NCBI GenBank assembly: GCA_963825865.1
Contig: CAWGVG010000003.1
Span: 96,001-160,000, forward strand
Length of the DNA: 64,000 bases
Direction: 5' to 3'
DNA from: an uncultured Nitrososphaeraceae archaeon
GTDB lineage: Archaea > Thermoproteota > Nitrososphaeria > Nitrososphaerales > Nitrososphaeraceae
Part shown: positions 1 to 64,000 of the stretch, piece by piece
Layout of the letters: the number at the start of each line of letters is the position of its first letter
Numbering within the stretch: the stretch's first letter is position 1
The notes under the pieces: model-generated
Told to the model about the DNA's origin: nothing
Database searches by the model: none
What the model saw: only the letters and a program-made list of their open reading frames with translations
Made by a program: the position numbers and the translations under genes

Positions 1-230
1 TTTTGGATGTATTGCAACAAGTCCATCATACAGCAGCATTTTGCAGTGTGCAATCATATCTTTATGCTATCTAGCGAAAGATACTGGAATTGCTGTCATA
101 TACTGCTCCCAATCAGTAAACACCTCTGACTTTTGGTATTTCTGTATTTGCTCTTTATAGTAGTACATGGCGCTCACCTATTTGGATCTTCGAGGACCTG
201 ATAAAGGATCGATATTGACAGTTTAAATTA
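1..230 (-). pseudogene. C-terminal fragment of Nitrososphaera-type terminase-large-subunit-like protein
   Basis: Minus strand reads SFIRSSKIQIGERH..YKEQIQKYQK..DWEQYMTAIPVSFAR*HKDMIAHCKMLLYDGLVAIHPK, which resembles the C-terminal region of this family; has a stop and a frameshift and runs off the window edge. Confidence 0.55.
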
Positions 231-1249
231 TATCATGAAAGCATGCCCTTCTTGATATGGATATAAATATATCAAACTTAGATATCGCAATTTTTCAAGT
301 CATCTTCGTGATACCTCTTAAGGCCCTCTGCTATCAAATAACCTTCTAACACATCCTTACTTATTTTGAATATTAAAGTAAATTTAGAAAAATAGGCTTT
401 AAAAAGAATCGTCATTAGCCGTGTTATCCCTTTGTCAATACGATATGGTACAATAGAAGTATAGCTTAGGGTATCGACCCCGTCTTACGCAATTTCTAAC
501 AAAGTGAGTAGGTATTTGTCAAATGCAAAAGTACTCCTAAGATACGCACTTCTGTCTGTAACTGAATCAGCAAGAAATAACCCAGAAAGATATAGATTCA
601 CAAGAAAACCCATCACAGGATGATGCTGAAGATGTTCTACTATCTTACTATCGACGATACGGTCTATGTGAACCTCCAACAACACAGTACAACGAATCAA
701 AGATTATACAACAAAAGAAGAAGAAGTAGATGAAATTAGTCTCAAGCATCTTAGGCAAATATGGCCGTATTCACATATCAAACATCTACATAATAGGTAT
801 GGTCGTAGGATTAGCTCTTGTTAACAGTCTATTTGTAATTCCGCTGCATGAACACTGTAGATTAGTCCAGACACTAATTTTTCACAAAATTGAAGATTAT
901 ATCAATAATACGAATATCTTATGGGCAGGCCAGCATCAAACATTCTACTGAAAGCAGATCCAAAAGGACCCTTATATAAAATCCAGAGTAACGCCGTTAC
1001 TCGTAAGAGCTGGAATTAATGCCTTCTGCAAAGTGTCTACGTGAACGATAAAGACAGGGTTCAGTACCATGACTTATTATTATCTACCTCAAATACCCGT
1101 AAACTCCGACGTCTTAGCTCCCATTTATCGGATATACAGGATTTCTTTTACGATACCCCAAATGAACCATACAAACCATTACTACCGACAATCCCCATGT
1201 TATCCCATCATAGGGACAAAGGAAGAATACAACAACAATACTTACTAAT

Positions 1250-1367
1250 TTGCAATTGCTTAATAATTAAGAAGAAGTTGGCTGAAGAATACGGCTTAGA
1301 TTTACCATCCAGTGTTGTCCTCGAACGAAGGGGCGAAGGAATACTCATCAGGAAACTCGAAATCTAA
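1250..1367 (+). pseudogene. AbrB/MazE-like DNA-binding protein remnant
   Basis: CLIIKKKLAEEYGLDLPSSVVLERRGEGILIRKLEI fits the AbrB swapped-hairpin pattern; the upstream part of ORF 1041..1367 looks spurious. Confidence 0.55.
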
Positions 1368-1507
1368 TGACATGCCTGATCACAGTGACAGGTATTGTGG
1401 TACTGAAAGTAACTAGTAGCAGGTGAAAACAAAGAGGGAGCAGAGTAGTAGCAGGTAATAGGCAGCTTTTGTTTTTATTTTTATATCGTATTTATTAAAC
1501 AAGTTAG

Positions 1508-1810
1508 ATGATCTTAACAACACAGCAAAGGGAAAGACTTGTTTTAGACCTTTACAATCAATGTAAAAACACACGCGGGATAGCTGAAGAAGACAGAATG
1601 TCATTTAGTGCTATAGGCGCTATTCTGAAAAAAGCAGATAAAGAAAAGGAGGCACAGGCAGAGCAAGAACGAAAGCTATCTCTAGCCTCCCAGACTTACA
1701 AATTATTTTCAGAAGGTAAAACTTCACTACGAGTGGCCATTGCATTAAACCTAAGAAACGCGCGAGTAACTGAATTATACAAGACGAACACCTTCATTTA
1801 TTCAAATTAG
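1508..1810 (+). CDS. HTH-domain protein typical of Nitrososphaera integrated elements, probably truncated
   Basis: RERLVLDLYNQCKNTRGIAEEDRMSFSAIGAILKK HTH, plus a second HTH-like segment (YKLFSEGKTSLRVAIALNL). Confidence 0.6.
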   Translation: MILTTQQRERLVLDLYNQCKNTRGIAEEDRMSFSAIGAILKKADKEKEAQAEQERKLSLASQTYKLFSEGKTSLRVAIALNLRNARVTELYKTNTFIYSN

Positions 1811-1836
1811 AAAAAAGAAAGAGGAGGTAGTAATTT

Positions 1837-4690
1837 ATGTTCGAAAACAAGAATCATGATAATCCAACTATAAAAGTAGTAGCAGATCAAGAAATAGAAA
1901 TAGGGGGGTCAAAGTCCAAACAATCTAGACCGCCAACTTTACCCCCCTCTTCGGCAGATAGTCAAGAAGATACTACAGCAGTAGTATTCTCAAGTCAGAG
2001 AAGCCAGTTTGCAGATTACACAACTTGGAAAGGCATCGAGAATAAGACCGGTATTGAGCGTGAACATGCCTATGATTTTGTTCTGAAGGAACTACTAGAC
2101 AACGCTGTGGACTATTTAGAAACTCAACATAACACAGTGCTGCTACTACTGCTGCTAACATACCACCACTAGAAATTCATATCACCATCAAGAAAACTAG
2201 ACCCGCATGAGAAGTTAATTCGTATAGTGGTCAGTAATTCCAACTATGATACTACTACTAGCAGAGTAGTAGTATAGCAAAGCCACGTTTTCCAAACAGA
2301 CGCTAAAATCTATCTTCGATTTTGATAGATACCATAGCAGTAAACGCAATCAGTTCAAAATAACAAAAGGTGCATTAGGCGATGCTTTGAAGGAAGTCCT
2401 GTGCATTCCTCACGTTCTAGCACATGACAATGAAATAAACAACTGGGATTATCCATTAAAGATATATTCAGCACAAAAAGTATTCCAGATTCACCTTGCT
2501 ATAGACAGAATCAATCAACTCATTCATTCACGAATACATGATGAAGTCGATGATGACGTAGAGGTTACATACTACGATAATACGAAAATAGAAGTCACTC
2601 TGCCGATAGTTATTGTTGAAGGCCAAAATAAAGACTATCTGATAACCGGACTATCAAACTATCTATGTAATTACGCAATCTTTGCAACCCACATAGGATT
2701 TTCATTTGAGGATGAAAGTGATAAAGAGAAAGGAGTCTTTATAGAATTCCCACAACTCCAGACGATCAATCCAAAATGGAAGAATCAAAGCAGCATTCAT
2801 TATTACAAGCGAAAGCAGTTCCATGATTTTATTTTAGGACTGGAAAATAATGACTCGATAATCTATAGCGTATTATATAAAACATTCAGAGAAGCAAGCA
2901 ACATGCGTAAAACCGAACTTACACAGATGACTGTTAGCCAGCTAAAACACTCTCCTGACTCACATAGATAGATTATATGATGAATTGCGAAACAGCATGA
3001 GTGCACCTACTGCTCTAACATTACCATTTGATATCACTAAGAAAGATGTTAGAGCACAGGCGTTAAAGCAAAGAGTTGAGCAGACACTATGGACATTTTC
3101 CAGAAATGAAATACAGATCAGCAACTGGCACTTATGTAGAAAGCGGTGGTGATCAATCTCAATTCCCCTTCTTCTTTGAAATTGCAATATTTCATGACGT
3201 ACAATATCTGCGTGGTAATCTGGCATTCAAACAGGCCTTAAATTGTTCAGCTATACCAAATACTGGCTGGACTGTGTTTGGTGGAGATGAATTGTTTGAA
3301 TGGGTTACTCCAGGCAGCAAATATATACATACATCAAACACAATTCAAGATATTTTTCGACATTACGGCTACTCATATGATAATAAAAAATGCAAAAAGC
3401 CACACAGTCTGATAATTGCAAACCTGATATCTCCAAAGATAGATTATCAAAGTTACGGGAAATCCAGAATAAATTTCAGGCCATTTGCTGATGTTGTAGC
3501 GAAAACTACTGTATTAGCTTGTATGGGCGGTGGAGCGTGCTTCAGATGGTAAACCAAAGAAAAAAGATGTTTTATTGGAAGTCTTGGAAAAAAGAAAACA
3601 GAAATGGGAATCAATGGATGCTGCTATCAAGATTAAAACATTGGTGGACTCAATCCGATGTATTCTATGCAACCCGTAAGATGCTAATAATAGAGTATCA
3701 TTACGCAAATGAAGAGATTGACAGGGATTACATAACCGGATTAATTAAAGAAATGTGTGAAGATAAATTAGGTGTAAAGCGTGAAGACATTGGAATTTTA
3801 GCTGCTGACAGAGCACAGCTATACTTTAAAGGTAAATGGATGGATGTCGGTCTCAAAGAGATTGAAGAGCAAAGTCTCTATGGTATAGACATGCTAATTA
3901 TCGAAAAAGAAGGTATTGCAGAACAGTTAGCAATATTTCCAGATCAGAAAGGAATTGCATTACTTAATACAAGAGGATTTTTGACAGAATATGCTGAAGT
4001 TCTATCTAAGAAATCCGAGAAAGAGGGATGCAACATTGCTATCTTAACTGATTTTGATGTTTCAGGTTTGATTTTGGCAACTAAAGTCCCTGGAGCTTAT
4101 AGAATAGGAATTGACTTTGAAACATTAGATAACCTTGGACTGGATATCGAAGATGTAGAGGAGGAATACAAGCCTAAGGAAATCATTTAAAACCATTACA
4201 AGAAGGCGGAGAACTTGCTGATGTGTATCCACAAGATTGGGTGGATTATGTTGAGAATAGACGTGTAGAGATTAATAGCGTCGTAACTGAACTAGATGAT
4301 AATGCTAAATTCTGGGAATGGATTGTTCAAAAACTACGAGACCGATTTGATACACGAAATTACAACCGTGCAGTTGATATTCCTGAATATATGATGCCTA
4401 AATGTCTTGAATCTCTTAACGAAAAGATTAGAGAAGATAGGATAGTCGCAATACTGAAAGAACAGCGTTTGAAAAATTACAGGACCGTCTCTCTGATATT
4501 GGCCCTGGATTTCTATTTGACCGAACTGATAAGGTATTATTGAATAAAGGCGAGAGATGACATTATGACAATCAGTAAATACGAGCAAACGCTGGCTGAT
4601 CAGTCACGACATATTATTGAATCCGATAAGACCATGAAACCAATCTTGGATAAAATTGAAGATTTGGATAGACTACATGTAGGACAGCTT
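1837..4690 (+). CDS. Type IIB topoisomerase-like B-A fusion (GHKL ATPase + 5Y-CAP/TOPRIM), broken into several ORFs by indels
   Basis: GHKL motifs KELLDNAVD and SSKRNQFKITKGALGDALK; putative catalytic Tyr in TQSDVFYATR; TOPRIM IIEKEG and LTDFDVSG, then RIGID and RRVEINSV. ORFs 1837, 2387, 3076, 3519, 4223 and 4565 abut in shifting frames. Confidence 0.7.
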
Positions 4691-5244
4691 AGGTCTCTTG
4701 TAATGCTGTGCATTAGGCATAGCTGCTCGACTGATCAGCATTTAGCTCTTTGGCTATCTCGTAGCCTTTCACTAAAGTACCTCCTCATAGCATGCATATT
4801 TTCAGATATTATTGTATATACTCAATCGTTTCAATCCTATCCTAAACAAAAGAAGGCTATCATATGAAGAAATGATTGGAATAGGAGTAGTAGCTTCGAA
4901 ATGGGAGGAAAGGTCGTACTCACTCCATAGTGAGGATGAAATACAATATAAGCTGAGTGTCCCTCTGTTTATCGAAGAAATTAGTAATATATTTTATAAT
5001 CTCTTATTTCTGGTAATGTATAGCCTTCTCTAGCGAGAAGTATAATTTTAGCTCTACTTTGTGTCAGGATTATTATCTAGAAGTTCGTACAACTCTCTCT
5101 TTCTTTTCCTCCGATATCCTTCTGACAGGTGTATATCTCACACAACTGACTAGACTCTAGCAAGCTAACGCTATAACGATAAGATAGAATTTGTCAAAAA
5201 GGCAAGTACTAGTTTACCTTAATTGTCAATTGACTAACTTACAA

Positions 5245-5365
5245 TGCTGTTTCATTCATGTATTTTTTGATATTGGCCTGGCTTATTTGCAATATCCTGG
5301 ATATCTCTGAGTGATTATGATCTTTGACTTGCTATCTCTAATACCTTACTTCTACTACATTCCAG
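5245..5365 (-). pseudogene. N-terminal HTH fragment of the small protein that usually accompanies the terminase-like gene
   Basis: Minus strand reads ECSRSKVLEIASQ(fs)DHNHSEISRILQISQANIKKYMNE. Confidence 0.45.
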
Positions 5366-5507
5366 AGTATTATTATTCACACGTGATGACAGAACTATAT
5401 ATGTCAGTCGTAGTACAAACGACTTACATACACACATACATATGACAATTTTTATTTGTCTGGGAATGTAGTATTATCATCACCAGTATATAATATGTCT
5501 AAAAACC

Positions 5508-5775
5508 AATTTTCGATTACCAGGAATTATTGTATGAGGCTCTGCTTACATCAGACTTTTGCAATCCGCTGAACCATGATTTCAAAGACAAGCACCTGTG
5601 GATAAAGAAGGCAACAGGATTAGGGGTAACAGAGTTCTTTCTCAGGTTCATGGCATGGCTTTGCTTGAGAAATAATGATTATAGAAATTGACAGATGTGC
5701 ATTGTAACGGGTCCTAACATAGACATTGCCATCAAGCTAATCAAGAGAATGAAGTGATTATTTGAGCGAACTTGA
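5508..5775 (+). pseudogene. N-terminal ATPase fragment of terminase-large-subunit-like protein
   Basis: PIFDYQELLYEALL..HDFKDKHLWIKKATGLGVTEFFLRFMAWLCLRNNDYRN*QMCIVTGPNIDIAIKLIKRMK*LFE: variant Walker A, two stops; absent from the ORF track. Confidence 0.65.
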
Positions 5776-5932
5776 TAAAACAAAGACAGAAGCATAATAC
5801 TATTTCAAACAACAATATCTATCTACTTAATCTTTATAGTAGTAAGAATTACTATTAATTTAAGAGAAACTAAGTATAGAAACAATGTTAGAAATGCAAA
5901 TATACTAACAATAATTACTAAGATATCTATAT

Positions 5933-6139
5933 ATGGAATATATAAAAAAAGGAATGAAGCTTGGGATAGCTGCCATCATAATATCCGTTTGTTTATTGTT
6001 ATTAATAGGCAGTTTTATTATAAATACAAAGATGCAAGCGTTAGCACAGCTACCAGACCATTTATACACACCACATACAGGAATTGTACATCAGATTCCA
6101 GGGAGAGTGACTCTTATTCCAGTATCGCCAAATAAGTAG
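5933..6139 (+). CDS. small secreted/membrane hypothetical protein, possibly a fragment
   Basis: N-terminal hydrophobic segment followed by an ALAQ cleavage-like motif. Confidence 0.4.
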   Translation: MEYIKKGMKLGIAAIIISVCLLLLIGSFIINTKMQALAQLPDHLYTPHTGIVHQIPGRVTLIPVSPNK

Positions 6140-6230
6140 AGTCTTCTTCTATGTCTTCAGAACTGAATAAACGAGAATAAAAATCAGGCATCCTCTTCAA
6201 ATACTAAAGAGCACATCAATTTAATGCATT

Positions 6231-6530
6231 ATGGCAACGATAATAGCTTTTGTATTGTCTGTTGTTTTAGTATCATTTTTAGTTGCTGGTTGCTTTGAAA
6301 ATACTGCAAAGATACAACAAGCGAAGGCACAGGATTACAATAATAATGGCACATTGAATGTAGGTTCTCCTCAGAAAATGACTATTTCAGGACTGTCTAA
6401 GCCTCCTGTGCTATCACCCGAAAAGAAGCAAGCGTTAGAACAAGATCAAGCAAAAACTCATCATAGTCCTCAATTGCCATCCTCAGATCAAGCTATTCTT
6501 GGCCCAATACTTGGAACACAGGCACACTAA
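6231..6530 (+). pseudogene. truncated secreted protein; paralogue of 21975-22420
   Basis: Signal peptide-like start; nucleotide similarity to the inverted copy near 22 kb. Confidence 0.5.
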
Positions 6531-7112
6531 AAAGTTTCCTAGTCTTTTTTCATAGGAATAAGGAATAAGTCCATGTGTCATACGTCACCTAGTGATTTTT
6601 CAACTTAATTTAGTTGAAGATATAAGACACCAGATTCAGGTTTTCATTGACACTTATAATATAATAGATAAGTTAAAGGCATTATATTTTAAACCTAACC
6701 TAATGAGATTGACCGACCCATGATCTCTGGTAGTTTTTTAGAAAAACTAAAAGCAAGAGTTCCAGATGTGGAAATGCGGCGATACAAGGATTCTGGCATG
6801 AAGGAAAATGTATGTTGAGTTTCAACTTCTAAAGTCTGTCGCATACAAAAACTACAAAAGGAATTGGAAGAAAAAGCAAGATACTAACGGTAAATGAAAA
6901 AATATTACTAATAGAAACAGAATAATGTGACTCTCCTTCTGCTGATACTGTTGCTGGTAACCTTATAAAGATCATCTATTAGCGAACGTCTTAACCAGGG
7001 CGCCCATATATTAAAGGTATAGGAGTTGAAATCAACCCAAAAAATTTCCTGAGTAAATGCGATAAACCGTTTATATGTGAGAATGCTCAATTTTTTGTGA
7101 GAAAACATTCTA

Positions 7113-7928
7113 ATGGAAAGGATTGTGCTGGACAGCGATATCAGATATATTGATGGAAATGGGAATTTGTTACGTAGTAGAACGGAATTCTCTGTTTCAA
7201 AGATCTTACAATTTATGGAACGAAGCTATGAATATAATACGAAAGTGAACTTTGACGATAAGACTTTTACCACAATCGATTTCAAAACTGGTGACAGATA
7301 TATTGAAGTTATCGATTCCGAGGCTGACGCTGACAAATTGAAACTGATACGAAAGAATCTACCCGAGATTAATATTATTGGTGTTGGTCACTCAAAGTAT
7401 GCGGGTAAAGTGAATGAACTAGACTCATTCTTTTTCTTAAATTCTGATGACGAAAATCAAACTGCCTCTATATTTATAGAAGATCAGTCGCTTGCTTTTG
7501 ATTATGCACATATTTTACCCTTGGTGGAAAAATGTTCTATTCTGCATGGACATACTTCTACTGTTATGGTTGAAATAATAGGTAATCTGAACAATAACAA
7601 TCTTGTCATCGATTTTGGCCATGCCAAGAGGATAATTAAAGAAGCATTAAATATCATTGACCATAAATTCTTTATTAGCAAAAAGTATTTACAGAAAGAA
7701 GATGATTTTCATTATCATATATCATTTGAAGGACCAAAGGGTTATTTCAGTCTGCAATTGCCAAAATTGACAACTTTTCTCCTCTCAGGAGAAGCTACCG
7801 TAGAAAATCTTTCAACAGAAATAATCAAGTTGCTTGCGCCGAAAATGCCACCAAATGTAGAAGCATTAGGTGTGTATGTTTACGAAGGCGTCAACAAAGG
7901 AGCGCACATAATAGCCGAAATAAAATAA
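7113..7928 (+). CDS. queD: 6-carboxytetrahydropterin synthase (QueD/PTPS family) with extra N-terminal domain
   Basis: FDYAHIL..CSILHGHT, IDFG..K, DHKFF and ATVENL motifs; adjacent to queC. Confidence 0.85.
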   Translation: MERIVLDSDIRYIDGNGNLLRSRTEFSVSKILQFMERSYEYNTKVNFDDKTFTTIDFKTGDRYIEVIDSEADADKLKLIRKNLPEINIIGVGHSKYAGKVNELDSFFFLNSDDENQTASIFIEDQSLAFDYAHILPLVEKCSILHGHTSTVMVEIIGNLNNNNLVIDFGHAKRIIKEALNIIDHKFFISKKYLQKEDDFHYHISFEGPKGYFSLQLPKLTTFLLSGEATVENLSTEIIKLLAPKMPPNVEALGVYVYEGVNKGAHIIAEIK

Positions 7929-7937
7929 GATTGAGTA

Positions 7938-8594
7938 ATGAAAGGATCAAAGGCACTTGTAATGCTGTCTGGAGGGTTAGACTCTGCAACTTGTCTTTTC
8001 TGGGCGAAGAAGAAATTTCAAGACGTTTCTGCCATTACTTTCAATTATTACCAAAGAATTGAAAACGAAAGGAAGGCTACTATAAAATTATCGAATAAAG
8101 TCAATGTCACGAATTTATTAGAGATTGATATTCCTTTTATCAAAGAATCTTCGGAATTTCCTGACGGCCGTCATCTCCAATCGATTCGTGATACCAGAGA
8201 ATCATCATATATTCCTGCAAGGAATCTAATATTTTATTCTATAGGAGCATATTATGCAGAATTTCTTGGTATTAAATGGATCATAGGCGGACATAATAGC
8301 CATGATGGGAAATTTTACAAAGATGCAACAAAAAACTACATACAAAAGATAAATTTCCTATTCAAGCAAGGCCGTATATGTTGCAATGATGAACCATGTG
8401 TAATCGTTCTCCCATTGGTTGAAATGGATAGAAAAAAAATAATCAACCTCGCAATTGAATTAAATGTGCCCCTAGAATTGACCTGGAGTTGCCATAATAA
8501 AGGCCAAAAACATTGTGGACAATGTTACTCGTGCGAACAGAGACTTGAAGCCTTCAATTCATTATGTATAAAGGACCCAGTTTTTTTTACATAG
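7938..8594 (+). CDS. queC: 7-cyano-7-deazaguanine synthase
   Basis: SGGLDS PP-loop, YIPARNLIF, TWSC..HCGQCYSC zinc site. Confidence 0.95.
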   Translation: MKGSKALVMLSGGLDSATCLFWAKKKFQDVSAITFNYYQRIENERKATIKLSNKVNVTNLLEIDIPFIKESSEFPDGRHLQSIRDTRESSYIPARNLIFYSIGAYYAEFLGIKWIIGGHNSHDGKFYKDATKNYIQKINFLFKQGRICCNDEPCVIVLPLVEMDRKKIINLAIELNVPLELTWSCHNKGQKHCGQCYSCEQRLEAFNSLCIKDPVFFT

Positions 8595-8879
8595 CGTACA
8601 TTCAATGCTGCAAGTAGGTGTGGTGGTTTATTTATATAGCTATTGTTTAAATTCGTATCTGTCGAGTGATTTAACAGAGGACTACCCACCTATCAACTAT
8701 ACTTGCACTCCGAAGTATAGCGCAAGGAGATTTTTAGTATTCTACCTGATGTAGATAAAGCAAATCTATTCTTATTCTTTTTTGACAATATCAAAAGAAA
8801 TTATTTAGAAATATTCATCCCGACAAAATTATTCTGACAACTGAATAAAACAACAATAAATTATAACTTAATAGTTTTT

Positions 8880-9155
8880 TTATGATTTAATTATTTTACT
8901 GTCACTGGGAGAATGAAGGAGGGAAATGTATAGTCTATCGTAAAGTCTAGACAGTATTTTTTGCAAAAATATAAAAGTAATGATAGATGGCGCTATCAGA
9001 GCAATCCACATCGAATTCGAGGCATATTCTTTAAACATTTCAGAAGCAAAAAGTAACATTGTCAGGAAAATAGAAATACCCATGCTAAACAAGAAGAACG
9101 ATGCTGCTAATATCAATATCAGAACGTGCAACAACATCAATAATCGATTAGCCAT
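8880..9155 (-). CDS. small two-TM membrane protein
   Basis: Two hydrophobic helices; divergent from valS. Confidence 0.5.
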   Translation of the reverse strand: MANRLLMLLHVLILILAASFFLFSMGISIFLTMLLFASEMFKEYASNSMWIALIAPSIITFIFLQKILSRLYDRLYISLLHSPSDSKIIKS

Positions 9156-9220
9156 TTACAGAATAGTGTAATCATACTAACGTTAATAACCGTATATGTG
9201 CGCAATTAACTAAAATACAA

Positions 9221-11571
9221 ATGGACCCGAAAATTGAGGCAAATCATGGAATCCTATGTTGAGAGACCCTAAAAAGTGGGAAGCGAAGATATTTACGAAT
9301 TTTCAACAATACAGAAACGTGCTTTTGTGATTGATTCGCCACCACCCTACCCCTCTGGGCGACCTTGGCATATTGGGGCTGGGCTCACTACGCACAAATA
9401 GACATGATCGCTCGGTTTGCAAGAATGCAGGATATAATGTTATTTTTCCTATAGGCATAGATAGAAATGGTTTGCCAGTCGAAATTTATACAGAAAAGAA
9501 ACATAAAATCCGAATGCGACAGATGAAGAGGGAAGCGTTCCTTGATCTCTGCAGAGTTGCTCTAGATGACCTGGAAACTGAAATGATTCAGATAATGAAA
9601 AATATGGGTTTGAGTTGCAACTTCAAACAATATTACCGTACCGATTCTGATGAATTTCGGGCTTTAACTCAGAACACATTTATTGATTTATGGAAACGTG
9701 ATCTTGTATACCTGGCAAATAGACCAAACAACTATTGTTCTGACTGCGGTACAACGATTGCTGATGCAGAAATCATCTATGAGGACTTACCTACAAAGCT
9801 TGTTTACATGAATTTTAAGGTAAGGAAACTGATGAGAAAATTGTAATTGCGTCTACCAGGCCTGAGTTATTGTTTGCGTGTCAGTGTATAATTGTAAATC
9901 CCAAAGACGGGCGCTACCTACGATACAAGGAAAACATGTCAGATTCCTATATTCGGAAGGGAGGTGAAGATTTTACCGCATCATTCAGCAAAACCAGAAT
10001 TTGGTTCGGGTGTAGTGATGGTATGCAGTTACGGCGATCAAAATGATGTCCAGCTATTTCGAGAACTAGGTTTGAAAGAAATTGTCGCCATCAATGAGAA
10101 TGGAATTACTACTCCAGCAGCTGGTACCATATTCTAATCTAACGCTAAAAGAAGCAAGGGCTAAAATAATTGAGGATTTGAATACTGCTGGCCTTATCGA
10201 TAGAGTTGAAGATATTGTGCACAGGACTCCATTATGCGAACGGAGTAAAACCCCCATTGAAATTATACCAATGGAAGATTACTATCTAAAACAACTTAAG
10301 TACATTCCAAAATTAAAAGAACTCGCAAGAAAATTACATTCTATCCTCCAATGCATAAACAGATTTTAATTAATTGGCTAAATTCTGTATCAATTGATTG
10401 GCCGATATCAAGACGACGCTTTTACGGCACAGAAATTCCAATCTGGTATTGTAATAACTGTCAAACCCCAAACCTTCCAGAATCAACCATCAGACAAATA
10501 CTATAGGCCATGGAAGGAAAAACCCCCATTTGAAAAATGCATGCAATGCGTCTGTACCGAATTCACAGGTGAGGATAGAATTTTTGACACTTGGATGGAT
10601 TCGAGTATTACCCCACTCTTCATTTCAAAATACAAACGAGGATCAGAAATTATACAACCATCTGTACCCTACAAAAATACGACCCCAGGCCAAAGATATC
10701 ATTAGAACTTGGCTCTACTATAGAATGCTACGTTGTTTCCAGCTGACTGATAAAGTGCCATGGTCAAGTGCGTGGATTATGGGATATGGCGTAGATGAGA
10801 AGGGCGAAAAGATGAGCAAAAGTAAAGGAAATGTTATTGATCCTTTTCCAATCATACATCATTATGGTGCAGATGCTTTCCGATTCTGGTCTGCAAGCGA
10901 AGGTAGTTTGGGCATGATTTCCGGTGTTCCGAGCAGAGAATCGCCGGTTCACAGAAATTCTTATCAAAATTGTGGAATATTGGTAGGTTTATTTCATCGT
11001 TTGATATTATAGCAGAGACTCCTGCGCAACTTTTTGCAACAGACGAGTGGATTATCTCAGAACTGTCAATACTGATAGAGGATTGTAAAAAGGGCTATAA
11101 TGATTTCAATTTTTTTGTACCATCAAATGCAATTAGAGAGTTTACTCGGAATCTATTTGCATCACATTATATAGAGATGGTAAAAGGTCGTGTGTAGGTT
11201 CAACAGATGAATCTGGACATAAGTCAGCCATATTTACCTTGCACAAATGTCTATCCACAATTTTATTATTACTTGCGCCAATTTGTCCCTTTATTACAGA
11301 AGAATTGTGGACAACAATTTATTCTGCCAAGAGTATCCATTTACAGCACGTACCTCAATCACAAATGAACTATAATGAGTCTACAAAACATACTAAACAG
11401 ATTATGGATTTCAACTCGATTGTGTGGAACAAGAAAAAAGAGACTATTTCAAAGGGAACTGGAAAAGCACTTTCTCTGAAAGACTCTATAGATATCGCTG
11501 TTCCTGCTGATTTGGAGCCATTTAAAGAAGATCTTCAGATTATGCATAATTTGAAAAGTGAAAGTAGATGA
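9221..11571 (+). CDS. valS: valine--tRNA ligase, with multiple apparent sequencing frameshifts
   Basis: PPPYPSGRPWHIG (HIGH variant), STRPELL, EFGSGVVMVCSYGD, DWPISRRR, FDTWMDS and KMSKS found across shifting frames. Confidence 0.92.
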
Positions 11572-11730
11572 ATGTACAATTTTTTATGAACATTCTTCAT
11601 TCGATCTTTTTGAAGTGTAAAGAGTTTCGTGATCAAATTGTCGTTAATAAATCTGACAACATTAATGAGTTTTATTCCTGAAACAACCTGAAACAAACAA
11701 CAAAAAAACATCACACTTGGTATAATATGA

Positions 11731-12120
11731 TCATTGAGTCAAGTTTGCTCTATTTAAGAGTTCCAGCGTATCCTCAGCGATATCTATTGCGGTGTGTGAA
11801 TCAACATTCGGTTCCAAAGTAACTAAAAATATTTTTTTATGCAGGTAATACGTAATTATAGAAATCTTTTCACGCTCTACATATGCAAACCTTGCTTTAC
11901 CCATACTGTCATCAAATCTTTGCCTCATTGATTTTCGAAGAGCCGTTTGAGCTAAATATAATTCCTCGTTGGTCTGATCTACAACTGAATCAATGCCGTT
12001 ACGCATGCCTCCAGCAATTAGTAATCCTGTATCATCTATGACTCCTGCATAACGTATATCATCGTGTAAAGCAAAGATTGCTTCACATAGTTTTTCGTAA
12101 TCCACAATATAAGTAAGCAA
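11731..12120 (-). CDS. thaumarchaeal roadblock/profilin-like protein (DUF6659-like)
   Basis: IRYAGVIDDTGLLIAGGMRNG...YVEREK pattern. Confidence 0.7.
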   Translation of the reverse strand: MLTYIVDYEKLCEAIFALHDDIRYAGVIDDTGLLIAGGMRNGIDSVVDQTNEELYLAQTALRKSMRQRFDDSMGKARFAYVEREKISIITYYLHKKIFLVTLEPNVDSHTAIDIAEDTLELLNRANLTQ

Positions 12121-12315
12121 AATCTATCTATTGAATGTTGAGTCAATGTTTGCTTATTATAGATTATAACTTGTTAATTCTTTTTTCATCCAACATATTA
12201 AAGTTAGAAATTGACTCTAAGGTATGTGGGAGAGGGAGATAAAAGTAAATGTTATTTGAAATAAGTAAAGTGAGAATAAATGATTATTGTAAGAGGAGAG
12301 GTGTATGTAGGAAGA

Positions 12316-13295
12316 ATGGTATATAGCCAATATAAAAGTATGAATAAGAGAATGATAGAAAGCAATATATGTAATAGTTAGAACTATAGGTAAGTGATAT
12401 TGTTAGAATAATTAGATAAGAAGATTAATGATATGATTGATAGAAGTAGATGTTAATTGTAGAGAATAGTAAAAAGATTAAGAGAAGAAGGTATAAAAAG
12501 TATAAGAATTGAATGTAAAAAGATATATAATATTTTAAAAAAAACAAGTATAGAGATAGAGAAAAAGGATAATGAAAGTAAGAAAAGTTAAGGGTTTTGG
12601 TTATGAATAGTTAGTAAATATAGTTAATGAGAGTTTGAATGTAGAATATAAATATAATAGGTATATTAGTAAGAAAATAGTTTAGAATATTATAGTTAGA
12701 TAAGAATTGGTTGATGTAGAGAAAAAGATGGTAAAAGAATAAGAATTATTTGAGAGAGATAAGAATGATGAATTAATATAGGTTGATATTATAAGATTTA
12801 ATGGATTAATAATATTAACAATGGAAGAAGAATATTATAGAAAGTTATGGGCTAAAAGACAGGATAATGAAAGAGATGATAAAGTGATAGAGACTATGAA
12901 GAAAATATATGGATAGAAATAAGATTATTTTTTGATTGATAATGGTAGTTAATTCAGTAGAAGAAATTATGTTATGAAAAGATATTGTAAATAGTATATG
13001 AGTGAGAAATATATCTGGATATAGGTATATCACAATTAAATAATGGGTAAACTATTAAAAGCTTAGAAAGGATAGAAAAGATTAATTATCGAAAGAACTA
13101 GGATGGAGTAAAGATTAAAAGTAGGTAGATGAAAGTATATCAATATATATTGAATAAGTTTAAAAATGGTAAGAAAATATTAAATAATGGTTAATATAAA
13201 GAAGAAAGATAATAAGAAAAGGAGATAATGAATGTTATAAAAGAATAGTAAAAGTAATTAAGATTGATAAAATAAGAAAAATAAAAGTGAAGTAG
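12316..13295 (+). mobile_element. IS481-family (rve/DDE) transposase relic with near-total loss of + strand cytosines
   Basis: Manual translation gives RSRC*L*RIVKRLREEGI (HTH), ISKKIV*NIIVR, FERDKNDELI*VDI (12749-12790), LIDNGS*F (12932-12955) and YHN*IMGK (13028-13051). These match FER.xPxELxQxD, TDNGSQF and HPQTxGK once Cs are restored. Confidence 0.8.
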
Positions 13296-13449
13296 TGGGA
13301 TAAAAAGTGTAAAGGTAAAAGGGGAGAGGGAGAGCAGGGAGAAATGAAAAAATACAGGAAGACAGTCTCGAGGTAGGATAGAGTATATCCTGTTCTATAA
13401 TAAGAGATAAGGCAGAGGTCTTAAATTATATTTAACAATATTTAGCACG

Positions 13450-14347
13450 TCAAAATTTAACTATATTACGGTACATTTGATATCTTTCCTGAACATCTTC
13501 GTTATTAATCGCAAGCAATTTTCTTACTCCGAAATCTTCTACAGCAAATGCACCCATAACATTCCCATAAATCATTGCCTCTTTCATCCTATTGGCATTT
13601 GTGCCATTTTGCTTAGCGATATATCCTATGAACCCTCCAGCAAAAGAATCTCCTGCACCCGTAGGATCCATAATTTCTTCCAAAGGGTACGCTGGAGCTG
13701 GAAAAATCGTATCACTAGTGAGGAGCAGACGCACCATGCTCGCCTTTCTTGATTATTGCAAACTGTGGTCCCCAAGACATTATCATTTTTGCACATTTGA
13801 TTAAGTTGTTAGTCTTGCATAAAAGCCGAGCCTCTTCATCATTAATCACCACTCCATTAACCTTGCTCATCATTTTTATAATATCCTCGCGTTTGTTCAA
13901 GATCCAATATTCTATAGTATCACATACTATGAGTTTTGGATTTGAAAAGTATTCGAGTATCTTCAGGTTTTGGATTGGGTCATTGTTTGCAAGGTACACA
14001 TATTCAGAATTGACATATTCGTCAGGGATGATAGGTTCGAAATTTGCTATTACATTTAACTCAGTTTTATTGGAAATTCTATGGGAAAGGTCATATTCAA
14101 ACGAAGAATCATAATGGAATGTTTTATCCCCTTGTTTGGTAATAATGCCTCTGGTATCAAGTCGGTTGTCAAGGATCTTTCGATATTCAGATGGAAAATC
14201 TGAACCTACAACCCCGACTATAGAAGTATCTGTAAATAGGCTAGAGGAAAGTGAAGCATACGTGGCTGCCCCTCCCATAATCTTTGTTTCGGTCTTAAAA
14301 GGAGTTCGAGTTGTATCTAGTGCAATAGTTCCAAAGACTGTTAACAT
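13450..14347 (-). CDS. PfkB-family carbohydrate/nucleoside kinase, one frameshift
   Basis: GGAATYAS, INDEEA, KKGEHGA, DPTGAGDSFAGG. Confidence 0.9.
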
Positions 14348-14443
14348 AGTTGAATTAATTTTCTCTATGAATAATAAATGCTTGCCAAACCTATTTTATC
14401 AGCATGATTAAATAACTACTAAGAGAAGACTGCTATTGAATTA

Positions 14444-15007
14444 ATGCAATTAATAGTGGCAATAACTGGAGGTTCAGGTGTCGTATATGGGATTAAAACA
14501 CTTGAGATCCTTAGGGATCTAAAAATGGAAACCCACCTCATTATCAGTGAATGGGGCGAGAAGAACATTAAGATTGAAACTGACAAGTCCATTGATTATG
14601 TCAAATCCCTTGCCACAAAATTCTACGACAAGGATAACATGGCTGCTGCAATTTCAAGTGGTTCTTTTAAGACAGACGGTATGATAGTCGTTCCATGTAG
14701 CATGAAAACATTATCAAGTATTGCAAATGGCTATGATGAGAATCTAATTTCAAGGGCAGCAGGAGTATGCATTAAAGAATCTCGAAAAATAGTTATTGTT
14801 CCAAGAGAAACTCCTCTTTCAAAGATTCATCTTCAAAATATGATAAAGCTGGTTGAAATAGGGGTTATTGTATTGCCAGCGATGCCTGGTTTTTATCACA
14901 AACCAAAAACTATAGATGATTTAATAATTCATATTGTAGGAAAGATTTTGGATCAATTTGGGATTGAACACCATACTTTCAAAAGATGGGGAGGAGGAAA
15001 TTATTGA
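14444..15007 (+). CDS. ubiX: flavin prenyltransferase
   Basis: ITGGSG, ISSGS, PCSMKTL, PRETPL, PAMPGFY. Confidence 0.95.
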   Translation: MQLIVAITGGSGVVYGIKTLEILRDLKMETHLIISEWGEKNIKIETDKSIDYVKSLATKFYDKDNMAAAISSGSFKTDGMIVVPCSMKTLSSIANGYDENLISRAAGVCIKESRKIVIVPRETPLSKIHLQNMIKLVEIGVIVLPAMPGFYHKPKTIDDLIIHIVGKILDQFGIEHHTFKRWGGGNY

Positions 15008-15049
15008 TTATACCGAGTATTAGTGCTATTTTTGAAGCAAGTCATTTGG

Positions 15050-15216
15050 AACATCGACTATTATACAAATGGGGTTTCAGTCCTAAAGTAAAGAATGAGA
15101 TTTGTTAATGCTACATCAAAGGAAGAAAAAGGCAAATTTAGAAAAAAGCTAAAAGGATAATCTCGCATATACCTAAAGGATTCACTGTCGCTGTTGCTGC
15201 TGATTAATCCATCTTT
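15050..15216 (+). mobile_element. IS630-family transposase fragment
   Basis: RLLYKWGFSPKV..RMRFVNATSKEEKGKFRKK, then an A6G slip site, then AKRIISHIPKGFTVAVAAD*SIF (remnant of the DES motif). Confidence 0.65.
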
Positions 15217-15712
15217 ACAATACTCATTGAGAAGCCCCCATTGCAAGTTAACCATATGTGAACAAGATATAATCAACCGAATGAGATGGTAACGTATAAT
15301 ATTTTGCAATCTCGAAACAAAAGAATTATGTCATTTGAGTGAAAATATTGTAATGCAAACCTGACGTAGCATCTTTAGCCAAAATAATTCTAAAGTCTCT
15401 TTCGCTTGCCTCATATATGGTTGTTCTCGGGCAGTTAGGAAAGTTACAACCGTATACTACGACCGTCTAACATTCAGCTCATGTAAATGCTTTTCCAATA
15501 ACGTATTGTAAAATGCTCCCCACCTGGACTTGTACATTATCCATTCCATATGACCGATCTGTTGAAGGTGACCAGAAAGGAGCAGGTCTGAATCCAATCT
15601 ATTGACAGAAGAGGGCTTGAGCTCTCGTGGATGGCCTAATGAGCTGGTGATTCTGTCATTTTTGCCAGTAACCCTGTTGAGGTTGGGTCTGCATTTGCTC
15701 TGCAATTTGCTT

Positions 15713-15904
15713 TTACTGTTGCTCCAATTGTAGAAACTGGTTACACAGAACGTTAAGCGCTACCTTGGTTAAAGCTGCAGGCTTGGGCGATTTTATCTGG
15801 CCCTGGGCAAATAATTTTTTAGCGATATCCTCTATAACGGGGTAATCCTCATTCCTTACCCGCATAGATATGATGACTCCATGTAGTTGTTTTTCTTTAG
15901 ACAA
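15713..15904 (-). CDS. small putative DNA-binding protein (RHH-like start)
   Basis: VIISMRVRNEDYPVIEDIAKKL beta-strand/helix pattern; repeat cluster lies directly upstream. Confidence 0.4.
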   Translation of the reverse strand: MSKEKQLHGVIISMRVRNEDYPVIEDIAKKLFAQGQIKSPKPAALTKVALNVLCNQFLQLEQQ

Positions 15905-15954
15905 TATAATACTTATACAGATATTTTATATATAAAAATCTATCGAAAAATGTT

Positions 15955-16225
15955 TCTGGAAAAAACTGCAAAAGGCCTTGGAATGAAGTGCATTCCAATG
16001 GAAAAGCCCTTGGAAAACTTTTGTCTGGAAAAATTAATGACATTTACCTCATGTTACCTTGTCACTTATTCCAAAGCGTTTTACACGTCTTTTTCCACAC
16101 TTTTCCAATGGAAAAAATACTTTTCCACGAGTTTGTATTACAAATGTAAACAATTGTAAACAACGGGAGTAAATTGTAAACAATTGTATACAGCTGTAAA
16201 CAGAATCAGTCTACATGTTTACAAT
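15955..16225. repeat. cluster of TGGAA(AA)/(TT)TTCCA motifs followed by 10-bp-phased TGTAWACA repeats
   Basis: TGTAWACA at 16145, 16155, 16175, 16185 and 16195, inverted copy at 16216; about ten TGGAA/TTCCA copies in 15957-16128. Confidence 0.7.
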
Positions 16226-16936
16226 AGCAAAAGCAGAAAAAAAAGAAAGTGCTTTTGCCATTATTCTTTCAAGCAAATGCTATTGTAGATGGCATATTTG
16301 TTGTATGCTGTTCCTTTCCGCTCGACATCCTTCAAGCACCGCTCCCAATTTTTAAAACTCCATTTCTTTCGGCATTTTTTAGGGAATCACCTTAATCTTT
16401 TATTTTCTTGGAATTGTTTGAGCTGGAGATATTTATGATTCACAAGAATAAAAAATAATAATAAAATAAATAACAATCTACTATCTAGAGAATTTAATTT
16501 ATAGGAAATTCTAATCTACTAAAAAAGGAAAAGCGACGTCTTTAGGCTCGGCTATTATATAAGACATAATTTGGGTTTACCGCCTAGAATAGAGATTTAT
16601 TACAACAGTATCTAAACGTAGTTTATAAAGTAAAATTTTCATACCAAATATGAACTATCGATATCACATTCCAACCTAAGAAGATCGTTGATATCATAGT
16701 ATCATTCTCCTTCAGAAGATGCAGCATCCATAGTCTTTACGATTCCCTGAAGGTGTTTCTCCATCATCTTCCCCTTTTTTGTAGATACTGGCTAGAATAT
16801 ACTACTTCTTTGGAGGATTTATTTTTACAATATAATATACCAAAAAAAACCACTTAATTCTTTCTATCCTACAATAATACTTATTATCAAAACAACTTGC
16901 CAGTCCTTTTTTTGCACATAATGACGGTTATTTTAC

Positions 16937-18331
16937 TTATTGTTGCTCCTTCTTTTTAAAAGCTCTTTTCCTTTTAGCACTTGTTCCAGTTTCCCTTGTG
17001 TCAGCAGAAACAATTTCGATAAGTTTCGCTTTTCTATTTGAGTCTCGTTTGGGTCTTAGCAGCCTGCCAAGCCTTTGAATAAACTCCCTACTACTTCCGG
17101 TTCCACTTAGAATTATACCTAATTCCGCATCTGGAACGTCCACTCCCTCGTCTAAGACTTTAGAAGTAACTATTGCGGTATATCTTCCGTCTCTAAATCC
17201 CTGTAAAGTATCCTGTCTTTCTATCTTGCTTGATTTGTGAGTTATACAAGGGATTAGAAACCTGTCTGATATCTCATATACCAATTTGTTATGTTGGGTA
17301 AATATTATTAATTTTATTCCTTTATTATCTGAAAGGATTTGCTTTAGCTCTTCTAATTTGGATTTGCTATTTAGCGCTATGTCCATGGCTTTGTTTCTTG
17401 CAAGTATAGCCTGTCTTGCAATAGGGCTTCTCCCGGACATCATTATTAATTTATGAAAGGCGATAGGTAGGTTCATTCTTAATCCTAACTTCAGCAAAGA
17501 AGTCTGGTAGATACCAAAGCTCCTTTTGTACTCTTCAAGTTCTTCTGGCCACATATTTACCTGTCTTCTTTCAATTTCATAAGAAGCAAGATGTTTTGCT
17601 TTGGCAAGATCACTACTCTGAGCTTCAAATACTACACCACCAACAAGCCTTGGAAATTCTTTATGCATGTTATCCTCTCTTTCGATTGTGGCTGTTAATC
17701 CTAGTCTGAATGGAGATGCTAACTGTTCTGCTATCGATCTATAGCCTGGTGCTCCTAAATGATGTACTTCGTCAAATATTATAAAAGCAAATTTGTTACC
17801 TATGTTTGCTGCTCGTATGTATGCGGAGTCATACGTAGATACAGTAATTGCTTGAATGTCATCTGTTCCTCCACCCAAATTTCCAATTTTTATATTTGTA
17901 AAATATTTTGATAGAACTGAATTCCATTGATCCATAAGATCAATAGTTGGTACTATGACTAGTGATGCAGAGTTTACTATTTCTATTGCCTTGACTCCTA
18001 TGACTGTCTTACCTGAACCTGTGGGTAATACTATACAGCCTTTCTTACCTGCTTTAACCCAGCTGTCAAGTGCTTTTTGTTGGTAATCTCTTAGAGAGAG
18101 ACTGCTATGGTTGTTATCTATTAAAATATTTGGACAAGGCACAAGATCTAAAACATGATTATCGTCATATTCTATTTCGCTCTGTTTTAAATACTCTATA
18201 ATATTTTGATAATACAATGCCTGTGCTCTTAGATGATTTGTCCTTGGATCAACTGTAGCAAAAGGTATGTGAGCAATACCGCCTGTTATTAGTATTGTAC
18301 CATTATCATACCTTAAAACTGCTTTGAGCAT
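16937..18331 (-). CDS. XPB/Rad25-like SF2 DNA helicase
   Basis: LRDYQ, LPTGSGKT, DEVHH, GLTAT, LDEGVDVP, QRLGRLLR. Confidence 0.9.
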   Translation of the reverse strand: MLKAVLRYDNGTILITGGIAHIPFATVDPRTNHLRAQALYYQNIIEYLKQSEIEYDDNHVLDLVPCPNILIDNNHSSLSLRDYQQKALDSWVKAGKKGCIVLPTGSGKTVIGVKAIEIVNSASLVIVPTIDLMDQWNSVLSKYFTNIKIGNLGGGTDDIQAITVSTYDSAYIRAANIGNKFAFIIFDEVHHLGAPGYRSIAEQLASPFRLGLTATIEREDNMHKEFPRLVGGVVFEAQSSDLAKAKHLASYEIERRQVNMWPEELEEYKRSFGIYQTSLLKLGLRMNLPIAFHKLIMMSGRSPIARQAILARNKAMDIALNSKSKLEELKQILSDNKGIKLIIFTQHNKLVYEISDRFLIPCITHKSSKIERQDTLQGFRDGRYTAIVTSKVLDEGVDVPDAELGIILSGTGSSREFIQRLGRLLRPKRDSNRKAKLIEIVSADTRETGTSAKRKRAFKKKEQQ

Positions 18332-18474
18332 TCTTTTCTTTACAATATTATATACAGAGAACAGATTAAAAGCCTTGAGCTTTGGTTGTTGCTCAAATAT
18401 TAATTAAATTAAATTTACAAATAGTGGGCATTACCCGGCCTTTTTGCTAATACATGTATGAATTACAATTGGTT

Positions 18475-19059
18475 TTAGATGTGTGAAATGTCTTCGTCTT
18501 CCCATAATCTCATCCTATCCAGTTTATCCTTCCTTCTGGCCTCTTCTAGCATCTTGTAAACATTTTTGTGCGACCTTCCTTTTGAAAGCATAGTTACTGC
18601 ATCTGTAGCAAGTTTAATTTCTTTGAATGTTCCTATTAGTCCAACAGTATGACCATATACTGAAATATAGGCACCAGTTAGGTCTTCAATGTTTTTCCTA
18701 GATTTACCTTCTTCTCCGATTATCCTTCCTTTAATTCTCTCCATTGAATTACGTGATTTTCCAGCATAGTCTCTTAAATCTATTAATTGAAAGGTCTCTT
18801 CTTCTTCCTCAAGTAGTCTATATGCGCGTCGGGGTGAAAATCCCTTTGAAATAGCAGAGATTATCTCTACTGCCTTGAACGGTTCAATTTTCGTGGATGG
18901 TTCCTGAGGTCCCGAGGAAATTATAGCATCACCAGTTTCACTATCTATTTCAACCATGACATTACATTTTTCTTGAATTTCTTCCTTTACTTTACCATTT
19001 TTGCCAATTATCACACCTATTCTATCCATAGGAATTCTTACTCCTTGTTGGAAACTCAT
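18475..19059 (-). CDS. KH-domain pre-rRNA processing protein (Dim2/Pno1)
   Basis: IGKNG and GRIIGEEG KH GxxG motifs; next to Rio1. Confidence 0.9.
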   Translation of the reverse strand: MSFQQGVRIPMDRIGVIIGKNGKVKEEIQEKCNVMVEIDSETGDAIISSGPQEPSTKIEPFKAVEIISAISKGFSPRRAYRLLEEEEETFQLIDLRDYAGKSRNSMERIKGRIIGEEGKSRKNIEDLTGAYISVYGHTVGLIGTFKEIKLATDAVTMLSKGRSHKNVYKMLEEARRKDKLDRMRLWEDEDISHI

Positions 19060-19060
19060 T

Positions 19061-19909
19061 TTATTTTCCTCCTATAATTTCCTGAATTGCTAAATCATTA
19101 TTCAAAACTTGAATACCTCGCTTTTCAAAAAATCCATTAATGTTAATTATGTCGCGGATCAAAAATTGTTTTGAATTGGGATGTCTGATGTTTACCGAAG
19201 ACCCAAAATCAAAGAACATAATTCGCCCGTCTCTACACTTGAATATATTGTATTCAGATAAATCGGCATGGACTAATTCTGCTTTTTGATATAGTTTTGA
19301 TGCCTGTAGAATGATTTCATCATAGTCTTTAGAGGTGACCGATTCCGAATATAGCAAATTGGAACAAGGGTTGCCTTCGTCATCACCTATAAAGTCCATT
19401 ACTAAAACATTTCGCCGGACCTCATATGGAGCAGGAACATTTACTCCATTATTATATGCAGTTTTCAAATTTTTGAATTCTTTCTTGGCCCAAGTCGCTA
19501 TTAAATTACGAGTGCCTTTCTTAATATGAGAAAATCGTGGATCGCCATCTATATATTGCATTCGTTTCTTAAATTCGGTGTTTGCCTGAAGGTATATTTT
19601 TACTGCTAGAAAATTGTGACTATCGTCTACCGCTAGATATACCTTAGACTCCTTGCCTGATGCAATAGAACTTTTGATAGTTTTTATTATCTTATCGTTA
19701 ATCAATTTGTTAATTACCATAAGAGTGGGCATATCAAATACATCGCCAACAACACTGTAATCTTCAGATCTCTTCCAAAGGAATCTGTTTTCACGCTCAT
19801 GTCGATATAACCTCCTGTCTACTTTATTGATTACTTTTTGCTTTTCTTCATCAAACTCATTTTCTCCTATTCCTTCTTTTTCTTGTATTTCTTCTATTTC
19901 CTCAAACAA
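19061..19909 (-). CDS. rio1: RIO1 serine/threonine kinase
   Basis: SGKESKVY, AVKIY, LVHADLSEYN, FDFG. Confidence 0.92.
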   Translation of the reverse strand: MFEEIEEIQEKEGIGENEFDEEKQKVINKVDRRLYRHERENRFLWKRSEDYSVVGDVFDMPTLMVINKLINDKIIKTIKSSIASGKESKVYLAVDDSHNFLAVKIYLQANTEFKKRMQYIDGDPRFSHIKKGTRNLIATWAKKEFKNLKTAYNNGVNVPAPYEVRRNVLVMDFIGDDEGNPCSNLLYSESVTSKDYDEIILQASKLYQKAELVHADLSEYNIFKCRDGRIMFFDFGSSVNIRHPNSKQFLIRDIININGFFEKRGIQVLNNDLAIQEIIGGK

Positions 19910-19958
19910 TATAATATATATTATTATGATGCAGTCTTTATTATTTAACTCTTGGTCA

Positions 19959-20291
19959 TCAATATTTATTATGAAATTTAAAAATCATCAGGAACGGTAC
20001 TCCTGAGATTCTCTTTATGGTCACTTCTTTTGCATATCGCAAATCCAAAGCCATTTTCACAATTCTTTCTCCAACTAAATTGGCAATAGAACAAGATCTC
20101 AATAGCCTTTCAGCCTGAGAATCTTCAATTATCTCTTGCTGAAAGTATTCTTTTGACAGATCGACTATCAGTTCTCCTTGCTCTAATTTTAACCCTATCA
20201 ACTCAATATCACATATATTAATCATGGTTGAACCTTGATATTTCATCGTTCTTAGCCCATATCTCTGGCTGCCTTTTTCTTTTTCATACAA
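19959..20291 (-). CDS. DUF424 family protein
   Basis: ICDIELIG, IANLVGERIV, ISGVPF. Confidence 0.85.
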   Translation of the reverse strand: MYEKEKGSQRYGLRTMKYQGSTMINICDIELIGLKLEQGELIVDLSKEYFQQEIIEDSQAERLLRSCSIANLVGERIVKMALDLRYAKEVTIKRISGVPFLMIFKFHNKY

Positions 20292-21369
20292 ACTATAGCA
20301 GTAGTTTTAATGATCGAAATATAATTAAATAAATATATTGGACGTGCATTAATTACTAAAAATACGATATAATTTGTTCTTGACGGTACTCCATAGTCTA
20401 AATTGTGGTTTATATAACGACAATAAATATACCTGTAGATAAGTCCTAATGTTGTACAATAAATGGATCGAACGTAGATATTCATTTCGAAGATTGATAG
20501 AGAAATGAAACTAAAAATAAAATAATAGAAAAATAAATAATGATAACTTCTTTTTATTGAACTCTAGAAAACTCTGCTCTATATGTATAAAGTATATACA
20601 ACATTTGGAATTGTCGCCATACTAGTTGCAGTATATGCAACTTCAAATGCAATCAAATGACATATAGCATTGGCTGTAACTGCTGAAGAAATACAACTAA
20701 AGAACCTTATTCAAGCTCATAAGGATATAAATAGTGAAGGTCCTCAAATGATGGTAGGACATTTCAGCAATGTACCATTTGCAGGAAAAGCACCGGAACA
20801 ACTGTTTATTGTTTTCACCATCTACTCATGTCAGATTCATGCTACCCCCTTTTATTCACATACTGTTAATTAGTCAAAATTGGGAAATCATCCAATGTTC
20901 TTCTTCCTGTGTGTTATTTGTGATATTTAATCAAAAGGGATAATCTCAAATAAGTAATTAATACCTCTATACTGTTGCCCAATAAACAGTGCTGTTAAAC
21001 CATTTCTTTTTCTCAAATAAATGAGGAGATAGAAACAATAAACCCTTGAGATTCCTATATAGAAAAATTCTTGTAGCGTATATTAGGAATAGGCCCTCAG
21101 ATCCAGGGAAGACTTTCTGTTTCCAAAGTTTTAGGAAAACATACAACAACAACGTACATTATATAACCAAAAGTAAGCAATCTACCCGCACAACCAAAAT
21201 ACTGTCTGGCTTAATACTAGAAAAATCGTAAACCCTGCTACAATCGCGCCTCGTACTATAGCAACACTTTTTGTCCAAATACTTTCTCCTACTGTTTCAT
21301 GCTCTCATTTGAATTTTAAAAGTTTGAAAAAGTTTAGCATTTGATTCATAAATTTCGTGTGTTTATTTA

Positions 21370-21573
21370 TTGTCTATTTATTTAGTAGCAGATTCTGTGC
21401 ATGAGTACGTCGCTCCTTTTACTCTAATCTACCATGAATGTATCGATTGTAAGAAGAGAACTCCTCACATTTGTATTACATGTAATTATTGTTATTCGTG
21501 CCATCCAAATATCGAAAGAATAGAAAAAGAACAAGAAAAAAGTGATAAACATGCTAATTTTCTAGATGTATAG
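21370..21573 (+). CDS. small Cys-rich zinc-binding protein
   Basis: CIDC..HICITC.YCYSCH. Confidence 0.6.
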   Translation: MSIYLVADSVHEYVAPFTLIYHECIDCKKRTPHICITCNYCYSCHPNIERIEKEQEKSDKHANFLDV

Positions 21574-21974
21574 ACTAGTCTATTTTTTGTAGTAAATCTT
21601 ACAAAAACTAACTAAATAATTCTGCTATCTACCTACTAATATTGGAAGGAGATTTATTTCTGATAAATTATTAGTAATATCGTTTCTGTGCTATTAAACA
21701 TAGAATAACAATTATACAATAATTGGAAAGGATTAATGTAAACAATCTGCAAGTTCATAGGAACATAGCGATATTATAGAAGTAGAAGTAAATAATTCAG
21801 ACTTACTATTAGAAGTGTTGGGTATGAGTTTTAGAATAATTTATTTTTATCTGGACAACCTTTCTAAATCCTCATATACATCTCCATGTTTTTGACCGGC
21901 CCCGCTCTCTCGTTTCTTCTTACCCACGTATTCCCTATTGCTATGGAAAATGACTAATTTACTGAGAAGCGTTC

Positions 21975-22420
21975 TACTGCGCTTGTGTTCCTGGTTTTGG
22001 ACCCTTAATAGCTTGATCTGATATCGGCAATTCAGGGCTATGGTGAGTTTTTGCTTGATCTTGTTGTAACGCCTGCCTCTTTTCAGGTGATAGCACAGGG
22101 GGCTTGGAATGTTCTGTAACGGTTATTTTCTCAGGTGGACCTACGTTCAAAGTGCCGCCATTATGGTTATTATTGTTATTATTGTATTATTTGTTGACTG
22201 CAATGAAGTAAAAGTCCCAGCTATCGCTTGTTGTATCTTCGGCACCATTTTCAAAGAAACCAGCAACTAGCAATGATGATACTACAACAATAGACAATAC
22301 AGAAGCTACTATTATCTTTGGCGTATATGTATCTAGTAATTGATCTGCATTTTAGTATTTGAAAATGATGCCTGTTTTTTATCGTCGTTTATTCATATTT
22401 GAAAATATAGAAGAATACTC
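21975..22420 (-). pseudogene. inverted paralogous copy of 6140-6530 (secreted protein fragment)
   Basis: Shares GTLNVG.P.K, KPPVLSPEK, QDQAKTHHSP.LP.SDQAI.GP and upstream DNA. Confidence 0.7.
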
Positions 22421-22749
22421 GACTACTTAGTAGAGAATATCAAAAACAATACGTCACAAAAGTCAAAAATCTAAATGAAACGTAACAATAACATCCAACA
22501 TTTTTCTTTTAGTTACTGGCTCATTTAGGCTCACATTTATTATTATTATTATTTATGCTTTGTTGCATGATTAATCATCTTGTAAGTGATACTTATTTGA
22601 CCACTCACCATTTAGCAATTATTTAGAGCAATTATTTACAAAGTTATTTTTTGCTATTTTAAACGTTTGTGGATCTCTCAATTCCGGGGTTTTTCAGACA
22701 GCAGTATAAACAAAAGAGGAATTAGGTGGCGGCATTGGGTGCTGGATCA

Positions 22750-22890
22750 TCAAGCTTCTATAGCAGAGATAAGTAGATCAGGTTTTCTAATCTGTCGACC
22801 ATCCTCCCAAACCATTTTTGTAGGACCAGTATACGGCTTTCCTATTAGTTCTTCGTAGATGGTAGAATTAGTAGTACTATTATTGTTCAT
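22750..22890 (-). CDS. 46-aa hypothetical protein, below the ORF track cutoff
   Basis: MNNNSTTNSTIYEELIGKPYTGPTKMVWEDGRQIRKPDLLISAIEA; clean ATG to TGA. Confidence 0.5.
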   Translation of the reverse strand: MNNNSTTNSTIYEELIGKPYTGPTKMVWEDGRQIRKPDLLISAIEA

Positions 22891-23009
22891 GATGTAGATA
22901 TCACTAACAATAAGGGGAATATTGTATTTAGCTTTTTTACTTATTTATTCATGGCAAATACATACCGTACACAATCTATTCTGGATCTTTCTTTCGATAG
23001 TAACTTACT

Positions 23010-23243
23010 TTAATATGATTTGCAAATGTTTACAGAAGATATTGGCATCCACTTTATTTTGTTATTGTAACATGAAGGACATTTGGAAATAGATACAATT
23101 CTACTATTATGACAAACATATGAAGCACACCAAAGGCACGAATCACAAAGCAGAAAATGTAGTTGTTTGAAAAAAACCTCTTTTTTGTTATTGTAAGAGA
23201 TATTATTATTTGTCCTAATTTCAATGGATTCTACAAGATTCAC
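23010..23243 (-). CDS. small zinc-ribbon protein
   Basis: FLLCDSCLWCAS...KCPSC. Confidence 0.6.
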   Translation of the reverse strand: MNLVESIEIRTNNNISYNNKKEVFFKQLHFLLCDSCLWCASYVCHNSRIVSISKCPSCYNNKIKWMPISSVNICKSY

Positions 23244-23533
23244 TCAACTACCTCCTGCGTGTTGCAAAAAGTACCAGTACTTTTCTCTAAAAACATCGAA
23301 TAGTAAATAATGCTATCGAATATATGAGTTGTCATACATTCTATGCCAAATGCCCATACTCGTTTAGTAGTAGCATTCTTGCACCTTTTAGTATTATCTT
23401 CTTCTTTGTACCATTATTTTGTACACGCGTGAAGCTTTTCTGTTCTCCAGACACGAAGTAAGTAGGTTAAATCTCGATACCAAAATGGTAAAAAGAGCTA
23501 TATATATAATAGCAGTCACTGTTTGAGTGAGAA

Positions 23534-23687
23534 ATGTCTGATTCTAGCCCTTCATCACCATCATCTGCCGATCCAAACGGTGGCTACGTATGTAAAACAT
23601 GTGGCCTTGCTTTCACAACCGAACAAGCTCTAGGCAGCACATATAGATTCTGAACATCCAGAGTCACAACACGCCGAGGTATTCTAA
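23534..23687 (+). CDS. small C2H2 zinc-finger protein, one frameshift
   Basis: YVCKTCGLAFTTEQALG..HIDSEH. Confidence 0.6.
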
Positions 23688-24342
23688 TCTAATGCAGAAT
23701 GGCAATATGTGGATACTAAAAGTATAGAATGATGGTAAGAGTATCACAAGTTCATAAGTAGTAATGAAGATGGTAACTAGCTTTTCATGGTCATTTAGAT
23801 ATAACAATAGTTCAGCTACTCTTAGAACATATGATTTGGACATTAGTAGTATATTTGAGAAAAACCTAACTGTTAAAAAAGAGAACAACAATTTGTATGT
23901 ATATACATATGTAAAGACATGGAATGATCAATGAATATTTATTGAGATTGTAATGATCCTTTTTTAAGTATTCCAGAGTCAAACAATGTCTTAGAATTCA
24001 TTAACTTGATTTTGGTTTTTTATGTTCCCAAGTGCTGTTATTAAAGCCTGCAGTTGATTGTTTTGTATCTCGATTTGTTTGATGATGACGATGTTGATAA
24101 TGAATGCCTGGACATCTTCTTTCTTTTTACATATAGAGTATTAGTTAATAATATTTTGTATGAGCAAATATTATATCCAGATAATGTTTTTCTTAGTTCT
24201 ATCTCGAGCTAGAATATGTCTTCTGTTGAATAACAGGAGACGATATAATCTTTACAGTAATAGCACACACATGCACATGACATATTGGAGGAAGCTGTAA
24301 TAACCCAGAGAAATACAGACAATAATAATACATGTTGAGGTT

Positions 24343-24987
24343 TTAAGGATGATAGTTTGGGTTTAACCATTCAATGAATGGCGCGCAGTTTAATGAACGG
24401 CTATCATGGAGGTATTGTGGAATTATTTTTATATATTTGAATCCATTCTTTAACTGAAATGACAAAACTGGGTCATGCATTTCACCTCTTTCCACTTTAC
24501 CTGCATATTCATCTGCAGACATCTTATCTGCATATTCACAGTAGTTGTATAACCTACCCCCACCTATTATTCTTTTTAAATTGAATTTTATGGCCAATTT
24601 CTTTCTAGCATTAAAGAGCATCGTTGCAATTCCAAGCCCACGAAAATCAGGATGAGTGCAGATATCATCTGCATAAAGACTATCGCCATTAGGATTGTGG
24701 CTTTTAAAACGGTTCCGATTCCCAGCAATATCATACCAAGTATGATCACGATATTCAGGATATAATAATACAATTAAGCTGGTTGCAGACGCAACTATTC
24801 TTCCATCTAATTCTGCACAAAACTGTCCTTCGGGAAATAGATTAATATGATCTTCAAGAAATGATGGTTCATATATAATTCCAGCAGCAACATCTGGAAA
24901 TGATTCTCTCTGTATTGCAACTATTTGGGAAATGTCCTTTTTATAAGTATTTCTAAGTATCATGTTATTAGATTTCATATCACACAT
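24343..24987 (-). CDS. GNAT-family N-acetyltransferase
   Basis: FPEGQFCAE, HPDFRGLGIA acetyl-CoA motif, DPVLSFQLKNGF. Confidence 0.85.
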   Translation of the reverse strand: MCDMKSNNMILRNTYKKDISQIVAIQRESFPDVAAGIIYEPSFLEDHINLFPEGQFCAELDGRIVASATSLIVLLYPEYRDHTWYDIAGNRNRFKSHNPNGDSLYADDICTHPDFRGLGIATMLFNARKKLAIKFNLKRIIGGGRLYNYCEYADKMSADEYAGKVERGEMHDPVLSFQLKNGFKYIKIIPQYLHDSRSLNCAPFIEWLNPNYHP

Positions 24988-25246
24988 CTACCAAAGAAGA
25001 GTCTCTTTATTTACTCATCTGGATTTTAATAAAATCATCTTACTTCAGTATCTGGAAATCTGAGGATTATTTATGCAGAATCCAATTATTGATTCTTCCT
25101 TTCGAAGTTTGTACCTAAAACTATTATGAAAAGAGGAACTCGCTTCCACAAGGTGATTATAAGATGATTGAACTAAATAACATACATCCTTCTTCATCTT
25201 ATTCTTTTATCATATTCAAAATAATTAATTTTCAATTTTTTTATTA

Positions 25247-26101
25247 TTAACCATATGTTTCGATTTTGATATCAAAGGATCCATCTTTTCTTTTGTTTCT
25301 ATTGGTGACAAATCCTAATGGAGTTAGTAACGAAATGACTGCGTTAATTGTTCCCTGATATCCACAAATGTAAAAGAATGAATTTTGCGGTGTAATATTT
25401 TCGCCTACAAGTCGTTCTACTTCTGAATTTTTATTACCATTTTTTCTCATAAGCAATGTCTCTACCCTCCCAGTGTTTCCTTTCCAATTTTTAGACAAAG
25501 GATGGTCGGGCCTGCTAACAGTCGATACATATCTAAAATTCCAATCACTATCTGGATTGACTACGAGATTTTCTAAAATGTCTTTATAGCCAAGCTCTGC
25601 TGCATATCTTGCACCATGGAGCAACATTATTTCTTTAGACGTTCCTATTTTTCTTAAATGAATAATATAACTGATGAATGGCGCAAGGCCAGTTCCTGAA
25701 GCAACCAAGACCAACCTCCTAGATTCGGGCGTATTATCTTTTTTATTTTCTTCAATTGTAAAAGCACCTGCAGGTTTCCGCCAGAAAATAGTATCGCCTA
25801 CCTTTAATTTAAATATCATACTCGTAATTTTCCCTGGAATGGGTTCAGTTGCCCACTTGATATAAAATTCAAAATATTTCTTTTCTTCGGGCGGAGATGC
25901 GATAGAATATGCTCTATTTGTTATTTTACCATCATCAGATAATCTTACCCCCAATGTAACAAATTGCCCTGGTTTGAACTCTGGAATTTCACTGCCATCT
26001 TCTGGTTGAATCCTTATTATTGCCAAATCATCTGTCAAATGTTTTTTATAAATAATTTTTCCTAGCAGGGGTTGTGCTTGGCTACTCCTAGCCAACGTCA
26101 T
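25247..26101 (-). CDS. fpr: ferredoxin--NADP+ reductase
   Basis: FKPGQF, RAYSIAS, SGTGLAPF, YICG. Confidence 0.85.
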   Translation of the reverse strand: MTLARSSQAQPLLGKIIYKKHLTDDLAIIRIQPEDGSEIPEFKPGQFVTLGVRLSDDGKITNRAYSIASPPEEKKYFEFYIKWATEPIPGKITSMIFKLKVGDTIFWRKPAGAFTIEENKKDNTPESRRLVLVASGTGLAPFISYIIHLRKIGTSKEIMLLHGARYAAELGYKDILENLVVNPDSDWNFRYVSTVSRPDHPLSKNWKGNTGRVETLLMRKNGNKNSEVERLVGENITPQNSFFYICGYQGTINAVISLLTPLGFVTNRNKRKDGSFDIKIETYG

Positions 26102-26548
26102 AGATGAGTAGTCTAATGGGCTTCCGTATAAATTATTATCCTAGTTACCTTAATGACTAAAATAGTATATCTGCTAACCGAAGCCGATATAGCTCTGTAA
26201 TTGTCGCAAGCTTTGGCAAAAGGGCTCAATAATAATTTTAGAGCAGCGTCAAAAAAACTCGGTGAAAATTTTTTTGTACCTTATGATATATGAGTATTGT
26301 GTCCCTAACTGCTACAATATTATTTTCTGCGTGTAAGGAAGGATAACGGCCTTTATTCTCTATTCTTGGGGTTCTGGACATCACAAGGAATAATACGTTA
26401 GTAAGGGATAAATTTTCTTCATGCTTTTATTGCCGTAGTATCTATAGAATAGATAATATTCTTATATTAGATTATTCTATAATATAATATATGTTTTGCA
26501 TAGCGTTACACTGCGAAGCTCTGTTGTCAGTAGGAGAAATTCAGCCCT

Positions 26549-27532
26549 ATGACTAAGCCCAATTGGGCCTGTGCCGATTGCGGTATGCATTCTTCGAGAA
26601 AGTATAGCATAAAGCGTCATATTCAAAACCTACATAATGGAAACGGGCAAATTATTTCGTTTGTCAATTACATAGCTGGCAGTCAAACTGGAATATATCC
26701 CCAGGGCCTACCTTCTACTTATGTAAAGAAGAGCAGTTTTACTACTATTCCAAAAACTAGGCCTATGGATATCCTGCAAAATGAACTCTTGAAAGCAATT
26801 GCTTGGAAGTCGGTAAATAAAAAGACCTCGTATCATCTGCCTCACCAAACGCCATTACCAAATCATCAGCAAATCTTCGCTAATCAATTTCAAGCATCCC
26901 CAACGCCAAGTTATTATCAGTCTCCTCCCGTTCCACTCTTCTCCTCCCAAGGCTTTGTTTTCAAATTAGAAGATATCTTTGGATTTGAAGTGCGCGTATG
27001 CGATAAATGCTCGACGATAAAACCAATCATGATTTGTTATGCGAATGAGGGTGAAGTCGGACAAGTAAGAATAGGGATGACTTGCTGTAATTCAATAGAA
27101 CTACCTTATAATTGCAAAAAGGTAAACGAGAATGGCCAGCAAAAATTCCTCAGGATATTAAAGAACCTTGCTGACCGATGGACAAAAATAAATAATGATA
27201 ATAATAAAAAAACATGTGCAGTGGCACTTAAACTATCATTAGATGAAATAATAACAGGTAATCACAGAATTAAGGTAAAATGCGGAATTCCAGCGAGATC
27301 CATTACTTTGCAGTGTTCAGAAGAGAAATACATCGAATTAACAAGCCTTGCAGACGAAAGTTGCTGGGTAAGAAGAGTTATTGAAGAAAAACAAACTATG
27401 TTGAACGATCATGAACTGATCGATTTCCTGCATAAAGTAGGAAATGCGACTTTTGGATTCTTTAAACTTGATACACAACTATATTTAATAGTGATCACTA
27501 ATAACAATAATATCAGCATAAAATCCCATTAG
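26549..27532 (+). CDS. hypothetical protein with N-terminal C2H2 zinc finger
   Basis: WACADCGMHSSRKYSIKRHIQNLH; intact 327-aa ORF. Confidence 0.7.
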   Translation: MTKPNWACADCGMHSSRKYSIKRHIQNLHNGNGQIISFVNYIAGSQTGIYPQGLPSTYVKKSSFTTIPKTRPMDILQNELLKAIAWKSVNKKTSYHLPHQTPLPNHQQIFANQFQASPTPSYYQSPPVPLFSSQGFVFKLEDIFGFEVRVCDKCSTIKPIMICYANEGEVGQVRIGMTCCNSIELPYNCKKVNENGQQKFLRILKNLADRWTKINNDNNKKTCAVALKLSLDEIITGNHRIKVKCGIPARSITLQCSEEKYIELTSLADESCWVRRVIEEKQTMLNDHELIDFLHKVGNATFGFFKLDTQLYLIVITNNNNISIKSH

Positions 27533-28089
27533 ACACAAATAGAATATCTTATCGGTCAATATTCTAATAGCTTACTTAATCAGTATAATTATTCTTTGTT
27601 AATGAAAACTCTTAACTTGCCTAGCCCTATTTAATTCAAAAAATAAGAAGAAAGCAGCCAAAAATTCTGGAGGGGTCAGTATTCTAAAGAATGAAAAATC
27701 TTATTTCAATTCCGCAAGCATTGTAAGTTGTTTCTATGACATCTTCAATCCCGTAGATCAACATCAGAATATCTTTACCTGAGAATATGCCCTTTTTCTT
27801 CTAATGTGTGTCTACTTCTGCACCAAACAAATCTGCTTGGATATTTATTACCTTCAGAAAATGTGTTTACATTTTCTGAATATCCTCGTTCTGATAGAAA
27901 GCGATGACTAGTCCACAAATCAATTGTCTGTCACTTTCATCTTATCTTGAAGAATGTGTGTGTCATTATTAGATATTTGAATGGAGCATATGACAATTGT
28001 TATCTGATCCTCTAGTTTTCGACTATCCTCTTAAATAAGTGAGAATCCCTGCCTGCCTCTCCCTCTAACATTATAATAGATAAGCTACC

Positions 28090-29696
28090 TTAACCTAAGG
28101 AACTTAAGGTAGAGGCAGCAGGGGATTTGATTTCTCTTGCACTGAAATATTTTACATCTACGTCTGGAGCGTTATCCCATCTATAAACCGAAGTTGGACC
28201 TCCCCAAGTTATTATTTGGTCAGGGTCTCCACCACATGTTTTACCGTCTTGTCCGAATCCTCCAGAATCTATGAACTCATTTAATTTTACCCAGTTTCCA
28301 TCATTATTGCCATCAAGCCAGGACTCCATCTTTACAGCCGTCTTCCCATTTAGCGGAATGCTATATATAATAGTCTTAAAACCTATCCACTTGCCAAAAA
28401 GAGAAGCAAATGGAGTATTTTTATAGGGACTATATGCATAAGATACATGCCACTGTTCCTTTGCAAATCGGGTTTGCAGGGGACTCCCGCCAAAATTAAT
28501 CCATCCTTTATACGCGGTTCCTAAACATCCTTCAGGTCCATCAGACCCTGTATTCCTTGCATTTCGTGAATACCAGGTATAATGGCCACCTACTAAGTTC
28601 CCGGATGCACCTGTGACACTTCCTCCTACTTTATTCAATTTAACATATCCTGTTATCTCTACATCACGCCAATCGTTAGGCGTTTGCATGTATCCTTTGG
28701 CCGCTAGTTGTTTTTGATTAGTAGTAGTGATGAGTTCTGGATGATATCCTTTGGACGTATATGCACGAAACCTCACTGCATCACTCTTTATCTTCCAACT
28801 GCCATCTGAATTTTTTGTGAGTGTTGTCTGTGGCTCAGTTCTAGGATCATGGTTAGGATCATTCATATTCATGAACCATTCTTCATTTGTACGTCCTGTA
28901 GGATAGATCTCTTTTATTCCAAATGGATCTTTACCTATTGGTGGTTGAGTAACATGATTTACTGCAATATGGGCTGTGGCGCTACCAGTTAAATGATCTG
29001 GAGTAGTGGTTGTAACTGTCAATGTAAAGGACATTAACGTATTATTAGTCGAAACAGAGGGAGCTGTAAATGTAGCTATGGCTGAATTGGGATTACTTAG
29101 CGCAACAGGAGGACCAGCAGTCTGTGTCCATGCATATGTTAGTGGACCACTCTGTGGGTTAGGTACTTAAATGTCCATCAAGTGTAACATTAGTGCCCTC
29201 GTTGACCGTTTGGTCAGGCCCAACAATAGCAGTTGGTGGTAGAGGATTTGTAGTACCCCTGTTAACAGTTATACTTACTAATGCCTTGGTACGAGCAAAT
29301 CCATGATTATCTGTTGCCGTATATGTAAAAGCATCAGGTCCACCATATCCTGTCATTGGCGTATATCTGATGCTGTTGGGAGTAGAACCGACAGAAATAG
29401 TTCCATGGAATGGCCTATCTAATATGGTAAATGTTATAGTATCTCCAGGATCGGGGTAAGTGCCTGTTAAAGTGATCTCAGTTGGGGTATTTTCATTTGT
29501 TGTAACCGTCTTGGGATTAGGCAAAGGAGGATGATTAACAGAGAATAGAGAACCAAGTGACGATGGTAATACACTGTGCGATCGAGCAGATGCAAATTTA
29601 CCACCAGCAGCACCACCACCAACAACAATAACGATAGATGTTAAAAGCGAGCGTAATTGCAAAAAAGGTTGAAAGCGGTTTTATTAGTCTAGACAT
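28090..29696 (-). CDS. secreted Ig-like/PKD protein with C-terminal carbohydrate-binding or lyase-like domain, frameshifted
   Basis: Signal peptide; TTNENTP..ITLTG..YTP..GPDAFTY (Ig-like); GPDQTVNEG PKD; DPFGIKEIYPT...WRDVEITGYV domain. Confidence 0.7.
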
Positions 29697-30472
29697 AATC
29701 TGTCACCTCATTTTTTAGCTCGCTATTATGAGCAAATGTAAAACATTTTAATTTTGATGTCTTCAGTATTCTCTTGGATTTTCGTAGCTCTGCTAATAAC
29801 ATCTGTCCTGATTTCACAAGGCAACACTCGGGGAATTAATATTTAATATGTGCTTTACCTTGTACTCGATATTGTATTAATTGTTATTCGATATAAAAAA
29901 AAACACTTACTAATGGCTATAACTATTCCATCGTATAAGCGATTGTTTTGAGGGTAAAGTAATATATGACAATGTTAGAATGTTAAATCGCGATTAAAAT
30001 ATTAACAAGCGAATCAATATACCGAATCGCCCTCATCTCCCTCCTTACTGTTTTTTTGCAATCCCAATTTTCTAAGTATTAAACTGAAAGTAAATTATGA
30101 GTTAAATTAATGAATAGAATAAGTTTGTTATAACCTCATTTGTCAATATATTTTTTAAAATCCCCATGTCATATGATCTTCTGGCCTCATCGAATCTCGT
30201 AATAGCGTTGTCGCATATGATCATTTTCGTAGTTTGAAACGTTGTATATATGAATCCGTATATGAGAAATCTCTACAACAGAGTAGTGGTGCCTGCCTGA
30301 AACCTTGATGTAAAGCCTCTTTCTATTATTCTTTGTTCCTACGTAATCCTGATTGTGATGATTTCAAAACTTCCCTTGCCAGGATGAAAAGCATATCCTC
30401 CTACTTGCAAGAGCAATTGTGTTTAATATGATGTTTCACTGAATTGTCTTTCTTCCAATTAACTTTGGTTGC

Positions 30473-31829
30473 TTATCCTGGAGGAGAAGTGTCGGTGGGG
30501 GAAGAAGACGTGTCTGGAGGAGAAGTGTCTGGAGGAGGAGAATTATTATTAGGAGTGCTACTATTTTCTATTCTATTAGCATAAAGCGTATTGACTTGAT
30601 CAAGACCAGGATCAATCCTCAAGGGATTTTTGGCATTTATGATATTGTTATCATGCACCTTATTGGCAGAAGAGTTGCTAATCAAAACAATACCCGATTT
30701 GCCATTTGAAATTGTATTATTGTATATCTCATTATTGTGTGACTGAGAAACGTGAATAGCTCTGGACTGACCGTAGATGTTATTGTCCCTAGCAATAGAA
30801 TTAGTCACATTTCTGCTAAATGCTATTCCAGACCCTGTATTATTATAAACTACATTTTTTTCAAAAAGTATGTTATAGCAATCTTGCGAACAGATTATAG
30901 CTGTACCATTATTGCCATATACAGTGTTATTTCTAATTACCATATCATGGGTTCCTGTATGTGGATCTATGCCATAATGACCCATATCATGAACTTTATT
31001 GTTTTCAATCACCATATTTCCTACGCCGACTGAATAAAACCCAAAATATAGATGGTGTATATCATTATTTCTTATTACACTACCATCCCCAGCCAAATGA
31101 TAATGGATGCCAGATGTTCCTGTACCCATCCTCCTTCATATCCTAAATATGCAATCTCTGAGTTTGTAATATTTAGTGTGCCCGTTCCATAGTCGTTCTA
31201 TTCTAAAATATGGCCTTGGGGCTCCTACATGAACTATTTTTCCAGAAGTTTCTCTTGATCCATGACTTTCAACATACATCATTTGTTTGTGGATTCCAGG
31301 AAGTTACTTTTACTGAATCTATCTTCATACTACCATAGACATGTATGCCATATGCAAGAGTGTTGCCATCTGAAATTATTTTTAGCCATTTGGTATCTTT
31401 GGAATCGATATTTAATGTAGATCCAGGTTGTATGGTCACATTTGCATTTAACAACCATACTCCATTATTATTATTATCGGGATCTTTGTACAAAGCCTTA
31501 TTTTCAGCTCCTCCAAGCTGTTCATATATATCAGTTAGGCTTACAGGAGATTTGCATGACACCGTGATTGTGAGAGTTGCTGCATCATAGGCTATACACC
31601 CTGATTCCGGTAATGCATAGGCTGTTTGTATTTGCTCATTTGATGGTATTGAAAAACTTGGAAAGGCAAATGTCGAAAGTATCAGTACAATAGCAGTAGT
31701 AATACCTGCGTATAGTACCTTAGTCGAATACTTGGCAATACAACATGTGTGATGTAGTTTTTTTTTACTTCTATCCATAATCGGCTGAATAGTGTTACAT
31801 CTTGAAACAATATAATTGAGATGAAACAA
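30473..31829 (-). CDS. secreted right-handed parallel beta-helix (NosD/CASH, AlgG-like) protein, frameshifted
   Basis: YFGFYS, YGIDPHTGTHDMVIRNN, IICSQDC repeats; Pro/Ser PPDTS tail. Confidence 0.8.
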
Positions 31830-32219
31830 ATTTTACGTTGATAAGTGTATAACACGTATATTTACACTTTACTGCATTTTTGAAGTTTTTATATATTATT
31901 ATGCTATGTTATGTCATATCAAATAAAGCAATTACCTTAGCAAGCAGCATACGGAGCATTATTAGGTTTGTTAGAGAGAAAAGATAAGAACAGCAGTAAA
32001 AGAAAAAATTACAATAATACAATGTGCAATTAAAAGAACAATTAGTGTAGGTACAAGGAAATCGCTTATGCTGTAAAACCGTAAATAATTAATTACTCTC
32101 AAATGAAAAATAGTAAACAGCATGATTTAGAAAAGCTCTTTGAAGATATAGGGTATATGAATAGGGGAAAATGCAAACAGTTTTTAAGGTCCATATACAT
32201 TTCAACATTTGCCAAAATA

Positions 32220-33441
32220 ATGGTATCTATAATTATTATGCAAAAATCTAAACTATTTACAATATCTGCAATAACAGTTGCGGTATTACTGGGTATGTTC
32301 ATAGTTCAAATGCCGGCTATGATACTAGTAGGCTCCGCATCAGCAGCAGCAGCAGGCAGCTTCTCCTCCATCTCCTCCTCCCACTCCCCATTCTCCTCTC
32401 AATACTATATTCAAACAGGTGGAGAACTCTGTTGTTCAGATAACGAGTAAGGTTCCAACACCATCTAACCCACAGAATCCACAAGCACCAAATGCTACTG
32501 CATTAGGTTCTGGTTTTGTCTATGATAAGCTAGGACGGATAATCACTAATAATCATGTCATAGGCGATGCCAAAATAGTGGATGTAACATTTGTAGATGG
32601 GAATAGATATACTGCAAAAGTGATAGGGAATGATATCTATAGCGATATAGCAGTATTGCAAATTATTGAGAATGTTAGTCAACCCCCTAGCCCTCTTGTA
32701 ATTGGAAACTCTTCCAAATTGATGGCAGGAGACCCAGTAATTGCTATTGGTAACCCATTTGGCCTTAGTGATACTATGACTACAGGCATTGTAAGCCAGA
32801 TTGGACGCTTATTACCAGCTTCAGGAGTTGGATTTTCTATACCAGATGTAATTCAAACTGATGCCCCAATTAACCCGGGTAATTCCGGTGGTCCTTTGCT
32901 AAATATGCAAGGACAGGTCATTGGAATAAATACTGCAATTAGCTCTGACACAGGTACATTTTCTGGAATAGCATTTGCAATTCCATCTACCACGATAACA
33001 CGAATAGTTCCTTCATTAATTGAAAAGGGAAATTATACCCACCCATATATTGGACTTACTGGTGCTACTCTAACTTCGGATTTAGCAGGGACCATAAACG
33101 GTTTGCCAGCAAACTTCAAAGGTATAGTTGTAGATTCACTTGTAAAGGATGGTCCTGCCGATAAAGCAGGGATACATGGAAGTAATACTGATCAATACTC
33201 TAAAAAACATGGAGGCGATATAATAACAGCCGTGGATGGACATGCTGTGACAAAAATAGACGATTTAATCTCCTATATTGATGAACATGTACCTGTTGGT
33301 AATAGTATAACATTGAAGGTATATAGAAATGGGCAGAGTTTGGATTTAAAGACAATCCTTACCGCAAGACCTTCTCCACTTCCATTTCTCCCTGTACTCT
33401 CCTCCCCTCCCTCAAATCCATATCCGCGGCCACCACCATAA
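32220..33441 (+). CDS. HtrA/DegP-family serine protease with PDZ domain, frameshift in the N-terminal low-complexity region
   Basis: GSGF, TNNHV, DIAVL, INPGNSGGPL, PDZ (GDIITAVDG). Confidence 0.92.
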
Positions 33442-33841
33442 CTTTATTATCTGCAGTCTATAACGGTTTTTTGAATACTTCGGTCAATTTTATTCTTATT
33501 CTTCTTCTTCTTCTTATTATTATTATTATTAGATAGAATTTGGTTGTTTGTCTCTTTTTTGCATGTGAATTAAACTGAGCCTAAGGTTTTTTACACTACC
33601 GAATAAATAGTCTTAGAATCTAAGATCTAGATATACATATAATGTTGCAGGCGGGTAAAAACATTGATAGGAGGTGCAGATATGTAGATAACAATTATTA
33701 TATATAACAAATTACTAATAATTAAAATTCTAACTTATTAAGTAAATTAGATTCGATAATAAGGTATAATAAGGTTTGGCTATTAAATAGACAGAAACTA
33801 TAAACTAGTATGTATATTATAAGAAGGCAGATAGAGATAAA

Positions 33842-34323
33842 TTGAAAATATCTGTTCTTTCAAAAAGAGACACATTAGATCTAATAGAAATAATAAAAAA
33901 AAATGGCCTAAGGATATTGTTCCCAAAATAAAAAGCCTTACATCGTATGAAGTAGAGGCAGGCAAATATATACTAAAGTTTCAAAATTTTACTGCAGTTC
34001 AAATAAATCAAAATATCATATTACCATTTATCGGTAACTCCGATTTCATAAAATATTTTCCTTGTGTACATGTAGACATGGGCGCTGTCAAATTCGTCTG
34101 TAATGGTGCCAAAATAATGAGACCAGGAATCACAAAATTCGACATTTTCAAAAAAGATGATATCGTTATTGTAAAGGATCAGACTTATGGGAAGACCTTG
34201 GCAGTGGGGATAGCGTTGGACAATAGCGAAATTGCTGCGGCTAATCCTAAGGGTTATGTAATTGATAATCTACATTACATCAGCGATAAGTTTTGGGAAG
34301 TATACAAAGAAATTGGTGCCTAG
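33842..34323 (+). CDS. DUF1947/PUA RNA-binding protein, frameshift in a poly-A run
   Basis: TTG start MKISVLSK..; VDMGAVKFVCNGAKIMRPGI, LHYISDKFW. Confidence 0.85.
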
Positions 34324-34561
34324 CCAATAATGATCATGATACCAAATATGCATAATATTCAACGTGTTATCGGCAAGGAATAGTTTGCGGTGAAACTTCA
34401 AAAGAACGAAATGATGATGGAGATATATATTGAAAACTAACGTAGAAGATGATAAAGCGATAATATGGATAGCAAACGACTGATGCTTTATTATGTTCTC
34501 ACTCCCCAAAGGTAAAAATCAGTTAGTATATTTTCTCTTTAACATCACGAAAAACAATGTC

Positions 34562-35159
34562 TTATACGTTTAAAGATTCTTCCCGGAATCCGCTTTTTGT
34601 TATTACCAATATATCTATACCATCTCCGCTAGATGAATCTCTCAGTATTGATGATTTGATTGCCTTAATTGCCATTTCTCTAGCTTTTTCTTCAGACATG
34701 TTAGGTTTGTATTCAGCATCGATAATACCCAATGCCATTTCGGCACCAGTACCTACTGCTCGCATACTCATCTGGAAGCACTGATCCAAGTGGATCCAAT
34801 GTATAGATTTCCGGCTTGATCTCAAGTCCTCCAACAATAACCTGTGTTAGTAATGGAAAGAATCTTCTCTCAAACATTATAACAGACATCAACTTTGCAA
34901 TAGAATTAGGTGCTACATTACGTCTAGTTTCCAGTTTTCGAATCTTGGCAAGAGCAGCGACCTGTCTTACCAGAACTTGCATGTCTGCAATCATTCCAGC
35001 GCATGCCGCTCCAACCTGATTAGTAACTGAAAAAGTTTTCTTTGTGTTCTTGTTCACTACAAAGTTACCATATGAAACGCGCTTTTCGGCAGATAAAATA
35101 ACCCCTTTATCATAAGAAATTCCTACTGCTGTTGCACCCGGCAAAAATTGAAAGGCCAT
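34562..35159 (-). CDS. psmB: proteasome beta subunit, one frameshift
   Basis: [36 protein letters not shown]. Confidence 0.92.
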
Positions 35160-35479
35160 GTTTTCAGGATATATCCCATATCAGTTAGATTTAGTCGTTT
35201 CTATTTTCTGTCAAGGCAAACATCTGAACGAAACCTCAACAACATATAGTGTTAGCGCCTTACATCGTGATTGATACTATTCCATTAATTTGTCTTCGCT
35301 TGATGGTAGATAACGACATCCTATTTATTTTTGTACTTCAACCTTAAAATGTAGATAGGAAATTTATAGTTAATCCTGTGCTTTACATTGGTGATATCAA
35401 TAGTCATAAAAATTGATAACCACGCCGCCCAAATATCAATTTAACAATTCTAAAGATGATTTTAAAGATTACACAAATA

Positions 35480-37210
35480 TCATAATTTTTTTGATACAGA
35501 GTAGTCGTGGATTCTTATGGCTTCGGCAACAAGTCTGTTTTGAAGTTCTAGAGCATCTTTCCCTTCTGGATGTTTTGTTTCAGCTATAGCCTCCGCTACA
35601 ATACTAATTATGTGTCTTATCAAGAACTCATCTCCTCTAGCAGATTCTGCGAGATAAGTAGAGTTTGCCTTATTCACGAATACGACGTTTTCATTTGTAA
35701 AGCTGTATCTAGAATCTGATTCATCCTCGTACGGAACAACCTTATAGCCAACTTTCTTCAAAGCAAATGTCTTTCTGACAATGGGTTTTCTAACTCTGCG
35801 GGTTGTTGTTACCACATCATCCCGTTCGGTCTGTTTTTTATCGATCGCTTCTATCATTTCTACTTGTTGTGGATTATTATTACTATTATTTGCGATCTGT
35901 TCAACGCTCTGTTGCGAGAATTCTGTCTTAGTCATTCTTTGTTGTTGTTCGCCATAATCTATCGGTGATAGTTCTAATTTTTCAGTCGTCGGGACCAACG
36001 AATCGACCCCTTCTTCGTAATTTTGGATTTGTTTTGAACTTTTAAGTATTGTATTAGTATCACTATTTCCAGACTCTGATGTAGTTACAATATCAGACAC
36101 ATCTTCCTTTTTTCTAAGATTAGGCGATTCGGTATCTCCTGAGTTAAAGTTTTCTCTCACATCAATCATCTCATAGCCTTCTACTTCCTCTCGAGTCTCA
36201 ACGTTTTCAATAATAGCTTGTCCAAGAACTTTATCAATTTCTTTGTAGATTTTAGATTCTTCCCGGGTAATCAATACATCTTCATAATCTGTTAAGCTTG
36301 GAAGAATTGTGTCTATTATGAATGTCTTCATCAATTGATTGAATTCGTTGTATTCCTCGTCTTCAATTAAAGCAGATTTATCTGCAAATCTGGAGGTTAG
36401 TCTGTCACATCTGATGTATCCGGTTACTCTGTTCAACTTTGTTTCAAAACCAAAGTTGCTACGAGTTACAATATGGTTGCCAACCATGACAGCGATTCCC
36501 TTTTCGTCTTCAGATAATGGTCTCCTTGCTATTACGATTTCGCCTGTTATTCGACCATTATTAATATCAACGGGAATTCGATGACCTTGAATATCAGGTG
36601 CCTTTATCTGCTGTGCACCATTAAAGTCCCATTCTATGACTTCCTCTGCATTTTTAATGTATACTTCGAATATTGGCTGTCTTAAAATTGCTAGTTTACG
36701 AATCTCTTTTGATAATCTGAAGGCGTCAATAACAACTTTGGGACCTCTCATGGTAAATTCAGTCCCATTTCGACGCAGACGGGGTTCGTTAAGTTCTTCT
36801 AATTTAGCGAATCCAGAAAAAAGTTTATCAAGAGTGTTGCCATCAATTACAATAGACATACTAAAGTCGTCACGTTTAGTTCTTATCTTCATATTTTCAA
36901 ATGAAGTTAGGAACGATAACCTTCCGGTTCCGTATCTTCCAGTTCTAATTCTTTTTAATTTTGGCGATATTGAATCCTGTTTTTTATGTGGAGAGCCTAA
37001 AAGTAAGAACTTTTCCATACCCTGACGATCCATTCCAGCATTGTCTTCAATGACAAGTGAACCATCTTTTAGAATACTAACAATAACCTGGGTAGCGTCT
37101 TCGTCAAAAGCATTTTCAATTAATTCCTTGACAATTTCATTTGGAGAAACCCACGTTTTTGTTGCAAACTCTCTAAAAAATGACGGATGTACCTTCAATT
37201 CAGCAGTCAT
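35480..37210 (-). CDS. GHKL (HSP90/MORC-like) ATPase
   Basis: KELIENAFD, EDNAGM, GRYGTG; acidic linker. Confidence 0.8.
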   Translation of the reverse strand: MTAELKVHPSFFREFATKTWVSPNEIVKELIENAFDEDATQVIVSILKDGSLVIEDNAGMDRQGMEKFLLLGSPHKKQDSISPKLKRIRTGRYGTGRLSFLTSFENMKIRTKRDDFSMSIVIDGNTLDKLFSGFAKLEELNEPRLRRNGTEFTMRGPKVVIDAFRLSKEIRKLAILRQPIFEVYIKNAEEVIEWDFNGAQQIKAPDIQGHRIPVDINNGRITGEIVIARRPLSEDEKGIAVMVGNHIVTRSNFGFETKLNRVTGYIRCDRLTSRFADKSALIEDEEYNEFNQLMKTFIIDTILPSLTDYEDVLITREESKIYKEIDKVLGQAIIENVETREEVEGYEMIDVRENFNSGDTESPNLRKKEDVSDIVTTSESGNSDTNTILKSSKQIQNYEEGVDSLVPTTEKLELSPIDYGEQQQRMTKTEFSQQSVEQIANNSNNNPQQVEMIEAIDKKQTERDDVVTTTRRVRKPIVRKTFALKKVGYKVVPYEDESDSRYSFTNENVVFVNKANSTYLAESARGDEFLIRHIISIVAEAIAETKHPEGKDALELQNRLVAEAIRIHDYSVSKKL

Positions 37211-37779
37211 TTCTTACTTGACGAAGCTATCTTCCTACCTTTATTTATTACGCGTCAGATTATTGTTGACAATTTTGTCAGAAGTATGTAAGCCATGCCA
37301 TACAACATGAGAGTAAAGATTCATTTTTATTAATATTATCGTTACTTACATAAATCATAATCAGAGCTGCAAAAGTGCATATGTAGCAAGATTGTCAGAA
37401 TATGTAAGGCAGACATTCAGCAAGATGCAATGACTTGGGTGTTTTTTTGTATGCAAAATCAAGAATCCTTTTGCTAAGAATATCAAAAACAGGTCGACCA
37501 TAATTAAACTCCTCATCCTTATATTCACCCACCTTTTTGATCCTGCAAGAGAATAGGTATCACTGAAAGGCGGAATAGGAATACCATCTAACAGAAATGC
37601 ATAAGATATTCAAAGCTCAAGAGAGCACTAATAATTTGAGGCATCATCAAATAAATCTGATAGAAAAGCTGCCTACCTTTTAAAGAGGGAAAAAACTTAA
37701 ATTTGCAATTCAAAAAATATGCGGTGGGTCAAAAATTCCGACACTTCAATCAAGCTGTAGCGGATATAACGCAAAATTA

Positions 37780-38967
37780 ATGTTAGAGGATGGAAGCATT
37801 TTTATTGGTATCGGGTTTGGACATCCTAACGAAATCGTAGGCGAAGTAGTTTTTAATACAGGCATGGTAGGATATACTGAAACGCTCACCGATCCTTCTT
37901 ATTTCGGTCAGATATTATGTATGACTTATCCATTAGTTGGAAATTACGGAGTCCCAAGTAAGGAAACTAAAGACGAATATGGTTTGCCGAAGTATTTCGA
38001 ATCTGACAAAATACAGGTCAAAGGTTTATTAATTCATAATCTATCAAGTGTAGCCAGCCATTGGAGTTGTATTAAAACACTAGATCAGTGGTTAAATGAG
38101 GAGAAAATACCAGGAATTTATGGCATAGATACAAGGGAACTTACAAAGAAGCTGAGGATTAAAGGGGTCATGATGGGCGTAATGTCAGTTTCAGAATCAT
38201 CCATAGACGAATTAAGACTACCAAAATTGATAAAAAGTGATAAGTATGAAGGTCAAAACTTTCTTTCACAAGTTTCGATAAATAATCCTGAAGAATATGG
38301 CGATAGAAACAGGGATTGCATTGTCTTGTTAGATACTGGCACAAAGTATAGCATCATCCGTAATATTCTCAGGATAGGTTATAAAGTCATCCGCCTTCCT
38401 TGGAATACACCTTATGAAAAAATAATATCATATAAACCGAAAGGTGTTGTGATTAGCAACGGTCCAGGTGATCCCAAGGTTTGCCAGACTCCCATCAAGA
38501 CTGCTACCAATTTAATCCAGAGATCTATACCTACTTTGGGTATTTGTCTAGGAAACCAGATTCTTGCGTTAGCAGCAGGAGCAGACACCTATAAATTAAA
38601 GTTCGGACATCGTGGTCAGAATAAACCATGTATAGATATGCAAAATAAACAAGCGTATATTACAAGTCAGAATCATGGGTATGGAATTGATCCCAAAAGT
38701 CTAGACAAGACAGATTTTGAAATATGGTTTTCAAATGCCGATGATAACACAATAGAGGGAATTGCACATAAATCAAAACCAATTATCGCAGTACAATTTC
38801 ATCCAGAAGCATCCCCAGGCCCTTATGACTGCATTTTTGTTTTCGATAGATTCAAGGAATTAATCAACAACAGTAATAAAGTCGCAAAGGTAAAAAGATC
38901 TTCTGTTACTAATACTGCCACCAGAAATATTAAAATAGAAAAGAGGAGGAAAATTGCCAAAATATGA
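37780..38967 (+). CDS. carA: carbamoyl-phosphate synthase small subunit
   Basis: GEVVFNTGMVGY, TDPSY, SNGPGDP, GICLG, QFHPEA. Confidence 0.97.
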   Translation: MLEDGSIFIGIGFGHPNEIVGEVVFNTGMVGYTETLTDPSYFGQILCMTYPLVGNYGVPSKETKDEYGLPKYFESDKIQVKGLLIHNLSSVASHWSCIKTLDQWLNEEKIPGIYGIDTRELTKKLRIKGVMMGVMSVSESSIDELRLPKLIKSDKYEGQNFLSQVSINNPEEYGDRNRDCIVLLDTGTKYSIIRNILRIGYKVIRLPWNTPYEKIISYKPKGVVISNGPGDPKVCQTPIKTATNLIQRSIPTLGICLGNQILALAAGADTYKLKFGHRGQNKPCIDMQNKQAYITSQNHGYGIDPKSLDKTDFEIWFSNADDNTIEGIAHKSKPIIAVQFHPEASPGPYDCIFVFDRFKELINNSNKVAKVKRSSVTNTATRNIKIEKRRKIAKI

Positions 38968-41900
38968 AACAGTAAAAAAGGTTCTTGTTCTGGGAAGCGG
39001 GGCAATTAAAATCGGAGAAGCCGGCGAAAGCCAGTTAAGCTGGCCGCTAATTTGACTACTCTGGTTCGCAATGCCTAAAAGCGCTTACCGAAGATGGAGT
39101 CAAGAGTGTTTTGATAAATCCAAATATTGCAACCATTCAGACAGATACGAGGTTTGCAGATAAGGTATATCTGCTGCCTATTAACACTGGCTATGTTGAA
39201 AAAGTGATTGAAGCCGAAAGACCAGATTCAATCATGTTAAGCTTTGGCGGGCAAACTGCCCTAAACACCGGTGTGGCCTTACACAAAGAGGGAATATTGA
39301 AAAAATATGGGATCAAAGTTTTAGGCACGCAAATAAAAGGAATTGAGATTACTGAAGATAGACAGCTCTTTAAAGAAGCCATGATAAAGAGCAATGTATC
39401 TGTATTACAGAGTGTCGCTGTATACACATTATCGGAGGCTTTAAAGATCGCCAAAGAGATTGGTTATCCTGTCATTATTCGAGTAGCTTATACTCTTGGA
39501 GGAAGAGGAGGGGGTGTTGCCTACAACGAATATGAATTACAAGAAATTGTTCAGCGTGGCCTTTCCCTTAGCATGGTTCATCAAGTGTTGATTGAAAAAT
39601 ATGTTGGCCACTGGAAACAAATTGAATACGAAGTAATGCGCGATAATAAAGGAAACGGTGTCATTGTTTGCAACATGGAAAATATTCTTTCAATGCGCGT
39701 CCATACTGGCGATAACATAGTTGTTGCTCCATCCCAGACATTGAATAACTTTGAATATCATATGTTACGTTCAGCAGCTCTGCGTGCTACTGGCTACTGC
39801 AAAATTATTGGCGAATGCAACGTTCAATTCGGATTAGAAGCAACATCTGAAAAATATTGCGCTATTGAAATTAATGCCAGACTTTCGAGATCATCGGCTC
39901 TTGCCAGCAAGGCTACTGGATATCCACTTGCCTATATGGCTGCAAAGATTGGACTTGGATATTCGCTTCCAGAGCTAATTAATAGAATCACAAAAGCTAC
40001 AAGTGCATATTTTGAACCGTCATTGGATTACATTGTTGTAAAGATGCCAAGATTTGACTTTCGAAAATTCGAACTTGTAAAACGCAAGTTAGGTAGTGCT
40101 ATGAAATCTGTGGGCGAAGTAATGGCCATAGGCAGAAACTTTGAGGAAGTTGTTCAGAAGGCAATTAGAATGTGTGAAATTGGCAGAGATGGTCTGGTGG
40201 CTAATAGTGATAATATGACAGCGCAGTCGGAAGACATGGAACCTATAGAGCACGCGTTGCTACACCCGAACGATGAAATAATATTTTCTGTAGTCAAAGC
40301 GATAGGAGCTGGAATGACTGTCGAAAGAATAAGCCAACTATCTGCAATTGATCCATGGTTCTTGATAAGAATCAAGAGCATCGTCGACATGGAAGACAAA
40401 CTGCGGAAATCTAATTTTGATGAGGATGTGTTTAGAGAAGCTAAGAAAATTGGTTTTTCTGACAAACAGATCGGAAGGTGTTTAGGTCTTGATGAAGCTT
40501 AAAACAAGGAGTCTAAGACAACGATTTGGAATTAAACCTGTAATAAAACAGATCGATACATTGGCTGCTGAATGGCCTGCAAAAACAAACTATTTGTACT
40601 TGACATATGGTGGTCAGACTGACGATATTGTAGTTGAAAGTAAGAAAAAGAATGTGATAGGACTTGGTGCAGGTCCGTATAGGATCGGTAGCAGTGTAGA
40701 GTTTGACTGGGGAACTGTTAATATGGTATGGGGTCTGCGAGAAAATGGCATCGAAGAAGTTTCTATAATCAACTGCAATCCTGAGACAGTGCTCTACAGA
40801 TTATGATATCCCTGATAGGTTGTATTTTGAAGAATTGACTTTTGAAAGGGTAATGGACATTTATGAAAAAGAGAAGCCTACAGGAATTGTAACTTGTGTA
40901 GGCGGACAGACTGCAAATAACTTGGCTCCAAACCTATCCAAAGCTGGAGTTAATGTTATTGGAACAAGCAGTAATGATGTCGATAGAGCAGAAGACCGAG
41001 CAAAATTTGGACAATTATTAGATTCACTAGGTATCAAGCAACCTGCTTGGAAAAAATTTACTGATTTATCAGAAGCTAAAGAGTTTGCAGATAGAGTAAA
41101 ATACCCTGTTCTGGTCAGGCCTTCTTATGTTCTAAGTGGTGCTGGCAATGAAGGTTGTTTGGGGCGATCAACAATTAGAACAGTTTTTGACTGAGGCAAC
41201 AAATGTTAATCCTGATCACCCTGTGGTCATAAGTAAGTTCTTGCAGGAAGCTGCCGAGGTTGAAGTGGACGCTGTAGCTGCTGGAAATGAAATTATAATT
41301 GGCTCTCTTATCGAACATATTGATAACGCTGGTATTCATTCTGGTGATGCTATAATGTGTATTCCCCCATGGAGACTTGATAGAAAAACTATTGAAACAA
41401 TTACAGATTATTCGATAAGAATAGGAAAAGCCCTTAACATAAAAGGACCATTTAACATACAATACCTTGTAAAGGACGATGAAGTATCAGTAATTGAGGC
41501 CAATGTTAGGGCATCGAGGTCTATGCCTTTTGTTTCGAAATTTGTTGGGATAAATTTGATAAATCTTGCTGCGAGAGCTATGACAGGTAATTCGCTGCCG
41601 GAAAGTGCAAAAGATTTATGGCTAAAGAGTACAGGATTTGGAATCAAAGTTCCCCAGTTCTCATTTATGCAACTTGAAGGAGCAGACATTGTTCTCAGCG
41701 TAGAAATGCAATCAACTGGTGAGGTAGCATGTTTTGGAAACAGCTTTTATGATGCACTGTCTAAAGCATATATGGCTGCAGGATACTCGCTTCCAATGTC
41801 AGGCGCTGCAATAATTACAGTTGGGGGACAAAAAAATAAAGAGAGAGTGTTGCCATTGGTTTCTCTGATTTGTTCTTTGGGATATAAAATTATGGCAACA

Positions 41901-42227
41901 GAACATACAGCAGAGTTTATTGAGAATCAAGAATTCAAGAATATTCAGCATGTCTATAAGATTAGTGAACCAGATCGCAAACCGAATATTTCAGATTTGT
42001 TGTTCGAACGCAAAATTGATTTTATTGTCAATATCCCATCTACCTCTACAATTGAAAAATATGTCGGAATGTTGTATGATGAATACCAAATCAGGAGAAA
42101 AGCAGTAGAAATGGGTATTCCAGTCCTGACTACGATGGAATCAGCCTCTTCGTTTATAAAAACTTTGGAGTGGCTAAAAACAAATACTCCGACAATAAAC
42201 TCTCTCAGAACTTATGTCAATTTATAA
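38954..42227 (+). CDS. carB: carbamoyl-phosphate synthase large subunit, with a 22-nt insertion and three single-base frameshifts
   Basis: GSGAIKIGEAGE/FDYSGSQ, NPNIATIQTD, HTGD, EINARLSRSSALASKATGYP, NCNPETV, RPSYVLSG, HSGD. Confidence 0.96.
39029..39050 (+). other. candidate archaeal BHB/BHL-type mRNA intron in carB
   Basis: 22-nt insertion between GAA and TTT; hairpin GCCAG/CTGGC, bulge AAA, helix GGCG/CGCT; predicted cuts restore the frame exactly. Confidence 0.8.
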
Positions 42228-42283
42228 AATATACTAAAGTAACCATGATAGTACTTCCCAATGGCAATATAGAGTAGAGTTTT

Positions 42284-43060
42284 TCAAATAATATTCTGCA
42301 ACATGGCGGTATCTCCAACTATTGACCCAAGAAGTGTTATAATCAAACCTTGCTGAATTGCATTATCCTTTAACGCCCTATTTATTAAGGGAGATATCGA
42401 TTTCCTACAATAATCTCGTTTATTGATTCTATATAGAAACTTGTTAAAAGTTGGAACAACCAAGATGTCTAACATTCCTTCGATATGTGGAAAAATCGCT
42501 TCTTTTTTAACTTTAAGGTACATCCAAACACGTTGTCCGTTGATTACACTGCTATCTTTCATAAAAATTGGATGAATATGGCCCATTACAATCCTTCTTA
42601 TAGATGTTCTAGTGTTGGAAGGCATAGTATGGCCATGGATCAGCAAGGTGTCATCTAAAACCATTCCTTGGTTACTAATCATATTGATATTTAGAGGTGC
42701 TAGGAACCTAATATTACTATCATGATTACCTGGAATCAAGTAAACATTGGTATATTCAGAAAGTGATTTAAAAAACTGAGGAATTATGTCCCATTCATTC
42801 TTGCTTATAGGACCAATATGGCTCTTTATATCGCCAAGTAATATTATACCGTCAATTTTATGAACTTTGATAAGATCAAATAATTCATCGAGCATTTCAT
42901 GAAGCAAGAGAGTAGAGTCAATTATAATCCCTTTTGCATCAAGTTCAGACTCAAAACCGAGATGCAAATCGGATATTGCTATATACCTATGTTGTTTTCT
43001 ATCCCACACACCATCCAGTAATAACGCAGGATGCGGATATAAGGGATAGATTTTGACCAC
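42284..43060 (-). CDS. calcineurin-like metallophosphoesterase
   Basis: SDLHLG, LGD, GNHD, HGH, GHIHP. Confidence 0.9.
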   Translation of the reverse strand: MVKIYPLYPHPALLLDGVWDRKQHRYIAISDLHLGFESELDAKGIIIDSTLLLHEMLDELFDLIKVHKIDGIILLGDIKSHIGPISKNEWDIIPQFFKSLSEYTNVYLIPGNHDSNIRFLAPLNINMISNQGMVLDDTLLIHGHTMPSNTRTSIRRIVMGHIHPIFMKDSSVINGQRVWMYLKVKKEAIFPHIEGMLDILVVPTFNKFLYRINKRDYCRKSISPLINRALKDNAIQQGLIITLLGSIVGDTAMLQNII

Positions 43061-43213
43061 AATAAAATTAATTTGTATTACAATTATTAAACCTCTTCTT
43101 TACAAATCGCTTGGATATTGAGTTGTACCACAGGAATTTCTATAGTAGAATAAGAACAGGAAACACTTTTTTGATTAATTCTATTTAAATATATAGATTT
43201 AAATTGTTTATTT

Positions 43214-43540
43214 ATGAAAACAGCTGCGTCTGAGCGAGTAGATAACACAGTAAACTCAGGCGGAGTAAAACTTCACATTTTTCAACCAAGTGGCAGAAAG
43301 CTTTGGACAGTAGTAGGAAAAGACAATGAACAATGGGCTGATTTAGATCTAGAATTTTGCTCTTGCAAAAATTACTACTATAAAACACTTTCAAATGCAG
43401 AATTATGTTACCATCTTAAAAGCGTTCAGAAAGCAGTGGAACAGAATAAATTTGTAGCCATCAAATTTGATGACTCAGAATACATTCAATTTATAAAGGC
43501 ATTATTGAGAGATAATGTAAATAAATTATTAAATGGTTGA
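43214..43540 (+). CDS. SWIM zinc-finger protein
   Basis: FCSC...CYH motif. Confidence 0.8.
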   Translation: MKTAASERVDNTVNSGGVKLHIFQPSGRKLWTVVGKDNEQWADLDLEFCSCKNYYYKTLSNAELCYHLKSVQKAVEQNKFVAIKFDDSEYIQFIKALLRDNVNKLLNG

Positions 43541-44032
43541 GACATCTCCTGTTGTTTTTTCTTCTGTCTTGGTTTCCCCTCCCTTTCGACCTATTGCACT
43601 ATAGAATTCTGGTCCACGCTCCTGTTTCACAATCTCTCCTCCTCGCTTTCCGATTTCGCTATAGAATTTGCTGCCATATTTTTCCTTCACAATACCACCA
43701 CCTTTTTCTCCAATTTCACGATAAAAATCAATACCATACTTTTCTTTTACCGATTCTCCGCCTTTTTCGCCTATTGAATGATAAAAATCAATACCATATT
43801 CTGCTTTAACTGCTTCCCCGCCTTTTTTTCCAGCAACGCGAAGACTTTCTATGTCTTGTGCCCTTGCTTCACCTCCCGCCTTTGCTACTCTTGATTTAGT
43901 TTCAGGGTCTGCAGCTGCGAGACCTCTTATATTGTGGGGCGAAACTCCTCCCTTCTTTGCCACTCTAAGCCTTGTTTCATCGCTTGCTGATGCCAATCCT
44001 CTTTTTGCATGGCTTGTATCCTCAGTTTCCAT
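43529..44032 (-). CDS. KGG-repeat general stress protein (GsiB/Em-like)
   Basis: Four 20-aa FY..IG.KGG repeats. Confidence 0.85.
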   Translation of the reverse strand: METEDTSHAKRGLASASDETRLRVAKKGGVSPHNIRGLAAADPETKSRVAKAGGEARAQDIESLRVAGKKGGEAVKAEYGIDFYHSIGEKGGESVKEKYGIDFYREIGEKGGGIVKEKYGSKFYSEIGKRGGEIVKQERGPEFYSAIGRKGGETKTEEKTTGDVSTI

Positions 44033-44172
44033 ACAAATGAATTACTTGTATCAGATAAAAGGATTGGTTTTGATTCCTAAATTATATGCAATTTCTCTAG
44101 CAACAAAAAAATTCTACAAGTAGGTTAACTGGTTAGTTCAAAAAAATGAAAAATATAAATTTATGTTAGCAT

Positions 44173-44430
44173 TTAATATATTTCAACAGGAGCAACTAAC
44201 TCGTCAATTTGGTGGTATATTCCCAATAAACGTGTCCCCTTCTTAGTTGTTCTATAAGATTGCTTTCCTATTTCATATTCTAACAAATCATTTTCCATCA
44301 AAAGTGTCAGATATTCTTTCAATTGATCAAAAGAAAGAAATGCATTATACATTATTTTGGCGTTGCTAGCTCCACCATTCGCAGCTTCTAAAATCATTCC
44401 AACTATTTCAGTTCTGCTTCTGTTATTCAT
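44173..44430 (-). CDS. winged-helix transcriptional regulator
   Basis: RSRTEIVGMILE..KIMYNAFLSFDQLKEYL..YRTTKKG. Confidence 0.85.
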   Translation of the reverse strand: MNNRSRTEIVGMILEAANGGASNAKIMYNAFLSFDQLKEYLTLLMENDLLEYEIGKQSYRTTKKGTRLLGIYHQIDELVAPVEIY

Positions 44431-44953
44431 CGAAAGGTATGGTGAATACTAAGTATTTATAAAAGGCTATTCTCTGTACTAAAATTTATGTCAGCTTCTT
44501 TTAGATAAAACTATGTACGTGTTTTATTAATTATAATTATCTCTTAATAGAAGTGGCTGTTCTACTAAAACTAATCTATCCTTTATTGATATATTCAAAT
44601 TATGAATGTATAATTCCGGGTTATGTTATCTAAACTACCGTCTGAACTTTAGTTCCTTCTTTTAGCCTGCCCGTTGAATTTTCCTGCGATATTGTTATTT
44701 ACATTGAATGTTTTGATCCCATAGTTGGCTACGTGTGCAACTTCTGACCACATTGTAAGCAAGCTGGTTTTGCTTGCAAAAATTTATCTGATAAATATGG
44801 TCAAAAATTATTTTATCAGAGACCATGAAAAAGAACTACATGCTAAAATAGATGCACATAGAGACAGAACATTGCATCAATATAAATAAGAATGAAAGAG
44901 AGAACAGCAAAACCAGATATAGGAATTTAATAGGGTTTTTTATAATTGATTGA

Positions 44954-45913
44954 TTACTTATAGAGCCAGCAGCGAGTATAACCTGTTTCATTTTTTATTT
45001 CGGGAGGATCCTGTTTACAAATTTCCATCGCATAAGGACATCGTGAATAAAACCGACATCCAGACGGTAAATTCAACATATTTGGCGGATCGCCTTTGAT
45101 AAAATGCATTTGTTTATTATTAGAATGTAACTTTGGAACAGCAGATATTAACTCTTGAGTATATGGGTGCTTTGGATTTTTATATATTTCAGCCGCGCTA
45201 CCGAATTCTACCAATTGACCAGCATACATTATTCCAATTTTGTCGGCAATCTTTGAAATGATAGCCAGATCATGTGTTATCAGAATTATTGTCATTCCTT
45301 TCTCCTTTTTCAAACTCTTGAGTAGATTAATTATTTGTGCCTGGACAAGTACGTCTAATGCAGTAGTTGGTTCATCTGCTATCACTATGTCTGGTTTCAG
45401 CAATAAAGCCATTGCTATAACTACACGCTGTTTCATTCCACCACTCAACTCGTGAGGATATCTCTTTGCTATAGATTGATCAAGCCCGACCTGTTTTAGA
45501 GATTCTGAAATTATTCCTTCAATATTATCTTTGAAATTGTGTTGTTCCATGATTTCTGCCATTTGGTCTCCTATTGTGTAAACGGGATCAAGTGTATTCA
45601 TTGCCCCTTGAAATACCATAGCAATTTTTTTCCACCGAATTTTTTTGTTAAAATCAGAATATGGAAGTTTTACAATATCAATACCATTTAGGATAATACT
45701 GCCTTCTACTATCTTGCCTGGCGGCTGCATTGTTCGTAAAATGGCGTTTCCTAGACTAGTCTTTCCACAAGCTGACTCACCAGCTATACCAAGTGACTCG
45801 TTCTCGTTTATTGCAAAGCTAATTCCATCTATTGCCTTTACAACGCCATTATTTGTAAAATAATATGCTTTAAGATCCAAGACTGCAAGTTTAGTCTTTG
45901 CTGATGAAGTCAT
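44954..45913 (-). CDS. oligopeptide/dipeptide ABC transporter ATP-binding subunit (DppD/OppD-like)
   Basis: GESACGKT, YPHELSGGMKQR, ADEPTTALD, HPYT, GCRF..RC. Confidence 0.92.
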   Translation of the reverse strand: MTSSAKTKLAVLDLKAYYFTNNGVVKAIDGISFAINENESLGIAGESACGKTSLGNAILRTMQPPGKIVEGSIILNGIDIVKLPYSDFNKKIRWKKIAMVFQGAMNTLDPVYTIGDQMAEIMEQHNFKDNIEGIISESLKQVGLDQSIAKRYPHELSGGMKQRVVIAMALLLKPDIVIADEPTTALDVLVQAQIINLLKSLKKEKGMTIILITHDLAIISKIADKIGIMYAGQLVEFGSAAEIYKNPKHPYTQELISAVPKLHSNNKQMHFIKGDPPNMLNLPSGCRFYSRCPYAMEICKQDPPEIKNETGYTRCWLYK

Positions 45914-46403
45914 TTATACCAATAATTTGTTATTTGGATATAAATATATTCATAATACAGACTTACGGTATATTATCAACATAAACTAGTGTAAATATGC
46001 GTTTATCTTTATCATTGCAATGGTTATGATGTATTCTACTGCTACAGAATGTTGGTTTGACTTAAACCATGAAAAAACGTTTTGCAAGTTCAGGTGTCAT
46101 CATCATTTTTAAAACGCCCAAGATTTATAGACAATTCTTGTAAAGTATATACTTTCACTTTCATAAAATAATAATAATAATAATAATCATTATTTGCAGT
46201 ATACTATAAAAAGCATAAAAAAGATAAAAGCCTAATACAGATATGCAACTACACTCTTTGGGAGTTGGTGGCGATAACCTTGTATGGCATGCGAGAGTGG
46301 ACCATGGAAATTATATATATATACTATTGTTGACAGTACAGTTATAGTCTTTTACTATAAAGGATTATAGTAACTGCATTACATTACAAATAGTATTATA
46401 GAT

Positions 46404-47078
46404 ATGAAGTGGTCTCATGAAGGGAATATAGGAAGATTGAGCTCTGCCAGAGCTAAAGAGATGGCTGTTGTTTTGGCTAGAACTATATTGGCTCTACTTA
46501 AAGTAGGAGCTATACAAGGAAGAAACCTGCTGAGAAAGATTATCACTATTCTCTCTAAAAAAGGAAAGGTTGTTGGAAAACAAAAAGGTGAAGAAATTGG
46601 ATACCATTTAAAAAGATTAATAACATTTTTATCTATAAAGGCAAATACCACTGGAAAACAAATGGCTATTCAGTCAGCACAATTACTAAAACATCTAGCA
46701 ATTATTTTGGCTAGGAAGACTAATGAAGCTGCACACCAAACTATTCAAATAGTAATTGCATATAATATACCAGAGAAAACAAAAAGCTACCTTACCAGAG
46801 AGCCTGAAATAATGGTGCCGACGACAACTACTTTATCAAATCCTCCCGATCCTGAGACTACAATTAGAAGAATTACTTTGAATGATAAACTAGCAGAAGA
46901 AATAAGAGAGGAAATTGGAATTGACTGTCAGGCTATGGATGTTAATTCTCTTCCAGTGGAACATAAACCATACTATAGCTACATTTTTCCAATGAGCTCA
47001 AGAATTGTTACAAACAGAGGTTGTATAAGAGTTAAAAGTAAGAGTTTTGACCTTATACAGATAATTCAGAGAAATTAG
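46404..47078 (+). CDS. hypothetical protein
   Basis: Intact 224-aa ORF with amphipathic helical repeats. Confidence 0.55.
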   Translation: MKWSHEGNIGRLSSARAKEMAVVLARTILALLKVGAIQGRNLLRKIITILSKKGKVVGKQKGEEIGYHLKRLITFLSIKANTTGKQMAIQSAQLLKHLAIILARKTNEAAHQTIQIVIAYNIPEKTKSYLTREPEIMVPTTTTLSNPPDPETTIRRITLNDKLAEEIREEIGIDCQAMDVNSLPVEHKPYYSYIFPMSSRIVTNRGCIRVKSKSFDLIQIIQRN

Positions 47079-47795
47079 AATTAGTTAAGGATAAATTCGT
47101 GCAGCTTTAATGTAATTGATGTTAGTAACACTCTTAGAGATATATGTTATCAATTTATTTGCATTGTTGGAAAGTTGTTTATAACGATGATAAGATAATG
47201 GATATAATAATTTTGACATAATAATTGGACGAATTCTTGTGGGTGTTATAAGAGAAAGCCAGATTATACTTTTTTTGTTATAACACACAAATTAAAAATA
47301 ATAATTTTATTTAAAGAATTATCGGCTGTGAGACGCTGATGTTCCATTCGTATATTCATCATTATTCTACTACTATTTTGGATAGTCAAGAGCCATGAAA
47401 ATGCACTTCCTCTCCCTCTTCTCCTTCTCTTATGCATCAGCTTCCAAAATGACGATGATTATGTGGATTACTTACAGAAGCTGTTGAGTCCTTGCCTCCG
47501 TTTCTATATTTTCCAGCAACAAGCCAGGTTACCATGGGTATCTACCACAGCAGGAAGTGAAGACATGTTTGTGTCTTCGAATACTTCATCGAGCCGTCAA
47601 GTCCATAATATTACTCAAGTGAATAAAAACTCATAGTAAGATTCAAATGCACGTTATTCTATGCAAAAAATTAATATTAATATCAGAAATTGCCAAATAT
47701 TCCTAATAAATCAGTCTAGAAATTCAGACTATTGTCTAATAAAAGTATAATACCTCCTACCATTTTATACCAAAGCAAGGAAGCGAACGGTAAAA

Positions 47796-48044
47796 ATGAC
47801 ATGTAAAGGTATATGTATACGCCATAAAGCACAGAAACCAGTCCATTTGGGTCGTTATGCTATGGGACAGAAACGTTGTCAAATATGTGAGCTATTTATA
47901 AGATGGGATGGATTATGGTGCCCCTGCTGCGGATATAGATTAAGAACAAAACCTCGAAACTTGAAATATAAAGCAAAGTTAAAAGCAAGAAAGGAAATAG
48001 AAGAGACTAAAATGATATTAGCTGTGCAGCCTGCACAAAAGTAA
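47796..48044 (+). CDS. conserved thaumarchaeal small zinc-binding protein
   Basis: CKGIC..GQKRCQIC..WCPCCGYRLRTKPR. Confidence 0.8.
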   Translation: MTCKGICIRHKAQKPVHLGRYAMGQKRCQICELFIRWDGLWCPCCGYRLRTKPRNLKYKAKLKARKEIEETKMILAVQPAQK

Positions 48045-48224
48045 TAGAATAACAGCCTATTTTCAACAATGCAATAGCTGCAATCACATAAAAATGATAT
48101 ATACTCCACAGTAGTTGGTTAGTGTTACCAATAACTGATAACGATAATACAAAGAAACATAATCAGAAAGCACTGCGATAAGCAGAACAAGAGATAAGCA
48201 GATCAGTAACAAAAAACGTTATCC

Positions 48225-48440
48225 AATAAGAATAGAAACTGCTTACAAATGCTACCGTGGTTGATTATGCTATTAGATTTGTAGAACAATCTAAAGGGAA
48301 AATAAAATCGCCATCTTCTGGAGACAGAGAAGAGGAAGACAATAAGCAGTCGAAGGATCATGATTATAATGAAGATACTGAAGAATAAGGATAAGAAATT
48401 GAAGAATAGAAATAACAACTAATAACTAAGGTAGTTTAAA
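48225..48440 (+). pseudogene. C-terminal fragment of the terminase-associated small protein family
   Basis: KLLTNATVVDYAIRFVEQSK followed by an acidic tail with several TAA/TAG. Confidence 0.5.
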
Positions 48441-49035
48441 ACTTTTAATCCAAAATATGTCAAATTTGATTCTCGAACTCCTGATCCATAGTACATAGTG
48501 ATAAGAAGGTAGGTGTTGCTACAGGAACTTGTAATTATAGATGCCATTCAAACTAACGACTCCTGTAATAAAATTACGACTGCACTTAATTGTACTAATG
48601 CATCTGCAACCAATGAACTTACGGATTTCTAAAAAATCCATATATTCAAAAGCGTCTCATCTTTAACAGAAAATAACGTCAAGGTACCTACAGTTGATCT
48701 ATCTTCTCGGAGGTTAGCCGACCGATTGCATCTATATATGCATATGGTCGTATTGATCATATGTAAAGGCTGTTATTGCCCAACTGTATGATGAACATTA
48801 TATACGTCACACTATGATTTTAACTCCCTTGACAAACGTCCTTCAAATGAGTGCTCCTTATAGAGATAGACGTAGATATTTGAGGTAATGGTAAAAAATA
48901 AAATCAGATTGATTACTCCAAACATTCAGATATGTTCCCTTCCAGAAGTATATAGTCGATTTAATCTCTTCATTTATAGTTAATAGGAGAATCAGAAAGC
49001 CATTTGTAATTATATGATATCAGTGGTTAAGGAAA

Positions 49036-49553
49036 ATGACAAATAAGAGGAATGAAAAAAAGAGAAAAACAGATGATAGCTACTTTGCAGTTAGTCGTCG
49101 TAAAACAAGAAAAATTATGATTAAAATTCTTTCTATAGGTTCAGCAGTTATAGCAGCATTCATTGCTATGGTTATAATAACTGGTGCTTCTATAACAAGC
49201 CATGACGATAAATCACTAGTAATGCACCTTCATCCACTTCTAAATGTTATGGTAAATGGTAAGTCTATTACTGTCCCAAAAAATATAGGTATAGATTCAC
49301 TATTGCATAAAGATCATTCTCTAGATCATTTTGGAACGAGTGGGGCCGCGCCATTGCATACTCACGATGATAGTGGTACCATTCACGTAGAGTCTACAGC
49401 AAACAGAAATTATACATTAGGAGAGTTTCTAAATATTTGGGGGTTAGATCTTAAAGGCAAAACAGTTAGGCAACCGTTGATGGTACCGTCATTTCTGACC
49501 ATATAAGTCATATTTTAGAAGACGGACAAAATCTGAATCTATATATTACATAA
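49036..49553 (+). CDS. membrane-anchored His-motif protein, frameshift near the C-terminus
   Basis: TM helix, MHLHP, PKNIGI, LHTHDDSGTIHVES, YTLGEFLNIWG. Confidence 0.75.
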
Positions 49554-50023
49554 TAATCAAACAACACGGTTTAGTAAGAAGAAAACCAAATAAAAATCCA
49601 CATACAGTAGTTAATAATGAGCTATCTCTTATTACGCTATCGTAATCTTTGATTACATCATCTTTTACATCCTCTTCTGATATTTTTATTCGTATACTCT
49701 TTATTTTATCTTCTAGCATTTTAGAACTACCGTCTTTTAATATTTAGTTCCTTTTACTTAATTAAAATTATAGGTAATTCTTACTATTGCTTTACGAATT
49801 AGATATACATTAACAACCACTTAAGACATCGGAAAAAAATTTATCCAAATCAGAAAAAAGAAGATGAAACGAACAAGTCCTTATTTAGAAACAGAATTGT
49901 GGGAATGTGATTAACTTTTATGTATTTTAAAATACAATCCATGAAAGCGTAATAAAGCTGATCAACGTAAGTTCTGGGAGACGTACGACTATTGAATAAA
50001 AAGTCAGGGTAGAAGTAGTGCAT

Positions 50024-50683
50024 TCAAGATATGAATTGAAATGAGTGAATCATTTTCTGTGCCATTGGAAGTGTTTCAGGTACCAGGGATGATCCTGTAG
50101 TGAATATCAATGTGTAAAGTTTGTCACCTCTAATCATATATGTGTCTATGTTGAATGTATCAGCTAGACCACTGAGATGAGTGATATACTGTATCTGCAT
50201 TGCAGAATTACCTCCAACAGTTGTTGAATTAGTTCTGAGAATCTCACGACTAATGTCGCTGCTGCCTAGAGAAGCACCTGGTGAGGATAAGAATTTAATT
50301 TTATCAGAAACAACATCATCTAAACTTTTAGGTTTCACTTTCAAATCTTTTTTATCTAGGGATTTCTCTACAGGTGTTACGCCGATGGTTAAAAATGTAT
50401 GTTTGTCTATGTCAAGAAATGTGCCAATGGGTGCTACAAATGCTATAACTGTGTCAGTTCCATAATACAGAAATTCCATTGAATGTAATGTATTTTTTGG
50501 GGCTATGTACCAGTCTGAAGGATACTGTATTCTAAACAGATACTGACTGTTTTCATAAGTCTTTGTCATAGCGGCTGTGGTCACTACTGTAGTAGTTTGC
50601 GCAGATGCTACTATAATAGACACGAACATCGACAACAAAAGAGGAATAATAATAGCAAATGCAATTGTTCTAATTGGCATCAT
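50024..50683 (-). CDS. secreted PsbP-like protein
   Basis: Signal peptide, TYEN...IQYPSDW, QKMIHSFQF. Confidence 0.7.
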   Translation of the reverse strand: MMPIRTIAFAIIIPLLLSMFVSIIVASAQTTTVVTTAAMTKTYENSQYLFRIQYPSDWYIAPKNTLHSMEFLYYGTDTVIAFVAPIGTFLDIDKHTFLTIGVTPVEKSLDKKDLKVKPKSLDDVVSDKIKFLSSPGASLGSSDISREILRTNSTTVGGNSAMQIQYITHLSGLADTFNIDTYMIRGDKLYTLIFTTGSSLVPETLPMAQKMIHSFQFIS

Positions 50684-51017
50684 TATTTCTTGTTACACTA
50701 CTAATTTCAATCCTTGGATTTATACTTACTAACTTGTGTCCCTTTCAGCAACTGATCCACTGAGTTCCTACTAGCTCTTTTGGTGTTTATAGCGACTACT
50801 TACGCCGAACTTGGAATGATTATCTTGGACGAATAGAACATTTTATGAGGTGGCTATACAATCAAAAATACAATTTAATGTGCATTCTATTTCTTTAATT
50901 AAACTAGATTCTATTTTTATGCCTTCGTAAGAAGAATCTAAAAATGTTTTAACCTCAGTGTTATGCGAGTTAAAGGTTAAATCATAGGTCTTAATATTAA
51001 TTGTTGTCGGTCTAAAA

Positions 51018-51296
51018 ATGAGTTATGGTAGAGACAGCGGTTATGGCCGCGGCAGGGGCAGAAGTTATGGTGGCAGTGGTAATAGAGGTTTCAACAGAGG
51101 TTCTCCTGGCCCAAAACCAGTCGAAGCAGGCAAGGAATATGAAGTAGATATTACCGAAATCAGTAGACGAGGAGACGGGATTGCAAAAGTCCAAGATTTT
51201 GTAGTTTTCGTTGAGAACGGAAAGGTTGGAGATAAGGTTAAGGTAAAGGTTACACAGGTAGCAGATAGATTCGCAAAAGCGACAATTGTGCCATAA
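51018..51296 (+). CDS. TRAM-domain RNA-binding protein
   Basis: RG-rich N-terminus, PVEAGKEYEVDI..RRGDGIAKV..FVVFV. Confidence 0.9.
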   Translation: MSYGRDSGYGRGRGRSYGGSGNRGFNRGSPGPKPVEAGKEYEVDITEISRRGDGIAKVQDFVVFVENGKVGDKVKVKVTQVADRFAKATIVP

Positions 51297-52129
51297 TAGT
51301 ACAGTATACCTTAATAGTATAATCGATTGCTTTTGTTTTGACATTTGGATGGGAATTTCATTGTTTTCGAATTTGACAAATCCAAGCGCTGTGAATACTG
51401 CTGTTGTTGGGTACCTGCGCCAAAAATTAGGAATGGATGTAGACGCCAAAGAATGCTTTGAGAAAGCAAAGAATTGGATAAGTAAGTCAATAAAGAAAAC
51501 TGGAAGCTAAAGCAACAATACAATCTTAATCAGACTTACAAAGAAATTAAAGACAATATTGGTCATTTTGTAGAGCTGTATAGGTTTCATATTTTGTATT
51601 GCAATCCCGCTTAACCTAAGTTAAAAACAACCTAATTAGAAGTTAGTATGTGTCGTCTATTGCAATTATTTCTAACCTATTTTTAACTGCTACTATTGCC
51701 ATAGATAGTATCCAGAATAATAATTGTTATTATTATAATGTGATGGAGGAAAATCCTACAATTGACGTAGTTTCTGTTGGGACAATTCACCATTTGCAAA
51801 TATCAACGCCTTGCAATGATCACACCTCAACATTGTCTTGAGAGTATTGGTAGGTTTAGGATAGCTGACCAACTACCCAAAGGACAATAAACTGTACGAA
51901 TGAGATTATGGTACAGGTACCTTTCTTAACTTCACGCCTCAGTTAATGTCGCTATATATATAGAGATTAGTATTTCCGTCCTTGTTGTCTCCCTTTCGTA
52001 GTGTCTCTATTCAAGCATAGTTAATGGCATTTTGTTACTTGTTTAGACAGTTGTTGTTGTAAGAATTATCCCAATACGTCTGCAAAGCAGTAGCAGCTGA
52101 AATGTAGAATTTATAGACCAGTAAACAGA

Positions 52130-52304
52130 ATTCCTAAAAACGTCTTTGTTGAAAAGTCTGTTCTTGATATTCAACAATCATTTGAGTATAACTAGGAATA
52201 TCTTTTCTAGCTTCATCTATTGTTCTTCTGGCATTCTCCGTGGTTTGATCTAATGTTGTATTGACAGATTGTTGTTGTTCTTGCTGTTCTTTTGTAGTTG
52301 ACAT
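52130..52304 (-). pseudogene. phasin-like protein fragment
   Basis: MSTTKEQQEQQQSVNTTLDQTTENARRTIDEARKDIPSYTQMIVEYQEQ, then truncation. Confidence 0.45.
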
Positions 52305-52639
52305 ATTGTTTCCTATAATATATACACAAAGTGACTATATAGAAATGACTATAGAGTAGTTCCTCTACTAAGTACCGACAGCAGCATCCTCTTCTTGTTT
52401 CCAGCTATAACTTGAACCCCAATAATCTGTTTTACGGGTATCCTATCTCTAGTCTAGCAGATTTGAATCCATGTGCCGAAGACATGACTAGCCTATGCGA
52501 AAGGCTATGTTTCATTATAATAAGTGAAGGAGGGCAACAACCAAAGCTATGATTAAGAAGAAGAACAAGGTTTTTTATTCTTATTCTTTAGTTCTGTTTG
52601 TTTTTTATCCAGTAATATTTGCATGCCGTCAACCCCTGT

Positions 52640-53185
52640 AAAAGAAATTGGCTATGAATTATACTTATACTTTCTTTGCCTTTTCTACAGAAAAACTGCA
52701 AAAAAGCATTATCAAGATTTATCAAAATAGAAGCCGTGTTCCAATTTGGAAATAGATACAGAGAAATTTAGACCAGAAAAAATATCCTATAAAAGATGAA
52801 GGATTTCTGAATTTGTAGTTGACGAAACACAAATTAAAGTAGGCAATGACTATTTCTGGATTTGGATTGTAATTGAACCTACTGATAAATCCATTCTTCA
52901 TATTTATCTTTCCGCAGAAAGAACCATGTTTGTTGCAGAACATTTTCTTCAGAATCTAATAAACAAATATGGAAAACACCAGATTTCAACAGACGGTGGC
53001 ACGTGGTATCCGTATGTAAGTTCCTCAAAATAGGACACCATCTCCATTCTTCTTTAGAGAAAAGTGTCGTTGAGCTATAAATTCAATACATAAAAGATAG
53101 AACAGAGAATTTTAACGACTATTTTCCTTGTAATAAAAATAAATGCAAACTAAAACACGTGACCAGCTGATTACACCTATTTTTG
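52640..53185 (+). mobile_element. IS6-family transposase pseudogene
   Basis: FVVDETQIKVG..WIWIVIEP..ERTMFVAEHF..KYGKHQISTDGGTWYP..IQYIKDRTENFNDYFPC; several stops and frameshifts. Confidence 0.85.
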
Positions 53186-53209
53186 AGCTTCAGAGGTGGT
53201 TTCTTAAGT

Positions 53210-53330
53210 ATGCAGCATTATATGTTTTAGAGTCAACAGTAACACCATTTGGATATTCGAATTGTCCATCTGCTGTACCAAAAGAACTCAATTTCTTTAT
53301 AAATAAGGGATGTTGGAGCGCAACAACAAT
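53210..53330 (-). pseudogene. NHL-repeat gene fragment
   Basis: SSFGTADGQFEYPNGVTVDS. Confidence 0.45.
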
Positions 53331-53488
53331 GTCAATAATTCGCTATGAATTGAATTTCGCAGGATTCTTATTTATTCTTGACTAGGAGCTGGCGTAGAAA
53401 GAGTAGTAGTACTAAGTGAAGTGTCTGAATTTATGTCGTTATTTGTTCATTACATAACCTAGATTTGGAAATAGTTAAAGCTTAGTAA

Positions 53489-54577
53489 ATGAGATATTTT
53501 CATTCTGTGAATCATCCTTTCAAACTCAAACTTACCATAGGACAGAGGAACAAATTAAAGTCATTTATGAAGAATACGGGTAACAAAAAAGAATACCGCA
53601 GGCTACTGGCTATACTCCAAAAAGCTGAAGGTAGAACTTACGAAGACATAGCAAATGAACACGGAGTCAGCAGCAGGTCTGTACAGAGATGGGTTGCTCG
53701 CCTATATCCAAAGTGGGATAGATAGAATAAAGATGAAGAAACCTGGCGGAACAAAATCTGGCATAACAGATGAAAACAGAGAGATTATTCTATCAGCATT
53801 ATTTAACGACCCGCACATCTTTGGTTATCTTAGAAATACATGGAGTCTGAGATCACTTGCAAACTGTCTGACAAATGAGCTAGGAATCCCAATCAGCTTC
53901 AAGCACCTGCAGAGAATAACAAAAGATTTAGGAGTTAGGTGCAAAAGGCCAAAACTGGAATTGCTACATGGAGGAGAGGATTATGAAGAGGGAAAAGAGA
54001 AAGTGCAAAACTACAAACAGATAGCTTCAGCTCTAAAAAAAAGGGAGTTGTAGTAGCATTTGAAGATGAGACTATTATAACACAGAAACCTTGTATTCGA
54101 AAATCCATGAGTTTTGAAGGTGAGCAACAAAGGATAGAACATACTGGTAGTAGAAAGAAGTTCTCTGCATACATATCCATGGTATGGCCTGAAGAGAAAT
54201 TAATGACGTATGATTTCTATGATAAAATGGATTCTACGAATACTATCGACCATCTAGAGAATCTCAAGACAAACATTATGAAAAATGATTGGTGGAAAAG
54301 ACTGGTACTCATATGGGATAACGCTTCATATCATGTAAGCCTAATGGTACGGAATTATATCAATGCACAGAGAAAGAAGACTGGCTGACCATAATCCACC
54401 TTCCAAAGAAAGCACCATACCTAAATCCGAATGAAAGGAAAGTAAACCAGCAAATAAAGTCAGATGTATGTGCGAATAGATTCTATGAACATATGGAAGA
54501 CCAGAAAGCTGCAGTATCAGAATATTTGGACAAACGATTTGGAAGATGGTATGACGACATTAGTTATGACACTTGAC
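53489..54577 (+). mobile_element. IS630-family transposase, near complete
   Basis: HTH (IANEHGVSSRSVQRWV), WSLRSLA, A8G3 slip site at 54035-54045, FEDET, WDNASYH, APYLNPNE. Confidence 0.9.
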
Positions 54578-54985
54578 TTATGATTGGCCTTCAAATGGAA
54601 AACCTTTGGGACAGTTTAAGGCAGTAAAGGTAGCAGGAGATGAATGGTCATAATAATAATATTGCTATTTCCATATATGTCCATACATATTAATGGGATC
54701 ATTTACCAATATGCCTTACTGTGGCGATTAACGCATATTGAATATTTTTTAGGTATAATCAGGTTTGAAGAGATTATCGAGAGGTTTATACACTATGTTG
54801 AAAAAATGCAACAAATGTGGCAAGGAGTTTGTGACGAGCAAAGATCATGTATTATGTCATGATTGTTGGATGAGTGAAATAGAAAAAATAGGGGGAATGA
54901 CAGATGATGCTTAAACACGCTGGAGCCAATCTGTAATGATTTGACTCAGCTTCGCATTATTGTTAAAATATATTATGAGATATAT

Positions 54986-55750
54986 TCAAGTTATAAACAT
55001 CTTTGAAGCTGCCCTTTCATGCTTCATTTGAGTTATATCTATTCCAGGAGCAAATTGCCATATGCCTGTTAAAGGTCTATCTATGTTTGTATCTACTGTC
55101 TCCAGGATTACAGGCTTCAATTCATGAATTATCCTTTGTCCATCAAAATGGTTTAGCATACCTAGTCTGAGTGAAGCACCAATCATACTGGCAGTGAAAC
55201 TATAAAGCATCATTACAGCAGACTTGTATTTTGGAATTCCAAAGATACTGCTAACCACCGCTAGTGCTACGGGGTAAATACCAGAAGCTCTGGCTTCCTT
55301 TATTGCTTCTTGCTATCTATTTAGAATGGCCGTGGCGTTGCTGTTGTTATCATTATTACCAGCGACACCATTATTATTAGTATTATTTATAAAGGAACTT
55401 ATGCATTTTAGAATCTGGTTGCCTGATCTAGTCGAAGCGTTTCTTACCTCCTGCAATACCCTCATTGCAAATATTGTTTGATTTATTTCAATCAACTTCT
55501 GTATATCTGAAATTAGTATGGCTTGATATGAGTTTCCTATGGCGACACAATCTACAGGACCAACTTGTTGTGTCAAAAAAACCTTTGTCAGATCACGTAC
55601 CTGATTTGCACTCCTTATCTTTTTATCATAGAAATACGTTTCAAGCCCATTTGACATCGTATACATCCCAGTTGGAAAGAAAGAATCTGAAAGCTGCAAT
55701 GCACTAATCTCATCAATACCTACCTTCTCAGTCTTTTTACTAGGATCCAT
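54986..55750 (-). CDS. ureF: urease accessory protein UreF with one in-frame TAG
   Basis: LQLSDSFFPTGMYTMSNGLE, GASLRLG..FDGQ, MKHE..KMFIT; both ORFs are in the same frame, with TAG at 55313-55315. Confidence 0.85.
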
Positions 55751-56213
55751 ATGATGTTGTTCCTTATGCTACTTTAATTATTTAATGTCACTGTCGATTT
55801 GATTCATTCTTCCTGCTTATTTCTGTCTTCGAATGTTCTTTACCTGATTCTAGTAAACAAACGAATATTGTAAGATTATGACCACGAAAGAACAGTCTTT
55901 AGAAAATAGGACAACAAGAACCCAGCTCGAGATCCGCCATGGTTCGATAGTATATGTATCTGAGACTGGGGCATAATACTCTGTTCATATTTTTGCCAAT
56001 TTCCATTGATGATGTGGTATAAAGTTAGCCTCAGTTTTATGGTGAAAAACGATCAAATCCACCCAAAGAAGACTAGCCGTAACAAATACTTTATAATCTG
56101 TCTTAATTAACATACATGTCAATAGTTGTCAAATATGGGAAAAGATGAACTCATTTCTTAAAATCACTATATTGCTTATGCTGATACTCGGATATTGGTT
56201 AGCTGTATTTTTA

Positions 56214-57090
56214 TCATGTGTACATTCGTTCTACTCTTGCGTTCGGCTGTCCTTGTTCTTGTTGTTTCTGCTGCTGTGCTAGCATTACCTTAATTAGATC
56301 CTCCATCTGTCTTCTGGTCTTCTCTCCTTTTCGTCTTAACGGGCTTGTGTTAATATCGAGTATACCGTGGCGAAGGGAACCAATTGATTCTATGAGCAAT
56401 GCGACACCTTCAGAATCAGGAATACCGTTAGAAGCAGGTATGTATAAGCCCGTACATCTAATCTCATCTGACAAGCATGATGCCAAGAAGCCGCCTGAAG
56501 TCCCTTCTATAAAAGCCATGAATTTACTATCACTATCATCATCATCACCGATAGGTTGTAAACCACCATCATTATAAGCCGCCTTGACATCACTTGACAA
56601 TGCCAGGGTCTTTCTATCCGGTCCCGGAATACCCTCAACCGGAAAACCATCTAAAAGTATGACTTCTTTGGGATTATACTTCTTAATCCACTTTACAACT
56701 GTGCTTAGGTACAGAGTGAATTCCTGTCCTTATTATGGGTATATCACATAGGATAATGCATATTTTCCCATCATTATCTGCGTATATGCGAAATGGATGC
56801 CTGAGCTTTCCACCTATGTATATTATTCCTGGAATAATAAACTCCGAGTCGACAAATGCTATCTGGTGCATGCGTAATTGTTCTATGATATAGTTGGTCG
56901 CTATTGATCCTACCATGCCTGGCCCTGGAAAAGCAACAATAGTGGTTGGCTCATTTAATTTAATATTCTTAATAGTAGTTTTTGGTTTTATGCTAGTTTT
57001 TCCGTCAGCAGAAGAAACAACAGTAACAATCTCTGCTGCCTCTGATATTGCTGTATTATCTGCACTTGTTTTCTTGTCCATATCAATCAT
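56214..57090 (-). CDS. PAC2-family proteasome assembly chaperone, frameshifted
   Basis: FPGPGMVGSIA, HPFRIY, PDSEGVA, C-terminal MYT (HbYX). Confidence 0.85.
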
Positions 57091-57095
57091 ACAAG

Positions 57096-57755
57096 CTACA
57101 AAGACTTTATAATATCTTGTATCTTCCTTATCTTTGCTCCATAAATACGTTTTATGTAATCCAAGCCTGAGGTATGTTCTTCTTCTGTAAATGCCTCTAC
57201 TCCATCTTCTGCCACTACTATATTAAACCCTCTTATAAAAGCGTCATAGGACGTATGTCTGTCACAGATATTGGTATGCAGACCTGTTATTATTAATGTA
57301 TCAGCACCCTTTCCATCGTAAACCCCTTTGAGGGCTCTGTCCAAACCAGTCCCATCAAAGGCACTATACGTTCTCTTGGGAATTATATAATCTGTGTCTG
57401 TTGTTGATGATGATGATGGATTTAGCTCATCTATTACTTTCGCTCCTTCAGTATATTTCATGGCATGAGGACCCCATAAATTCATCTCATAAGTATCAAT
57501 TGGAAGATGTTCGTCAATGCAGTAAAAAACAGGTATCTGCTTTTGTCTTGCGGCATCAACCAAGAGTTTTATGTTCGGTATTATTCGAGTAGCCCTTTCA
57601 CATTTGAGTTTACCTTTGACAAAGTCATTTTGCATATCAATTACCAAAATAGCATACCTCTGCTGCGCTTTTGCTGCTCTTTTTATGGATTCATCTCTAA
57701 AAGAAGCTGATGATGATGATAGAATCCGCTCCTTTAGTTGAATCTTGTTTATCAT
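57096..57755 (-). CDS. isochorismatase/nicotinamidase-family cysteine hydrolase
   Basis: IDMQNDF, KRTYSAF, GLHTNICDRHT. Confidence 0.9.
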   Translation of the reverse strand: MINKIQLKERILSSSSASFRDESIKRAAKAQQRYAILVIDMQNDFVKGKLKCERATRIIPNIKLLVDAARQKQIPVFYCIDEHLPIDTYEMNLWGPHAMKYTEGAKVIDELNPSSSSTTDTDYIIPKRTYSAFDGTGLDRALKGVYDGKGADTLIITGLHTNICDRHTSYDAFIRGFNIVVAEDGVEAFTEEEHTSGLDYIKRIYGAKIRKIQDIIKSL

Positions 57756-58090
57756 CTATTTGGCTGGTACTGATAGCGCTGTTTTCCGTTTCTTTTTCTC
57801 CTCCTACTCATTGTAATGTATCCATCTATTCACTAGAAGAATATATATAGAAATTGAATACAGTGCAATGCACAATATACGTAAGTATATCCATTCCCAT
57901 TAGACAATATAGTACATATACATCAGAGTTAGAATCAAAAACAACACACGGCATGTTGTATGGAATTATGATCATAAATCCGAAATCATATAACACGCAG
58001 GAAAAGTAGCTTTATCTAGCATATAATAACGTCATGCACTGCAACCGCGCTACTTAAATAAATATTGTATTATGTGTAATTTAATAAAAA

Positions 58091-58720
58091 ATGGCCTCAG
58101 GAACCCAAATTCATAAATTAAAAGTGGCAGACTATATGACTGATAATCCTATAACAATACAATCTAGAGCAACGTTTCCAGAAGCTGTAACTATCATGGC
58201 CACCAAAGGAATTGGCAATCTTATTGTAACAGAAAATCGTAATGTCGTTGTTGGCCTCCTTACAGAAAGGGAAATCCTTCAATATCTTTCATTGAATAGG
58301 GAAATACCAAATAAAAATATCGAATATACTGCGTTGCAATCATTTAGCCAAATATCGCCAGATGATACGATTTATGCTGCAGCTAAATCAATGATTTCCA
58401 ATAAAACCAGATTGCTGGTTTTTGAGGATAATAATAATAATAAATTAGCAGGGATAATTACAGCATCACATATAGTCAGAGCATTTAGGAAAACAGATAG
58501 CAATCCGCCAGTAGAAGATGTAATGAGCAATAAAATATTTGATCTGGCATATAACAATTCCATTCTCATGGCAGTCAAAATATTACGCAAAAGAAGAATT
58601 GGCAGCGTTATTGTAACCAAAGACGAAAAGCCATACGGAATATTTACTGAAAGAGATTTGCTTACGAAAGTTTTATCAAAAGGTGTAGAACTAGATGAAA
58701 AAGTTGGCAGCTCTCTCTAA
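58091..58720 (+). CDS. CBS-domain protein, likely truncated
   Basis: VADYMT, GLLTEREI, GIFTERDL; ends after three CBS motifs. Confidence 0.8.
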   Translation: MASGTQIHKLKVADYMTDNPITIQSRATFPEAVTIMATKGIGNLIVTENRNVVVGLLTEREILQYLSLNREIPNKNIEYTALQSFSQISPDDTIYAAAKSMISNKTRLLVFEDNNNNKLAGIITASHIVRAFRKTDSNPPVEDVMSNKIFDLAYNNSILMAVKILRKRRIGSVIVTKDEKPYGIFTERDLLTKVLSKGVELDEKVGSSL

Positions 58721-59319
58721 TCCTGATCATATCTAAACAACTATCCAATATGTGTTATATCAAATCCTAATTGCTCCTTTAAAGCAAATTACTGAACGTA
58801 AAAGTCTATTGCTAAGATCATAACTGATACCATATGCAAAAATAAATTAAAACTTTACAATTTAAAAATAGATCAACCCGACCCTGTGCTGATTAACAAA
58901 GTTTATAATGAAGATGATTCAAGGGGAAAGTATTAAATACAAATACTCTTCCAATTAGGATATCTTTTTAGCCTGGCAAAGAAAGTTTGAAATCATCACA
59001 CGCAGGATTTCACGTATCAATATGCTAAATAAAAGATATTTTTTTACAATCAATAATTTTTCAACGCCTACGAAGAATATCTCCAAACCAATACTCACTG
59101 GCCCTGTAGAAACCATTAATTATTATAATAAGATTTGTTAATCTATGCATGTTATACGCTATACATCTAAACGACAATTCTCTGTTCTGCGTTTTTACTG
59201 ACCTTGATGTAAGATGTTCTCCAAATATATTTCGTTTTTGTTTCTCTGATGGTAGACTACCTTGGAGTAACCCCGCTTCATCTGTTTTCTATACTTTCCA
59301 TGCGTTCTCCATATTGGTA

Positions 59320-59650
59320 CTTCAGATCTATGTAGATGGCCTAGTAGTAATCAACGAGAGCAAGAAACCTATCGGCAGGATTAGTAGCAAACACATCATT
59401 TCCGATATTCTAAGGATTGGCTATCCAGACTGGTTAGAAAGAACGCAGAACAGATTGTGGATGATTTTGTGGTAACTGTAGATATGAATTCGCCTTTGGG
59501 CAAAGCATTAGAAATCTTTGAGAAAACAAGGTTTGCTTTTGTTTCCATAATAGCTAAAGATAGCTCAACAGTAGGCAGCATCACTTTCCATGAGATATTC
59601 TACCTTTAATAGCGAGAACTAATATCGATAGACCAATAAAAGATTTATGC
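59320..59650 (+). pseudogene. CBS-domain gene fragment
   Basis: IYVDGLVVINESKKPIGRISSKHI..SPLGKALEIFEKTRFAFV. Confidence 0.5.
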
Positions 59651-59941
59651 TCTCCAGCCAGATATTAGAATACTATATATATATGATAACCTCGCCCCGA
59701 TTCATTTGTTATCATAGATGCGAAGAAACAACAACCATTAAGCCGTTATCCAATTCACTTTACAACCAATACGGGTTTGTGTGCATAAGTTACTACGTTA
59801 GAAGCAACACTTCCCTTCAGGATAATTACTGTCTGCAGCAATATGAAGGACGAAGTTATCCTTGCCATTATAACACCGCTTACCGCAGCAGCAAACTAAT
59901 TAACAATATAAATGACAAATAGATAGGAGAGTTAGTACACT

Positions 59942-60869
59942 ATGCAGACTCAAAGCAGGAGATATCAGCAACAATAATCCTATCACATTAGAAGCGAATA
60001 AAACACTTTATGACGTTCGCAATCTCCTAATTAAATATAACATTAGCAGAGTTATAATTGTAAAGGAAAAGGAAAAGGAAAACAAAGAACCGATAGGGAT
60101 CATTACAGAGAAAGATATCGCTCGCTTTCTTTTTAGAGACTTACCTAGGAGACGTCTTGGTGAAATAAGAATAGATGAGGCCATAAGAAATCAAAATCTG
60201 ATAACAGCGAAAGAAGATACTGATGTAAGTAGTTGTGCTAGATCAATGGTGGAAAATAGCATAAGCTCTTTAATAATAACTGCAGACAGCATTTTAAGAG
60301 GAGTATTAACCAAGACGGACCTTTTGGATGCATATGCAAAGAGTTATGGCGGAGATGTCACAGCAAATGAATACATGACCAAGAGAGTGCTAACGGTAAA
60401 TCCCGATGAGTCCGTGCATATGGTACTCCTTATAATGGTAGATAGCAATGTGTCTAGGGTTGTTGTAGTTGAAGATAATAAGAAAAATAGCAAACCTGTT
60501 GGAATAATTACCAGTCATGATTTATTGCCTGCAAGCACAAAATTACATGCAAATAAAACGACACCTTATACTCGATATTGGATGAAAAGCAAAGATATCC
60601 AAAATAACAAAATGAAAGATAACGCTACGGATATTGTTGGCAGGAGCAGAAGAAGCAACTTACCATATGGAATGAAAAGGATACTATTAGCTGAGGATAT
60701 TATGAAATTTAATCTTATCATTGTTACAGATTATGCCGATTTAGTGGACGTAGCACTTATAATGAAAGGGAATAGGATAAGCGGTCTTCCTGTTGTAGAT
60801 TCAAATGATAAGCTTGTTGGAATAATCACAAAAACAGACATTGCTAGAGCAATAGTAGACGGTAAATAA
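59942..60869 (+). CDS. multi-CBS-domain protein, start probably frameshifted
   Basis: Frame open from 59943: LKAGDI..GIITEKDI, GVLTKTDL, GIITSHDL, ISGLPVV, GIITKTDI. Confidence 0.85.
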
Positions 60870-61080
60870 TAGAGCTTGATTACTAGCTTCTATCTATGCT
60901 ACTAGTATTCTTCTTCTTCTATGATATTCAAGTATCATTTCCTTTTGGCCTTCATTAAGGGTAGCGAGCTAGCTTAGCATCGCCTTCTCACACGATTTTA
61001 CGGTCTAATGATGATGGCATGAATAATCAAGAAATACGTACCGCAAAGAAAACAATAAAATATTATTATCTTCTATTTGG

Positions 61081-61533
61081 GTGGTTTTTTACGACTTGAC
61101 AATTGAATGGGATGCAGTAATTGTTGAAAATGTGTTACTAGCCTTGATAATTGTTGGGACAATTTATGTTGAGGGATGGTTCCAGAGAAAAGCACAACAG
61201 CGCAAAGACAAAGACATGATCAGACAGACAGTTATGTTCATAACTTCTGACCTTCAAGGAAAATTGCGATTTATAGAAGAATCAATCCAATACCACGATT
61301 ACAAACCCTTCTTTACTAACATGTGGGATGCAATGATATTAGCAGGTAGACACGCATTACTTCCTTTTGAAATGTTCGAAGACTTAGAGCATACTTATTC
61401 GTCCATGAAATACTACAATACTGAGCTGCAAAGCAATAAAACTGACGAAAACGTTCTTAAAGATCTTTTAGCGGATGTAAGGAAGGCTATATATCATTCG
61501 CTTGAGAATCTGAGTGAAACTAAAAAGCCTTAG
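61081..61533 (+). CDS. membrane-anchored hypothetical protein
   Basis: N-terminal TM; DYKPFFTNMWDA..MKYYNTEL; intact ORF. Confidence 0.65.
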   Translation: MVFYDLTIEWDAVIVENVLLALIIVGTIYVEGWFQRKAQQRKDKDMIRQTVMFITSDLQGKLRFIEESIQYHDYKPFFTNMWDAMILAGRHALLPFEMFEDLEHTYSSMKYYNTELQSNKTDENVLKDLLADVRKAIYHSLENLSETKKP

Positions 61534-62064
61534 CTCATTTAGGATAATTTCATCATCAACGACTCTCCACCAGACAGATCCAAGAGCTGCCACTACTCCC
61601 ATTGAAACATCGGAAAGTTATTCCTGGTTTGAAAATTGATACATCTTATCTTAACTCACAAGAGGCAGAAATCACAAAAAAGGCAAACACAACTTTGAAG
61701 TTAAATAAGCAAAAACAGAAAGATAACTATCCCCTCAAGCACTAGTGTGGCGTTTGTAAGTAGGTATATTCTTTAGCTGGATATAATGACTGTGTCTTTA
61801 AAGTATTTTTTATATGGAAATATCATACTTTCCTAATCACCCTTCTCCTTCCAATTGATTGCCTTCCATTACAATTCTTATTTATTTGTATTATGCTAGT
61901 AATGATGATAGGCTGTGGAGTTTGATTAATTCATGTATAAGCGAGCAAGGCATGGATTGGATGGAAGTAGGTATTGTCGTTTATTTCCTTATGGCTATAT
62001 TGTATGTTTTTAAGGCCATCTCACTCTATTTCATATGGTACCTAATCAAAAATACAGGCAGCGG

Positions 62065-62544
62065 CTAATCCCGGTAATATTTTATTATCTCTGAGATAAC
62101 ATTATCTTCCTCTGTATGTCTTATTTTTCCAGCCTGTTCTCTATACCTAGTAAAGTCCATGGGAGTAATAATACCTACAGGCTTTCCTACAGCATCTCTA
62201 TTATCAATGACAAGCAAATGCCTTATTCTATTTTGGAGAAGCACATCAGCTGCTTGTTTTGGCGAGGAATCAGAATTAATGGTAATAAGAGGAGAAGATA
62301 TTATGTCGACAATTCTTATAGCATCAATATTGCCAATACTTTCATTTGCACATACCTTTCTGACTATATCGCGCTCAGTTACTAAACCTACAGGTTTGTT
62401 GTCATTATCTCTATTAACTACCACTAATGAACTAACATCCTCTTCTTTCATTTTCTTTGCAGCTTGCCGGACAGATGCCTCTTCTTTAATTGTTTTTAGC
62501 TTCGTTGTCATAAAATCTATAACGGTTGTGTGAGTCAAGATCAT
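62065..62544 (-). CDS. CBS-pair protein
   Basis: VSSLVV, GLVTERDIV, IRHLLV, GIITPMD. Confidence 0.88.
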   Translation of the reverse strand: MILTHTTVIDFMTTKLKTIKEEASVRQAAKKMKEEDVSSLVVVNRDNDNKPVGLVTERDIVRKVCANESIGNIDAIRIVDIISSPLITINSDSSPKQAADVLLQNRIRHLLVIDNRDAVGKPVGIITPMDFTRYREQAGKIRHTEEDNVISEIIKYYRD

Positions 62545-63130
62545 TTACAATTTAAATTACAAATCTTTAAGGATAACGATGAAATCCAAATCTTTTTCTG
62601 TGAGACAAGCTAGAGATGTACGCGCAATCAAAGTAGTATACAGATATCTATAATAATAAAGAAATATTATACGGATATTAGATTAAGGTCAATAGATATA
62701 ACAGCCGTAGCGCCATATCTACTGTGAAATTATATAAGGAAGAAATATTTCTATTATCGTATCTATCTGAGCTTTAGGCTCGACAATATTTCTAATTTTT
62801 GACATTGTAATTTTTATAAAAACTTGTAAATCTTACAAACAATAAATAGTCAGTTACATAAATAGATGTAATACAATCTAATAAAGTAATACCATGACGT
62901 TTATACTGATTCTCTTTCTGAAACACGTCAGAAAAGACTTTACGACTATAGCTTCTAAATAAAACACTATGAAATATCCGTTGTTAGAATTTTAATTAAG
63001 CACCTAGACTTGATAGAAAAAAGAACCTACTGCTGTTAACCAAATGTAATTGCTAAAGCTTTATCAGATTAAGAATAATATGCATAATGGTAAGAAATAC
63101 AGGAGTGTATTCATCAGTACATGGTTTATT

Positions 63131-63247
63131 CTACTCCCCGATTTCAACGTCCTGATTAGAGTGGACGTCTTGATAATGCCTATCGGCATCATCTCTAGTA
63201 AGGAACTCTTTACCACAAATAGAACACCTAAATGTCCCATCTGTTAT
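63131..63247 (-). CDS. small C2H2 zinc-finger protein with no ATG
   Basis: (I)TDGTFRCSICGKEFLTRDDADRHYQDVH; in frame with the stop of the upstream gene. Confidence 0.55.
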   Translation of the reverse strand: MTDGTFRCSICGKEFLTRDDADRHYQDVHSNQDVEIGE

Positions 63248-63256
63248 TGTATATTC

Positions 63257-63739
63257 CTACATTTTGTATCCAATTTTCCTTAGAAATTGTTTTCTCTCTT
63301 CGACATCTCCTTCTGTCTCTATACCTTTTGATTTAAATCCGTCGACGACTCCAATTATTGCCCTTCCCTGTTCAGTTTCAATAAAGATTACTTCAATTGG
63401 ATTAGCTGTAGCACAGTATATGTTAACTACCTCTGGTACCTCTTTTAACCTTGGTAAAATGTTTATTGGATAAGCCTCCTTTATCAAGATTATTAGACTA
63501 TGTCCTACAGAGAGTTTGTATGCATAATCGGTTGCAAGTAATTCTAGATTACTATCATTTCCAGCATGCCTCACTAAACATGGACCACTGGATTCACAAA
63601 AGGCGATACCAAATTTTATGTCAGGTACACAATTAACTAAACATTCTGAAACATCTTCTACTGTTTTGATAAAATGACTCTGAGCTAGAATAATTTGAAC
63701 GTCCTTTGGAAGTTCTATTTTTGAAAATTGAAGCTCCAT
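63257..63739 (-). CDS. adenosine-specific kinase family (DUF355)
   Basis: QSHFIKTVED, FGIAFCESSGPCL, CATANP, GVVDG. Confidence 0.9.
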   Translation of the reverse strand: MELQFSKIELPKDVQIILAQSHFIKTVEDVSECLVNCVPDIKFGIAFCESSGPCLVRHAGNDSNLELLATDYAYKLSVGHSLIILIKEAYPINILPRLKEVPEVVNIYCATANPIEVIFIETEQGRAIIGVVDGFKSKGIETEGDVEERKQFLRKIGYKM

Positions 63740-64000
63740 AAATTAAGAGAATAACTATCAACTATTAATACACATGCTATCGGAAATTGGCAAGAGCAAT
63801 AATAATAATAAGGGCTTATATAATAATGGTGTATTTAATTGTTAAGACATTCTTAAGATGACTACTAGGTATGCAAAGTACGGAAAGATTAAAACCTCAA
63901 ATTCATCACCATCATCAGGAGCAAAAGCAACAGAAAAACAAGGACGACGACAACAAAACAAAGAAGAACAATCATTATTAGTAAACATACCATCTGGTTC

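Follow-up and report, generated by a model that had tools for sequence, protein, structure and literature searches.

A stretch of about 1.1 kb in this archaeal draft genome has lost nearly all the C of one strand, and the question raised by this locus is whether such a loss took place in the DNA of the organism or was produced when its sequence was read and assembled. The stretch lies at positions 12221-13330 of the window, by which we mean the whole 64,000 nt of contig C3 that were analysed. The first-pass annotation had read it as a hidden IS481 transposase with erased coding-strand cytosines and had proposed a transposon-targeted hypermutation or modification system. The analysis confirms the observation and supports an IS481-like identity; it does not support an anti-transposon hypermutation system. 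In our reading, the C-less tract is probably a faulty consensus stretch in an error-prone draft of the long-read type and not the sequence of the organism, and the true locus most likely carries an ordinary IS481-like element, as found on contig C50 of the same assembly.

Composition and identity of the C-depleted tract

The exact base count of window 12221-13330 (1110 nt, + strand) was A 533, T 314, G 245 and C 18, in a genome with a C content of 17.8% (884,427 of 4,978,018 nt); the binomial probability of at most 18 C in the tract is 4.9e-68. GC skew, computed in 200-nt windows, was 0.64-1.0 across the tract and between -0.3 and +0.3 on either side, the 99.9th percentile of the absolute skew being 0.57 genome-wide. 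The exact count and the GC skew confirmed what had been obtained by hand from the letters, i.e. the 18 C in 1110 nt, the boundaries and the abrupt return to normal composition in the flanks.

We also scanned all the 62 contigs (4.98 Mb) for 300-nt windows with at most nine C. The sole C-poor locus of the assembly was C3:108188-109412, corresponding to window 12188-13412. The earlier remark that the IS630 and IS6 relics are not C-depleted was checked in this way too, indirectly only, the genome having no other C-poor window. At the 200-nt scale, nine regions showed an absolute GC skew of at least 0.7; the tract is one of them and the other eight are C-rich and G-poor. These eight were inspected by eye and set aside as ordinary A/C-rich coding repeats. 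Among them, C23:45834-46390 is the only G- and T-poor window of the genome: it is a long coding repeat of A and C only, with ACA/CCA units and a Thr/Pro-rich linker as its product, and is likewise ordinary. The contig pairs C22/C4, C14/C47 and C57/C7, also taken from the genome-wide scans, were set aside as their divergence is ordinary.

A simple repeat was ruled out for the tract, in agreement with the first reading of the letters, as TRF (minimum score 30) returned only three two-copy rows of 19-38 nt. The frame-1 translation of the tract contains 46 stops and gives the same reading that had been quoted for a frame at about 12566-13085.

We used this read-through frame (with X at the stops) as a tblastn query against its own genome and obtained the C50 copy, with 68% identity over 178 aa. 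Precisely, C50 carries in the position of the tract an element with normal composition, with the same flanks on either side and with an intact transposase of 264 aa (L001 13102-13896, L001 being contig C50). Four NCBIfam families matched this intact copy; the best was IS481 (NF033577, E 2e-33, profile positions 26-274 of 284) at 116.1 bits, below the curated cut-off of 224 bits, and the runner-up was IS3, at 28 bits. The matches to Pfam rve (E 1.5e-7, 32.1 bits) and HTH_32 (29.6 bits) were also under the respective cut-offs of 32.6 and 33.7 bits. By eye, the two D motifs of the catalytic triad are visible and the E is not evident.

The ends of the element (TGGTA...TTTTACA, L001 12897-13990) are common to L001, L007 and L010; L007 and L010 are at other sites, and L007 is 99.3% identical to the C50 element. 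On C50 there is a perfect 17-nt direct repeat (L001 12880-12896 and 13990-14006), of which 16 nt represent the target-site duplication. Hence defined ends, a target-site duplication and, in other metagenomes, an empty site are all found for the element. Imperfect subterminal inverted repeats (13 of 17) were seen by eye only, and the repeat tool reported no terminal inverted repeats for the element.

Compared with the IS481 family, the element has in common the best NCBIfam model, the weak rve and HTH_32 matches, the TG...CA ends and the flanking direct repeat; it differs in its scores under the cut-offs, in the 16-nt length of the duplication and in the presence of KLSNAQ where the catalytic E would be expected. 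As judged from its sequence, we considered the element as IS481-like and not as a certified IS481 member, since the scores are below the curated cut-offs. To this extent the earlier assignment to IS481 is supported, tblastn having found the intact C50 copy and NCBIfam having ranked IS481 first. In IS481 and IS3 transposases, the catalytic E stands in the motif following HPQT.GK. Here, the motif after HPQTMGK is LSNAQKGLKRF, both in L001 (13690-13740) and in its relatives L007, L008, L010 and L011, and it is kept across copies that are 75-99% identical; this conservation suggests that the IS lineage may have a non-canonical third catalytic residue.

In the window, the C-depleted copy of the 1094-nt element occupies positions 12240-13320 of the + strand, as given by the alignment to L001 12897-13990, and the remnant of the transposase frame, full of stops, occupies positions 12433-13231 of the same strand, as given by the translation and by tblastn to C50. 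Also on the + strand, the left copy of the target-site duplication is at 12225-12239, with 15 of the 16 nt of the C50 direct repeat (the last G is missing), and the right copy is at 13321-13334, with its first bases garbled (a T is lost), on the basis of the alignment and of the empty-site joint from 12239 to 13334.

The insertion site is flanked by genes for a DUF6659 protein and a PfkB kinase; farther away there are genes for a flavoprotein, an XPB-type helicase and a class I aminoacyl-tRNA synthetase (aaRS). No deaminase was found among the nine neighbouring ORFs scanned (DUF6659, PfkB, Flavoprotein, XPB-type helicase, class I aaRS fragments, KH protein). The PfkB-family kinase gene beside the element (window 13450-14347) is broken up in both versions, with two frames in C3 and three in C50, and the break points differ. 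The XPB/Rad25-type repair helicase (ResIII, Helicase_C and XPB_DRD; window 16937-18331) is 3.6 kb from the tract, and its gene is intact in C3 and broken in C50.

Substitution spectrum relative to the second version of the region

Contig C50 (19,179 nt) is colinear with C3:95346-114483, a region comprising the first 18.5 kb of the window (1-18483), with an overall identity of 94%, and represents a strain variant assembled together with C3 or else a segmental duplication. The divergence between the two versions is a mosaic, in which 500-nt bins range from 0.2-1% to 10-20%. The element is at the same site in both of them, a site that is empty in three other metagenomes.

We considered the C50 copy of the element as the reference and aligned the C3 copy to it column by column. 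Out of the 173 C of the element, 155 were altered (73 to A, 65 to T, 6 to G and 11 deleted, the deleted ones mostly within C runs) and 18 were kept, and no C was gained in the C3 copy. The other bases were kept at about 96%, with changes at 4 of 429 A, 12 of 226 G (hence 214 kept) and 21 of 264 T; these included 13 T>A and 7 G>A, and seven of the nine inserted bases were A. As a whole, 37 of the 919 non-C positions were altered, mostly toward A, which is about four times the divergence of the flanks (~0.9%). A clustering of the non-C changes near C was considered and rejected, their frequency being 4.3%, 5.0%, 3.8% and 3.3% at a distance of 1, 2, 3 and >=4, respectively.

The tract ends within a few bases of the element ends on both sides. 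This coincidence of bounds bears out the earlier view that the substituted tract matches the element, and the same alignment agrees with the other inferences made from the letters, namely that the motif mismatches fall in C-containing codons, that they imply both C>T and C>A, and that roughly nine in ten C are affected. Tabulating the substitutions against an intact homologue had also been proposed as a check, and the resulting spectrum is C-specific and on the + strand.

Among the 144 C substitutions there were 79 transversions and 65 transitions (55% transversions). The changes were spread evenly over the three codon positions (39/39/45). The wrong base tracks the 3′ neighbour of the altered C: CA gave 51 T and 19 A, and CG, CC and CT gave 54 A and 14 T (Fisher p 5e-10). 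There was no preference for the 5′ neighbour, all four being affected alike. Moreover, from left to right along the tract, the changes shift from C>T to C>A (p 0.010 and 3e-4 within contexts), and in the last ~30 nt T also becomes A or is lost. The copying of a neighbouring base (dislocation) was rejected, as the wrong base was equal to the 3′ neighbour in 29 and to the 5′ neighbour in 44 of the 144 cases, with no excess.

The list of differences between C3 and C50 also shows scattered C-to-G and C-to-A differences on the + strand of the flanks (window 5690-18150). In the stretches of low divergence outside the element, we counted 18 + strand C>G or C>A versus 3 of the complementary type (G>C or G>T), an asymmetry with a two-sided binomial p of ~0.0015 (hand calculation). 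The C-loss therefore leaks kilobases beyond the element. As a further strand-asymmetric bias toward A in C3 relative to C50, window 2000-4500 contains 52 G>A versus 17 A>G and 29 of the complementary C>T.

State of the assembly and copies in other data

The assembly demonstrably carries consensus errors, as seen in the frames of rpoB, in the indels of the aaRS gene, in the differences between contig ends and in a 111-nt poly-A run. The rpoB gene (RNA_pol_Rpb2_6 domain, C44:25097-26220), which is single-copy and essential, is in three pieces that lie in different frames and contain TGA stops. In C3, the class I aaRS gene (window 9190-11568) falls apart into several short frames, with 11 in-frame stops, and in C50 it is a 796-aa open frame. 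Substitutions between the C3 and C50 alleles of this gene are at third codon positions in 159 of 257 and 69 of 125 cases, which is indicative of purifying selection, and the alleles also differ by 30+12 = 42 indel columns; since the substitutions are third-position biased, the breaks of the C3 gene look like indel errors.

Overlapping contig ends differ by about 2-5% (2.2-4.4%), with a Ts/Tv close to 1; indel events, many of them of 1 nt, occur roughly once per 100-150 nt. For example, the C28/C61 overlap has 94 Ts, 108 Tv and 91 indel events in 9479 columns. At C15:192826-192900, about 100 nt of complex sequence of the C60 paralogue correspond to an A-rich string, in which C, T and some G are read as A, several G are kept and the C-rich parts are deleted. 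At C15:196547-196659, the 111-nt poly-A run is found in place of ~230 nt of complex intergenic sequence, which is normal in the C60 paralogue; this run is almost certainly an assembly or basecalling fault. The pyrimidines-to-A pattern of C15:192826-192900 is common to the right end of the tract, and neither of the two C15 loci is an IS. As regards coding density, 63% of the bases are in frames of at least 100 aa, a value inside the span of 51-94% given by eight 20-kb control stretches from two complete relatives.

We then considered copies of the element in other genomes and in public sequencing data. A search of 238 genomes of the family gave matches in 19, this genome included. The copies compared were 15 longer loci from 11 of these genomes and five metagenome contigs; nine short matches were left out. 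None of these 20 other copies was C-depleted: their C content was 13.5-18.3%, and gains and losses of C by substitution were balanced. A 27-nt stretch common to the C3 and C50 copies was found at five loci in metagenome contigs, all with normal composition, and had no match in the genome contigs scanned.

For window 12100-13450, 24 runs were listed, and four of them, all metagenomes (X1, X2, X6 and X10), were compared with the locus. The C-less form was present in none of the four. In X1, X2 and X10, a contig joins position 12239 to position 13334 with one G between them, which corresponds to the empty site with a single copy of the duplication and near-identical flanks; in X6 and X10, the normal C-containing element was found. 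No listed public run contained at least half of the sampled words of window 12100-13450, 20 listed rows shared a small part of it (share <=0.14), and no RNA run matching it was listed.

Explanations of the tract and comparison with known systems

What counts for an artefact is the set of errors in essential genes, the two collapses to A, the drift toward A along the tract, the C-loss in the flanks and the absence of the C-less form from independent data. A likely course of events is as follows. The element is a repeat in the assembly graph, and its C3 copy would have been filled from a single read, or very few, all in the same orientation and produced by a platform that was probably of the long-read type. 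In the faulty read, the signal of one base (+ strand C, or its partner G if the - strand was read) would nearly always have been called A or T, with calls drifting toward A along its length. The filled copy may then have been left uncorrected, as the reads bearing the element would fit C50 better and molecules with an empty site cannot correct an insertion; outside the element, the errors of the same read would have been outvoted mostly, but not wholly. Repeat filling with no later correction would make the fault begin and stop at the element ends, and the filling step would account for the sharp bounds, for the 4% error at non-C positions and for the residual C-loss of the flanks. In fact, the scattered same-strand C>G and C>A changes kilobases beyond the element indicate that the fault is not confined to it.

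Some observations stand against this course of events. We know of no failure mode that turns 90% of one base into A or T and leaves the other three ~96% right. At normal coverage, polishing should have mended one bad read. Bounds at the element ends are predicted directly by an element-directed process, whereas an artefact needs the extra assumption of repeat filling. Furthermore, PMC8486125 describes the usual substitution errors of nanopore reads as mostly transitions, with A/G foremost, and 79 of the 144 C substitutions of the tract are transversions. In the literature searched, no paper was found on C-less tracts, on hypermutated IS in archaea or on a basecaller failure of this kind.

The sharp bounds, with the duplication retained, would follow at once from a real hypermutation of one strand in situ, in which new synthesis of one strand, over exactly the length of the element, failed to pair correctly at G:C, the mutated strand being then fixed by the next replication. 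We consider such an event unlikely. It would also explain why one strand only is affected (95% of G kept, no gains of C) and why C runs show deletions, as expected from skipping, and the even spread over codon positions indicates changes of a mutational and not of a selected kind. The left-to-right drift fits 5′-to-3′ synthesis of the + strand, and a possible route is copy-out replication, primed from a flanking 3′-OH after nicking by the transposase, with almost no dCTP or with template G that was damaged or modified. Copy-out replication is the mechanism of the IS3 family, which is related to IS481, and it would fit both the direction of the drift and the bounds. However, dCTP starvation leads mostly to G:T mispairs, hence to transitions, and C>A changes about as frequent as C>T fit neither this nor deamination; the replacing base also tends not to be that of the 3′ neighbour, contrary to what dislocation mutagenesis would give. 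Separate explanations would be needed for the same-strand C-loss outside the element and for the A-collapses at two non-IS loci, none of the 20 other copies is affected, and the literature searched gave no relevant report; to our knowledge, no such hypermutation process is known in prokaryotes. As for the APOBEC/RIP-like anti-transposon deamination suggested in the first-pass annotation, it fits poorly with the excess of transversions over transitions, with the lack of 5′ context and with the normal state of the 20 other copies, and the A-collapses and the frameshifts of essential genes in the same assembly also speak against an anti-transposon system. The dependence of the wrong base on the 3′ neighbour, as a k-mer-dependent caller would give, is instead what would be expected if a dense modification or damage of one strand over the element (on every + strand C or every - strand G) had been miscalled by a signal-based basecaller, so that the sequence would be normal and the chemistry real. 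We regard this as unlikely too, and slightly more so: it agrees with the involvement of one base on one strand, with the neighbouring bases being mostly right and with the bounds at the element ends, but nothing in the analysis shows a modification, opposite-strand reads would outvote the errors unless the coverage was single-stranded, and both the low-level C-loss outside the element and the A-collapses elsewhere point to a general fault of signal or consensus. Moreover, we know of no citable precedent for the modification of one strand of one IS copy. An earlier option of this type had been a dense modification miscalled by a long-read basecaller, and its miscall part is nearer to the faulty consensus that we prefer.

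Should the tract be real DNA, an archaeal transposon would for the first time have been seen to undergo hypermutation of a single strand within the bounds of the element, with a C-to-A/T spectrum that is unlike any described deaminase system and fits no known enzyme; the element would have been inactivated in a single event, and a search for a new route of genome defence or repair would be opened. If the tract is the faulty consensus stretch that we consider probable, draft long-read genomes can contain repeat copies with a systematic miscall of one base over a kilobase or so, and such tracts mimic hypermutation very convincingly. In scans of MAGs for composition anomalies, the first steps should be to search the essential genes for frameshifts and the assembly itself for a normal copy of the tract.

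The tract can be compared with some known systems. Repeat-induced point mutation (RIP), in fungi, is confined to C:G to T:A transitions, which affect both strands and are preferentially at CpA. In common with RIP, there is a duplicated mobile element full of C changes and stops, and CpA accounts for 51 of the 65 C>T changes; unlike RIP, 79 of the 144 substitutions are transversions, G is kept and the second copy, on C50, is untouched. A RIP-like process is not supported, as 65 C>T stand versus 73 C>A and 6 C>G, with 214 of 226 G kept. APOBEC3 and AID produce C>U transitions in ssDNA, with a preference for the 5′ neighbour. Their action on retroelements resembles the tract in that the loss of cytosines is strand-restricted, dense and limited to the element; here, in contrast, there is a 3′ effect in place of a 5′ effect and half of the changes are C>A, and an APOBEC/AID-like process is not supported by the 55% of transversions and by this context. 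The bases rewritten by diversity-generating retroelements (DGRs) are adenines, and the rewriting is limited to a short variable region within a functional gene. DGRs share with the tract a base-specific, strand-specific and tract-bounded rewriting of one copy relative to a template copy, whereas here the cytosines are lost over the whole IS and the gene is destroyed. The nanopore errors described in PMC8486125 are dominated by transitions and tied to motifs, whereas in the tract nearly every C is affected over 1.1 kb, with A as the outcome in half of the substitutions. With long-read consensus and basecalling faults, which include unpolished repeat copies, stall-type homopolymer runs and strand-specific miscalls at modified bases, the tract shares its restriction to one strand and one base, its bounds at a repeat, and an assembly with frameshifted essential genes and a 111-nt poly-A run.
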